Shown in pieces: positions 1 to 64,000 of a stretch of DNA of 64,000 nucleotides. A program made the translations under genes and the position numbers. Source of the DNA: Torpedo marmorata (taxonomy: Eukaryota); contig OZ360232.1 in the NCBI GenBank assembly GCA_977017645.1, positions 31,496,001 to 31,560,000 on the forward strand, in the 5' to 3' direction. A model generated the notes under the pieces. That model did not search any database and was not told where the DNA came from. It saw only the letters and a list, made by a program, of their open reading frames with translations. Within the stretch, counting starts at the first letter, position 1. Each line of letters opens with the position of its first letter.

Positions 1-189
1 AATTCACCGACGACAGTTGTGCGCCTGTATCAAATTATTTTTTCCAAAAATTAGACTTTATTTACAATAAATTACCGTTATTTACAAAGGGAAAGCCGTT
101 CAGAGTCTGTTCCCACCCTTACTTTCATATCCATACATTCCCGTCACTGGGCCTTGCTACATTTGATTCCATTTACACCATTTCCTCCA

Positions 190-1005
190 CAGATGGAATT
201 TAATGCAGACAAGTGTGAGGTGTTGCATTTTTGGAAGGACAAACCAAGAAAGGACATACACGGTGAATGGTAGGGCACTGAGGAGTGCGGTAGAACAGAG
301 GGACCTTGGAATACAGATACATAATTCCCTGAAAGTGGCGTCACAGGTGGATAGGGTTGTAAAGAGAGCTTTTGGCATATTGATCTTCATAAATCAAAGT
401 ATTGAGTATAGGAGTTGGGATGTTATGGTAAAGTTGTATAAGACATTGGTGAGGCCAAATTTGGAGTATTCTGTGCAGTTTTGGTCACCTAACTACAGGA
501 AAGATATCAATAAGATAGAAAGAGTGCAGAGAAGATTTACTAGGATGTTGCCCGGACTTCAGGAACTGAGTTACAGGGAAAGCTTAAACAGGTTAGGACT
601 TTATTCCCTGGAGCGTAGAAGAAAGAGGGGAGATTTGATAGAGGTATTTAAAATTATGAGGGATATAGACAGAGTAAATGTAGATAGGCTTTTTCCAGTG
701 AGGGTAGATGAGACAAGGATGAGAGGACATGGGTTAAAGGTGAAAGGTGAAATGTTTGAGGGGAACATTGGGGGGAACCTCTTCACTCAGACGGTGGTAA
801 GAGTCTGGAATGAGCTGGCAGTGGAGGTGGTGAATCCTGGCTCAATTTCAATATTTAAGAGTAGATTGGAAAGTTACATGGATGTGGGGGGAGAGGGTAT
901 GGAGGGTATAGTCTGGGTGCAGGTTGAAGGGACTTGGTCGAATAAGTAGTTCGGCATGGTAGATGAGCCAAAGGGCCTGTTTCTGTGCTGTCGTGTTCTA
1001 TGGTT
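190..1005 (+). mobile_element. CR1 LINE 3' fragment (C-terminal RT region and 3' UTR)
   Basis: ORF 203..949 has CR1 ORF2 motifs (EQRDLGIQ, LYKTLVRPNLEY.VQFWSP, ERVQRRFTRMLPGL, LYSLERRR.RGDLIEVFKI). It ends in the tail ctgtgctgtcgtgttctatggttc. Confidence 0.92.
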
Positions 1006-2004
1006 CGAGGATCTCGCAAATTACAATGGATGAGGAATCACAGGCCGATCATTACCTCTGCAAACAAGATAATGCACTAATGCTAAAAGAATCTTCAGCC
1101 ATTCAGAGTGTGAGGAGCAACAAACACAGTGTCCAGGATAAAAGGTGCATTCATCAGAAGGAAGTTGTTGATCCAGGCTGTGAGGAGACCACACAATTGG
1201 AACCAGCTCAGGGAATGTGGATTCAGTTGTGGAAGGAAGACAGGAAAACATCATAGACAATACAAACTTCTGAAGGATCAGCTGGTCGATCAGCGTCTGT
1301 GGGGGGAGGGGAAGGAATTGTCAATGTTTCAGGAGGAGACCGAGTATCAGGACCAAGAGGGAGAGGACAGGAGTCAGTCGGTGATTGGTGGACAAGGAGG
1401 AGAGATGGATGAGGGACAGGTGGGAAGAGGGGGGGGGGGGGGGTGGTGTGCAGAGGCAGAGGATGGAGTGCAGAGGCAAGTAGACAAGGGTAAATAGAGG
1501 GGTGGATGGAGTCGGGTGTAGGGAGGGTTGGGTGACAGTTGTGACCCATTGCAGGATGGGACACAACATTGCAGTGTGCTGGCACCGGTGTTTCAGCTCC
1601 GGAAGGCAGGCAGCACTGGAACGGAAAAGGGTGCCAGTAGGGGTCTTTGTGAGTTACTGATACAGTCTGAATGTGGCAATGCTTGCTTCAGACCTGGAAA
1701 CAGGAGCTGCAGTCAGTCACATGGCGATAATGATGAATGGTGTCCGCATGGTCGAAGTGCCTGTGAGGGAGAGAGGTGGAGGCAGTAGGACTGAGAGCAC
1801 ATGGTGAGTTCCCTTTGGCCAAACGTTCTCCGCTCCATGCTCCAGGTTTGGTGACACCAGCAAGCCTAGACTGTGCAAAGACACATCCTCCCCTCAGCTC
1901 AATATGACGACTCCATCAAACACAATGCTATTGTGATGCGTTGTCAAGGTTACCATCCAACCATCAGACACTTGTGTGGGAGCAGGATCTTCACACTGAA
2001 AATA

Positions 2005-2302
2005 GCGGAGAATGATGAAGATGAGAGAGAGAGAGAGAATGATGAGAGAGAGAGATGTGTGAGAGAGAGAGACTGATGAGAGAGAGAGATGTGAGAGAGA
2101 GAGAAAGAAAAATAGAAAATGAGGAGAGAGAATGATGAGAGAGAGATAGAGAGAGAGAGAGATGTGAGAGAGAGAATGATGAGAGAGATGTGAGAGAGAG
2201 AGAATGAAAAAAATGAGAGAGAAAAATAGAAAATGATGAGAGAGAGAATGATAAGAGAAAGAAAGAGAGAGAGAGAGACACACACACACACACACACACA
2301 CA
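2005..2302. repeat. (GA)n-rich low-complexity tract followed by (CA)n microsatellite
   Basis: Direct: degenerate GAGAGA/GAAT repeats, then cacacaca at about 2279-2302. Confidence 0.95.
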
Positions 2303-2654
2303 GACATCACCACTTTAAAACCAGCATGTAAAAACTCTTTGAAAGGATGAGGAAATCAAACAAAAGATCAGAATAAGATGGGAGGCTATTTTTAACTGGA
2401 CAGAGTGAAGGGTTGACAAAGCAAGGCTCTGTGTGAGGGAAACAGGGCAGGCATACCAAGTGTGTCGAGAAGACAAATTCTGGCAGAGATTTCCACTGAA
2501 CATTCTGGCACTGTGAGGTGCAACTTGGGGCATTGAGGGCTCTGGATAAAGGCTCGAAGAGCTGAAATATCTGCCAAGATTACTGAGAAACCCTTACAGA
2601 GTCAAAAGCAGCCAGTGAGAGAGCATTGCAAAGAGTAAGCAAGTCAGACTGGTA

Positions 2655-2960
2655 ACTACAAAGCCATGGAGCAGAGAAACAGGCCGTTTGGCCCACAATG
2701 ACCAACAGCCGCTACATTCGTTCCACATGTCAGCACTTGATCATTGCTCTTAATGACTGGCTGTTCGAGTGCTCGTGAGGACACTTCAAACACTGTCAGT
2801 AACTCTGGTTCCACTTCTCTCCCCGACAGTGAGTTCCAGGTACTCCCTGCTCTCTGGGTGAAGAAGATGCCCCTCACATCCCCTTTAAATCTCCCCCCTT
2901 CCCCTAAACGCACGCCTTTACCCACCTGTGGAAGAGGGAACAGTTTCCTCCTGTCTGTCC
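2655..2960 (-). mobile_element. Degenerate CR1 3' end
   Basis: Reverse ORF GRFKGDVRGIFFTQR..STWNSL matches the CR1 ORF2 C-terminus. Confidence 0.75.
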
Positions 2961-3569
2961 TGTCGTAACTACCTCAATGAGACGTTTGCTCCATCATCCA
3001 CGTCTTTAAGGCTTGCTACTGCCTCCTTACTGAAGTGACGGAAGGGATTGACAGCTCCTGCACAGACTCTTCCACAGGTGGGCACCAGGGGCCATGAGAT
3101 GGTTTGTGGGCCTCTGTGTGCTTCCAGTGTGTGGCCTCAGGGCTCCCAGTGCCATCCTCAGCCCCTGCTCCACTCATGGGCATGATTCCCAGGAGCCAGT
3201 GAGTGTTCCATTTCCACCACTAGATGGAGAACATTCAGCCCATCGAGTATATGCTAGCTCACCGAGCAATCCCATTCCTCCACTAATTTTACCTACGATC
3301 TCATCTCTTCGAAGCCTCAGAGCATGGACAATCTAGTTTCTGCAGAACCTTTTGGTGCTGGAAGAGATGCAGAGAAATGAGACAAAGATATGGAGAGTAA
3401 TGTTTAAAACACACAATCGTGTTTATCCGTGCACACCCCTGAGCAAATCAGATGCTTAGAAAGAAAGTTTGGAGTGGAATTTGAAGGATGGCTGTGTGGT
3501 TTTGTGACATCTTACAGTGCATTGCAGGCCATCAGCCCATTGTTCCTATGCTGGTTCATTCTGAGACAG

Positions 3570-3972
3570 CAGACCACTGGAGAGTGTTGTAGAACAAAGA
3601 GACTGAGGGGTCCAGGTGCAGATTACCTTGAAAGTGGCGACCCAGGTGGATGAGCTAGTCAGGATGATGGTGAGACCACACTGGGAGCACTGTGTGCAGT
3701 TCTGGTCACCTAGATGGAGGAAGGACATCAGAAAATGGGAAGAGGTGCAGAGGGAATTCACCAGGATGTTGCCACGTCTGTGGGGGTTGAGTTATAGGGA
3801 GAGATTGGATAGGCTGGGTCTTTTTCCCCTGGAGTGAAGGACGCTGAGGGGTGATCTTGGAGATGTTTACAGCATTATGAGGGGCATGGATAAAGTGAAT
3901 GCTCACAGTATTTTTCCCAGGGTAGATGGTCCTAGAAGTAGAGGGCGCAGGTTTAAGGTGAGAGGGGAGAGA
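3570..3972 (+). mobile_element. Degenerate CR1 ORF2 fragment
   Basis: VRPHWEHCVQFWSPRWRKDI...QREFTRMLP...LDRLGLFPLE. Confidence 0.85.
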
Positions 3973-4039
3973 TTGACCCTGTTGTTGACCCTGGTCCTGG
4001 GACAGATAATGGGAGCGTGTCTCACTCTGGGGTCTTGTA

Positions 4040-4855
4040 GCTGAAGTAAAAACACAATGCTGGAGAAACTCAGCAGGTCAAACAGTGTACTTTATATAGC
4101 AAAGATAAAGATACATAACCAACGTTTCAGGCTTGAGCCCTTCATCAAGGTATGAACAGAATGTAGGCAAGCGCCCGAACAAAATGGTGGGGGTGGGGGA
4201 GGAGCACAGGTCCACAGGCAGAAGGTAATGTGGATAAGGGAGGGAGGGCACAAGCAGCAAACAGGGGGAGGGGGGATGGCTCTGTGAATGGAGAGGGAAA
4301 GGGGGTGGAGAGCTGGAGGAAAGGAGTCAGAGGGATGGGGAAGAGAGGGAGAACAGGGAGTGGTCTAGTAGAAACCGGAGAAGTCGATGTTAATGCCATC
4401 CGGTTGGAGAGTGCCCAGACGGAATATTAGGTGTTGCTACTCCAATTTACAGATGGTCTTGGTTTGACAGTACATGAGGCCACGGACAGACATGTCAGCA
4501 TGGGAGGAGGGTGCAGAATTGAAATGGTTGGCTACTGAGAGATCTCTGTCACTGACGTGGACAGAGTAAAGGTGGTCAGTCTGCGCCCAGTCTCTCTGAT
4601 GTAGAGGAGTCCACAACGGGAGCACCGGATGCAGTAGATGACTCCCACACTTTCACAAGTGAAGTGTTGCTTCACTTGGAAGGACTGTTTGGGGCCTCGA
4701 ATGGTGGTGAGGGAGGAGGTGTGGGCGTGTGTGGCCCTTCCTGCAGCTACAGGGGAAGGTGCCAAGGGGGCGATTACTGTAGTGGGAAGGGAGGAGTGGA
4801 TGAGGGAGTCACAGAGGGAGCGGTCCCTACAGAAGGTGGAGAGTGGAGGAGAGGA
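4040..4855 (-). mobile_element. Penelope-like element 3' part (GIY-YIG endonuclease remnant plus terminal region with hammerhead-like motif)
   Basis: Reverse frames give GPKQSFQVKQHFTCESVGVIYCIRCSRCGLLYIRETGRRL and VANHFNS (PLE GIY-YIG). Its terminal sequence is shared with 32820-32940 and 45147-45263. It sits between copies of a ~58-bp tandem repeat (3975-4039 and 4860-4965). Confidence 0.85.
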
Positions 4856-5888
4856 GAGTGGGACAGAGAATGGGAGCATGTCTCACTCTGGGTCTTGTTG
4901 TTGACCCTGGTCCTGGGAACAGATAATGGGAGCATGTCTCACTCTGGGCCTTGTTGACCCTGGGCAGTAAACCGTACATTGAACTGGTACATGTTTCCAC
5001 GGATGTAACACAGAGACAAATTGGTGGATGCCTGCTCATGGTAACCGTCTGTGGGAGATGATGATTGAATAACGTCTGGTCACATTTGGGTGGTGAGTTA
5101 GCCACTGTTGCGCAGTACGCTGGGCTCTGTAGGAACGGCAGAGACTGTTGTAGACATGGGCTGATGTGGCAGTTTCTGCCGCTCTGTGCTGCAGCAATTA
5201 ATTTCTGCTTCAACTGCCTGCAATCTCAGCGGATGATGCGAAACATATTGATGGTTCCTCGGCTGGGTGCTGATGGAGAATGAAGTCCCAGAACACAGAG
5301 CAGAATGGGATGTGAAAACCTCCTGTGAATCTGCAGCAATAATTCCTCATTGTTTTTGTTAAGCAGTGACATCAATCCTGGTTTGACATGCAGTCAGGGA
5401 GCTGGAAGAAAGCAGCCACTTCAATCCATCCTCCAGGGTAACTGGAGGATGAGGGTTGATGGCTCAGGATCAGTCGTGGAGAGAGGGGGCCATCCTCCTG
5501 CAGGGAAGCAACTCCCTAGATGATTCAGTACGATGTACCGGGACTGGGAGTTTCTAAACCACCTCTGCAACCTGGAGAGAGTCACAGAGTAACACTGCTC
5601 TCCCGTCTCACCTCCACTGTGTCCCTGCCAGCTCCCAGGGGAAATGAAGCCAGTGTGTGTGCAAGTGTGCAGTGTGTGAATTTCATGACTTGTTCATGAC
5701 AATAAATTCTGATTCTGAATATTCGGGGGCCAGGGCGGAGAGCCGTGAACAGGTTCCCGACCCAGCAAGGGGTGTCCAGGGCCACGGGCCTGGACTCAGA
5801 ATCGGTAACATCATCCGCACTGTTCAGGTGCAGGAACACACCCAGGCTCCAAGCAAAGTGAAAACTAGGAAACCAAATTGGTGGGAAC

Positions 5889-6043
5889 GCACACACACGC
5901 ACACATACACACGCACACACACACCCAGGCACATGCCCACACACACACACCCACGCACACCACACGCTCACACACATGCGCGTGCACACACACATGCGCA
6001 CACACCCATGCACACACCCACGCACACACCCACGCACACACAC
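5889..6043. repeat. Degenerate (CA)n microsatellite abutting the assembly gap
   Basis: Direct observation. Confidence 0.95.
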
Positions 6044-6467
6044 NNNNNNNNNNNNNNNNNNNNNNNNNNNNNNNNNNNNNNNNNNNNNNNNNNNNNNNNN
6101 NNNNNNNNNNNNNNNNNNNNNNNNNNNNNNNNNNNNNNNNNNNNNNNNNNNNNNNNNNNNNNNNNNNNNNNNNNNNNNNNNNNNNNNNNNNNNNNNNNNN
6201 NNNNNNNNNNNNNNNNNNNNNNNNNNNNNNNNNNNNNNNNNNNNNNNNNNNNNNNNNNNNNNNNNNNNNNNNNNNNNNNNNNNNNNNNNNNNNNNNNNNN
6301 NNNNNNNNNNNNNNNNNNNNNNNNNNNNNNNNNNNNNNNNNNNNNNNNNNNNNNNNNNNNNNNNNNNNNNNNNNNNNNNNNNNNNNNNNNNNNNNNNNNN
6401 NNNNNNNNNNNNNNNNNNNNNNNNNNNNNNNNNNNNNNNNNNNNNNNNNNNNNNNNNNNNNNNNNNN
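6044..6467. other. Assembly gap (424 N)
   Basis: Run of N. ORFs spanning it are artefacts. Confidence 1.
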
Positions 6468-6639
6468 AGAGTAAATGGAAAGTCTCTGGGGTGTGCTGTA
6501 GTGCAAAGAGTTTCAGGGGTACAGATGCATCGTCTGGTTTGGCATGATTGTCTGCATTGGTCAGTGCATGGAGCACATGATACAACTGTGCAGGACGTGG
6601 GTGTGACCATCCCTAGATCACTGTGCGCAGTTCCGATTA

Positions 6640-7000
6640 TCCAGCAACAAGAAAGATCATTCAGTGAGAGAGGGGGCAGGAAGGATTCACGGGAATGTTC
6701 CCGGGACTGGAGGGCTTGAATGGCGAGGTGAGGCTGGAAAGGTTGGGACTGTTCTGAGTGAGGTTTATAAAGTTTACGTGGACTAGGATGGTCCCCAGGG
6801 TTGGGGTCGAGAACGAGAGGCCATGGATCCAAGGTGAGAGGGAAAGATTTAAAGGGGACCTGAGGGGTAGGTTTACACACAGAGAGTGGTGTGTGTGTGG
6901 AAGGAGTTGCTGGAGGAAGGTGTCAAGCTGGGGACAACTGGATGGTGCTCAGATAGGAATGTTTTCTAGGGGTACGGGCCAAACGCAGGCAAATGGGATT
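6640..7000 (+). mobile_element. Highly degenerate CR1 3' fragment
   Basis: Remnants such as aggtgagagggaaagatttaaaggggacctgaggggtaggttt (RGERFKGDLRG.F). Confidence 0.65.
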
Positions 7001-7054
7001 AGCTCATGTCAGCATTGGAGCCGTTCAAGCCATAAATACATGATTCAAAGGTGC

Positions 7055-7550
7055 TGGGGATGGGTTGGTGCTGGGGAGGGTGGGGGAGAAAGGGGCAGGG
7101 AATAGTCGTGAGAGGGTTTGGAGAGGGAGTGGGGAAGGAGGGCCAGGGAAGGGACGTATGGGGAGGATTTGGGGTGAGATGCTATGGCAAGGTGAAGGGG
7201 ATGTGGGAGAGGCATGGAGCAGGGAAGTTGGGAAGGAAAGGGATAAGGGGGAGGGTGAAAGGGGGACAGGAGCAGGAGGAAAGGAAAGAGGGGACGGAAG
7301 GGGGAAAGGAAAAGTGGGACATAGATGGGTAGGGGATTGTAGGGGATGACAGGAGGGAGGGAGGGAAGGAAAGGGGAACAGGGAGGGGAGGAGGGGGAAG
7401 GTAAGGGGAGTCAGGGAGGGGGAGGGAAAGGAAAGGAAAGGGGAGATGGGGGGTGGGAAGCAAAGGGGGGATGGGGGTGGGAGGGAGGAGGGGGATAGGA
7501 AGGAAAGGGGGGATGGGAAGGAAAGGGCAATGGGAGGGGGAGGGGGGAGA
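7055..7550 (+). repeat. Purine/G-rich low-complexity tract
   Basis: Many G3+ runs with strong strand asymmetry. Confidence 0.85.
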
Positions 7551-8199
7551 AATGGTCTCCATGTCGCAGCTCCATGAGCTCACTGCTGCTGGTCATTGTT
7601 GGAGTATCACTGGATCCTCTTCTGACAGACATGGCAATGAACAACAGCTGTTCAACATTAGTCCCTCACAACTGAACAGCTAAACGAGCCAATTGAAGCC
7701 CTCAGCGGTCTCCGAGCCATAGCAACCACCTCAGTACAAATGACTGCCCTTTCAAAGAGAAGGACCCATGCTGTGTATCAGTGATCAAGCTCAGAACCTT
7801 CTGCTCGGATCTCTGCTTTTACACCTGCTTTATGCTGGAGCCCTGGGTCTCCAGTATTTCTGGGAGGTTTTGTTCCTTCTGTTGGAGACTCGAGGGCTTT
7901 GTTTAATTCCTCTGCCATTTCCGTATTCCTCCTGCTCAGTTTTCCATATTTGCTCTTGTGCGTGGCCATGGAGTCTCTGACTGTCTGCTTGCAATGTGAG
8001 TCACTCTGCCACAAAGCACAGAAATGACAGACCACCAAGCACCCAGCCACACCACTCCGTCACCCAGCCCTTTCAATCCTCCCACATTCCATCACCCCCC
8101 CCCCAAGATTCTCCCCCACACCCACACACTGGGGTCGATTAACCTCCGACTTGTGGGAGGAAACAGAGTTTTCCCCGGGCACTCCACGCAGACACAGGG

Positions 8200-8795
8200 A
8201 ATGTCTTTAGTCAGAGGGTCGTGAGTCTGTTGAACTTGTTGCCCTGTGGAAGCGAGGTTGCCGGGTGTATTTAAGGCAGAGGTATTTGATTTGTCAAGGC
8301 ATCAAAGGTTACAGGGAGAAGGCCGGGGAGTGGGGCTGAATGGGAGGATGGATCAGCTCATGATAGAATGGCGGGGCAGACTCGATGGGCCGATTGGCCT
8401 ACTTCTGCTCCTATATCGTGATCTTGCGATTTTTTTTCTTCTTTTTATAGGAGCAGAAATAGGCCATTCAGCCCATCGAGTCTGCCCCACCATTTAATCA
8501 TGAGCTGATCCATTCTCCCACTCAGCCCCACTGCCCGGCCTTCTCCCCACAACCTTGGATGCCCTGGCCAATCAAGAACCTATCAATCTCAGCCTTAAAT
8601 ACGCCCAATGACCTGGCCTCCACAACCACCTATGGCAACAAATTCCACAGTTTCACCACCCTCTGCCTGAAGAAATTCCTCCGCATCTCTATTCTAAGTG
8701 GACGCCCTTCAATCCTGAAGTTGTGCCCTCTTGTCCTAGACTCTCCCACCATGGGAAACAACCTTTCTACATCTACTCTGTCCATGCCTTTCAAC
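8200..8795. mobile_element. Two CR1 3' ends tail-to-tail (+ at about 8200-8425, - at about 8445-8795)
   Basis: Both carry the CR1 3'UTR motif gggcagactcgatgggc(c/t)ga, in opposite orientations. Confidence 0.75.
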
Positions 8796-9634
8796 TGGAG
8801 CTGCCCTGGACCTACCCTGGAACTGTCCTGGGGCAGTAGGTTTGCGTGCCCAGGTCAGTCAGGGTCTCGAGACCTGAACCCACCCAGTCTGGGTTAAAGC
8901 CCATTAGCCTCACCCCTCCCGTCCCACACAGACCCGACCCTCAGACCCACAGCCACCAGAGGCACTCGGTCCCAGATAGTGGCTAACTCCTGCCTCTGAG
9001 GATGAGGAGGGGAGGACCAGGAAGCCATGAGCCCACCTCTGGAACACTCAAATCCAGGGAATTGGGAGCCCTGATCTCATCTCGGTTGATACAACTTGTG
9101 TCATAATGCCCCTGGTTATTCCGGAGAATGTGCGACTGGTTGTCATGGGAATTAAAAGGCTTGGTTATGATGGGTAAGGTGTGTGTGTAGTTGCCATAAG
9201 CAACAAAGGTTATTATGGGTAATGAATTGCTTTCGCAGCTATAGGTGGTGACATCAAAGCGTTTCCATGGAGACTTATCTTCCTTGATATTTCAAGACTG
9301 GGATGTTGGTCTGAGCCCAAATGGGAGGGGGCGGATCTGGGAGTGGGCAGTTACCCTGGCATTGCCAGCTCCCCGTCCAACGGTGGGTGGGCTTTGACTC
9401 AGACCCGGGCATGAGAGGCTCTGTGGTGGGCTCACACCTCATCAGCAGACCACCCAGCTGGAGGAGTTCAGGGAAACTCTGCCGCATCTGAAGGAACCGA
9501 CCAACATATGTCGAGCTCCCTCTGGACACGGAGATGTTTGGTTCACATTGTCACAGTCAGCAGTCCTCTGGGGAACAGCGAGCATAAAGCAGGTCTTTGG
9601 AGAGACGAAAGATGAGATGTGACAATAGAAGAGC

Positions 9635-10520
9635 TTAGAACATAGAACATTCCAGAACAGTGCAGGCCCTTCGGCTCACGGTGTTGTGCCGACCGATAGA
9701 AACCTATTCAATGATCTAACCCTTCCCTCCCTCACACCCATTCCCTCTATTTTTCTTACATCCATATGCCTGTCTAAGAGTCTTTTAAATGTCCCTATTC
9801 TACCAGCCTCCACCACCACCCCTGGCAATGCATTCCAAGCACCCAGCACTCCCTGTGTAAAAACCTTACTCCTGACGTCTCCCCTAAACTTTCCTTCCCT
9901 CACCTTGTACAGATGTTCTCTGGTGTTTACTGCTCTTGCCCCAGGTCCCCTGACTAATGAAGGCCAGCACACCAGAGGGGTAGGTTTAGAATCAGGGCAA
10001 AAGTGGCAAGAGAAAGGCATAGTTTTAGAACCATAGAACATAACAGCATAGAAACAGTCCCCTTCGGCCCTTCTAGTCTGTGCCAAACCATTTTTTCTGC
10101 CTTGTCCCACTGACCTGCACCCAGTCCATAACCCTCCACACCCCTCCCATCCGTGTATCTGTCCAAATTTTTCTTAAATGTTAAAATTGAGCACGCATTC
10201 ACCACCTCAGCTGGCAGCTCGTTCCACACTCCCACCACTCTCTGTGTGAAGAAGTTCCCTCTCACGTTCTCCCTAAACTTTTCCCCTTTCACCCTTAACC
10301 CATGTCCCCTGGTTTGTATCTCACCTACCCTCAGTGGAAAAAGCCTATCTACATTTACTCTGTCTATCCCCCCTCATAATTTTAAATACCTCCATCAAAT
10401 CTCCCCTCATTCTTCTACGCTCCAGGGAATAAAGTCCTAACCTGTTTAACCTTTCCCTGTAACTCAGTTCCTGAAGTCCGGGCAACATCCTAGTAAATCT
10501 TCTCTGCACTCTTTCTACCT
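9635..10520 (-). mobile_element. Two tandem CR1 3' fragments (about 9635-9940 and 10025-10520)
   Basis: Reverse ORFs FRGDVRSKVFTQGVLGAWNALP and FRENVRGNFFTQRVVGVWNELP, with tagaacatagaac-type tails. Confidence 0.88.
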
Positions 10521-10704
10521 TTTACCTAGAGGAAGAGATTTGTGGTCGCTTAGAATCAGCAAAAGAAGAAACTAAAACAGTAAACAAGGAAAGGACAGAG
10601 GGTCTGAACGAGTCTCTCCCCATTGTTTCATTTTTTTATTGATTCAAGGGATGTGGGCTGCACAGGCATTTAATTGCCCGTGAGAAGGTGATGTGGGAGC
10701 TCCA

Positions 10705-11140
10705 GTCTGTGAGGTTTGGAAACTGTACCATCTCAGACCGTAAGACCCTGCAGAGGATAGTGGGGTCAGTGGAGAAAATTATTGGGGTCTCTCTTCCCAC
10801 AATGACGGACATCTACAACACACGATGCATGCAGAAGGCAAATAACATTGTGAAGGACTTCTCACACCCCTCTTGTAAACTTTTCTCCCTTCTGCCATCT
10901 GGAAGGAGGTACCGAAGCATTCGGGCCTACACGTCCAGATTGTGCAACAGTTTTTTCCCCCAAGCCATCAGGCTCCTCAATTTTTAGATATATATGTGTA
11001 TTAGCATATCATAGATTTTTTATTGTATTATGCTATTTATGTAAATTTGCTCATGGTCCTGGAGAAACGCTATCTCGTCTTTACTGTGTATATGGTATGA
11101 ACGACAAATAAAGGTGACTTGACTTGACTTGACTTGACTT
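10705..11140 (+). mobile_element. Rex1/Babar-type LINE 3' end with (GACTT)n tail
   Basis: C-terminus DRKTLQRIV..EKIIG...FSLLPSGRRYRSIR..TSRLCNSFFPQAIRLLN, followed by AATAAA and gacttgacttgactt. Confidence 0.85.
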
Positions 11141-11399
11141 GAGGGGGGGTGGGGGAGAGTTCCAGGGTGTGGAGCCAGCGACGGTGAAGGAACAGCGAGA
11201 TGTTCCCGTCGGGACGGTGTGCCATCCCCATCTGTATCCTTCCCGCTGGGAAGAGGTAGTGGGTTGGGAAGGTGTAGTCAGAGGGGTCTTGGGGAGTAGC
11301 TGCAGTGCATCCTGTCGACAGTACAGATTGGTGCCACTGTGCGTCGATGGTAGAGTGAGGGAACGGTTGGGGGTGGTTCACATCTCCCACTGGAGGAAA

Positions 11400-12045
11400 A
11401 ATGTTCTCAACCTTCTCTGCCCCCTCCCCTACCCTCTCGACCTGCCCGTCACTCACCCCTTCCTTCCTCCAGCTCCCCACCTCCTCTCCTTTCCATCATC
11501 TACTGTCCTCTCCTCCAATCAGCTGGCATCTTCCTCAACCCTCTGCCTCTTCCTCCTATCACCTCCCAGCTTCTTACATTATCCCCATTCCCCCCCCCCT
11601 ACGTTCTCCCCCTCCCACCTGTTGATAGGCCTATTAATAAACATTCGAAGGCTATGAGCGTGAGTGAACCATAGGCTTTTATTACCTTAGAACTATGCAG
11701 TACTTTCCAGCAGATCTGACCCGGACTGGAGGAGTGGCCGAGATACAGTGGCCTTTATTCAGGTGAGGAAAGGGGAGGGATTACCTGGACACCCAAGGGA
11801 GGGGAGGTAGTAGACATCGGGACAGCCTGCAATACGCACCTACACCACAATACATAAACAGTGGTTTACCACACCTGTATCCACCTATCTTCCTCATGCT
11901 CCTCCACCTCACCCCCACCATTTTATTCAGATTTTCCCCTTTTTACTGCCAGTCGTCATTGAGGGGTTTGGCCGAATCATCGACTATCTATTACCTTCCG
12001 TTGATGCTGCCTGTGTCACTGACTTCCTCCAGCACGCTGTGGTGG
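11400..12045 (+). mobile_element. Old Penelope-like terminal region interrupted by a Gypsy solo LTR
   Basis: Pyrimidine-rich stretch and degenerate terminal motif (gatgctgcctg...ctgacttcctccagca) resembling the reverse complement of the other PLE ends in the window. Confidence 0.55.
11623..11873 (-). mobile_element. Solo LTR (251 bp) of the Gypsy family at 33580-38116
   Basis: Reverse complement matches 33580-33830 with about 9 substitutions. TG..CA ends and a perfect 5-bp TSD CCTGT (11618-11622 / 11874-11878). Confidence 0.97.
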
Positions 12046-12377
12046 ACAGGGTGCCCATCGAGTGGGGTCCTGTTTCCCATGTGGAGTTGGAGCTGCCCTC
12101 ATCATCCAGGCACACAGAGAGCGTCCATCGCTGTCCCGACGAGGCGTGTAGATGGGGGACAGGCTTTGGGGAGTCACTCTCCCATTCCCAGGATCCCAAC
12201 CTGCTCTTGTAGCCTCATTGTGTGACAGTTACTCCAGTCAGCGAACATATTCGTCCAGATTGTGCCACCTTTGTAGAAGGTTTCTGTCCTGTCTCCTCCC
12301 ATGCAGCCTCTGAGACTGAGTGACTTCGAGCCCCGATACCCAGATGGATTCTGCCGGTGCCTCTCCCGATGGTCAAC

Positions 12378-12800
12378 GGAGAATCCGGGTCAGTCCGGCC
12401 GGGACTGGCGGGCAGCGTCAGAATAGAGAATCCGGGTCAGTCCGGCCGGGAATCTGTTGCAGCATCAGAATGGAGAATCCGGGTCAATCCGGCCAGGAAT
12501 CCCGGGCAGCGTCAGAACGGAGAATCCGGGTCAGTCCGGCCGGGAATCCCAGGCAGCGTCAGAACGGAGAATCCGGGTCAGTCCGGCCAGGAACCCCGGG
12601 CAGCGTCAGAACAGAGAATCCGGGTCAGTCCGGCCGGGAATCCCGGGCAGCGTCAGAACGGAGAATCCGGGTCAGTCCGGCCGGGAATCCCGGGCAGCGT
12701 CAGAACGGAGAATCCGGGTCAGTCCGGCCAGGAACCCCGGGCAGCGTCAGAACAGAGAATCCGGGTCAGTCCGGCCGGGAATCCCGGGCAGCGTCAGAGA
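12378..12800. repeat. CpG-rich minisatellite, 47-bp unit, about 9 copies
   Basis: Unit gagaatccgggtcagtccggccgggaatcccgggcagcgtcagaacg. Confidence 0.95.
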
Positions 12801-13711
12801 GAACCTATTGACCTCGTCCTCCCCAGGAATTACAGACACATTTGGGGAAGTTCAAGGAGGAAACAGTTACTTTTTCGAGTTACTTTGCTGTGGTTTAAAA
12901 CTTTTAATCATTGTGTTTTAGTTACTTCTACTGTTTTTAATGTTTTATAAATGTTATTTACTTGATTGTTTCATATTTTTCAAAACTCTGACTGCCAATA
13001 AGAATGCTAAACGTGTAAAGCCCTGCTGCAAGCAAAGTTAGCGTCCCTGTCCACTCACTGTCCACTGATATCGGCACACGTGCACGGACAGGATTCCAGG
13101 CTGGAAGGGGGCGTGCAGGCCAGCACATCCGAACTGCAGGAGATTGTGGGAATTACAGACCCACAGAGTCCGGGGGTCTCACCTCATCAGCATGACTGAC
13201 GTTGCAGTGCCTCAGACTCCCGCAGCACGAGGCAACGTTTGAACGGTGCAGCTCCAGAGAATTAACATCCACAGCTGCTTTCACAAATCCTGCCCGATAT
13301 CAGAGAATCGAGGCTCTGGTGAAAGTGAGGAACTAACCTCTAATTAAAATAGATGATGAGAAGTTAATGAGCTTGAAAGCTGATAAATGCTGAGAAGCTG
13401 ATGATCCACATCCCAGATTTGACAGCAGAGACTTCGGAGAGGGTGAGAGTTCTGCTCATAGAACCATAGAACATTACAGCACCGAAACAAGCCACTTCGG
13501 CCCTTTTAGTCTGTGCCGACCCTGCTTCCATGGGTCCTGCCACTGCTCCCGAGTAGAGGACAACAAATGTAGCTCCAACCTTCAGGAAAGGAGGGAGGGA
13601 GAAAATAGGGAAGTCTGATGTCAGTGGGAGGGAAAATGCTTGGATTCAAAATTAAATATGCAAAAACAGAACACCTTGAAAAGCACAATAAGAATGAGCT
13701 GAGTCAATATT

Positions 13712-14055
13712 GGTCTGGGGACTGGACCGCTGACTGGGGTCTGGGGACTGGACCGCTGACCAGGGTCTGGGGTTGGACCACTGACCAGGGACGGGACCAC
13801 TGACCTGGGTCTGGGGTCTGGACCACTGACTGGGGTCTGGACTGCTGACCAGCATCAGGACGACTGACCAGGAACAGGACCACTGACCGGGAACGGGACC
13901 ACTGACCGGGAATGGGACCACTAACCAGGGACGGGACCACTGACCGGGAACAGGACCACTGACCGGGAACAGGACCACTGACCAGGGACAGGACCACTGA
14001 CCGGGGACGGGACCACTGACCGGGAACGGGACCGCTAACCGGGAACGGGCCGCTG
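13712..14055. repeat. Minisatellite, about 19-26-bp unit (GGACCACTGACCGGGAACG)
   Basis: Direct observation. Confidence 0.9.
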
Positions 14056-14689
14056 GGGTCCCTCCTGCCTCCTGCTCGTCACTGCTGTTCTTTCTGCTCT
14101 CACGTTCCCTATTTCTCATCACACCCGTGCCATCCACGGTGTATAACGTGCGGTGCTTTCTCCGCACTGACCATCGCAGGAATGGTGAGGACGACCGTCC
14201 CACAGCCAACGCTTCAGGCTCCCAGTCCCACCGATTCACTCGAACCTTCCCACAGCAAACAGCCTCATCAGTCAGTCTTTGATCCGCAGCCCAACATTCC
14301 GTGCGCTTGACAAGATCTGAAGAAGCCGCCTTATCCTCTTGCGCAAAGATGCACACAACACAGGAAGTCGGTCTTGTTTGTGCATCTCATTTAGCCCAAC
14401 ATTCCAGGAGCTGGCCACAGAGAAAGCAGTGTGCGGAAACTAGTGCCATACCACTGCCTGTCCCTCCCTCTCCCAATGTCAACCTGACTGAATTTCCAAT
14501 CATTCATGCTGAATCTTTGCAATGTGATGAAACTGCGCACGGTGATCACAAATCTCATCAGGATGCCAGCGATTCTCATCGGAGATAAAAGGTCTGGCAT
14601 GCAAAGGCCCAGGAAAAGAGCCCAGGACACGGCATAGCCTTGCCCGGAGACTGCAGCAGATCCGTCTGTGCCAATGCAGAGCCCTCTTA

Positions 14690-15440
14690 TGGAGTGAGAT
14701 AGCTGTACAGAGCAGAACAGGCCCTTCACCCCACTGCGTCTGTGCTGACCACCGTGGCCATCTCTAACCCTAACCCACGTCCTGCAGTAATTCCACTCCC
14801 TCCATGCCCTGCTCATTCAAGGACCTGTCCAGATGCCTCTGAAATGTCATTCCCATTCCTGGCTCCACCACTGCCTCTGGAGGCTCATTCCAGACACCAA
14901 CTGCTGTATGTGTGAAACATTTACCCCTCAGATCCACTTTCAACCTCCTCCCCCTCATCTTAACCTGTTCCTTCTAGTGTTAGACCCCCTACAATAGGAA
15001 ACAGACTGACTATCGACCTCATCTGTGCCTCTCATAATTTTCTATAACTCGATCACATCACCTCCCAGCCTCCTCCTCTCCAGAGAAACCAGACGAAGCT
15101 TATCCATTCTCTCCCAATATCTCAAGTCCTCCAAACCAGGCAGCATCCCAGAAGTAGAGCAGTGCCAGAATGGGTCCTCAGACCACCATGCCTGCACTGA
15201 CCAATCCGTATGGATTTTTGATGCACCCTCTCTTGGTTAGTGATATCCGTACTACCTGTGCAGCGTGGTGATCAGAACTACACATAATGTTTTGTACAAC
15301 TGTAACATGGTGTTCACGCTCCTGTGCTCAATGTCTTTATCAAAGTAGACAAGTATTCCATACACCTTCTTCACCGCCCTGTCTCCTTGTGTCACCATCG
15401 TCAGGGAACCAGGTACCTGTACCCCGAGGTCTCTCTGTTC
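14690..15440 (-). mobile_element. Degenerate CR1 fragments
   Basis: Reverse ORFs KVDLRGKCFTHTAVGVWNE and VVEQRDLGVQV...MLQLYKTL. Confidence 0.8.
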
Positions 15441-16920
15441 TACAACACACACCACCGTTAACATTGTCGTCCCTGTACCACGAGGTCTCACTCTTCTACA
15501 ATCACTCCCCACCGTTCACAGTGTCGGTTCCCGTATCCTGAGGTCTCTCTGTTCTACAATACTCCACACCGTTCACATTGTCGGTCCCTGTACCATGAGG
15601 TCTCGGTTCTCCAACACTTCCCACCGTTCACAGCGTCGGTTCCCGTACCCTGAGGTCTCTCTGTTCTACAACACTCCCCACCGTTCACCATGTCGGTCCT
15701 CGTACCCCGAGGTCTCTCTTTTCTACAACAATCCCCACTATTCACCGTGTCGGTCCCCGTACCCTGAGGTCCCTCTGTTCTACAACACACCCCACCATTC
15801 ACCGTGTCGGTCCCTGTTCCCTGAGGTCCCTCTGTTCTACAACACTCCCCACTGTTCACCGTGTCGGTTCCCAGACCCTGAGGTCTCTCTGTTCTACAAC
15901 ACTCCCCACCGTTCATTATGTGGGTCCCTGTACCCTGAGGTCTCTCTGTTCTACAACAATCCCCACTGTTCACTGTGTCGGTCCCCGTACCCCAAGGTCT
16001 CTCTGTTCTACAACAATCCCCACTGTTCACCGTGTCGGTCCCCGTACCCCGAGGTCTCTCTGTTCTACAACAATCCCCACTGTCCACCGTGTCGGTCCCC
16101 ATACCCCGAGGTCTCTCTGTTCTACAACAATCCCCACTGTTCACCGTGTTGGTCCCCATACCCTGAGGTCTCTCTGTTCTACAACACTCCCCACCGTTCA
16201 CTATGTGGGTCCCCGTACCCCGAGGTCCCTCTGTTCTACAACACTCCCCACTGTTCACCGTGTCGGTTCCCAGACCCTGAGGTCTCTCTGTTCTACAACA
16301 CTCCCCACCGTTCACTATGTGGGTCCCTGTACCCTGAGGTCTCTCTGTTCTACAACAATCCCCACTGTTCACTGTGTCGGTCCCCGTACCCCAAGGTCTC
16401 TCTGTTCTACAACAATCCCCACTGTTCACCGTGTCGGTCCCCGTACCCCGAGGTCTCTCTGTTCTACAACAATCCCCACTGTCCACCGTGTCGGTCCCCA
16501 TACCCCGAGGTCTCTCTGTTCTACAACAATCCCCACTGTTCACCGTGTTGGTCCCCATACCCTGAGGTCTCTCTGTTCTACAACACTCCCCACCGTTCAC
16601 TATGTGGGTCCCCGTACCCCGAGGTCCCTCTGTTCTACAACACACCCCACCATTCACCGTGTCGGTCCCCGTACCCCGAGATCCCTCTGTTCTACAACAC
16701 TCCCCACCGTTCACTGTGTCAGTACCCGTACCCCAAGGTCCCTCTGTTTTACAACACACCCCACCATTCACCGTGTCGGTCCCCGTACCCCGAGGTCCCT
16801 CTGTTCTACAACACTCCCTACCGTTCACCGTGTCGGTCCCGAGACCCTGAGGTCTCTCTGTTCTACAACACTCCCCACCGTTCACTATGTGGGTCCCCGT
16901 ACCCCGAGGTCGCTCTGTTC
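15405..16920. repeat. 57-bp minisatellite derived from CR1 ORF2, with a 399-bp (7-mer) higher-order duplication
   Basis: Unit cactgttcaccgtgtcggtccccgtaccccgaggtctctctgttctacaacaatccc. It is continuous with the CR1 VVEQRDLGVQV segment, and identical ORFs at 15975 and 16374 are offset by 399 bp. Confidence 0.92.
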
Positions 16921-17887
16921 TCAGGGAGGGGAGGTGGGGGTTTGATTGGTCTCTGTTCTGAGGGGGATGGTGTTCGTTTGGTTTCTGTTCTGGGGGGTTC
17001 GATCAGTTCCCCAGTGTCGGACGCAGTCTGGGCTCTCTGCAGTGATGCTCTGACAGACCTGCTGTAGGATTGAGCTGAAAGGTACATATCTCATACATGA
17101 GAGAGAATGAGCAATGATCTGCAGGCTTCCGGAACATTCAGAACTGCTTGCTTTGTGGTGCTTGAGAATTCTCTTTCATGTGAGAGTGGAGACTGCCTCG
17201 CTCTGCATTCTTCCCACAGATGCACCCCTGCAAACCCTTCTATCTGCACCCACTGCATCCGTCCTGTGGTTAATAATTCATAAAAGCCCCAGTTACTATC
17301 CAAGCTGGGATCCACCGCCTCCTCCTGCCTTTCTCCACCTTGCCTTGGCACAGCGGAAACTGTTAACTCAGTCCCTCCATCCTGTCCCAACATTCATCAG
17401 GATCACGGCTGGTCCTCAACCTCAGCACCACCCTCCTGCACCGCCCCCACATTCCCCGATATCTGAAGTCCAGAAACCTGTCGGTCCGTGTTGTGACCTG
17501 CATGTGTTGTCCCCTCTCGGTTTCCAGCAGTCCACTCCTTGTCCTGTGTGGGTGGGGGGGGGGGGGGGTACTGAGGGCCTCAGCCAGGGAAACCCCCTCC
17601 CTGCACCCAGTCTGTCACAAGAGCACATGAACACTGGGGCGAGGAGGCCCTCAGCCCCTCTAACCTGCCCTCCGTTTTATATAACTATGGATCATCACGG
17701 TTGTTCTTTTGAGCCAGTTCTCCATTCTTCAATATTCCAAATATTTATCCACCTCCTCTTAACTACTTCTGATGATTTGGCCTTAACCACTTCTGGCTCC
17801 CACTGTACACGGGAGCAGAGAATTCCAGACATTCGCCTCCCTCTGAGAGAAGACAGTAGTTTACACCTCTGCTTTCAATGAGCAGTT

Positions 17888-18070
17888 CCTTTTTTTTTCC
17901 TTTCACACAGGTAGCTTATTCAGTGATTACAAGAAATCACATTAGTACAGTTTTACATTATTGCAGTATTTCAGTTACACACTATTTACAGTTAAATTAT
18001 AACACGGTCTTCACCATCCAGAACGCACTCGAGCCCCGGTGGCGCCCACCGGTCCTGCCTTGTGGATACG
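17888..18070 (-). mobile_element. Probable Tx1/L1-type LINE extreme 3' end with poly(A)
   Basis: Reverse strand reads QDRWAPPGLECVLDGEDRVII*, then an AT-rich UTR and a T-run at about 17890-17898. It resembles Tx1 C-termini from recall. Confidence 0.5.
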
Positions 18071-18279
18071 TTTTCCTGTTTGTGACTTTCCCACCAGTGG
18101 AAACATCTCTCGTGTGTGCTTCAAAAAGCTCACCCCTCGTTCCTCGAATTCCAAAGAATACAGGCCCTCCAGATGGGACAAACCTCTCATCCCAGGAATT
18201 AGCTTGTGAAGCTCCTTTGAACACCTCCAGTCAGACTGATGTTCTTTCAGGGAAGGGTTTCAGGTGAGGCCTCACCAAT

Positions 18280-18863
18280 ACCATAGAACATTACAGCACA
18301 GAATTCAGGCCATTTGGCCCTTCTAGTCTGTGCCAAACTATTATTCTGCCTCATCCCATTAACCTGCACCCAGTCCATAGGCCTCCATACCTCTCCCACC
18401 CAAGTACCTGTCCAAATTGTTCTTAAATATCAAAATTGAGCCCTCATTCACCATCTCAGCTGGCAGCTCGTTCCACACTCCCACCACTCTCTGTGTGAAG
18501 AAGTTCCCCCTCATGTTTCCCCTAAGCTTTTCCCCTTTCACCCTTAACCCATGTCCTCTGGTTTGTATCTCACCTACCCTCAGTGGAAAAAGCCTATCTA
18601 CATTTACTCTGTCTATCCCCCTCATTATTTTAAATACCTCTATCAAATCTCCCCTCATTCTTCTACGCTCCAGGGAATAAAGTCCTAACCTGTTTAACCT
18701 TTCCCTGTAACTCAGTTCCTGAAGTCCGGGCAACATCCCAGTAAATCTTCTCTGCACTCTTTCTATCTTATTGATATCTTTCCTGTAGTTAGGTGACCAA
18801 AACTGCACACAATACTCCAAATTTGGCCTCACCAATGTCTTATACAACTTTACATAACATCCC
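18280..18863 (-). mobile_element. CR1 3' part (left half of a CR1 split by the BEL element)
   Basis: ORF 18359..18847 [24 protein letters not shown]... continues on the far side of the BEL element at 26351-26655. Confidence 0.93.
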
Positions 18864-19287
18864 TGTAAGAGCTGTAGGCTTGATTACTTACCTTGGTCGC
18901 GGCGCTGCGATGTTCTCGGCGGGGGGAAAAAGTATTGGAAAAAGATGGAGGCTTAGAGGAGGGTGAGTGAGATCGCCATATCTTTTATTGACCGTTTCAT
19001 GGAACATTTAGCCACGTTTCATTGAACATTTAAACTCGTTTCATTATGGTTTAAAGTCATTTAATTGAACATCTAAATACAGTCAAAGGAATCGTTTAAA
19101 GGAACACATTAAACATCGTTATCAAGAACTGTTTATATTTAAGTCATTGAAGATTGCTGCAAGTCACGTGTGTAAATAAAGTTTTTTTTTAACATATCGG
19201 ACTTTGTTAGTAAATTAATTGAAACGCGTCAAAAACAAGTATCTCACCTAGCCTCCAAGTGACTATTGTTGGATCGAAGTCACTATA
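18864..19287 (+). repeat. BEL 5' LTR (424 bp, lacks about 190 bp of GC-rich U3)
   Basis: Matches 25737-26350 except for an internal deletion of about 25795-25980 and about 7 substitutions. Confidence 0.93.
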
Positions 19288-19743
19288 TTATTAGTCAATA
19301 AAAGTGGTTGTTTGGAACAGAAAATTGAAGGAAAGAAGATAGAATAATCTCTCTGTGCTTTGGACTGATATTTAAAATAAAATGGCGGCCATCTTGGAGA
19401 TGCCTCGAGTTGGGGGCAGTTTGTAATCCACATCCATCTGCCATGAGTAACAGCCAGAGAGGGAATTAAAGCTTCAAATCTTATAGTAAAGTGTACTATA
19501 AATACGTTGGAGAAACCATTTTTTGGAAAATCAGCGATATTATTGACGGATGTGGTTGAAACTCGTTTGTGAATAGCAGCACATTACAGTCATCTGAAGT
19601 GATAGGCCTAAGTCTGTGGACTCCTTCTGTGTATCTTTGGCAAGTTAGAACACAGATTGGATTTGCTGCCGCTGGTCCATTGGGGACTGTTGATTTGGCT
19701 AGTGTTGTGTATGCTTGAAGGATAGTGGAACAATACGAGTAAA

Positions 19744-20550
19744 ATGGCCACAGCAGCCTCTGATGCAGCAGCCACTGATGTATCAGCAGCTGACGCAGCA
19801 ACCGCTGATGTTGCTGTTAATGACCAACGTATTGAAGACATGAAGGTTGCGGATATTAAAGAAGAATTGAAGCGACTGATAAAGGACATAAGTGGAAATA
19901 AAAAGGTTCTCATCGCAAGATTGAAGCTGGCAAAGGAAAAAGAGGCAGCTTCGTTAGATGAACAAGAAGATAACGTGGAAATAGCTGAAATTGTGTCACC
20001 AAATGAAGAGGATTAAGAAAATGAAGAGGATGAAGATGCAAAGGATATACAATTCGAATTGGAGAAAGAGGTAAGTAAGAAGACAACATATGACGTGCAA
20101 GATGAAATACAAGCATGTGACAGTGTCTCAAATGCTGAAAGCAGAAGAAGCAAACAAAGTTCTGGTTCGAGTTCCAGAGTTTCTCGAACTTCAAGTTCTG
20201 CATCGTCACGTACAAAGATTGAAGTTGACTTGGCCGCTCTTATTGCACAACAAAATTCTCTTAAGGATAAACATGTTTTCGAAGAACAGGAGGAGGAACT
20301 AAGAGAACAGGAGGAACAGCTAAGGCAGAGACAACAGGAGGAGCAGCTAAGGCAGAGCCAACAGCTAAGGCAGAGACAACAGGAGGAGCAGCTAAGGCAG
20401 AGCCAACAGCTAAGGAAGAGACAAGAGCAGCTAAGAAAGAGAAAAGAGCAGCAGGAGCTGGAAACAAATATTGCTATTGCCATGGCCAGAAAGAAAGTAC
20501 TAGAAGGCTCAATGGTATCCGGTGCTAGAAGTAAATTATCTAGTGTCTGA
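19744..20550 (+). pseudogene. N-terminal part of BEL Gag with SAP domain and coiled coil (one in-frame stop at 20014-20016, frameshift near 20522-20550)
   Basis: ORFs 19744..20016 and 20059..20550 are in the same frame. IEDMKVADIKEELKRLIKDISGNKKVLIARLKLA (19831-19932) fits the SAP consensus. An acidic tract, a Ser/Arg tract and QLRQRQQEE repeats follow. Confidence 0.8.
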
Positions 20551-23500
20551 TAATAAAAGGTCATATTTTAAAAAAGAGTCACAGGAAAAGAAACCAACCA
20601 AAAGGGTAGATATTTTAGAACCAAGGATACAAGACTTGCATATACAAGGACAAATCTTTCAACAGCATAGTGGTATCGAGTCACATGTACCAGTGGTAAC
20701 ATCTGAAGACAAAGCTGCGGCTTGGGTTCGGTCGAATGATGCAGCTTCCTTGTTATTTGAGTCAAGCATCAGAAATATGGAAGAAACTACACCAGTGAGG
20801 TTTCCAGATACATTACCTGCAACAAGAGACAGTGAACAGAGCAATGTATTGTCATCCAAGAAAAGACCAAATGAAATCGCTGCATTATTAATTCAGTTAC
20901 AGTCTCTCTCTTCTTTACCCAAGAAAGAGATACAAATTTTTGATGGAGATCCACTTCAGTATCAATCATTTATCAGATATTTCAAACGCAATATTGAAAA
21001 TAAATGCCAAGATCGTGATGAATGTCTTTATTATTTGGAAATGTTCACAAAGGGACATCCAAAAGAACTAGTAAAGAGTTGTCAACATATGTCCTCAGAA
21101 AGAGGATTAGATAGAGCTAAGGCTTTACTGGAACAACATTTTGGCAACAAGCATCGAATTGCTTTAGCTTATATGGATAAAGCTCTTCAATGGACATCAA
21201 TAAAACAAAATGATGTAAAGGCTCTACAAGAATATACTCTATTTTTAAGAGGATGTTGTAATGCCATGGAAGATATCGATAATATTCATGAGCTTGAAGT
21301 GCCTGGTAATATGCGAATCATCTTAGAAAAATTACCTTACAAGTTATGGGATAGGTGGAGAAATTTGGCTTGTGATTTACAAGGAAATTACGGTCGAAGA
21401 GCTACCTTAAAGAATTTGGTAAATTTTCTTGAACGACAGGTGTATATTGAAACAGATCCAATATATGGAAATACCAGAGACAATTCAATGGGCAAAGATG
21501 TAAGGAGGTCTAACTCACAGCCTAGTCCGAAATTGAAAAGGACTACTTTTGCTACTAATGTGTCAGTTATAAATAAAGAAAAGGACAAAGTAAATAAGGA
21601 AAAGGAAAGTTTGCCTGATGAAAAGAGTTGTTTGTTCTGTAAAGGTGGACATTCTTTGGAAATGTGTTTACGATTGGAAAAGAAGGAACATAATGAAAAG
21701 ATCGCTTTCTTAAAGGAAAATGGAATATATTTTAGCTGTTTGTATAAAGGGCACATCAGTAAAAACTGCAAGAAGCAAATTAATTGTAACATATGCAAGT
21801 TGAAACATCCTAGAATTTTGCATATCCATCACAGAAACAAGGAATTGGAAAAGGAGCAAACAGAAACAAAGGAAACAACAGAAAACAATGTTATAACCTC
21901 GGTTCAGACAAGTGGTCTTACCGGGGCCGGTGTGGATAACTGCAAACTTTCGATCGTGCCTGTACAAGTCAAGACCAAGAAAGGGGATGCAACAGTACAA
22001 ACATATGCATTTCTAGACCCAGGCAGCACTGCATCTTTTTGCACGGAAGGACTAATGAATAAACTTAATATACAAGGAAGAAGATCAAGAATTATGTTAA
22101 AAACCATGGGACAAGAAAAGGTCGTTGAAACCAGCATTGTTTCAGGCTTAGAGGTTGCTGGATTGGATGACAAAAAATTTTGTGATCTTCCAAGTTTATA
22201 TACTCAGAAGACTATGCCTGTGCATGAAAGAAATAATCCTCATCAAAAAGATATCCATCATTTAGCTTATCTGTGGAAGGATTATTTACCTGAAATTAAT
22301 TCTGAGATAGAAATGCTGATTGGTTTAGATGTGCCAAAGGTTTTGGAACCACTAGAAGTAATACAGAGTAGAAAAAATGGACCTTACGCTATTAGAACCA
22401 AGCTTGGTTGGACAATCAATGGACCATTGGAAAGAAATAATGATATTGCTCAGGAACAGTTAGCAATAAATATTAATAGAATTTCGGTTGTGAAAGTTGA
22501 TGAGTTAAGCGAAGAGCAAAAAACTATGAATAAGAAAATCACTTTTGAAGAAAAGAAAACAGATCAGTGTGAAAATAAATCAAAGGTATTTAAAACAACA
22601 TTGAAGGAATTATTTTCATCAGAAATGGCTGAAAGTGAAGTATTAGAAGATGTTGCAAATAATACTATTGATTATTCATGTGTAATTGAATCAGATACAG
22701 GAATAAAACAAGTGACTGAAAACAAATCTGAATGTAGATTTTGTAGTTCAGAGGTTACAACAGACAAAGCTAATGAAGAAATATTGCAATGTGATGTAAA
22801 ACTGGAGAACACAGAAAATTGTGCTGATGGAATAAAGAATAATGTGAATGATAATTTAATGCAATTGAATTCAGAGAACAAAATGTTGAAAGGGGAATTG
22901 GAAATATTAGATAATCATGAAAACAGTAAACAGAGAGATTTAATTGTAAGTAAAACTCGCAAAGTCAGAAAGCGGAAGAAAAGAATAACTGCTGAAGAAA
23001 TGAATACAGTTATTGAGAAAAGAGATTCAGCATTATCAAAATGTAAAAGGTTGGAGGAAGAGATTAGTATTTTGAAAGAGAATAAGTTATTGGTTAATAA
23101 CACAAAACAGTTGACTATAAAAAACAATCAAGTATGTAAATTGATACCATTATTTGTGAAAATAAAGAAAGATTTAGAAAACTGGAAAGACTTACCTATA
23201 ACTTTAATGGGAAGAGTAAATTGTATTAAAATGAATGTCTTTCCAAGAATTCAATATCTTTTTCAATCAATTACTTATGGAATTCCTCAAAAATTTTTTA
23301 AAGATTTAAATTCAATTATTAGAACATTTTTATGGAAAGGAAAGTTAGCAAGAGTAGGTATGGAAAAATTAACTTGGAATTATGAAATGGGTGGTCTACA
23401 ACTTCCTAATTTCCAAAATTATTACAAAGCAGCTCAATTAAAATTTGTTAATGAATTTTTTGATTCAACTAAATCTTCTGCTTGGATTAAAATAGAGTTA

Positions 23501-24457
23501 AATAATATAGGAGAAGATTCCAAAGAAGAAATTATTTATAAATGGGATTCTAAATTAATATCAACAAGAAAGAAAAATTCGCCTATTTTTAAACATTTGT
23601 TAGAAATATGGAATAAGACGGATAAGGAAACAGGAGGAAAAGGATTGATTTCTCCAAGGATGCCTTTATATCAAAATGGACTTATTCCATTTACTATTAA
23701 TAATCAATTATTTAAAATTTGGTTTCAAAAAGGAATTAAGAAGATTAATGATTGTTTTAAAGCTGGGAAATGTATTACTTTTCAAAGAATGAAAGATAAA
23801 TTTAATATATTAGATAATACACTTTTTGCTTATTATCAAATTAGAGCTTTTTTGATTGAGAAATTAGGTTATGCTTTGATTCTACCAAGACAGAATGAAT
23901 TAGAATTATTAGTTACTAATGGAGATGTTAATAAATTTATTTCTCAAATGTATAAATTGTTTCAGAGGAAAATGCCTAAAGTAGGATTGCATAAATCAAG
24001 ATTAAAATGGGAATTAGATTTGAATGTAAGAATAGATGAAAATCATTGGAAAGAATTATGTAAATTAAGTATGACGAAGATTATTAATGTTAGATATAGA
24101 TTAGTACAATACAATTTTTTTCATCAATTATATTTAACACCTAAAAAACTAAAGAAATTTAATCCGACACTATCAGGTTTATGTTTTAGATGTAATAAAG
24201 AGGAAGGGTCTTTTGTACACTCTACATGGTTTTGTCCAAAAGTTTATGATTTTTGGTTGAAAGTTAAAAAAATTTTAGATAAAGTATTTAAGATTATATT
24301 TCCAATGGATCCTATGATATTTTTGTTTGGAGATATTAGAAAATTTAGTATTAAGATGAAATTAAATATGTATCAAATAGAATTTTTGCGAATTGCTTTA
24401 GCTGTTTCAAAGAAATGCATTGCTATTACCTGGAAATCTGATTTAGATTTAGGATGA
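20522..24457 (+). CDS. Chimeric 1311-aa ORF: BEL Gag and aspartic protease, MIPOL1-like coiled coil, L1 ORF2 C-terminal region with Zn knuckle
   Basis: BEL motifs run to about 22480, coiled coil 22480-23144, then L1-like LITLMGRVNCIKMNVFPRIQYLFQ...GGLQLPNFQNYYKAAQL...CFRCNKEEGSFVHSTWFC. Expression is unknown. Confidence 0.8.
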   Translation: MLEVNYLVSDNKRSYFKKESQEKKPTKRVDILEPRIQDLHIQGQIFQQHSGIESHVPVVTSEDKAAAWVRSNDAASLLFESSIRNMEETTPVRFPDTLPATRDSEQSNVLSSKKRPNEIAALLIQLQSLSSLPKKEIQIFDGDPLQYQSFIRYFKRNIENKCQDRDECLYYLEMFTKGHPKELVKSCQHMSSERGLDRAKALLEQHFGNKHRIALAYMDKALQWTSIKQNDVKALQEYTLFLRGCCNAMEDIDNIHELEVPGNMRIILEKLPYKLWDRWRNLACDLQGNYGRRATLKNLVNFLERQVYIETDPIYGNTRDNSMGKDVRRSNSQPSPKLKRTTFATNVSVINKEKDKVNKEKESLPDEKSCLFCKGGHSLEMCLRLEKKEHNEKIAFLKENGIYFSCLYKGHISKNCKKQINCNICKLKHPRILHIHHRNKELEKEQTETKETTENNVITSVQTSGLTGAGVDNCKLSIVPVQVKTKKGDATVQTYAFLDPGSTASFCTEGLMNKLNIQGRRSRIMLKTMGQEKVVETSIVSGLEVAGLDDKKFCDLPSLYTQKTMPVHERNNPHQKDIHHLAYLWKDYLPEINSEIEMLIGLDVPKVLEPLEVIQSRKNGPYAIRTKLGWTINGPLERNNDIAQEQLAININRISVVKVDELSEEQKTMNKKITFEEKKTDQCENKSKVFKTTLKELFSSEMAESEVLEDVANNTIDYSCVIESDTGIKQVTENKSECRFCSSEVTTDKANEEILQCDVKLENTENCADGIKNNVNDNLMQLNSENKMLKGELEILDNHENSKQRDLIVSKTRKVRKRKKRITAEEMNTVIEKRDSALSKCKRLEEEISILKENKLLVNNTKQLTIKNNQVCKLIPLFVKIKKDLENWKDLPITLMGRVNCIKMNVFPRIQYLFQSITYGIPQKFFKDLNSIIRTFLWKGKLARVGMEKLTWNYEMGGLQLPNFQNYYKAAQLKFVNEFFDSTKSSAWIKIELNNIGEDSKEEIIYKWDSKLISTRKKNSPIFKHLLEIWNKTDKETGGKGLISPRMPLYQNGLIPFTINNQLFKIWFQKGIKKINDCFKAGKCITFQRMKDKFNILDNTLFAYYQIRAFLIEKLGYALILPRQNELELLVTNGDVNKFISQMYKLFQRKMPKVGLHKSRLKWELDLNVRIDENHWKELCKLSMTKIINVRYRLVQYNFFHQLYLTPKKLKKFNPTLSGLCFRCNKEEGSFVHSTWFCPKVYDFWLKVKKILDKVFKIIFPMDPMIFLFGDIRKFSIKMKLNMYQIEFLRIALAVSKKCIAITWKSDLDLG

Positions 24458-25115
24458 GAAAGATGGCATGCAGAACTTCGTTCGTGTATACCACTTGAAA
24501 AAATTACTTATAATTTACGTAATAAATATCATTTCTTCTTAAAAATTTGGAGCCCATATATGAAAGCTGTTGGTTTAAGGATTTGAAGATCTCTGGATAT
24601 CGGATCTACTGGCATACTTGACCTCCATAATAGAATTAGTTTATAGATTGGCATTCCCCTTACTCTATCTTTTTCTTTCTTTTTCTTCTTCTTTTTTTTT
24701 TTTTATTTTTTTTATTTTTTATTAGATTAGTGGGGTTGGGAGGGTTGGGGAGGGGAGGGAGGGAGGGGGGTGAAAATATATCACAAATAATTTGATAATT
24801 TTATATTTTATTTTATGTATTTTGTGATTTAAAATTTTAAATAAAATATTTTTTAAAAAAGTATGTAATTTGAATGTTCAGTTATTAACAATGCAGAAAG
24901 AATGTGATATTGCATTGCAGAAATGTAACAAGCAAGATGAAGAAATTAAAAAATTTCAAGTTTACCGCAGCAGGGTTGACAATGTATCACATGATATTTT
25001 GACTTCAGATCAAATTATTAATTTCTCAGAAAGAACTGAGACTGAATTGAAAGTTGCAAAATTGGATTTGGAATTGCAGGAAAAGGCAATAGAAACCAAA
25101 GTGGTTAAAGAGACC
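22883..25115 (+). pseudogene. MIPOL1: Captured, intronless MIPOL1-like fragment inside the BEL element (22883-23144 and 24861-25115, split by L1)
   Basis: Rejoined peptide RITAEEMNTVIEKRDSALSKCKRLEEEISILKENKLLVNNTKQLTIKNNQVCNLNVQLLTMQKECDIALQKCNKQDEEIKKFQVYRS closely follows my recollection of vertebrate MIPOL1 (RITAEEMSALIEERDAALSKCKRLEQEL...NNQ...KLEEEIQTLRVYYS). Needs BLAST confirmation. Confidence 0.72.
23145..24858 (+). mobile_element. 5'-truncated L1-clade LINE inserted in the BEL ORF
   Basis: L1 ORF2 post-RT region and Cys/His knuckle. The ORF continues past one stop (WHAELRSCIPLEKITYNLRNKYHFFLKIWSPY). T-rich/G-rich 3'UTR, AATAAA at about 24839 and an A tail. 15-bp TSD AAGTATGTAA(A/T)TTGA at 23130-23144 and 24859-24873. 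Confidence 0.92.
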
Positions 25116-25349
25116 TGTTTATTAAAATCGAAAGGATCAGATAAATATTCAAATTCTGGTTCTAAGAGTTTAAATTCTTCACATGAGAAGTGGAATGCTG
25201 AAGAAAGGAATAAAGTGAAACGACATGCTGAAGAAGTGCATTGTGTTAAATTCAAAAGAAAAACTGTATCTATTTTGTCTGAGGAAGATTTGAGGTTTAC
25301 TAGTCGACATTTTAACTCAAAGATTATGGAGATAAAAGAACTTTAAAGA

Positions 25350-25529
25350 GACTTTGTAATTATTATGGATAATTCAACTCCAAGAAACTCCTGGTTACTT
25401 GGAAAAAATTATTGAGACTATTCAAGACAAAAGGGGACTTGTGCGTCAAGTGCGAATTAAAACTAAGACTGGCTTTCTAAATAGACCTATTAACAAGGTC
25501 TGCCTTCTGTTGGAGACGGAGGAACTTTG
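25350..25529 (+). pseudogene. BEL integrase C-terminal (DUF5641-like) remnant
   Basis: DFVIIMDNSTPRNSWLLGK / IIETIQDKRGLVRQVRIKTKTGFLNRPINKVCLLLE, with a frameshift in an A-run. Confidence 0.85.
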
Positions 25530-25736
25530 ATAAATACAAACTGACTTTATTTGTTGTTGTATACTTCACAGGTTACAGACTTTTTGTTGATTCAGAGTTA
25601 TGGTAAACTCTGGTCTTATGAAGAAAGAAGAAAGAAGATTTGTATATTGTGTGAATGTTATGGTTATTGTTATTTATAATTTATTGTGTAATTATTATTT
25701 AAGACATTGCGTCTAATTATAATAATTAGGGGCCGG

Positions 25737-26350
25737 TATAAGCGCCGTAGGCTTAATTACTTACCTTGGTCGCGGCGCTGCGATGTTCTCGGCGGGTTAC
25801 GGAGGAGTCGCGGTGTTTGTTGGCCGTGCTAGGCCTATTTAGTACTCTGCGCATGCGTTAGAGTGCCGACGTGCGAATGCGCAGTTGGGATTGACGGCAA
25901 TGTGCGCGGTGGAGTGTGCGCGGTGGAGTGTGCGTGGTGGAGTATGCGCAGTAGAATAGGCGCATTGAGCATGTGCGAATCGGGGGGGGAAAAAGTATTG
26001 GAAAAAGATGGAGGCTTAGAGGAGGGTGAGTGAGATCGCCATATCTTTTATTGACCGTTTCATGGAACATTTAGCCACTTTTCATTGAACATTTAAACTC
26101 GTTTCATTATGGTTTAAAGTCATTTAATTGAACATCTAAATACAGTCAAAGGAATCGTTTAAAGGAACTCATTAAACATCGTTATCAAGAACTGTTTATA
26201 TTTAAGTCATTGAAGATTGCTGCAAGTCACGTGTGTAAATAAAGTTTTTTTTTAACATATCGGACTTTGTTAGTAAACTAATTGAAACGCGTCAAAAACA
26301 AGTATCTCACCTAGCCTCCAAGTGACTATTGTTGGATCGAAGTCACTATA
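25737..26350 (+). repeat. BEL 3' LTR (614 bp)
   Basis: Direct repeat of 18864-19287 plus a CpG-rich segment containing tgcgcatgcg. Confidence 0.93.
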
Positions 26351-26655
26351 ATCCCAACTCCTCTACTCAATACTTTGATTAATGAAGGCCAATATGCCAA
26401 CCCTCTCCACCTGTGATGCCACTTTCAGGGAATTATGTATCTGTATTCCCAGATCCCTCTGTTCTACCGCACTCCTCAGTGCTCTACCATTCACCGTGTA
26501 CATCCTTTCTTGCTTTGTCCTTCCAAAATGCAACACCTCACACTTGTCTGCATTAAATTCCATCTGCCACTTTTCAGCCCATTTTTCCAGCTGGTCCAGA
26601 TCCCTCTGCAAGCTTTGAAAACCTTCTTCGCTGTCCACAACGCCTCCAAACTTAC
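26351..26655 (-). mobile_element. CR1 fragment, continuation of 18280-18863
   Basis: KFGGVVDSEEGFQSLQRDLDQLEKWAEKWQMEFNADKCEVLHFG. Confidence 0.92.
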
Positions 26656-28682
26656 CACAGCCTGGTGTGGGTCCCCAGTTCCCACGTCCTGGTGTGTGTC
26701 CCCAGTCCCCACGGCCTGGTGTGTGTCCCCAGTCCCCAGGGCCTGGTGTGTGTCCCCAGTCCCCAGTCCCCACAGCCTGGTGTGTGTCCCCAGTCCCCTC
26801 AGCCTGGTGTGTGTCCCCAGTCCCCAGTCCCCACAGCCTGGTGTGTGTCCCCAGTCCCCAGTCCCCTCAGCCTGGTGTGTGACCCCAGTCCCCTCAGCCT
26901 GGTGTGTGTCCCCAGTCCCCACGGCCTGGTGTGTGTCCCCAGTCCCCTCAGCCTGGTGTGTGTCCCCAGTCCCCACGGCCTGGTGTGTGTCCCCAGTCCC
27001 CACGGCCTGGTGTGGGTCCCCAGTCCCCTCAGCCTGGTGTGTGTCCCCAGTCCCCACGGCCTGGTGTGTGTCCCCAGTCCCCACGGCCTGGTGTGGGTCC
27101 CCAGTTCCCACGTCCTGGTGTGTGTCCCCAGTCCCCACGGCCTGGTGTGTGTCCCCAGTCCCCAGGGCCTGGTGTGTGTCCCCAGTCCCCATGGCCTGGT
27201 GTGTGTCCCCAGTCCCCTCAGCCTGGTGTGTGTCCCCAGTCCCCACGGCCTGGTGTGTGTCCTCAGTCCCCACGGCCTGGTGTGGGTCCCCAGTCCCCAC
27301 GGCCTGGTGTGTGTCCCCAGTTCCCCAGTCCCCATGGCCTGGTGTGTATCCCCAGTCCCCACGGCCTGGTGTATGTCCCCAGTCCCCACGGCCTGGTGTG
27401 TGTCCCCAGTCCCCACGGCCTGGTGTATGTCCCCAGTCCCCACGGCCTTGTGTGGGTCCCCAGTCCCCACGGCCTGGTGTGTGTCCCCAGTCCCCACGGC
27501 CTGGTGTATGTCCCCAGTTCCCACGGCCTGGTGTGTATCCCCAGTCCCCACGGCCTGGTGTGGGTCCCCAATCCCCACGGCCTGGTGTGTGTCCCCAGTC
27601 CCCACGGCCTGGTGTGTGTCCCCAGTCCCCACGGCCTGGTGTGTGTCCCCAGTCCCCACGGCCTGGTGTGTATCCCCAGTCCCCACGGCCTGGTGTGGGT
27701 CCCCAATCCCCACGGCCTGGTGTGTGTCCCCAGTCCCCACGGCCTGGTGTGTGTCCCCAGTCCCCACGGCCTGGTGTATGTCCCCAGTTCCCACGGCCTG
27801 GTGTGTATCCCCAGTCCCCACGGCCTGGTGTGGGTCCCCAATCCCCACGGCCTGGTGTGTGTCCCCAGTCCCCACGGCCTGGTGTGTGTCCCCAGTCCCC
27901 ACGGCCTGGTGTGTGTCCCCAGTCCCCACGGCCTTGAATGGGTCCCCAGTCCCCAGTCCCCACGGCCTGGTGTGTGTCCCCAGTCCCCACGGCCTGGTGT
28001 GTGTCCCCAGACCCCAGTCCCCACGGCCTGGTGTGTGTCCCCAGACCCCAGTCCCCACGGCCTGGTGTGTGTCCCCAGTCCCCACGGCCTGGTGTGTGTC
28101 CCCAGACCCCAGTCCCCACGGCCTGGTGTGTGTCCCCAGTCCCCAGTCCCCACGGCCTGGTGTGTGTCCCCAGTCCCCACGGCCTGGTGTGTGTCCCCAG
28201 ACCCCAGTCCCCACGGCCTGGTGTGTGTCCCCAGTCCCCACGGCCTGGTGTGTGTCCCCAGTCCCCACGGCCTTGAATGGGTCCCCAGTCCCCAGTCCCC
28301 ACGGCCTGGTGTGTGTCCCCAGTCCCCACGGCCTGGTGTGTGTCCCCAGACCCCAGTCCCCACAGCCTGGTGTGGGTCCCCAGTCCCCACGGCCTGGTGT
28401 GTGTCCCCAGTCCCCACAGCCTGGTGTGGGTCCCCCAGTCCCCAGTCCCCACGGCCTGGTGTGTGTCCCCAGTCCCCACGGCCTGGTGTGTGTCCCCAGA
28501 CCCCAGTCCCCACGGCCTGGTGTGGGTCCCCAGTCCCCACGGTCTGGTGTGTGTCCCCAGTCCCCACAGCCTGGTGTGGGTCCCCAGTCCCCACAGCCTG
28601 GTGTGGGTCCCCAGTCCCCACGGCCTGGTGTGTGTCCCCAGTCCCCACGGCCTGGTGTGGGTCCCCCAGTTCCCAGTCCCCA
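26655..28682. repeat. 27-bp minisatellite (ccccacggcctggtgtgtgtccccagt) with 7-bp ccccagt stutters, about 2 kb; resumes at 31799-31840
   Basis: Direct observation. The long ORFs here are translated repeat. Confidence 0.97.
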
Positions 28683-31600
28683 TGGGATCTGTTTTGGGGT
28701 AAGGATGAATTGTCCAGGGGGGACGGGTTGCACCTTAACAAGTGGGGGACCAGCATTCTGGCAGGCAGGTTTGCCACTACTACACGGGTGTGTTTAAACT
28801 AAGTAGTGGGGGGGAGGAGATGAACTGGAAATATAAGGATGGAGTTAAAGAGGTAATTAAGAAAAGTTAAGGAAGACAACAGAATTAACGGGGCAGAAAG
28901 CTCAGGAAGGGATCCGAGAGTATGGCCAAGTGTAATAGGAATCGATGTGAAAGGGGAGGGGAGTAATGGATTAAAAGTATTACATATGAATGCACAAAGT
29001 ATAAGAAATAAAGTGGATGAGCTTGAGGCTCAGTTGGAATTTGGCAAGTATGATGTTGTAGGAATAACAGAGTCATGGCTGCAAGAGAAGCAGGGCTGGG
29101 AAATGAATATTCAAGGTATACGTCCTATCGAAAGAACAGACAGGTGGGCAGAGGGGGTGGAGTGGCTCTGTTGGTGAGGAATGAAATTCAGTCCCTTGCG
29201 AGGGGTGACAAAAAATCAGGAGATGTAGAGTCAGTATGGATAGAACTGAGAAATTGTAAGGGCAAAAAGACCCTAATGGGAGTTATCTACAGGCCCCAAA
29301 CAGTAGCTTGGATATTGGGTGCAAGTTGAATCAAGAGTTAAAATTGGCATGTCGCAAAGGTAATGCTACGGTTGTTATGGGGGATTTCAACATGCAGGTA
29401 GACTGGGAAAATCAGGATGGTACTGGACCCCAAGAGAGGGAGTTTGTGGAGTGCCTCCGAGATGGATTCTTAGAGCAGCTTGTACTAGAGCCTACCAGGG
29501 AGAAGGCAATTCTGGATTTAGTGTTGTGTAGTGAACCGGATTTGATAAGGGAACTCGAGGTAAAGGAGCCATTAGGAGGTAGTGACCATAATATGATAAG
29601 TTTTAATTTACAATTTGAGAGGGAGAAGGGAAAATCGGAAGTGTCATTATTACAGTTGAACAAAGGGGACAATGGAGCCATGATGGAGGAGCTGGCCAAA
29701 CTTGACTGGAAAGATACCCTAGCAGGGATGACAGTGGAACAACAATGGCAGGTATTTCTGGGAATAATACAGAAGGTGCAGGATCAGTTCATTCCAAAGA
29801 GGAAGAAAGATTCTAAGGGGAGTAAGGGATGACCGTGGCTGACAAGGGAAGTCAAGGACAGTATAAAAATAAAAGAGAAGAAGTATAACACAGCAAAGAT
29901 GAGCAGGAAGCCAGAGGATTGGGAAACTTTTAAAGAGCAACAGAAGATAACTAAAAAGGCAATACGGGGAGAAAAGATGAGGTATGAAGGTAGGCTAGCC
30001 AAGAATATAAAGGAGGATAGTAAATGCTTCTTAAGGTACGTGAAGAGGAAAAAAATTGTTAAGATCAAAGTTGGGCCCTTGAAGACAGAAGCGGGTGAAA
30101 TTATTATGGGGAACAAGGAAATAACAGAAGAGATGAACAGATACTTTGGATCTGTCTTTACTAGGGAAGACACAAACAACCGCCCAGATGTAATAGTGGA
30201 CAGAGGACCTAGGGTAACGGAGGAACTGAAGGAAATTCACATTAGGCAGAAAATGGTGTTGAGTAGACTAATGGGACTGAAGGCTGATAAATCCCTAGGG
30301 CCTGATGGTCTGCATCCCAGGGTGCTTAAGGATGCATTGGTAATCATTTCCCAATGTTCTATAGATTCAGGATCAGTTCCTGCGGATTGGAGGATAGCTA
30401 ATATTATCCTACTTTTTAAGAAAGGAGGGAGAGAGAAAACAGGGAATTATAGACCAGTTAGCCTGACATCAGTGGTGGGGAAGATGCTGGAGTCAATTAT
30501 AAAAGATGAAATAACGGCACATTTGGATAGCAGTAACAGGATCGGTCCGAGTCAGCATGGATTTACAAAGGGGAAATCATGCTTGACTAATCTTCTGGAA
30601 TTTTTTGAGGATGTAACTATGAAAATGGACAAGGGAGAGCTAGTGGATGTAGTGTACCTGGACTTTCAAAATTAGAGCACATGGTATTGGGGGTAGGGTA
30701 CTGACATGGATAGAAAATTGGTTGGCAGACAGGAAACAACGAGTAGGGATTAACGAGTCCCTTTCAGAATGGCAGGCAGTGACTAGTGGGGTACCAAAAG
30801 GCTCGGTGCTGGGACCGCAGCTGTTTACAATATTCATTAATTATTTAGATGAAGGGATTTAAAGTAACATTAGCAAATTTGCAGATGACACAAAGCTGGG
30901 TGGCAGAGTGAAATGTGAGGAGGATGTTATGAGAATGCAGGGTGACTTGGACAGGTTGGGCGAGTGGGCAGATGCATGGCAGATGCAGTTTAATGTGGAT
31001 AAATGTGAGGTTATCCATTTTGGTGGCAAGAACAGGGAGGCAGATTACTATCTGAATGGTGTCAAGTTAGGAAAAGGGGAAGTACAACGAAATCTAGGTG
31101 TTCTTGTTCATCAGTCACTGAAAGTAAGCATGCAGGTACAGCAGGCAGTGAAGAAAGCTAATGGCATGTTGGCCTTCATAACAAGGGGAGTTGAGTATAA
31201 GAGCAGAGGTCCTTCTGCAGTTGTACAGGGCCCTGGTGAGACCACACCTGGAGTATTGTGTGCAGTTTTGGTCTCCAGGTTTGAGGGAGGACATTCTTGC
31301 TATTGAGGGAGTGCAGCGTAGGTTCACAAGGTTAATTCCCGGATGGCGGGACTGTCATACGTTGAAAGATTGGAGCGATTGGGCTTGTATACACTGGAAT
31401 TTAGAAGGATGAGAGGGGATCTGATTGAAACATATAAGATTATTAAGGGATTGGACACACTAGAGGCAGGAAACATGTTCCCGATGTTGGGGGAGTCAAG
31501 AACCAGAGGCCACCGTTTAAGAATAAGGGGTAGGCCATTTAGAACGGAGTTGAGGAAAAACCTTTTCACCCAGAGAGTTGTGGATCTGTGGAATGCTCTG

Positions 31601-31798
31601 CCTCAGAAGGCAGTGGAGGCCAATTCTCTGGATGCTTTCAAGAAAGAGTTAGATAGAGCTCTTAAAGATAGCAGAGTCAAGGGATATGGGTTGAAGGCAG
31701 GAACGGGGTACTGATAGTGGATGATCAGCCATGATCACAGTGAATGGCGGTGCTGGCTCGAAGGGCAAAATGGCCTACTCCTGCACCTATTGTCTATT
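28683..31798 (+). mobile_element. Long CR1 LINE copy (end of esterase-type ORF1, ORF2 APE endonuclease and RT, 3' tail), frameshifted
   Basis: ORF1 end DGLHLNKWG. Endonuclease: HMNAQSIRNK, GITESWL, MGDFN, LGGSDHN. RT: NYRPVSLTS, QHGF, VYLDF, KFADD. Tail ctattgtctattg. Inserted in the 27-bp minisatellite. Confidence 0.95.
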
Positions 31799-32819
31799 GC
31801 CTGGTGTGGGTCCCCAGTCCCCACGGTCTGGTGTGGGTCCCTGCCTGGAGTGAGGCCTGGTCGCTGCTCTGGTCTCCCACCCTGTAGGGTCCTCTCCCAG
31901 GTTTCTCCTTCTCTGGTGCCCTGCACTGATGTCTGGTTCACCCTCTTTTATTGGCTGGTTATCTTTAGAGCCAACACTTGGAGTTGATTTGTTATGTTTA
32001 AGTTTGGGGCGGAGAAGACAAGAGACTCCGATCCAGCATTGTCATGAAAAGATTGACATCGCTTCATGACTTCTCACTGTCTCTTGCGGCCTGTGCCATG
32101 CCCACTGCCGTGCTCAGCGGGATCAATCCATTCTGCATCAAGAGATAGCTATCGCTCCCCTCCAGCCCGAGAGAATAAAAATAAACCGTGGAGAGAAGGC
32201 AGGAGGAGATTAGCCAGCACACCAACCCCATGTATTTGCACACAAAGAGAAGCCAGCACTCATCAAAAATAGCATCATGGCATTTACACAGCCCTCTCCA
32301 GCCCTGGGGACCAGGCAAGATGTTTTATCTCCAGGGCTTCCTGGCAGCTGAACAAAGAAAGATTTCGGGCTACAGATTAGTGTGGCCACAGGACCCACAG
32401 AGCGCAGGCTTATTTCTGCATCGGAACGAAAGGATGAGGAAAGGCAGTCGAAATGACCCACTCCCGTGTTGGAGAGGCAGTCTGTGAGGACAGCATGTTG
32501 AGCTGTTACAGTGAGCACAGGCGTGAGGCCAGAGCAAGGAGGTCGTGTAGAGCCTTGGGGTTTTACGTTCAGAGTGCTTGGCTACTCTGCAGCTCCCCGG
32601 ATCCATCAGGATCATCCATTCAATCTCTCCGAGCACTGAACAACCCCACCCGCATTTCACCTCCTAGTTCTGCAGGATCTGCAAATCACGGGCAGCGGCA
32701 GCATATATTGCACATTTATTGGATGAGGGTGTTAACGTATGAGGAGGGCTTGGTGGTCCTGTACTCACTGGAGTTTAGAAGGATGAGGGGGGATCTCGTT
32801 GAAACCAACCAACGATAGA

Positions 32820-33579
32820 AAGTTAAAAACACAAATGCTGGAGAAACTCAGCAGGTCAAACAGTGTCTTTTATGCAGCAAAGGTAGAAATACATAACTGA
32901 CGTTTCGGGCTTGAGCCCTTCATCAAAGTATGAGAAAATGCCGGCAGGTGTCTGAACAAAAGAGTGAGGGGGGAAGGGGGGGGAGGTGGCAAAGACAGGA
33001 GATGATAGGTGGAGAAAGGAGGGAGGGGACAGCAACAAAGAGGGGGAGGTGGGTGGAAAAAAACAGGAAGGACAAGTGAGGGGGGAGGGGGGAAAGGAAA
33101 CGACAAGCAGGTTTAGTGGAAAGCAGAAAAGTCAATGTTAATGCCATCTGGCTGGAGAGTGCCCAGATGGAAAATGAGATGTTGTTCATCCAATTTGCGG
33201 GTAGTCTGGGTGGGATAGTACATGAGGCCATGGACAGACATGTGAGTGTGGGAGTGTGACCGGGAATTGAAATGGTTGGCTACTGGGAGGTCGCTGTTGT
33301 TGCGGACGGAGAGGAGGTGCTCAGCAAAGCGATCTCCCAATCTACGACCGGTCTCTCCGATGTAGAGAAAGCCACAAAGGGAGCACCGGATATAGTAAAT
33401 AAGTTCTCTGGATGTACAAGTGAAGTGTAGTTTCACTTGGAAGGCCTGTTTGGGCCCCGGACCGTGGTGAGGGGGGAGGTGTGGACGCAGGTGTTGCACC
33501 TCCTGCGGGCACAGGGGAAGGTGCCGGGGGTGCGATGGGTGGGGAGGGATGAGTACATGAGGGAATCGCGGAGGGAGCG
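32820..33579 (-). mobile_element. Penelope-like element, 3' half (GIY-YIG and terminal region), inserted in a CR1 fragment
   Basis: FQVKLHFTCTSRELIYYIRCSLCGFLYIGETGRRLGDRFAEHL...VANHFNS...LGTLQPDGINIDF. Confidence 0.92.
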
Positions 33580-36500
33580 TGTGGTAAACCACTGTTTGTG
33601 TATTGTGGTGTAGGTATGTACTGCAGGCTGTCCCGATGTCTACTCCCTCCCCTCCCTTGGGTGTCCAGGTAATCCCTCCCCTTTCCTCACCTGAATAAAG
33701 GCCACTGTATCACGGCCACTCCTCCAGTCCGGGTCAGATCTGCTGGAAAGTACTGCTTAGTTCTAAGGTAATAAAAGCCTATGGTTCACTCACGCTCATA
33801 GCCTTCGAGTGTTTATTGATAGGCCTATCAATTTTATTACCTTAGTAAAATCTGATGGAAGGAGCACTAAGACCGGACCGCCTGGACATCGATCACCTAG
33901 CTCCTGATGCCAGTAACTCCTTCGAACACTGGCTACGATGTCTAGAATCTTTTATGATCACCGTCCAAGCCGAAAGTGAGGAGCAGCAACTGAGAGTCCT
34001 CATCTCCAGGGTGAGCTCTTGGGTTTTCACAACAGTGAGAGACTGTAGAACCGACACGGAGGCCATGGATGCGTTGAAAAAGATTTACTTGTCGCCTGTC
34101 AACGCGGTCTACGCGAGGTACCGACTCTTTTTGCGAAAGCAGCGAGCCGGGGAGTCGACCGTGGAGTACGTCAGCGACATACAGTCGCTGGCTCGAGCGT
34201 GCGACTGTAAAGACCTAACGGCTGAGGAACACGTTGGAGTGGTGGAGAGAAATGCATTCATCATGGGGATCAGGTCGGTATATGTGCGCCAGAGACTGTT
34301 GGAGCACGCCGACCTGGACTTTCGTGGGGCGGTAGCGATGGTCCACACGCTGGAGTCCGCGCTGCGGAACTCCGATGCCATGCAGGTACGCGACCCCCAA
34401 CCCGCAGCGTGGTCATCCCCATCCCCCAGCCCTGCCAACGAGCTGACTGCCGCCGCCGTCCGTAGTGATCCGATCGCTACCGCGATCCTCACCGCCGCTG
34501 CCGTCAACCGCGAGCCCGAGAAGTGTTACTTCTGCGGGCTCGATAAGCACCCGAGAAAACGCTGCCCAGCCCGCGACGCGACTTGTTCCGGCTGCGGCAA
34601 GAAAGGCCATTATGTGAAGGCCTGCCGCTCCAAGTCGCGCCCGGGTCCGAGCAGCGCCGCGTGCGAGCTGCGGGGGCGGCCATCTTTGATGCGGGCACTT
34701 CCGGTGTCGACCTCGTGCGAAGAGTGGAGGCGGCCATCTTTGATGCTGGCACTTCCGGCGCCACCGTCCGCGTCTGTACTTCCGGCCTTACTACCGCCGC
34801 CATCTTGCAGCGCGAGCAGCAGCGACACGTGCGATCTACGGGAGCGGCCATCTTTGACAACAGCAGAGGATCAAGATGACTACATCTCAACCCTTGCCTC
34901 AGTCACCCTTGACCAGAGTGTTCCCCACCAGCTATCGAGATCCATGATGGACATCCTGGTGGAGGGGCACAAAACCACCTGTCTCTTCGATACGGGCAGT
35001 ACGGAGAGTTTCATCCACCCGGACACTGTCCAGCGCTGTGGCCTCACTACCATACCGGTAAGCCAGAGGGTGGCCATGGCGTCTGGGGCTCACACAACAG
35101 ACATCCGGGGGGCTTGTGTGGCGAATATTGTTGTACAAGGGACTGAGTATCGACAATTCTCTTTGTTTATTATGAATCGGTTGTGTGCACCTGCTTTATT
35201 AGGACTCGATTTTCAGAGTCACTTACGGAGTGTCACGATGCGGTATGACGGTCCCCACCCTGCGATCACTGTAGTAAACCACCAGTTCCTGAATAACACG
35301 CCCCAAACTACCTGTGGCCTCTCCACTCTTAAGATCTCGCCTCCGTCGCTATTCGCCAACCTGACCCCTGACTGTAAGCCTGTGGCAACCAAGAGCAGGC
35401 GATACAGTTCGGGGGACAGGGCGTTTATCAAGACGGAGGTGCAGAGATTATTACAGGAGGGGATTATTGAGAGGAGTAATAGTCCCTGGAGGGCCCAGGT
35501 AGTCGTAGTAAAAGGGGCCAAGAGTAGGATGGTGGTGGATTACAGTCAGACGATTAATCGATTCACACAGTTGGCCGCATACCCGCTACCACGAATAGCG
35601 GATATTGTTAATCAGATCGCCCAATACAGGGTCTTTTCCACTATAGACCTGAAATCCGCATATCACCAGCTCCCTATCCAAAGGGAGGACCGACAGTACA
35701 CTGCGTTCGAGGCAGATGGTAGGCTGTTCCATTTCCTGCGGGTTCCGTTCGGGGTTACTAATGGAGTTTCTGTGTTTCAGCGGGAGATGGATAGGATTGT
35801 GGACCACTATAAACTTAAGGCCACTTTCCCGTACCTGGACGATATTACCATCTGTGGGCTGGATCGTCAGGACCACGACAACAACCTCCGGAGGTTCCTG
35901 CAGGCGGCCAAAGGACTAAACCTGACATATAATAAAGAAAAATGTGTGTTTGGTACCACACGCCTCGCTATTTTGGGGTATGTGGTAGAGAACGGGGTGA
36001 TTGGGCCCGACCCCGACCGCATGCGGCCCCTGCTGGAACTTCCACTTCCCTCCACTCCCAAAGCACTCAAACGATGCCTCGGGTTCTTCTCATATTATGC
36101 GCAGTGGGTACCAAATTATGCTGATAAGGCCCGACCCCTGGTGAAATCCACCGCATTTCCCCTTGATTCGGAGGCATGTAAGGCCTTTGACCTTATAAAA
36201 GGGGACATTGCTCGAGCAACAATGCACGCGGTGGATGAGGAGATACCTTTTCAGGTAGAGAGCGACGCATCGGACTTCGCGCTGGCTGTTACCCTCAACC
36301 AGGCGGGAAGGCCGGTGGCGTTTTTCTCACGGACCCTTCAAGGCCCCGAAATTCGGCACTCCGCGGTAGAGAAAGAAGCCCAGGCCATAGTGGAAGCAAT
36401 CAGGCACTGGAGGCACTATCTCGCCTGCAAGCATTTTACCCTGCTGACCGACCAACGCTCGGTGGCATTTATGTTCAACAACCAGCAGCAGGGTAAGATC

Positions 36501-38116
36501 AAAAATGATAAGATCATGAGGTGGAGAATAGTACTCTCCACCTACAATTACAACATCCTTTACCGGCCCGGGAAGCTCAATGAGCCCTCCGATGCTCTAT
36601 CCCGGGGATCATGCGCCAGCGCGCAGATCGACCGATTACATGCCCTACACGACGCCCTCTGCCACCCAGGGATTACCAGGCTCTTTCACTTTGTGAAGTC
36701 ACAGAACCTGCCATACTCCCTGGAAGAGGTCAGGACATTGATCAGAGGTTGCCGGGTTTGCGCGGAGTGCAAACCTCAGTTCTACCGCCCCGACAGGGCA
36801 CAGCTGATCAAAGCCACTCGCCCTTTTGAACGTCTCAGTATTGACTTCAAGGGGCCCCTTCCCTCCACGAACCGCAACGTGTACTTCTTAAACATTATCG
36901 ATGAGTACTCGCGGTTCCCCTTTGCCATCCCCTGCCCCGACACTTCGGCTACCTCAACCATAAAAGCTCTCCACCAGGTATTCGCGCTGTTTGGTTTCCC
37001 AAACTACATACATAGCGACCGGGGAGCAGCTTTTATGAGTGAGGAGCTGCGACGGTACCTGCAGGCCCGAGGCATCGCCACTAGCAGGACCACCGGATAC
37101 AACCCCCGGGGGAATGGACAGGTGGAAAGGGAGAACGCTACTGTATGGAAGGCCGTGCTCTTGGCTCTCAAGTCCAAGGGATGGCTGGTTTCCCGCTGGC
37201 AGGAGGTTCTCCCCGAAGCCCTCCACTCTATCCGGTCCCTGCTGTGCACATCCACCAACGCAACCCCTCATGAACGATTTTTTTGCTTCCCCAGGAAGTC
37301 GACCACCGGAACCGCCCTACCTGCCTGGCTGACGTCCCCGGGACCAGTGCTGCTCCGCAATCACCTTCGGAGCAGCAAATATGAGCCGGCAGTCCAGAGG
37401 GTGCAGTTGGCGCACGCCAACCCACAATATGCGTACGTGGTCTTCCCTGATAGGCGAGAGGACACTGTCTCGATTCGGGATCTGGCGCCCGCTGGGGCAC
37501 CGGCAGAACATTCCGACGGGCAAGACCACCTGCTGCAAAACCCCCCTAATTACCACCTGCTGCAAAACCCCTCTAATTCTAATTCCCCACCCAGTGTGCC
37601 AGACCCAGCCCCCTCGCCGGGACCACAGACATTCCAAGAGGCCAGGCAGGAGGCGACTGCACAGACAACCCTACCATCTCCCCCATCAACACAACCCGCC
37701 CCGCCACTACGCAGGTCACAGCGGCAAATTCGACCGCCGGATCGCCTTGACCTGTAAAAAGGGCTTGTATATATATTTCTGTATTATATTTACTGTGTGT
37801 TTTCTGTAACTTAATTAGAGTGGTCACGTCACCCCGCTGGACTCTTTTTAAAAAGGAGGGGTGAATGTGGTAAACCACTGTTTGTGTATTGTGGTGTAGG
37901 TATGTACTGCAGGCTGTCCCGATGTCTACTCCCTCCCCTCCCTTGGGTGTCCAGGTAATCCCTCCCCTTTCCTCACCTGAATAAAGGCCACTGTATCACG
38001 GCCACTCCTCCAGTCCGGGTCAGATCTGCTGGAAAGTACTGCTTAGTTCTAAGGTAATAAAAGCCTATGGTTCACTCACGCTCATAGCCTTCGAGTGTTT
38101 ATTGATAGGCCTATCA
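33580..38116 (+). mobile_element. Intact Ty3/Gypsy LTR retrotransposon (Mag/SURL-like features)
   Basis: Identical 251-bp LTRs at 33580-33830 and 37866-38116 (TG..CA), 5-bp TSD GAGCG, PPT aaaaaggagggg before the 3' LTR and a single gag-pol ORF. Confidence 0.97.
33855..37757 (+). CDS. Gag-Pol polyprotein (1300 aa): Gag with twin Zn knuckles, protease, RT, RNase H, integrase
   Basis: CYFCGLDKHPRKRCPARDATCSGCGKKGHYVKAC; LFDTGS; SPWRAQVVVV, PFGVTNG, YLDD; ESDASD; H..CHPG..CRVC; IDFKGP, HSDRG, GQVER. No stops or frameshifts. Confidence 0.96.
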   Translation: MEGALRPDRLDIDHLAPDASNSFEHWLRCLESFMITVQAESEEQQLRVLISRVSSWVFTTVRDCRTDTEAMDALKKIYLSPVNAVYARYRLFLRKQRAGESTVEYVSDIQSLARACDCKDLTAEEHVGVVERNAFIMGIRSVYVRQRLLEHADLDFRGAVAMVHTLESALRNSDAMQVRDPQPAAWSSPSPSPANELTAAAVRSDPIATAILTAAAVNREPEKCYFCGLDKHPRKRCPARDATCSGCGKKGHYVKACRSKSRPGPSSAACELRGRPSLMRALPVSTSCEEWRRPSLMLALPAPPSASVLPALLPPPSCSASSSDTCDLRERPSLTTAEDQDDYISTLASVTLDQSVPHQLSRSMMDILVEGHKTTCLFDTGSTESFIHPDTVQRCGLTTIPVSQRVAMASGAHTTDIRGACVANIVVQGTEYRQFSLFIMNRLCAPALLGLDFQSHLRSVTMRYDGPHPAITVVNHQFLNNTPQTTCGLSTLKISPPSLFANLTPDCKPVATKSRRYSSGDRAFIKTEVQRLLQEGIIERSNSPWRAQVVVVKGAKSRMVVDYSQTINRFTQLAAYPLPRIADIVNQIAQYRVFSTIDLKSAYHQLPIQREDRQYTAFEADGRLFHFLRVPFGVTNGVSVFQREMDRIVDHYKLKATFPYLDDITICGLDRQDHDNNLRRFLQAAKGLNLTYNKEKCVFGTTRLAILGYVVENGVIGPDPDRMRPLLELPLPSTPKALKRCLGFFSYYAQWVPNYADKARPLVKSTAFPLDSEACKAFDLIKGDIARATMHAVDEEIPFQVESDASDFALAVTLNQAGRPVAFFSRTLQGPEIRHSAVEKEAQAIVEAIRHWRHYLACKHFTLLTDQRSVAFMFNNQQQGKIKNDKIMRWRIVLSTYNYNILYRPGKLNEPSDALSRGSCASAQIDRLHALHDALCHPGITRLFHFVKSQNLPYSLEEVRTLIRGCRVCAECKPQFYRPDRAQLIKATRPFERLSIDFKGPLPSTNRNVYFLNIIDEYSRFPFAIPCPDTSATSTIKALHQVFALFGFPNYIHSDRGAAFMSEELRRYLQARGIATSRTTGYNPRGNGQVERENATVWKAVLLALKSKGWLVSRWQEVLPEALHSIRSLLCTSTNATPHERFFCFPRKSTTGTALPAWLTSPGPVLLRNHLRSSKYEPAVQRVQLAHANPQYAYVVFPDRREDTVSIRDLAPAGAPAEHSDGQDHLLQNPPNYHLLQNPSNSNSPPSVPDPAPSPGPQTFQEARQEATAQTTLPSPPSTQPAPPLRRSQRQIRPPDRLDL

Positions 38117-38121
38117 GAGCG

Positions 38122-38835
38122 GTCCCTACGGAAGGCCGAGAGGGGAGGAGAAGGAAAAATGTGTCTGGTGGTGGGATCCTGTAGTAAGTGCCGGAAATTC
38201 CGGTGGATAATGTGTTGGATGCGGAGGCTGGTGGGGTGGTAGGTGAGGATGAGGGGGATTCTATGTTTGTTGTGTCTGGGGGCAGAGGGGGCCAGGGCAG
38301 ATGAGCGGGAAATGGAGGAGATGTGGGTGAGGGCTGAGTTGATGGTGGTGGAGGGGAAGCCACGTATATGGAAAAAGGCAGACATTTCAGAAGATCTGGA
38401 GTGGAACACCTAATCTTGGGAACAGATGCGGCGGAGACGGAGAAATTGAGAGAAGGGGATGGAATCCTTGCAGGGGACAGGGTGTGAGGAAGTGTAGTCC
38501 AGATAGTTGTTGGAGTTGGAGTGTTTGTAGTAAATTTCAGTGGAAAGCTTGTCTCCTGAGATGGAGACAGAGAGATCCAGTGTTATCGGAGATGGACCAG
38601 GTGAGTTTGAGATCGTGGTGGAAGTTGGATGCGAAGTGGATGAAGTTGACAAGCTCATCGCGGGTGCATGAGGCAGCCCCGATATAGTCGTCGATATAAC
38701 GGAGGAAGAGATGAGGGGTCTTGCCTGTGTAGGCTTGCAGCATGGATTGCTCCACAAAGCCCACAAACAGGCAGGCGTAGTTGGGACCCATGCAGGTACC
38801 CATGGCTACTCCTTTGATTTGGAGGAAGTGGAGAC
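38122..38835 (-). mobile_element. Penelope-like element, RT-containing half (continuation of 32820-33579)
   Basis: QIKGVAMGTCMGPNYACLFVG...LRYIDD and YLDYTSSHPVPCKDSIPFSQFLRLRRICS. The sequence gagcg|gtccctac joins across the Gypsy TSD. Confidence 0.92.
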
Positions 38836-39150
38836 TGGGTAGAGGGATGTCGAGATGTTTCCAGTGGGAGAGTCTGGGACCAGAGGGCACAGCCTCAGAA
38901 TAAAAGGACGTTCCTTTAGAACAGAGATGAGGAGAAATTTCTTCAGCCAGAGGGCAGTGAATCTGTGGGATTCGTTACCACAGACGGGTGTGGAGGTCAA
39001 GTCATTGGGGAGATTTATAGCAGGTCGATAGGTTCGTGATCAGTCAGGGTGTCATGGGGAGGGCAGGAGAATGGGGTTGAGGGGAAAATTACATCAGCCA
39101 TGATTTGATTGGCGGAGCAGACTCGATGGGCCAAATGGCCCAATTCTACT
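38836..39150 (+). mobile_element. CR1 3' end (continuation of the CR1 piece at about 32720-32815)
   Basis: gggcacagcctcagaataaaagga...ttcttcagccagagggcagtgaatctgtgg and the CR1 3'UTR. Confidence 0.8.
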
Positions 39151-40339
39151 GGTGAGAGAGTGCGGTGAGCCCCTCCTGGAACCACAGCAGTCCTGAGGGT
39201 GGAATGATCACAGGGGTGTTGGGGAGGGAGTTCACGGACAAACCCAGTGACAATGAAGAGTCAGGATAGGAGGGACAGAGGGACTGACGGTGGTGGTGTT
39301 CCCCTGACCTTTGTCCCTATTGGTTGGAACGGGTGCAGAGAAGACTGGTTGAGCATCTTGATTGGCTGGGATATCAAGTGAACACCCCCCTCCCCCTGCA
39401 GAGACCCTCGCCCGATTGATCCCCTCACACACACCAGGACAAACACCAGAAGCTCTGCAAACCTCCCCTGGCGATGAGCAGCCTCCGTAAACTCCAGACC
39501 TCTGCTCTCATTTCTGAATCCCTCCTTCTGAAAAGAATCACTTTATCACTCTCCTTTGTAAGTTTCTGTTTAAATCCAGCATAATCTATTGATCTTCACA
39601 GAGCCTGTCATTATACAAATGCAGCTACTAAACATAAATAGGCACCCTGGGAACTGGCTACTGCACGAGCTATAGGTAATGGATCCCATGGAATCATTTA
39701 ATCTGAGGAATCCTGCTTTCCTTGTCTGTGGGATGAACCCGGTTGAGGGAGTCTCGAAAACACAGCCAACTTCAAACGTCAGGCACATACCTTTCTGCGT
39801 GGAATTTTACACAAAGCTTCCAGTTCTGTCTGGGATCAGGAAACCCCTAAACCCGTGGATACAATGCTATTGGTTCTGAGAGCACAGACGCATCCATTCG
39901 ATGCACTCTGACCTGTGATCCAAGACTCAAACTCCAATTCCATATCTCGCAGGAATGTCTCACACAGCAGATTATAACCCAAGGAGAGAGCACGTGACCA
40001 GATCTGGTCCTCAACAAGCTGCTGTGTCTGCAGTCTTGCTGTACAGCTTTCTAGAACACGAGGAATCGCAGCAGGCCACTCTTCCCCTCTCACCTGCCTG
40101 CTATCCCAGCGATCAGAGCATTTTCCTTCAATCACTCATGTTCCTCAATCTTAAAAACAAGGAAGGTGTCAAGGATCAAGTGTCCCAATCAACAGTGTAA
40201 AGTTCCATGCCTGAGCAGAGAACACAAAGCCCACCTGTCCCGTGCAGACCAGTGTCACGAGGGTCCTCAGTCTGTGTGAGAACAAAGAAGGCTATTAGAA
40301 GATGGATGATGAAGTCTTGTCTGAATGAAGGCAGTTTGG

Positions 40340-41655
40340 GTAGGAGAGAGAGAGACTGTGTTGGCCGAATTACTGGAAACGATGAGACAGAATACAGATG
40401 GAGGTGGAGAACCTGGTTGTGTGGTGCCAGAACAACAATCTTGCTCTCAACGTCAGCAAGACCAAAGACGCATACATCAGGATGCTCTTTATGAACTACA
40501 GTTCAGCATTTAACACCATCATCCCCTCAAAGCTGATCAGCAAACTCCAAGACCTGGGAGTTAACACCTCACTGCGTAATTGGATCATGGATTTCCTCAC
40601 CTCCAGACCACAATCAGTGAGGATTGGTAAGAACATCTCCTCCACAAACTCCATCAGTACCAGAGCACCACAGGGCTGTGTTCTCAGTTCCCTGCTCTGC
40701 TCACTTTACACCTACGACTGTGTAGCTCGGAACAACAATAACACCATCTACAAATTTGCCATCGATATTACGGTAGTGGGTTGTATAAAAAGGGGAGATG
40801 AGTCAATATACAGGAGGGAATGGTGAATGGTGCACCAACAACAACCTTGCACCCAATGTCACCAAAACCAACGAGCTGATTATTTTTTTTCAGGAAGGGT
40901 AAACCAGAGGTATACAATCCAGTGATCATTGGGGGATCAGAGGTAGAGAGGGTGAGAAAATTTAAGTTCTTGGGAGTCACTATCTTGGAGGATCTTTCCT
41001 GGACCCAACACACCAATGGCATCGTGAAGAAAGCACGTCAGCGCCTCTATTTCCTCAGGAGTTTGCAGAGGTTTGGTATGACACCAGAAACCCTGGCAAA
41101 TTTCTACAGATGTGTGGTGGAAAGTGTGCTGACCAGCTGCATCACGGTCTGGTATGGGGACACCAATACCCCCGAGCATAAAGCCCTGCAAAAAGTAGTG
41201 GACACAGCCCAGGACATCACAGGCAAAACCCTCCCCACTATCGAGAACATCTACAGGAAACGCTGCCGTCAGAGAGCAGCAGCAATCATCAAAGACCCGC
41301 ACCACCCAGCAGACGCTCTGTTCTCACTGCTGCCATCAGGAAAGGGGTATAGGTGCCACAAGACTCGCACCACCAGGTTCAGGAACAGCTGCTACCCCTC
41401 CACCATCAGACTCCTCAACAATAAACTCAATCAGGGACTCATTTATGGACTCTTACTTTTGCACTTTATTGACTTTTTTCTCTCGGTATTGCACAGTCAG
41501 TTTGTTTACATTTATTTATTTGTTCACATATGTACGTTGTGTACAGTTTTTTGCACGTCCAATAAGTGGTAATTCTGCCTCATCCTCAGGAAAAAGAATC
41601 TCAGGGTTGTATGTGATGTCGTGTATGTACTCTGACAATAAATCTGAAATCTGAT
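40340..41655 (+). mobile_element. Rex1/Babar LINE 3' half (RT and C-terminus) with aatctg tail
   Basis: [62 protein letters not shown]. Confidence 0.9.
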
Positions 41656-42445
41656 TTTATTGTGGACTTCAGGAAGGGGAGATCAAGATATTGTGCACCA
41701 GTCAGCATGATGGGACGGAGGTGGAGAGGGTTAGTACCTTCAAGTTCCTGGAAGTCCATATTTCAGAAGACCTCTCCTGCAGTCGACACATCGAGGCAAC
41801 TGTGAAGAAGGCACACCAATGCCTCTACTTCCTAAGAAGTCTGAGGAGATTTGGCATGTCGTTGGATACTCTATCAAACTTCTACAGGCGCACTATGGAC
41901 AGTATGCTGGCGTTTTGCATCACAGTCTGATTTGGAAATCCAAGTGCCCACGAACACAGAAGGCTGCAGAGGTAGCAAACATAGCCAGGTCCATCGCAGG
42001 CTTCGACCTCCCACCCACTGCAGACATCCATGCGAGGCGCTGCCTTGGGAAGGCAGCCGACATCATAAAGAACCCCATCACCCTGGTCACAACCTCTTCT
42101 CACTGCTCCCTTTGGGCAGAAGTCTGGTCCAGCACATCTGGATTCAAGAACAGTTTTTTTTTCCAACAGCCATCAGGCTCTGGAACCTCCCTGACTACCC
42201 TAACCTGAACCATAAACTACTCTGGGACCACAAAACGACCTGTCTTTACTATTGAAACATCACTTTTCTTGCACTAACTGTAACTAAGAAGGTTCAATTA
42301 TCTAAACTTTTATGTTCATTATCCCATTTCCTGTCTTGGCACACTGTGCTAATTTATACGATTGTAGTTGGTGTAATACACGTGACTGCAGCAAGTACGA
42401 ATTTTAGTGCATCAGTACATTGTACTGTGTACAAGACGATAAACT
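41656..42445 (+). mobile_element. Older Rex1/Babar 3' fragment
   Basis: VERVSTFKFL..HISEDLS...KKAHQCLYFLRSLRRFG. Confidence 0.82.
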
Positions 42446-43510
42446 CCCATCACCCAGGGTTCCCTCATCCTGCCCACAACACCCTCCACTCTTACAGGAA
42501 CATGCTCTTCCTGAACTCTTCCGATCTCACTTTTGAAAACCTCCCACAACGTGACTTGAAGATCCCCTTTGCCAATCTGTGGGTGTTGAGCAGTCGTTGA
42601 AATATCATTCGTATTGGATGTGGCTTCCCGAGCACATCGCTTGATGTCATCCCATCAGAGGCTGACTGGTCTCTCACTGCCTAGATAATAAAACAAAATT
42701 TCTGTTCCCATGGCGATGGGTTCTAGAGTTCTTCGCCCTTGCCAACAATGCTCCTTTGAAGAGACTTTCCACAGATGAAATGGGATTTCTTGCCTTGTTC
42801 TGTGTTAAAAGATTCGGTCCACTTGCAGTTGCCAATAGCAACCAAAATCATCAGCTACTGTAAGAAGGCAGTGATAGCTCTGGGCAACAACCTTGTCATA
42901 ACAATCACTGCAGAACAGTTATAATCATTTTAAATTATTACATCTCCCTGCTGCAATGGGATGAATAAAGCTGTGTCCGAACATTGAATTAAATTATTCT
43001 GTTTCACTACACTTTATATGTCCATGTCTGTGGACAGGAGAGAGGTTGGTGGGGCACGATTACAGACAAGGCAGTTTTAACGTTACCTCTCGAAGCCACA
43101 TCTGCAGGCTCGGAGATCGTTGACTTTGCTGTTGATCTTCAGCCCTGAGATGTGTGCCCCAGCGTCCAACATGGGCAGCGGTGGCACACACACTTCTGGG
43201 CTGGACCTCCACAAGCCTTGGACCATCTTCACTTTCCAATCCTCTCCAGAACAACCGTAGCCTTACTCCCTCACCGCCATAGAGTCAGACAAAGTGGAAA
43301 CAAGCCCTTTGGCTCAACTAGTCCATGCTGACCTACTTGCCCATCTGAACTGGCTCCATTTCCCTCTGAACCTCCCCTATCAACGGACCTGTCTAAATAG
43401 AACATAGAACATTACAGCACAGTACAGGCCCTTCGGCCCTCGATGTTGTGCCGACCTATATATTCCGACCAAAAAAATACGAAACCCTCCCTACCTCGTA
43501 TCCCTCTATT

Positions 43511-44512
43511 CGTACAGTCAGTTCGAATTGGAAACAACGTCTCCTCCTCACTGATTATCAACATAGGCGCACCCCAAGGATGCGTGCTTAGTCCACTGCT
43601 CTACTCATTATACACCCATGACTGTGTGGCCAGGCACAATTCCAATGCCATCTACAAGTTTGCCGATGACACCACAGTTGTCGGCAGAATCACAAATGGC
43701 AATGAGGAAGCGTACAGGAGGGAGATAGATCAGCTCGTTGAATGGTGTAATGACAACAACCTTGAGCTCAACGTCAACAAAACCAAGGAAATGATTGTGG
43801 ATTTCAGGAGGAAGTCAGGGGAACACGACCCAGTCCTCATCGAGGGCTCAGTAGTGGAGAGGGTCAAGAACTTCAAATTCCTGGGTGTCAACATCTCCGA
43901 GGATCTGTCCTGGAGCATCCACGTTGATGCAATCACAAAGAAGGCTCGTCAGCAGCTATACTTTGTGAGGTGTCTGCGGAGATTCGGTATGTCACTGAAG
44001 ACTCTCGTAAACTTCTACAGGTGTACCGTGGAGAGCATTCTGGCTGGTTGCATCACTGCCTGGTATGGAGGTGCCAACTCTCAGGACAAGAGTAAACTCC
44101 AGAGGGTTGTTAACTCGGCCTGTGACATCACAGGCACCAAACTTCACTCCATCTAGGACATTTACATGAGGCGGTGTCTTAAAAAAGAAGCTACTATCAT
44201 CAAAGACCCCCACCACCCAGGCCATGCCCTCTTCACTCTGCTTCCATCGGGGAAAAGGTACAGGAGCCTAAAGTTGAGCACTCAACGGCACAAGGAAAGG
44301 ACAGCTTCTTCCCCGCTGCCATCAGATTCCTGAATAATCAATGAACCAAAGACACTACCTTACTTTTCGTGCACTATTATTTATAATTTTTTTATAGTAA
44401 TGTTGTAAGATGGTTATAATATGAATGTTAATTGCACTATGACGCTGCCGCAAAACACCGAATTTCATGACTTGTTCATGACAATAAATTCTGATTCTGA
44501 TTCTGATTCTGA
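43511..44512 (+). mobile_element. Young Rex1/Babar LINE (RT C-half) with (ATTCTG)n tail, nested in a CR1 3' end (-; 43395-43510 and 44513-44740)
   Basis: [43 protein letters not shown]; aataaattctgattctga tail. Confidence 0.92.
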
Positions 44513-44940
44513 TTTTTCTTCCATCCATGTGCCTAAGAGTCTCTTAAACGCCCCTAATGTTTCAGCCTCCATCACCATCCCTGGCAAGGCATTCCAGGCA
44601 CCCACAACTCTCTGAGTAAAAAACTTACCCCTGATGTCTCCCCTAAACTTTCCTCCCTTCACTTTGTACATATGTCCCCTGGTGTTTTCTACTCCCGCCC
44701 TGGGAAAAATGTGTTGGCTGTCCACCTGTCTATGCCTCTCAAATGTCTTTGAAATACTACAATTGTTCAAACTATGGCATCCCATTTTAAGAGGAGCATT
44801 CTGGGTGTAAAAGTAATAAACTGCAGATGCTGGATATCTGAAATAAAATCAGAAAGTGCTGGAAACACTCACTGGTCGGTGAGAATTAATGCTTCAGCTC
44901 GACAATTCCTCAGGACATTCATCTTGAACCACCAGTCCTT

Positions 44941-45456
44941 GAGGGCAGCAGTGGTGCAGTGGGTAGAGCCAGTGCCTCATTGGCACCAGGGACCTGGGTT
45001 CGATCCCCACCTCTGGCACTGACTGTGTGGAGTTTGCACGTTCTCCCCATGACTGAGTTAGGTCTCCTGGGGTGCTGTGGTTCCCTCCCACATCCCAATG
45101 ACCTGTAACCTGCCCATAGTAAAACACGAAAGTCTGCAGACACCGTGGTTGAAATAAAAACACAATGCTGGAGAAACTTAGCAGGTCAAACAGTATACTT
45201 TATATAGCAAAGATAAAGATACATAACCAAAGTTTCGGGTTTGAACCCTTCATCAAGGTATGAAAAAAATGTTCAGAGGTTCGGGTGCCTGCTCATACCT
45301 TGATGAAGGGTTCAAGCCCGAAACGTTGGTTATGTCTCTTTATCTCTGCTGTATAAAGTACACTGTTTGACCTGCTGAGTTTCTCCAGCATTGTGTTTTA
45401 ACTTCAACCTGCCCGTAATGTGTGGGCGAGGGGTAGAATCCTGGGGGAGTTGATGA
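44941..45456 (+). mobile_element. tRNA-derived SINE (HE1/V-SINE-like), interrupted by a Penelope palindrome and by the Gmr1-type element; remainder at about 50615-50680
   Basis: A-box-like gtggtgcagtggg and B-box gggttcgatccc, followed by tgtgtggagtttgcacgttctccc (typical fish SINE body). Confidence 0.75.
45121..45405. mobile_element. Inverted pair of Penelope-like termini (palindrome) with hammerhead-like motifs
   Basis: Arms at about 45147-45263 and 45293-45409 are reverse complements. Flanking duplication aacctgcccRtaRt at 45107-45120 and 45406-45419. Confidence 0.88.
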
Positions 45457-45600
45457 TGTTACAAATTCAAACCAGCAACGACAGAAGACGCAATGCAAAA
45501 GGGGTAAAATTGAAATTTATATTTATTAAAGACAATTAAACATATAATTTCACAATAATTAACCCCACTATAAACATCTATAAACACTATTCTTATCTAA

Positions 45601-45634
<34 letters not shown>

Positions 45635-48600
45635 GCCCAGACCATTACAATCTGTGCCCAACCCTCATGTAAAAATGGAAACCTTCCCCAAAACCCCCAG
45701 GTCAGTCATAAAAATAAGTTAGTCCCAAAAAATACAGTCCACAAAAATTCACTCTCTATGTTCAGGGTCCAAATTCAGCTCTGTGTGCTGGCAAGAAGGA
45801 CTTCTTAATGAACGTTGGAGAGAGAGACAATGACTGTTTAAGCTTACGAATGCTTGGCCTGCTTTTCTTCTCTGATGACTTTCCCTTTTGGTAGATTCAC
45901 GAGGATTGCGACTCCAAATCAGTATACCACTGATTGAGGCGTGTACATGGATCTCACAGCCGGTCTCACTGATCTCACACCTGTTCTCCACGAAAGTTGA
46001 TTTAAATCAGGATTTTGCTGATACAGGAGGCCAAGTGCTGTTCTCCCAGCCTTTTTCCCTGGGATGCACAAGCCTGGATTTTGCTGTGTTCTCCAGCCTT
46101 TGCAACTCCAAACTGAATGCTTTTTGCAGAGTTTTGCACCTGCTTTTGCAAAAGTGCAACAAAGTATATCTCCACAGTCTGTCTCTCTCTGTGTCTCTCT
46201 CTCTGTGAGTACAAGAAGTCCTGGGCAAGTTAACTCTTTCAGTACCAGGTCCAAGTGTGTACTCCAAAAGACTTCATCCTTTCTGCTGACCGTCCGCAGT
46301 CCAAATGGTCAGACATGGTCCATAACACCTCCCACCCACAAAGAAAATTTTGGTCTGCAAGAACAAAATTTTGGAAATTAATTGAGGTGTCACAATATAC
46401 ACAAAACGCACAATGTTCATCCACAAACACAAAATATGAACTATTTTCATTTATAAAGTTTAGCATCTAGAAAGACAATCAGCGATTACATTATCTTTCC
46501 CTTTTATATGTGTTATTATTAAATCATATTCTTGCAAAATTATACTCCAATTCAACAACCGTTGATTCTTATTTTTCATTTTACAAAGAAAAACCAATGG
46601 ATTATGGTCAGTATACACTATGAGTGGTTTTTGAGCTGTACAGATATACACATCAAAGTGTTGTAGAGCCAACACAAGAGCTAACAACTCTTTTTCTATG
46701 GTTGAATAATTCCTTTGATGATCATTGAACTTCTTCGAGAAGTAGGATACCGGATGGTCAATGTCCTCTTCGTTCTTCCTCTGTAACAACACCGCACCCA
46801 CAGCTTCATCGCTGGCATCCACGGCTAAAGAAAACGGCTGTTCTAAATTAGGTGACTTAAGCACAGGTTGGTGGCATAACATGACTTTCAATTAGATAAA
46901 AATGCTTCCTGACAACCTGTCAACCATACAAATTTTTCTCCCTTTCGAAGCAAATTTGTGAGAGGGAGCGCAAGATCTGCAAAGTTTTTACAGAACTTGC
47001 GGTAGTAGCCAATCATTCCCAGGAACCTCCTCAGAGTTTTCTTACCAGTTGGAACAGGGAACTCGGAAATAGTCACAACCTTTGCCTCTACTGGCGCCAA
47101 CTTCCCCTGTCCTACTACATAACCCAGAGAATTAACAGTCCCATGACCCTCTCTGAAACTGGCTTTATCTGTCTCCTCCTTACCCCGGTCAATAACCAGC
47201 ACCTCTGGTAAATGTTCAGTCTCTTTGTGTGGCACCTGTTCAAAATATGGCTTAATCATATTCACATGACAGACCTATGTGTCTCGTCTGCGATTAGGTG
47301 TTTCTATGACATAGGTGACCTCATTAATTTTTGCCTTAACTCTATAGGGTCCTGAAAATCTAGCCCTAAGAGGATTTGAATGGATGGGAAACAGAACTAA
47401 TACGTTTTCACCAGGTTTAAAAGTTCTCATCTTGGCCTTTCGATCATACCAAACCTTCATTCTCTGTTGAGTGGCCTTTAAAGTCTCCTTTGCCATCTCA
47501 CAAGCCCTATGCAGTCGATCCTTAAATTTGGAAACATAATCTTAAAGGACCTCTCACCTCATGTCCGAAAACTAACTCGAAATGACTAAAACCAAGTGAT
47601 TCTTGGACAGACTCCCTCGCTGCAAATAACAACAAATGAACCCCCTCATCCCAATCCTTTTCCTTCTCTCAACAATAGGTTCTAATCATGTTTTTCAAAG
47701 TCGAATGGAACCTCTCCAAGGCCCCTTGACTTTCTAGATGGTACGCAGAGGATACAATCTGTTTAACTCCCAGTCTATCAACCACTTGTTGGAAAACGCC
47801 TGATATGAAATTACTACCCTGATCTGATTGAATTTCCCTTGGCAAACCTACCAAGGTGAAAAACTTTACCATAGCCTTTACAATTGCTTTTGCTTTAATG
47901 TTTCTCAGAGGAATGGTCTCTGGAAATGTGGTGGCTGCACACATAATTGTTAACAAATACTCATTCCCCGCTTTGGTTTTGGGCAATGGGCCAACACAGT
48001 CCACAATCACTCTCGAGAAAGGCTCACTGAAAGCAGGGATAGGTTGCAAGGGTGCCACCGGGGGACCCTGATTAGGTTTACCCACCACCTGACAAGTGTG
48101 ACAGGCCCGGCAAAAGCTTACAACCTCCCTTCTCAAACTGGGCCAATAAAATTGTTTCATTATCTTCAGTATCGTTTTCTTCACCCCAAGGTGACCACCT
48201 AAGGGTGTGCTATGAGCCAAAGTTATTATTTCGTCCCTATATACTTCAGGGATCACTGCCTGCTGCACTACTGCCCATTCTTCACATGGTCTCCACTTTC
48301 TCATCAACACCCCATCTTTTTTCATAATAACCCACTGGCACCTTCTTAATCTCCTCTTCAGAGAGAACCTTATCCCTCACCTCAGCAAGATCAGGATCCT
48401 CCTTTTGCCTTGCCATTAGCTCCTGTCGGGGTAGTGACAAATCTGTACCTTTAGGTGTCTTATCAGTGGATGGGTGTAACACAGGAGATTGATCAACCTT
48501 TTCCAGGTTTTTTTGATTATCACTGACTTTTTCTTTCACCAATTTATTTTCCACTGCCTTCTCAACAGTGACATTTTCCTTAGACATTGCCCTGGTTATG

Positions 48601-49843
48601 GCACATGCCGGATAAATATCAGAGTCTTTCTCTGACTTATCAATGACTTGCTTAGTGGTCATTCGCACTGCAGGAACTACTTTACCCTCAGCCAAGTCAT
48701 TGCCTAGCAACAGTGAGACTCCTTCTACTGGCAACTCTGATCTCACTTCTATTATAACAGGTTCTTCCACCAAGTCTGAGTCCAACAATATTTTGTGCAA
48801 AGGAATGGACTCAACATCACCCCCAATTCCTTTAATCAAATTCATTTCACCGGTGTCAGTGGCTTCACAAAATTCCAATACACTATCTAACACAAGTGAC
48901 TGAGCAGCTCCAGTATCTCGCAAGATTTTCACTGGAACTTGCTTTGCTCCTGCCTTAACTGAAACAAAACCATCAGTCACAAAAGGTTTAAATACATCCC
49001 TAACTTTGTCAGTAAATTTGTCTCCTTCCTGGGAGTTATGCCTCTTCTCACTCTGAATACAAGCATTAGGTGTTGCATCCTTTTCTCTCTTCATTTTCAA
49101 CACTGGACAGCTCTCAACAGGATGACGAATTTGATCTTGGTGCTCTTCTTGTCTCCTCTCATTTTCCAACTTAATCTTTTCCAGCTCATATTGCCTAATT
49201 CTCTACTCGTTTTCTAATCTATTTTGTTCCAATTCCGTGTCTAATTTCTTTTGTTCCCTGGCTACCTCCAAGTCTAACCTCTTTTGTTCCAATTCCCTGT
49301 CTAACTTCTTTTGTTCCAATTCCAATTTCTTTAGTTCCAAATGTATGTTTTCAGAAGGTTTACCCTTGGGAAACTGCTCTAACACGCTCTCCTCAAACTT
49401 GTTTTCTTTTATATAGTATTTGACAATTTTTCTCCCAATCTCTGCCTTTTTCATTGATGGTTTTACAGAAGCAATGCCCAACTCTGTTGCTATAGCCACT
49501 AACTGTTCCTTTTTAGCCTTTTTTAAAGTATCAGGTTCAGGTGATGCCATAAATTTTTCTACATCCATTGTTGCTGGTTTTTTGTTACACACACACTAGC
49601 TTTTAATTATCTTTACAAAAGGAATGTCTTAAACCAGACTGGGATTCCTTCATTTACCAAGATGGATCTTGATTCAAATACTAGGACGAGCCCCCAATTT
49701 GTTACAAATTCAAACCAGCAACGACAGAAGACGCAATGCAAAAGGGGTAAAATTGAAATTTATATTTATTAAAGACAATTAAACATATAATTTCACAACA
49801 ATTAACCCCACTATAAACGTCTATAAACACTATTCTTATCTAA

Positions 49844-49911
<68 letters not shown>

Positions 49912-50614
49912 TTTGTAAAACCCAGACTATTACAGTCTGTGCCCAACCCTCATGTAAAAATGGAAAACCTTCCACAAAACCCCCAGGTCAGTCATAAAAA
50001 TAAGTCAGTCCCAAAAAATACAGTCCACAAAAATTCACTCTCTATGTTCAGGGTCCAAATTCAGCTCTGTGTGCTGGCAAGAAGGACGACTTAATGAACG
50101 TTGGAGAGAGAGACAATGACTGTTTAAGCTTACAAATGCTTGGCCTGCTTTTCTTGTCTGATGACTTTCCCTTTTGGTAGATTCACAAGGATTGCGACTC
50201 CAAATCAGTATACCACTGATTGAGGCGTGTACTTGGATCTCACAGCTGGTCTCGCTGATCTCACGCCTGTTCTCCACGAAAGTTGATTTAAATCAGGATT
50301 TTGCTGATACAGGAGGCCATGTGCTATTCTCCCAGCCTTTTCCCCTGGGATGCACAAGCCTGGATTTTGCTGTGTTCTCCAGCCTTTGCAACTCCAAACT
50401 GAATGCATTTTGCAGAGGTTTGCACCTGCTTTTGCAAAAGTGCAAGAAAGTATCTCTCCACAGTCTGTCTCTCTCTGGTGTCTCTCTCTCTGTGAGTACA
50501 AGAAGTCCTGGGCAAGTTAACTCTTTCAGTACCAGGTCCCAGTGTGTACTCCAAAAGACTTCATCCTTCCTGCTGACCGTCCACAGTCCAAATGGTCAGT
50601 CATGGTCCATAACA
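45457..50614 (-). mobile_element. Gmr1-type Gypsy element copy 1 (defective: RT core and central Gag deleted)
   Basis: LTRs at 45457-46327 and 49700-50614, PBS tgggggctcgtcc (tRNA-Pro 3' end) at 49684-49696 and imperfect 4-bp TSD ATGA/ATGG. Order: Gag, PR (LRDTGA), IN (HxxxxxGH..CHTC, VDCVGP, SDQG), RT end, RNase H (VDASD). Confidence 0.93.
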
Positions 50615-51279
50615 ATGGGAATACAATGGAACGAGTGTAAATGGGTGGTGGGTGGGAAACAGGCCTGCTTCTGTGCTATACATCTCAAGAATTGTCTGAC
50701 GACTTATGCTGAAGGGAACCGTGGGCTCCCAATCTTCACCGTCGCATGAGTGACTTATCTGGATGTGTTGGATCAAAGTGAGATGGGAAAGCACCGTGTG
50801 TGGGGTTTGCAACCAGCCAGCAGAGGGATTATGGGCAGGTTAACCAAGGGGACAACAGTTTAACAGATAGAACAGCATGTCCAGCCATGTGAGATTGACC
50901 AGTCAGTGGCAAGATTGGAAGAGTTTAAATCCGGCTCAGCTGAGAGATTTGATGCTTGGGGCTGCACTCCTTGGGGTTTATACAAGTGAAGAATGATCTT
51001 AATGAAACACCTGAAATTTTCAGGGCATTGGAGTAGATTTCCCTGGTAGGGGTAACTAGAACTGGGGCAATAGTTTCAGAATAAGGGTCACCCAATTCCG
51101 AAGGAGATGAGGAGGAATTTCTTGGAGGATAACAAATCCTTGGAACTCTCTTTCCCTGACAGTGATGGAGGAAGAGTCGAGTAGCATATTTGATCTTAGA
51201 GGGGGTGAAGAGTGTGAGGAACATCAGGAACACGAAGCGAGCCTAAGGTCAGAGCAGTCATCACGAGTGGTGGTTAATA

Positions 51280-52235
51280 CTCAACTGTGCTGGAGAAACC
51301 TAGCAGGTCGCGCAGAGTCCCTGGGAGGCAAAAATAATAGCGGGGAATTGAAATGGATTGCCACTGGGAGATCCCCGCTATTACAGCAGACAGAACGAAG
51401 GTGCTCAACTAAGTGATCTCCCAGCCTGCGTCAAATCTCTCCGATGTAAAGAAGACCACAACGGGAGCACCGGGCGCAGTAGATGACCCCTGCAAATTCA
51501 CAAGTGAAATGTTGCTTCACTTGGAAGGGCTATTTGGGTCCCCCAATGGTGGTGAGGGAGGAGGTGTGGGCGCAAGTGGAGCATCTCCTGCGGTCACAGG
51601 GGTTGGTGCCAAGGGGGCGATTGTTGGGGAGGGAGGAGTGGACGAGGGAGTCACGGAGGGAGCGGTCCCTGTGGAAGGCGGAGAGGGGAATATGTGTCTA
51701 GTGGTAGGATCACACAGTAGGTGGCGAAAATTGCGGAGGATGATATGTTGGATGCGGAGGCTGGTGGGGTGGTAGGTGAGGACAAGAAGAACCCTATCCT
51801 TGTTGCACATAGGGGCGGAGGGGGCCAGGGCAGATATGCGGGAAATGGAGAAGATGTAGGTGAGGGCGAAGTTGATGGTAGTAGAGGGGAAGCCACGTTT
51901 TTTGAAGAAGGAGGAGGACATCTCAGATGATCTGGCATGGAAGACCTCGTCCTGGGAGCAGATGCGATGGAGACTGAGGAATTGAGAGAAGGAAATGGAA
52001 TCCTTACAGGAGACAGGGTGTGAAGTGGTGCAGTCGAGGTAACTGAGGGAGTTGGTGGGTTTGTAGAAGATGTCTATCGAGAGTTTGTCTCCCGAGATGG
52101 AGACAGAGAGATCTAAGAAAGGGGAGAGTGTTGCCAGAGATGGACCAAGTGAATTTGAGGTCAGGGTGGAAGTTGGCAGCAAAGTGGATAAAGTCAACGA
52201 GCTCATGGGTGCAGGAGGCAGCATCAAAGTAAACA
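51280..52235 (-). mobile_element. Penelope-like element fragment (RT C-part to GIY-YIG)
   Basis: PFLDLSVSISGDKLSIDIFYKPTNS..YLD..TSHPVSCKDSISFSQFL...LVLTYHPTSLRIQHII. Confidence 0.88.
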
Positions 52236-52879
52236 TTTGTAACTAGCACTGATTTTATTCAATCCTCCCTCCCTTTTGACCCAGGAACTATTTTCTCTTC
52301 TTTGTTCAACACAGTACAGGCCCTTGGGCCCACGATGTTGTGCCGACCTATGTAAACCTTCTCCACAACAATCTAACCCTTCCCTCCCTCACACCCAGAA
52401 CCCCCTATTTTTCTTACATCCATGTTCCTGTCTAAGCATCTTTCAAATGTCCCGATTGTACCAGCCTCCACCATTATTAGGATGTTTTTAGTACCTCTAG
52501 CAACAAGACACGTGAAATATTTGCCTGTCTCTGCTTCCCATCACTAATTCCCCAGCCCCGTCCTCCAAGGGACCAGTGTTTAGCTCCGATTCTCCCTCCC
52601 TTCTCATCAGCTGAACATCTTATTTGCTTCCAGACTTCCAGCCGGCTTCATCTCATCCCCCGTTTTCCCACTCATTACATTTCGTCATCCTCCACTAATT
52701 TCCAAACCAACCTGCAAATGATCTCCACACTGGCTGCCTTTACCTTCAGTTTAATGCCAGGTTGAACTTCCTTCGTTAGCCGCAGATGGTGCTTCCGTCT
52801 CAGAGATTCCAGTTCTCAAATCCACCTTCGTTAAGAATGAACCAATGTCCCCGCTACTCACCGACCGCATTGGTCTCCC

Positions 52880-53790
52880 ATGACCACTGACCATCAGTGG
52901 GTGGTCTGCCCTGGCCCACTGACCATCACAGGGTGGTCTGCCCTGGATCACTGACCATCATGAGGTGGTCTGCCCTGGACCACTGACCATCATGAGGTGG
53001 TCTATCCTGGACCATTGACCATCACGGGGTGGTCTATCCTAGACCACCGACCATCACGGGGGTGGTCTGTCCTGGACCACTGATCATCAGGGAATGGTCT
53101 GTCCTGGACCACTGACCATCAGGGGGTGGTCTGTCCTGGACCACTGACCATCAGGGGGTGGTCTGTCCTGGACCACCGACCATCACGGGGTGGTCTGTCC
53201 TGGACCACTGATCATCAGGGGGTGGTCTGTCCTGGACCACTGACCATCAGGGGGTGGTCTGTCCTGGACCACTGATCATCAGGGGGTGGTCTGTCCTGGA
53301 CCACTGACCATCAGTGGGTGGTCTGTCCTGGACCACTGACCATCAGGGGGTGGTCTGTCCTGGACCACCGACCATCAGGGGGTGGTCTGTCCTGGACCAC
53401 TGACCATCAGGGGTGGTCTGTCCTGGACCACTGACCATCAGGGGTGGTCTGTCCTGGACCACTGACCATCAGGGGGTGGTCTGTCCTGGACCACTGACCA
53501 TCAGGGGTGGTCTGTCCTGGACCACTGACCATCAGGGGGTGGTCTGTCCTGGACCACTGACCATCAGGGACTGGTCTGCCCTGGAACACTGACCACCAGG
53601 GGTTGGTCTTCCCTGGACCACTGACCATCAGGGGTGGTCTGTCCTGGACCACTGACCATCACGGGGTGGTCTATCCTGGACCACCGACCATCAGGGGGTG
53701 GTCTGTCCTGGAACACTGACCACCAGGGGTTGGTCTGCCCTGGACCACTGACCATCAGGGGTGGTCTGTCCTGGACCACAGACCACCAGC
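52880..53790. repeat. 31-32-bp minisatellite with internal inverted repeat (ggaccactgaccatcagggggtggtctgtcct), about 28 copies
   Basis: Direct observation. GACCAC...GTGGTC is present in each unit. Confidence 0.95.
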
Positions 53791-54439
53791 GACTGATCTC
53801 TCTGACTTTGTCCCTCCAGCAGGACATGGCTGGGATCAGTAGGTCCTCACACAGCCCAGCCAGTCAGCTGGGAGTGATCCAGCAATGCAGCCGGAATACT
53901 TCAGTGCAGGGATGGAGCCAAACCTCCCTTCATTCAAGGAGAAGCCTCTGAATGTGCGTCACACCGGAGGATGTGAGTCATGGACGCCAGCAGTAACCTG
54001 GCAGAAATCAGCACCAAGCTGAGCGCCAGTCACCAGAGCAGAGGGATCATCATTATCCCCTCATGTATTCATTGTGGTTAATGTGAAGGGTGAGGCCATT
54101 CAGCCCAATTTGCATGTGGCTCAGGTAGTAATCCTGAGATTGTTACCCTTGGTTCTGCTTTTTAATGTTGTCCCCAGCTGCTCAAACTCCCTCAGCAGCA
54201 CCTCTTTCCTCTTTGTATCCATGTCATTATGACCCACGTGGTCCAGGACAACTGTGCCTTTCCCCTCCCGCTCCACATTCCTCCACATGTCAGATGAGAC
54301 GTCCCGAACACGGGCAACTGGCAGGCACCCCCACCTTCAGGGTCTCAATCCTCACTCCAGAGACGATGCCTATTCCCTGGACCACACACTCCCTGATCAC
54401 CACGACATTTCTCTTCTCTCCCACTCTGAATGGCTCCCT

Positions 54440-54732
54440 GAACCATGCAATAACCTGACACAGGGCACCAACGCATCACCTAACACAGGGCACCAATGCA
54501 GCAGTCTGACATAGGGCACAAATGCATTGACTAACACTGGGCTCCAATGCAGTAACCTGCCGCAGGGCATCAACACATCAACTAACACATGGCACCAATG
54601 CATCAGACTAACACAGGGCACCTGCACATCAAACACAGGGCACCAATGCAGCAGCCGACACGTGTCGTCAATGCATCAGACTAACATAGGGCACTAACAC
54701 ATCAAACACAGGGCACCAACGCATCACCCAAC
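54440..54732. repeat. Degenerate acacagggcaccaatgca tandem repeat, interrupted by Gmr1-type copy 2 and resuming at 60655-60810
   Basis: The same motif occurs on both sides of the LTR element. Confidence 0.85.
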
Positions 54733-55426
54733 TGTTATGGACCATGACTGACCATTTGGACTGCAGACGGTCAGCAGGAAGGATGAAGTCTTTTGGAGTA
54801 CACACTGGGACCTGGTACTGAAAGAGTTAACTTGCCCAGGACTTCTTGTACTCACAGAGAGAGAGACACCAGAGAGAGACAGACTGTGGAGAGATACTTT
54901 CTTGCACTTTTGCAAAAGCAGGTGCAAGACTCTGCAAAATGCATTCAGTTTGGAGTTGCAAAGGCTGGAGAACACAGCAAAATCCAGGCTTGTGCATCCC
55001 AGGGGAAAAGGCTGGGAGAATAGCACATGGCCTCCTGTCTCAGCAAAATCCTGAGTTAAAACCACTTTTGTGAAGAACAGGTGTGAGATCAGCGAGACCG
55101 GCTGTAAGATCCAAGTACACGCCTCAATCAGTGGTATACTGATTTGGAGTCGCAATCCTTGTGAATCTACCAAAAGGGAAAGTCATCAGACAAGAAAAGC
55201 AGGCCAAGCATTTGTAAGCTTAAACAGTCATTGTCTCTCTCTCCAACGTTCATTAAGAAGTCCTTCTTGCCAGCACACAGAGCTGAATTTGGACCCTGAA
55301 CATAGAGAGTGAATTTTTGTGGACTGTATTTTTGGGACTGTCTTATTTTTATGACTGACCTGGGGGTTTTGTGGAAGGTTTTCCATTTTTACATGAGGGT
55401 TGGGCACAGACTGTAATGGTCTGGGC

Positions 55427-55468
<42 letters not shown>

Positions 55469-58400
55469 TTAGATAAGAATAGTATTTATAGTGGGGTTAA
55501 TTGTTGTGAAATTATATGTTTCATTATCTTTAATAAATATAAATTTCAATTTTACCCCTTTTGCATTGTCGTTGCTGGTTTGAATTTGTAACAAATTGGG
55601 AGCTCGTCGTAGGATTTGAATCAAGATCCATCTTGGTAAATGAAGGAATCCCAGTCTGGTTTAAGACATTCCTTTTGTAAAGATAATTAAAAGCTAGTGT
55701 GTGTGTAACAAAAAACCAGCAACAATGGATGTAGAAAAATTTATGGCATCACCTGAACCTGATACTTTAAAAAAGGCTAAAAAGGAACAGTTAGTGGCTA
55801 TAGCAACAGAGTTGGGCATTGCTTCTGTAAAACCATCAATGAAAAAGGCAGAGATTGGGAGAAAAATTGTCAAATACTATATAAAAGAAAACAAGTTTGA
55901 GGAGAGCGTGTTAGAGCAGTTTCCCAAGGGTAAACCTTCTGAAAACATACAGTTGGAACTAAAGAAATTGGAATTGGAACAAAAGAAATTAGACAGGGAA
56001 TTGGAACTAAAGAAATTAGACAGGCAATTGGAACAAAAGAAATTAGACAGGGAATTGGAACAAAAGAGATTAGACTTGGAGGTAGCCAGGGAAAAAAAGA
56101 AATTAGACAGAGAATTGGAAAAAAGAAAAAAGACATGGAATTGGAACAAAAGAGATTAGACTTAGAGAAAGAGGAAAACATTAGGCAATATGAGCTGGAA
56201 AAGATTAAGTTGGAAAATGAGAGGAGATAAAAAGAGCACCAAGATCAAATTCGTCATCCTGTTGAGAGGTTTTTGGCCAGTAGAGAAGTTAGGTTGGTTC
56301 CTCCATTTGAGGAGGCAGAAATAGATAAGTACTTCCAACATTTTGAAAAGGTGGCTGTGAAATTAAAACGGCCACAAGACCAATGGTCTCTTATGTTACA
56401 AAGTGTAATAAAAGTAAAAACTCAGCAAGCTTATTCTACTCTTACCACAGAGCAAGCTGCTGATTATGAAACAGTTAAAAAGGCTATACTCCAGGTTTAT
56501 GAGTTAGTTCCAGAGGCTTATAGACAGAAGTTTGGAAATTTTAAAAGATAGCAACCCAATCTTACACAGAGTTTGCCTATGAAAAGGTTGTGTGTTTTGA
56601 CCGGTGGTGCACATCCAAGGCGGTAAACAATGATTACAATCAATTGAGAGAATTGATAATAATTGAGGAGATAAAAAGGTGTGTTCCTGAGGATATTAAG
56701 GCATACTTAGATGAAAAGGAGTTAAAAACTTGGCAAAATTCAGCTAAGTTAGCAGATGAATATGCTTTAACCCACAAGCCTAAGTGGATGTCAGGCAGAA
56801 TTTTCGAAAAGGTCACTGTGGATAACCCCAAGCAAGTGGAAAGTAAATTTGGAAGTAGTGTTAAGGAAAGAGATGAAGGAAAGTGGAAAAGGGAAAACCC
56901 TTCGGGTCCCATTTGCCACTACTGTAGGAAGGCTGGTCATATGCTAGCAAGCTGTCCAGTGTTGAAAAAGAAGAGAGAAAAGGATGAAACACCTCATACT
57001 TGTATTCAGAGTGAGAAGAGGCATAACACCCAGGAAGGAAACAAATTTACTGACAAAGTTAGGGATGTATTTAAACCTTTTGTGACTGATGTTTTTGTTT
57101 CAATTAAGGCAGGATCAAAGCAAGTTCCAGTAAAAATCTTGCAAGATACTGGAGCTGCTCAGTCACTTGTGTTAGATAGTGTCTTGGAATTTTGCGAAGC
57201 TACTGACACCGGTGAAATGAATTTGATTAAAGGAATTGGGGGTGATGTTGAGTCCATTCCTTTGCACAAAATAGTGTTGAACTCAGCCTTGGTGGAAGGA
57301 CCTGTTATAATAGGAGTGAGATCAGAGTTGCCAGTAGAAGTAGTCTCACTGTTGCTAGGCAATGACTTGGCCAAGGGTAAAGTAGTTCCTGCAGTGTGAA
57401 TGACCACTAAGCCAGTCATTGAAAAGTCAGAGAAAGACTTTGATATTTATCCGGCATGTGCCATAACCAGGGCCACGTCCAAGAAAAATGCCACTGTAGA
57501 GAAGGCAGTGGAAAATAAATTGGTGAAAGAAAAAGTCAGTGATAATCAAAAACACCTGGAAAAGGTTGAGAAATCTCCTGTGTTACACCTATACACTGAT
57601 AAGACACCTAAAGGCACAGATTTTTCACTATCCCGACAGGAACTAATAGCAAGGCAAAAGGACGATCCTGATCTTGCTGAGGTGAGGAATAAGGTTCTCT
57701 CAGAAGAGGAGATTAAGAAGGTGCCAGTGGGTTATTATGAAAAAAGATGGGGTGTTGATGAGAAAATGGAGACCACGTGATGTTCCTGCCAGTGAAGAAT
57801 GGGCAGTAGTTGTGATCCCTAAAGTATATAGGGATGAAATAATAACTTTGGCTCATAGCACACCCTTAGGTGGTCACCTTGGGGTGAAGAAAACGATACT
57901 GAAGATAATGAAACAATTTTATTGGCCCTGTTTGAGAAGGGAGGTTGTAAGCTTTTGCCGGGCCTGTCACACTTGTCAGGTGGTGGGTAAACCTAATCAG
58001 GGTCCCCCGGTGGCACCCTTGCAACCTATCTCTGCTTTCAGTGAGCCTTTCTCGAGAGTGATTGTGGACTGTGTTGGCCCATTGCCCAAAACCAAAGCGG
58101 GGAATGAGTATTTGTTAACAATTATGTGTGCAGCCACCACATTTCCAGAGGCCATTCCTCTGAGAAACATTAAAGCAAAAGCAATTGTAAAGGCTATGTT
58201 AAAGTTTTTCACCTTGGTAGGTTTGCCAAGGGAAATTCAATCAGATCAGGGAGGTAATTTCATATCAGGCATTTTCCAACAAGTGGTTGATAGACTGGGA
58301 GTTAAACAGATTGTATCCTCTGCGTACCATCCAGAAAGTCAAGGGGCCTTGGAGAGGTTCCATTCGACGTTGAAAAACATGATTAGAACCTATTGTTGTG

Positions 58401-60654
58401 AGAAGGAAAAGGATTGGGATGAGGGGGTTCATTTGTTGTTATTTGCAGCGAGGGAGTCTGTCCAAGAATCATTTGGTTTTAGTCCATTCGAGTTAGTTTC
58501 GGACATGAGGTGAGAGGTCCTCTAATGTTATTAAAAGAACAGTGGATTAATAGTGATGTGCATTTAAATCTGTTAGATTATGTTTCCAAATTTAAGGAAC
58601 GGTTGCATAAGGCTTGTGAGATGGCAAAGGAGACTTTAAAGGCCACTCAACAGAGAATGAAGGTTTGGTATGATCGAAAGGCCAAGATGAGAACTTTTAA
58701 ACCTGGTGAGAACGTATTAGTCTTGTTTCCCATCCATTCAAATCCTCTTAGGGCTAGATTTTCAGGACCCTATAGAGTTAAGGCAAAAATTAATGAGGTC
58801 ACCTATGTCATAAAAAAATCTAATCACAGACGAGACACACAGGTCTGTCATGTGAATAAGATTAAGCCATATTTTGAACAGGTGCCACACAAAGAGACTG
58901 AACATTTACCAAAGGTGTTGGTTAATGACCGGGGTAAGGAGAAGGCAAATAAAACCAGTTTCAGAGAGGGTCATGGGACTGTTAATTCTCTGGGTTATGT
59001 AGTAGAACAGGGGCAGTTGGCGCCAGTAGAGGCAAAGGTTGTGACTATTTCCGAGTTCCCTGTTCCAACTGGTAAGAAAACTCTGAGGAGGTTCCTGGGA
59101 ATGATTGGCTACTACCGCAAGTTCTGTAAAAACTTTGCAGATCTTGCGCTCCCTCTCACAAATTTGCTTAGAAAGGGAGAAAAATTTGTATGGTCGACAG
59201 GTTGTCAGGAAGCATTTTTATCAAATTGAAAGCCATGTTATGCCTCCAACCTGTGCTTAAGTCACCTGATTTAGAACAGCCGTTTTCTTTAGCCGTGGAT
59301 GCCAGCGATGAACGAAGAGGACATTGACCATCCGGTATCCTACTTCTCGAAGAAGTTCAATGGTCATCAAAGGAATTATTCAACCATAGAAAAGAGTTGT
59401 TAGCTCTTGTGTTGGCTCTACAATACTTTGATGTGTATATCTGTACAGCTCAAAAACCACTCATAGTGTATACTGACCATAATCCATTGGTTTTTCTTTG
59501 TAAAATGAAAAATAAGAATCGACGGTTGTTGAATTGGAGTATAATTTTGCAAGAATATGATTTAATAATAACACATATAAAAGGGAAAGATAATGTAATC
59601 GCTGATTGTCTTTCTAGATGCTAAACATTATAAATGAAAATAGTTCATATTTTGTGTTTGTAGATGAACATTGTGGGTTTTGTGTATATTGTGACACCTC
59701 AATTAATTTCCAAAATTTTGTTCTTGCAGACCAAAACTTTCTTTGTGGGTGGGAGGTGTTATGGACCATGACTGACCATTTGGACTGCGGACGGTCAGCA
59801 GGAAGGATGAAGTCTTTTGGAGTACACACTGGGACTGGTACTGAGTTAACTTGCCCAGGACTTCTTGTACTCACAGAGACAGAGACACCAGAGAGAGACA
59901 GACTGTGGAGAGATACTTTGTTGCACTATTGCAAAAGCAGGAACAAACCTCTGCAAAAAGCATTCAGTTTGGAGTTGCAAAGGCTGGAGAACACAGCAAA
60001 ATCCAGGCTTGTGCATCCCAGGGGAAAAGGCTGGGAGAATAGCACATGGCCTCCTGTCTCAGCAAAATCCTGAGTTAAAACCACTTTTGTGAAGAACAGG
60101 TGTGAGATCAGCGAGACCGGCTGTGAGATCCAAGTACACGCCTCAATCAGTGGTATACTGATTTGGAGTCGCAATCCTCGTGAATCTACCAAAAGGGAAA
60201 GTCATCAGAGAAGAAAAGCAGGCCAAGCATTTGTAAGCTTAAACAGTCATTGTCTCTCTCTCCAACGTTCATTAAGAAGTCCATCTTGCCAGCACACAGA
60301 GCTGAATTTGGACCCTGAACATAGAGAGTGAATTTTTGTGGACTGTATTTTTGGGACTGTCTTATTTTTATGACTGACCTGGGGGTTTTGTGGAAGGTTT
60401 TCCATTTTTACATGAGGGTTGGGCACAGACTGTAATGGTCTGGGCTTTACACACACACTCTTTAGATAAGAATAGTGTTTATAGACGTTTATAGTGGGGT
60501 TAATTGTTCAGAATCAGAATTTATTGTCATGAACAAGTCATGAAATTCGGTGCTTTGTGAAATTATATGTTTAATTGTCTTTAATAAATATAAATTTCAA
60601 TTTTACCCCCTTTTGCATTGCGTCTTCTGTCGTTGCTGGTTTGAATTTGTAACA
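54733..60654 (+). mobile_element. Gmr1-type Gypsy element copy 2 (defective: RT core deleted, frameshifted)
   Basis: LTRs at 54733-55593 and 59757-60654, degenerate tRNA-Pro PBS tgggagctcgtc and PPT gggtgggagg. Gag has a SCAN-like capsid (YELVPEAYRQKF...QLRELIIIEE...KLADEYALTH) and CCHC CHYCRKAGHMLASC. PR, then IN upstream of the RT remnant and RNase H. Confidence 0.93.
60508..60557 (-). mobile_element. About 50-bp Rex1/Babar LINE tail inserted in the 3' LTR of Gmr1-type copy 2
   Basis: tcagaatcagaatttattgtcatgaacaagtcatgaaattcggtg is the reverse complement of the LINE end at about 44456-44500. It is absent from the other three LTRs. Confidence 0.93.
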
Positions 60655-61109
60655 GGGCACCAATGCAGCAGCCGACATAGGGTTCCACCGCATCTACTAA
60701 CACAGGGCACCAATGCAGCAGACTAACACAGGCCAGAAACCTGACATAGGACATGGATGCAGTCATGTGACACAGAGTGCCAATGCATTAGCCAGACACA
60801 GGGCACGTGGGGATTTCTCATCCTCTCTGTCATCCCTACCCCCACCACTCCATCAGCCTGGGATCCTGCCATGCATCAGCCCACATGAAGCTGCTCTGAC
60901 AGGCAGACAGATCTAGTCTGTGCCCCCAGCCCAGACCACGGGGTAAGTGGACCAGTGGAATTGAACCCTGACAGCCCGATCAGAGCAAAACGCACCGGCT
61001 GGAGAGAGGATGGCAGCAGGACGAGCAACAAGCATCAAATGATCACAGTCGGCAGCAGACGCACAGTGGGGCCAACTCTGGACCCCACACCCTGGCTCGG
61101 ACAGTGTCG

Positions 61110-62430
61110 AGGGAGCTCACCACAGTGGGAGGGGCGGTACTGAGGAAGGTCCCCACAGTGGGAGGGGCAGTACTGAGGGAGCTCCCCACTGTGGGAGGGG
61201 TGGTACTGAGGGAGCTCCCCACTGTGGGAGGGGCAGTACTGAGGGATCTCCCCACAGTGGGATGGGCAGTACTGAGGAAGCTCCCCACAGTGGGAGGGGC
61301 GGTACTGAGGGAGCTCCCCACTGTGGGAGGGGCGGTACTGAGGGAGCTCCCCACTGTGGGAGGGGCGGTACTGAGGGAGCTCCCCACTGTGGGAGGGGCG
61401 GTACTGAAGGAGCTCCCCGCTGTGGGAGGTGCGATACTGAGGGAGCTCCCCACTGTGGGAGGGATACTGAGGGAGCTCCCCACTGTGGGAGGGGCAGTAC
61501 TGAGGTAGCTACCCGCTGTGGGAGGGGCGGTACTGAGAGAGCTCCCCACTGTGGGATGGGCAGTACTGAGGGAGCTCCTCACTGTGGGAGGGGCAGTACT
61601 GAGGGAGCTCCTCACTGTGGGAGGGACAGTACTGAGGGAGCTCCCTGCTGTGGGAGGGGGCAGTACTGAGGGAGCTTCCCACTGTGGGAGGGGTAATGAG
61701 GGAGCTCCCCACTGTGGGAGGGGTACTGAGGGAGCTCCCCACTGTGGGAGGGGTACCAAGGGAGCTCCCCACTGTGGGAGGGGAAGTGAGGGAGCTCCTC
61801 AGTGTGGGAGGGGCAGTGAGGGAGCTCCCCACTGTGGGAGGGGCAGTACTGAGGGAGCTCCCTGCTGTGGGAGGGGGCAGTACTGAGGGAGCTTCCCACT
61901 GTGGGAGAGGTAATGAGGGAGCTCCCCACTGTGGGAGGGGTACTGAGGGAGCTCCCCACTGTGGGAGGGGTACCAAGGGAGCTCCACACTGTGGGAGGGG
62001 AAGTGAGGGAGCTCCTTAGTGTGGGAGGGACAGTGAGGGAGCTCCCCGCTGTGGGAGGGGAAGTGAGGGAGCTCCTTAGTGTGGGAGGGGCAGTGAGGGA
62101 GCTCCCCACTGTGGGAGGGGAAGTGAGGGAGCTCCTTAGTGTGGGAGGGGCAGTGAGGGAGCTCCCCACTGTGGGAGGGGCAGTGAGGGAGCTCCTCAGT
62201 GTGGGAGGGGCAGTGAGGGAGCTCCCCACTGTGGGAGGGGCAGTGAGGGAGCTCCTCAGTGTGGGAGGGGCAGTGAGGGAGCTCCCCACTGTGGGAGGGG
62301 CAGTGAGAGAGCTCCCCACTGTGGGAGGGTCAATGAGGGAGCTCCCCACTGTGGAGGGGCAGTAAGGGAGCTCCCCACTGTGGGATGGTACTGAGGGAGC
62401 TCCCCACTGTGGGAGGGGCGTTATTGAGGG
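61110..62430. repeat. 30-34-bp minisatellite (gtactgagggagctccccactgtgggagggg..)
   Basis: Direct observation. The unit drifts from about 33 to 30 bp along the array. Confidence 0.96.
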
Positions 62431-62789
62431 AACACTTGCGTTAAGGATTAGTGTGAGTTTTGCTGAAATTTAAAATCCTTTAAATACCTTTCTACTTCTT
62501 TCCTGTCACTCTCTTCTGGGTACACCTGCAGAGATTAGTCAGTGGGACGGGTACGTCGATAGGAGAGGTTAGAGGGATAAACACAGGAAATGGAATCAGC
62601 TTGGGTGGTAACTTGGGCAGCATGGGTGTGTGGGGCAGAAGGGCCTGTTTGCGTGCTGTACAGCGGCATCTCGGTGCCTGGGTCCGACAACGAACCCTCT
62701 GCATCATCTCTGCCTCTGCTGTATACCGGCCCCAGGTAGCCCTCTGCTGCTATCTGCTGGGCATTGGTCGCTGACAAACCAGGCCTCAC

Positions 62790-63070
62790 CATCCCACCAA
62801 TATTCCCAGCATTCTGCCAACATTCCCACACCACTGACATCCCACACCACTGACATTCCCACCCCGCCGACATTCCTAGCATCCTGCCGACATTCCCACC
62901 CTGCCGACATTCCCACCCTATCGACATTCCCACTCCATCGACATTCCCATCTCACCAACATTCCCAAGAATCTGCCGACATCCCCAACATCCCATTGAGA
63001 TCCCGATCTTTCAGATATTCCCAACGTCTCATCGATGTTCCCAACGTTGCATCGACTTCCCACCTTCCCA
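62790..63070. repeat. Degenerate ~19-bp repeat (ccgacattcccacc..)
   Basis: Direct observation. Confidence 0.8.
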
Positions 63071-64000
63071 CTGAAATGAGTACGTGACTACGTTGGAAAA
63101 GGTGCAGAAATGACTCACTGGGATGTTCTTCCTTCAGTCAGCACGTGTCCAATCACGCACCACCTTCCTCCATCACCCCTCTGCTGCATTGCTTTATGTC
63201 CTGTGTGATCCCTGCCTCCTCACTCATCCCAACTCCCATCACTCCCACGCTTGTGATCGGATCCTGATCTCCAGAATCCCCCTCTAACCCTTCCCCTCTC
63301 AAATCCTTCAAACCATTCTTTTTGCCAAATCGCCCTGTGACCTGAAGTCAACGTTTGGTTGGTCAGGTGAGTTGGGACACTTTCCACCTTGTGTGTGTTC
63401 GCAAGCAGGTCCTGCTGGGACCTGCCCTCGTTCTCTGGATTAGGGAGTCCTGAATCTCTGTGGGAGCAGATGGCTTGATTTCACCAGAGGCTCCAGGTAA
63501 GGATGGCCTTGGGAGGCCAGCGTTTTCGTTTACCCAGGAAGGTCTATTGGGAGCAATCTCTCCGTGACCACCCCTTACCCTGCCAACACTCCCTGCTCTC
63601 TCAGCAATGGCTTGGGAGGTGGGGTTGGTTCAGGATGGCTGAAGGGAACTATGGCCCCTGCCCCATGCACTCCCCATATCCCCGTTCACACGCTAGCCCT
63701 CTCTGACCAAACGCTAACCAGATGCTGAGGACCTTGGTCCCAGTCCTGGTGAGGCGTGGTCTCTCCGGTTGGCCGAGCTCCCATGTCTGAGGAAGCAAGC
63801 GGGATCTGGTCAACTCCAGGTCAACGCACGAAGGCCGACAGAAACCTGGCGGAGGGAGGTGGCATGAGGAAGGGGTTCTTGAAGGTGACCCCACTCGCGG
63901 GAGGGAAGAGGCAAAGAGCAGAAACACCGCTAGAGTGGTGGAAGGGGGCGGAGGGGGGGAACGGGCAGGGGGGGAACGGGCAGGGAGGGAATGGACAGGG

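Follow-up and report, generated by a model that had tools for sequence, protein, structure and literature searches.

The window, a 64,000-nucleotide stretch of Torpedo marmorata DNA, contains at 18864–26350 on the forward (+) strand, to which all features below except the strandless target-site duplications belong, a broken copy of a non-autonomous, pol-less BEL/Pao derivative in which three spliced host pieces (from BRCA1, MIPOL1, and Elongin A [ELOA]) occupy the place of pol, in frame behind Gag-protease. We consider it probable that the element belongs to a high-copy family whose pieces, including a back-spliced MIPOL1 piece, were likely acquired when reverse transcriptase switched templates among co-packaged RNAs, with a circular MIPOL1 RNA likely among them; that a pol-bearing relative likely supplies the copying in trans; and that the frame is likely kept open to protect the RNA.

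Structure of the element and its cargo

The element is complete from LTR to LTR, as originally predicted, and is flanked by the target-site duplication ATCCC (18859–18863 and 26351–26355). The 5' LTR (18864–19287) has TG...TA ends like those of the pol-bearing helper family and lacks 190 nt that correspond to 25794–25983 of the 3' LTR (25737–26350), which is preceded by a purine-rich tract; an alignment of the two LTRs over 423 sites shows 7 differences. Between them lie gag (19744–22000), with a SAP domain, DUF1759, and a Cys-His region; an aspartyl protease with the motif AFLDPGS and a linker (22001–22519), helper-like at 87–91% to pol-bearing elements until about position 22519; the cargo; and a helper-like integrase C-terminal remnant (DUF5641, 25348–25530) that is mostly absent from the old cargo subfamily. 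Pfam analysis of the element recovered SAP, DUF1759, the DUF5641 remnant, and a weak aspartyl protease match (E 0.045, under the curated cut-off). The BEL/Pao hallmarks are LTRs with a 5-bp duplication, a Pao-type gag (DUF1759), the protease, and the DUF5641 tail. The predicted lack of a pol core held: the Pfam search of the element returned no reverse transcriptase, Peptidase_A17/RNase H, or integrase in frame after the protease, and the pol part of the helper polyprotein gave zero matches to it, whereas all three are present in its 87–91% relatives. No env-sized frame lies between the integrase tail and the 3' LTR in the element or the helper.

The Gag-protease-cargo frame is closed by a stop codon common to the young subfamily (25344–25346), which leaves about 390 nt up to the 3' LTR. 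The proposal of a Gag-protease-host fusion stands for the cargo, which is in frame behind Gag-protease, but not for this copy's own Gag, which is disrupted by a stop at 20014–20016 and a frame change near 20545. Further, the cargo is interrupted by a 5'-truncated L1 (23145–24858) that is private to the window copy; it had been recognized earlier from its target-site duplication (15 bp, at 23130–23144 and 24859–24873), and its insertion site is uninterrupted in 28 of 29 related loci, the remaining one (L010) ending at that site.

A single captured gene had been proposed, and BRCA1 and Elongin A were missed. The BRCA1 piece (22515–22943), in frame, comprises one host exon (72%) and the start of the large exon (80%); it is of low complexity and includes neither the RING nor the BRCT domains. 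The peptide MLKGELEIL, formerly assigned to MIPOL1, belongs to it. MIPOL1 follows as the 3' part of exon f with exon g (22935–23144; 80–90% to host exons), exon h (24876–24970; 85%), and exons b (partly deleted) and c (24971–25112). The ELOA remnant (25103–25324; 81–89%) stops short of the Elongin-BC-binding region, which older copies keep. Both the BRCA1 and the ELOA pieces are spliced and colinear with the host genes. The BRCA1 piece was traced to its source by protein searches, DNA search results being dominated by family copies. For the ELOA piece, a paralog on C25 was ruled out as donor (74–77% versus 87–99% for C41). Clear microhomology (about 6 of 7 nt) is confined to the BRCA1/MIPOL1 join; the MIPOL1/ELOA join has an 18-nt filler, and for the outer joins to the backbone no contemporary helper turned up among 30 pol loci.

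An older and a younger cargo subfamily

Searching for further copies with the same insert, as had been suggested, revealed a family that we estimate by sampling (6 copies in 870 kb) at about 43,000 copies (16,000–93,000), in two subfamilies. In the older one the cargo is 89–98% identical to host exons. The younger one, which includes the window copy, has this cargo set in the backbone of the present-day pol-bearing helper: 9 of the 10 pol-bearing elements fetched are 87–91% identical to the window on both flanks of the cargo, which agrees with the predicted non-autonomous family with a pol-bearing partner. For gag-protease, net dS is 0.044 between young and helper and 0.48 between young and old, while that of the cargo between old and young is 0.17–0.28, and a tree groups young and helper on one side with support of 100/100. 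We conclude that the cargo was transferred onto a new helper backbone. None of the 30 pol loci compared proved to be the helper of the old subfamily (best 84%).

Repeated rounds of retroposition are indicated by switch points shared among the copies, and the chimera did, as surmised, go on replicating long after capture, giving a high-copy family whose subfamilies share these points. MIPOL1 adjoins ELOA in 19 of 20 loci found via ELOA, and no one- or two-gene intermediate occurs among 32 old-type loci. We saw no cargo copies with identical LTRs (94.6–98.3%). A search for annotated Gag-cargo fusion proteins of 603–2000 amino acids gave only two MIPOL1 proteins, which is weak evidence of absence.

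Origin of the open frame and of the back-spliced MIPOL1 piece

We expected 9–12 stops per cargo copy and saw 0.86, none common to a majority; these counts are biased against stops in 93 codons because the 29 young loci are the best protein matches. Along the old-to-young lineage no stop became fixed, compared with 8–11 expected from substitution rates by neighboring base, taken from sites unable to make a stop (P(0) <=3e-4). Five shared deletions cost the young subfamily the Elongin domain and about 530 nt of cargo (24, 120, 81, 195, and 111 nt), all multiples of 3 (chance about 0.004). The cargo is still open throughout in only 4 of 34 young copies. The dN/dS of the cargo along the same lineage is 0.68 versus a simulated neutral value of 0.73, with wide limits (0.50–1.01). 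The absence of fixed stops and the in-frame deletions, together with neutral amino acids, indicate selection on frame openness, and we conclude that selection keeps the frame open, likely for RNA stability rather than for host proteins.

The analogy to gag-onc fusions in the original prediction, implying a useful host protein, is not upheld by the neutral amino acids. We nonetheless weighed whether the fusion is kept for an activity of the cargo protein, which might serve as a coiled-coil scaffold or, for old copies, as an Elongin-BC/Cullin adaptor directing a host restriction factor to degradation. All three captures are in sense and in frame, the frame is clearly selected, the cassette outlived a change of backbone, and in old copies the frame still runs through the Elongin A domain (PF06881, E 1e-15; PDB 8oev, E 6e-40). 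However, that domain was lost by what is the most successful subfamily, and the BRCA1 piece is devoid of the gene's RING and BRCT domains. The BRCA1 and ELOA parts have dN/dS of 0.53–0.55, which is lower than the neutral means but not beyond the spread expected under neutrality (P 0.12 and 0.14), compared with 0.96 for the MIPOL1 part and 0.27 for gag-protease. We consider maintenance for a protein activity unlikely.

The earlier naming of the captured peptide as MIPOL1 was confirmed by a protein search (best match batoid MIPOL1, E 7e-28; among the 120 best of 188 matches every named one is MIPOL1). Pfam and PDB searches with the window's cargo halves returned no family, only weak coiled-coil matches (E ~0.1). 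The piece is intronless and spans exon junctions, as foreseen, and its out-of-order segment is real: the exons run f-g-h and then b-c(-d), and at 24970|24971 exon h, at its very end, meets the first base of exon b, the last base of h being the donor side and exon b the acceptor side of a back-splice junction. The description "rearranged" is therefore correct as to the non-colinear order, but the join is an exact back-splice and not a scramble. The same h[95]-to-b[1] join occurs in 13 of 13 old copies compared and in the window. In the host gene, whose C-terminus has a single match in the genome, about 206 kb separate exons b and c from exon h downstream, and the inner splice sites are AG/GT at 8 of 8 checked. 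A predicted circle of exons b–h has 780 nt, with the same phase at both ends and no stop, of which the captured 585 nt are under one turn; no exon from outside it (a, i) was present in 16 cargo sequences tested, and neither poly(A) nor parental sequence from outside the circle was found at the captured piece. Among reads placed on host exon h from one run, possibly of RNA, we found neither a linear h-to-i join nor the host-allele circle junction; host and element alleles differ 17 nt into exon b. From the exons joined back-to-front, we conclude that the MIPOL1 piece likely derived from a circular RNA.

An identical junction would be made by a linear RNA with repeated exons, arising by trans-splicing of two pre-mRNAs or from a lost tandem duplication, within the same family and with the same captures. 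Sequence cannot separate such repetition from a circle, and other routes to non-colinear junctions are acknowledged in PMC4897178. However, the host has a single exon b and a single exon c in the 320-kb interval from exon a to exon i, three cartilaginous-fish MIPOL1 proteins and one from a turtle each match the host model in one repeat-free block, and the captured piece has no exons beyond b–h and is shorter than the circle. Exon repetition is in our judgment quite improbable, and a circular source is the preferred reading. That the open frame is a by-product, the copies being too young or mutation too biased for fixed stops, we regard as very improbable: substitution is strongly biased and context-dependent (C changed at 39–52% of sites), but the neighbor-base rates used above already predict shared stops, and deletions all in frame are not expected. 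Least credible is a backward jump on ordinary linear MIPOL1 mRNA landing on exon ends by luck, for although the element bears at least four other enzyme jumps and the h-to-b junction has 3 nt of microhomology, exon-to-exon joins make up 27 of 816,707 possible back-jumps (3e-5), or 9 of 17,851 with at least 3 nt of microhomology (5e-4), and the remaining cargo joins fall inside exons.

Under the preferred reading, reverse transcriptase, moving 3' to 5', would have left the integrase tail for ELOA mRNA, switched into exon d of the MIPOL1 circle, copied through the back-splice, and then switched to BRCA1 mRNA and back to the element behind the protease, in one run or several. The cassette would act as a pol-sized, stop-free spacer, later moved to the newer helper backbone by recombination in shared particles. 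Stops might be purged through escape of genomic RNA from nonsense-mediated decay, the least certain step, to which we give about an even chance. Overall, we lean toward the view that a circular RNA captured in a particle joined pieces of BRCA1 and Elongin A in a lasting, portable substitute for pol that was handed between helper lineages, held stop-free by selection, and multiplied until it made up a few percent of the vertebrate genome that hosts it, outnumbering its helper; the older form may also have made a Gag-linked Elongin-BC adaptor.

With a back-splice junction located in an identified LTR element, flanked by two further template-switch captures, the question of circRNA retrotransposition becomes concrete and testable; if the reading is true, it provides a direct mechanism for it and a fossil record of germline circRNA. 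Captured host RNA that selection on frame openness alone has held through tens of thousands of copies would be a natural experiment in RNA surveillance of retroelements. Further, the partial BRCA1, MIPOL1, and ELOA sequences, present in sense in ~4e4 copies, are a possible source of small RNA against three host genes, and the family is a trap for annotation and circRNA calling in the host lineage.

Comparison with known systems

Each component has precedent (LTR-mediated retrocopies, maize Bs1, and mouse circRFWD2 pseudogenes), and we found none for the combination or the scale. Literature searches on a MIPOL1 circle (circMIPOL1), MIPOL1 with retrotransposons, and back-spliced LTR-borne retrocopies gave no report of such a family, subscription journals lying mostly outside their coverage. 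In acutely transforming retroviruses, spliced host sequence is fused to Gag in place of replication genes, the virus depends on a helper, and v-onc genes are retained for function. The present family shares the swap of replication genes for Gag-fused spliced host sequence and the helper dependence; unlike those viruses, it has no env-sized frame, is a germline family, and carries cargo whose amino acids drift neutrally.

The supposition that host capture by BEL/Pao elements was undescribed does not hold, since passages of Tan et al. 2016 (PMC5131818), on LTR-mediated retrocopies of animals, describe a mosquito mRNA retrocopy within BEL18_AG, and also a mouse four-gene "super" retrocopy. As here, internal ORFs are partly replaced by partial spliced mRNA, from several parental genes and often in frame, with secondary rounds of retroposition. 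Those retrocopies show microsimilarity at switch points, which here is clear only at the BRCA1/MIPOL1 join. The loci described there are single- or few-copy and mostly young, and the back-splice junction, backbone transfer, and measurable frame selection set the present family, with ~4e4 copies in two subfamilies, apart from them; that text does not use "circular". Maize Bs1, as described in passages of PMC5131818 and PMC13317346, is an LTR element with segments of three host genes, a hybrid open frame, and switch points common to its copies, but it is a plant element of one to five copies for which these accounts describe no back-splice junction.

The closest likeness to the MIPOL1 piece is in the circRNA-derived pseudogenes of Dong et al. 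2016 (PMC4897178), where 33 mouse circRFWD2 copies with LTR-enriched flanks likewise show a non-colinear exon junction, no exons beyond the circle, and no poly(A). There, the evidence for LTR association is flank enrichment only and the mechanism is termed "mysterious", whereas the junction reported here is enclosed by the two LTRs of a defined element. It shares the Gag-protease frame, has a template-switch capture on either side, and is about a thousandfold more numerous. The circRFWD2 copies may likewise sit inside one LTR element.

Structure of the element and identity of its cargo

The BEL/Pao element in the window (18864-26350) is, as originally predicted, a complete LTR-to-LTR copy, flanked by the target site duplication (TSD) ATCCC. 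Its LTRs differ at the predicted number of positions (7 of 423 aligned sites), and 190 nt are additionally missing from the 5' LTR. Pfam analysis revealed SAP, DUF1759, a weak protease match and a DUF5641 remnant, and the RT-RNase H-integrase region of one pol-bearing BEL/Pao relative (a helper) had no match in the element, which bears out the predicted loss of the pol core. The gag of this copy is broken by a stop (20014-20016) and a frame change near 20545. The L1 fragment (23145-24858; 15-bp TSD) is a later insertion, as had been proposed, and private to this copy; its site was uninterrupted in 28 of 29 related loci, and the remaining one has sequence ending there. The cargo was analyzed in natural copies without the L1.

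We also noted that the AT-rich BEL element was hit repeatedly by the same L1 family at differing sites (L008, L011, L014, L024, L040, L129 and L130), and that helper and cargo LTRs end in TA, not the usual CA (window 18864-18865 and 26349-26350; loci L113, L115 and L123). No obvious tRNA primer site was recognized in the window element or these three loci. An 18/27-nt repeat in gag (20288-20470), encoding a Glu/Gln coiled stretch, varies in length among copies and helpers, and a long 27-bp tandem repeat (26628-28800) lies within a CR1-like element, the insertion target of the BEL copy.

The post-protease frame of a natural copy matched MIPOL1 (best E 7e-28), in agreement with the predicted captured host sequence behind Gag-protease. 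Searching the genome with MIPOL1 revealed many loci in which residues ~340-470 are directly followed by 210-300; these form an older subfamily, whose MIPOL1 part is 84-100% identical to host exons. MIPOL1 is not the sole cargo, as had been supposed: in the old-subfamily frame it follows BRCA1 sequence (batoid BRCA1, E 7e-60, 69%; 7 of 7 matches named BRCA1), to which the peptide MLKGELEIL, previously assigned to MIPOL1, belongs, and the frame runs on into Elongin A (ELOA; PF06881, E 1e-15; PDB 8oev, E 6e-40). The window carries pieces of BRCA1 (22515-22943, 72-80%), MIPOL1 (22935-25112, 78-90%) and ELOA (25103-25324, 81-89%). Exon-joined pieces mapped onto host MIPOL1, ELOA and BRCA1 (contigs C40, C41 and C61, respectively), as expected of an intronless, mRNA-derived insert; the BRCA1 (four exons) and ELOA (five exons) pieces are spliced and colinear with the host. 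Identity to the host MIPOL1 model is 92% for the Narcine protein and 80% for the Pristis protein, which likely places the host among the electric rays or close to them. Because the MIPOL1 C-terminus and one BRCA1 stretch each match the 6.2-Gb genome once, the assembly presents a single-haplotype picture. A second, spliced ELOA-like gene (G000:C25:175318134-175337050, minus strand) is not the donor (74-77% to the captured piece). Separately, host MIPOL1 introns contain four cargo-bearing copies (L056, L057, L065 and L072; G000:C40:64321001-64641000), one ~1.4 kb from exon e, and the annotated Narcine BRCA1 isoform P0123 lacks the RING domain and gives the impression of resembling retroelement Gag over residues ~1-200.

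The MIPOL1 exon junction

The MIPOL1 segments are out of order, as predicted, but the change falls at exact exon ends. With the exons lettered in host gene order, the element reads f (3' part), g, h, b and c, followed by 18 nt from exon d. In the window (24970|24971), as in 13 of 13 printed old copies, the final base of exon h runs directly into the initial base of exon b. A strict 19-letter junction pattern was found in 38 of 224 loci, a set that includes host, random and duplicate loci. Host exons b to h (136, 106, 130, 34, 171, 108 and 95 nt; AG/GT splice sites) sum to 780 nt, have the same phase at either end and are stop-free round the circle; exons outside b-h were not found in the 16 sequences tested. 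On a linear mRNA model, exon-end joins made up 27 of 816,707 possible backward jumps; requiring microhomology of ≥3 nt left 9 of 17,851. The simplest source of the junction would be a circular RNA, with h-to-b as its back-splice. As far as sequence can tell, exon repetition in a linear RNA might have produced the same junction; only one exon b is present in the host gene region. In a public DNA run, possibly from the assembly's own sample, loose ends at exon h continue as exon b, the element allele, in 16 contigs. At the join of exon d and ELOA, the first 11 nt of a filler (L167:6683-6706 and 10 other old copies) equal the first 11 nt of the old-subfamily LTR in three copies, which might reflect a jump by way of the LTR end.

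Family size, helper and probable change of backbone

The predicted further copies are abundant: among 150 scored of 32,588 candidates, 149 besides the window's own had 91-96% identity. Fetched DNA totaling 870 kb (300 kb at round coordinates and 570 kb around host genes) held 6 cargo copies and 2 pol matches, which scales to ~43,000 copies (95% limits 16,000-93,000); the 300 kb alone held 2 copies, and 2.8% of its bases match at ≥80%, counting solo LTRs and helper-like sequence. Runs labeled as other organisms covered 30 of 30 cargo region bins in three cases and 22 of 30 in a fourth, and one 930-nt contig, with 24 differences, spans protease, BRCA1 and MIPOL1. A repeated array of 17 near-identical cargo copies (G000:C25:202.7-205.3 Mb) is likely a segmental or tandem duplication.

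An autonomous partner, also anticipated, was found among 6,618 Peptidase_A17 candidates. Of ten elements fetched, nine are 87-91% identical to the window, both as far as 22519 and over the 3' part (eight of them from 25348); six of ten have single frames of >2000 aa, their LTR pairs are 94-100% identical, and the two scanned contain RT, RNase H and integrase. Cargo copies fall into the old subfamily and a young one, to which the window copy belongs; LTR identity is 94.6-97.7% in six full pairs from young copies and ~88-92% in old ones. Over gag-protease, young cargo copies are separated from the helper by a net dS of 0.044 and from old cargo copies by 0.48, yet the cargo itself differs by only 0.17-0.28 between old and young; these distances suggest that the cassette recombined onto a newer backbone. 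A tree was built from the 49 natural copies that had ≥250 aligned codons; in it, old copies (18) split from young plus helper (31) with support 100/100, the bootstrap being not fully settled. About 140 nt of integrase tail is present in the young form and missing from old copies.

Selection on the frame, proposed origin and precedents

Selection acts on the frame. Stops numbered 0.86 per copy against 9-12 expected from rates at sites unable to make a stop, and none was common to more than 5 of 29 young copies (P(no shared stop) ≤3e-4), with the caveat that these 29 loci were chosen as the best protein matches. Five deletions distinguishing young from old (24, 120, 81, 195 and 111 nt) are each a multiple of 3 when one-base slips confined to a single old comparator are disregarded. 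The stop ending the cargo frame (25344-25346) is common to young copies. Copies decay following insertion, with the cargo still open in 4 of 34; in two whole copies the frame still reaches from Gag into the cargo, over 1268 and 1310 aa. The proposed dN/dS comparison gave 0.68 from host to young over 349 codons, against 0.73 (0.50-1.01) in a neutral simulation with the observed spectrum; no single piece was significant (BRCA1 0.53, MIPOL1 0.96, ELOA 0.55), and gag-protease gave 0.27 from old to young. Sense-strand C is strongly lost from young cargo (window 22515-25324): 39-52% of host C positions have changed, rising to 83% where another C follows, with C>A at 15%. GC fell from 36-40% to 28-32%, the helper's own being higher (34%).

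Beyond the observed anatomy, junctions, family, helper and frame selection, we propose that the cargo would have been gained through template switching on co-packaged RNAs, after the model in the portions of PMC5131818 covered, that replication would occur in trans, and that the family may recombine periodically with its helper. The open frame may be favored for RNA stability: with a stop behind the protease, ~1,500 nt would separate the frame end from the 3' LTR, compared with ~390 nt at present, and long 3' untranslated regions trigger decay. A protein role for the cargo is conceivable, above all in the old form, which retains the Elongin A domain in frame.

The literature search found no account of this family and no Gag fusion in which a back-splice junction had become fixed; the supplements of two key papers may narrow this gap. 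Host-gene capture had been thought undescribed for BEL/Pao, but the parts of PMC5131818 consulted already contain BEL capture of mRNA, as well as multi-gene retrocopies. With the three-gene element Bs1 (PMC13317346) and circRNA-derived pseudogenes near LTRs (PMC4897178), both from the sections covered, every ingredient has a precedent; the family is unusual for its source RNA, scale and evolutionary behavior.
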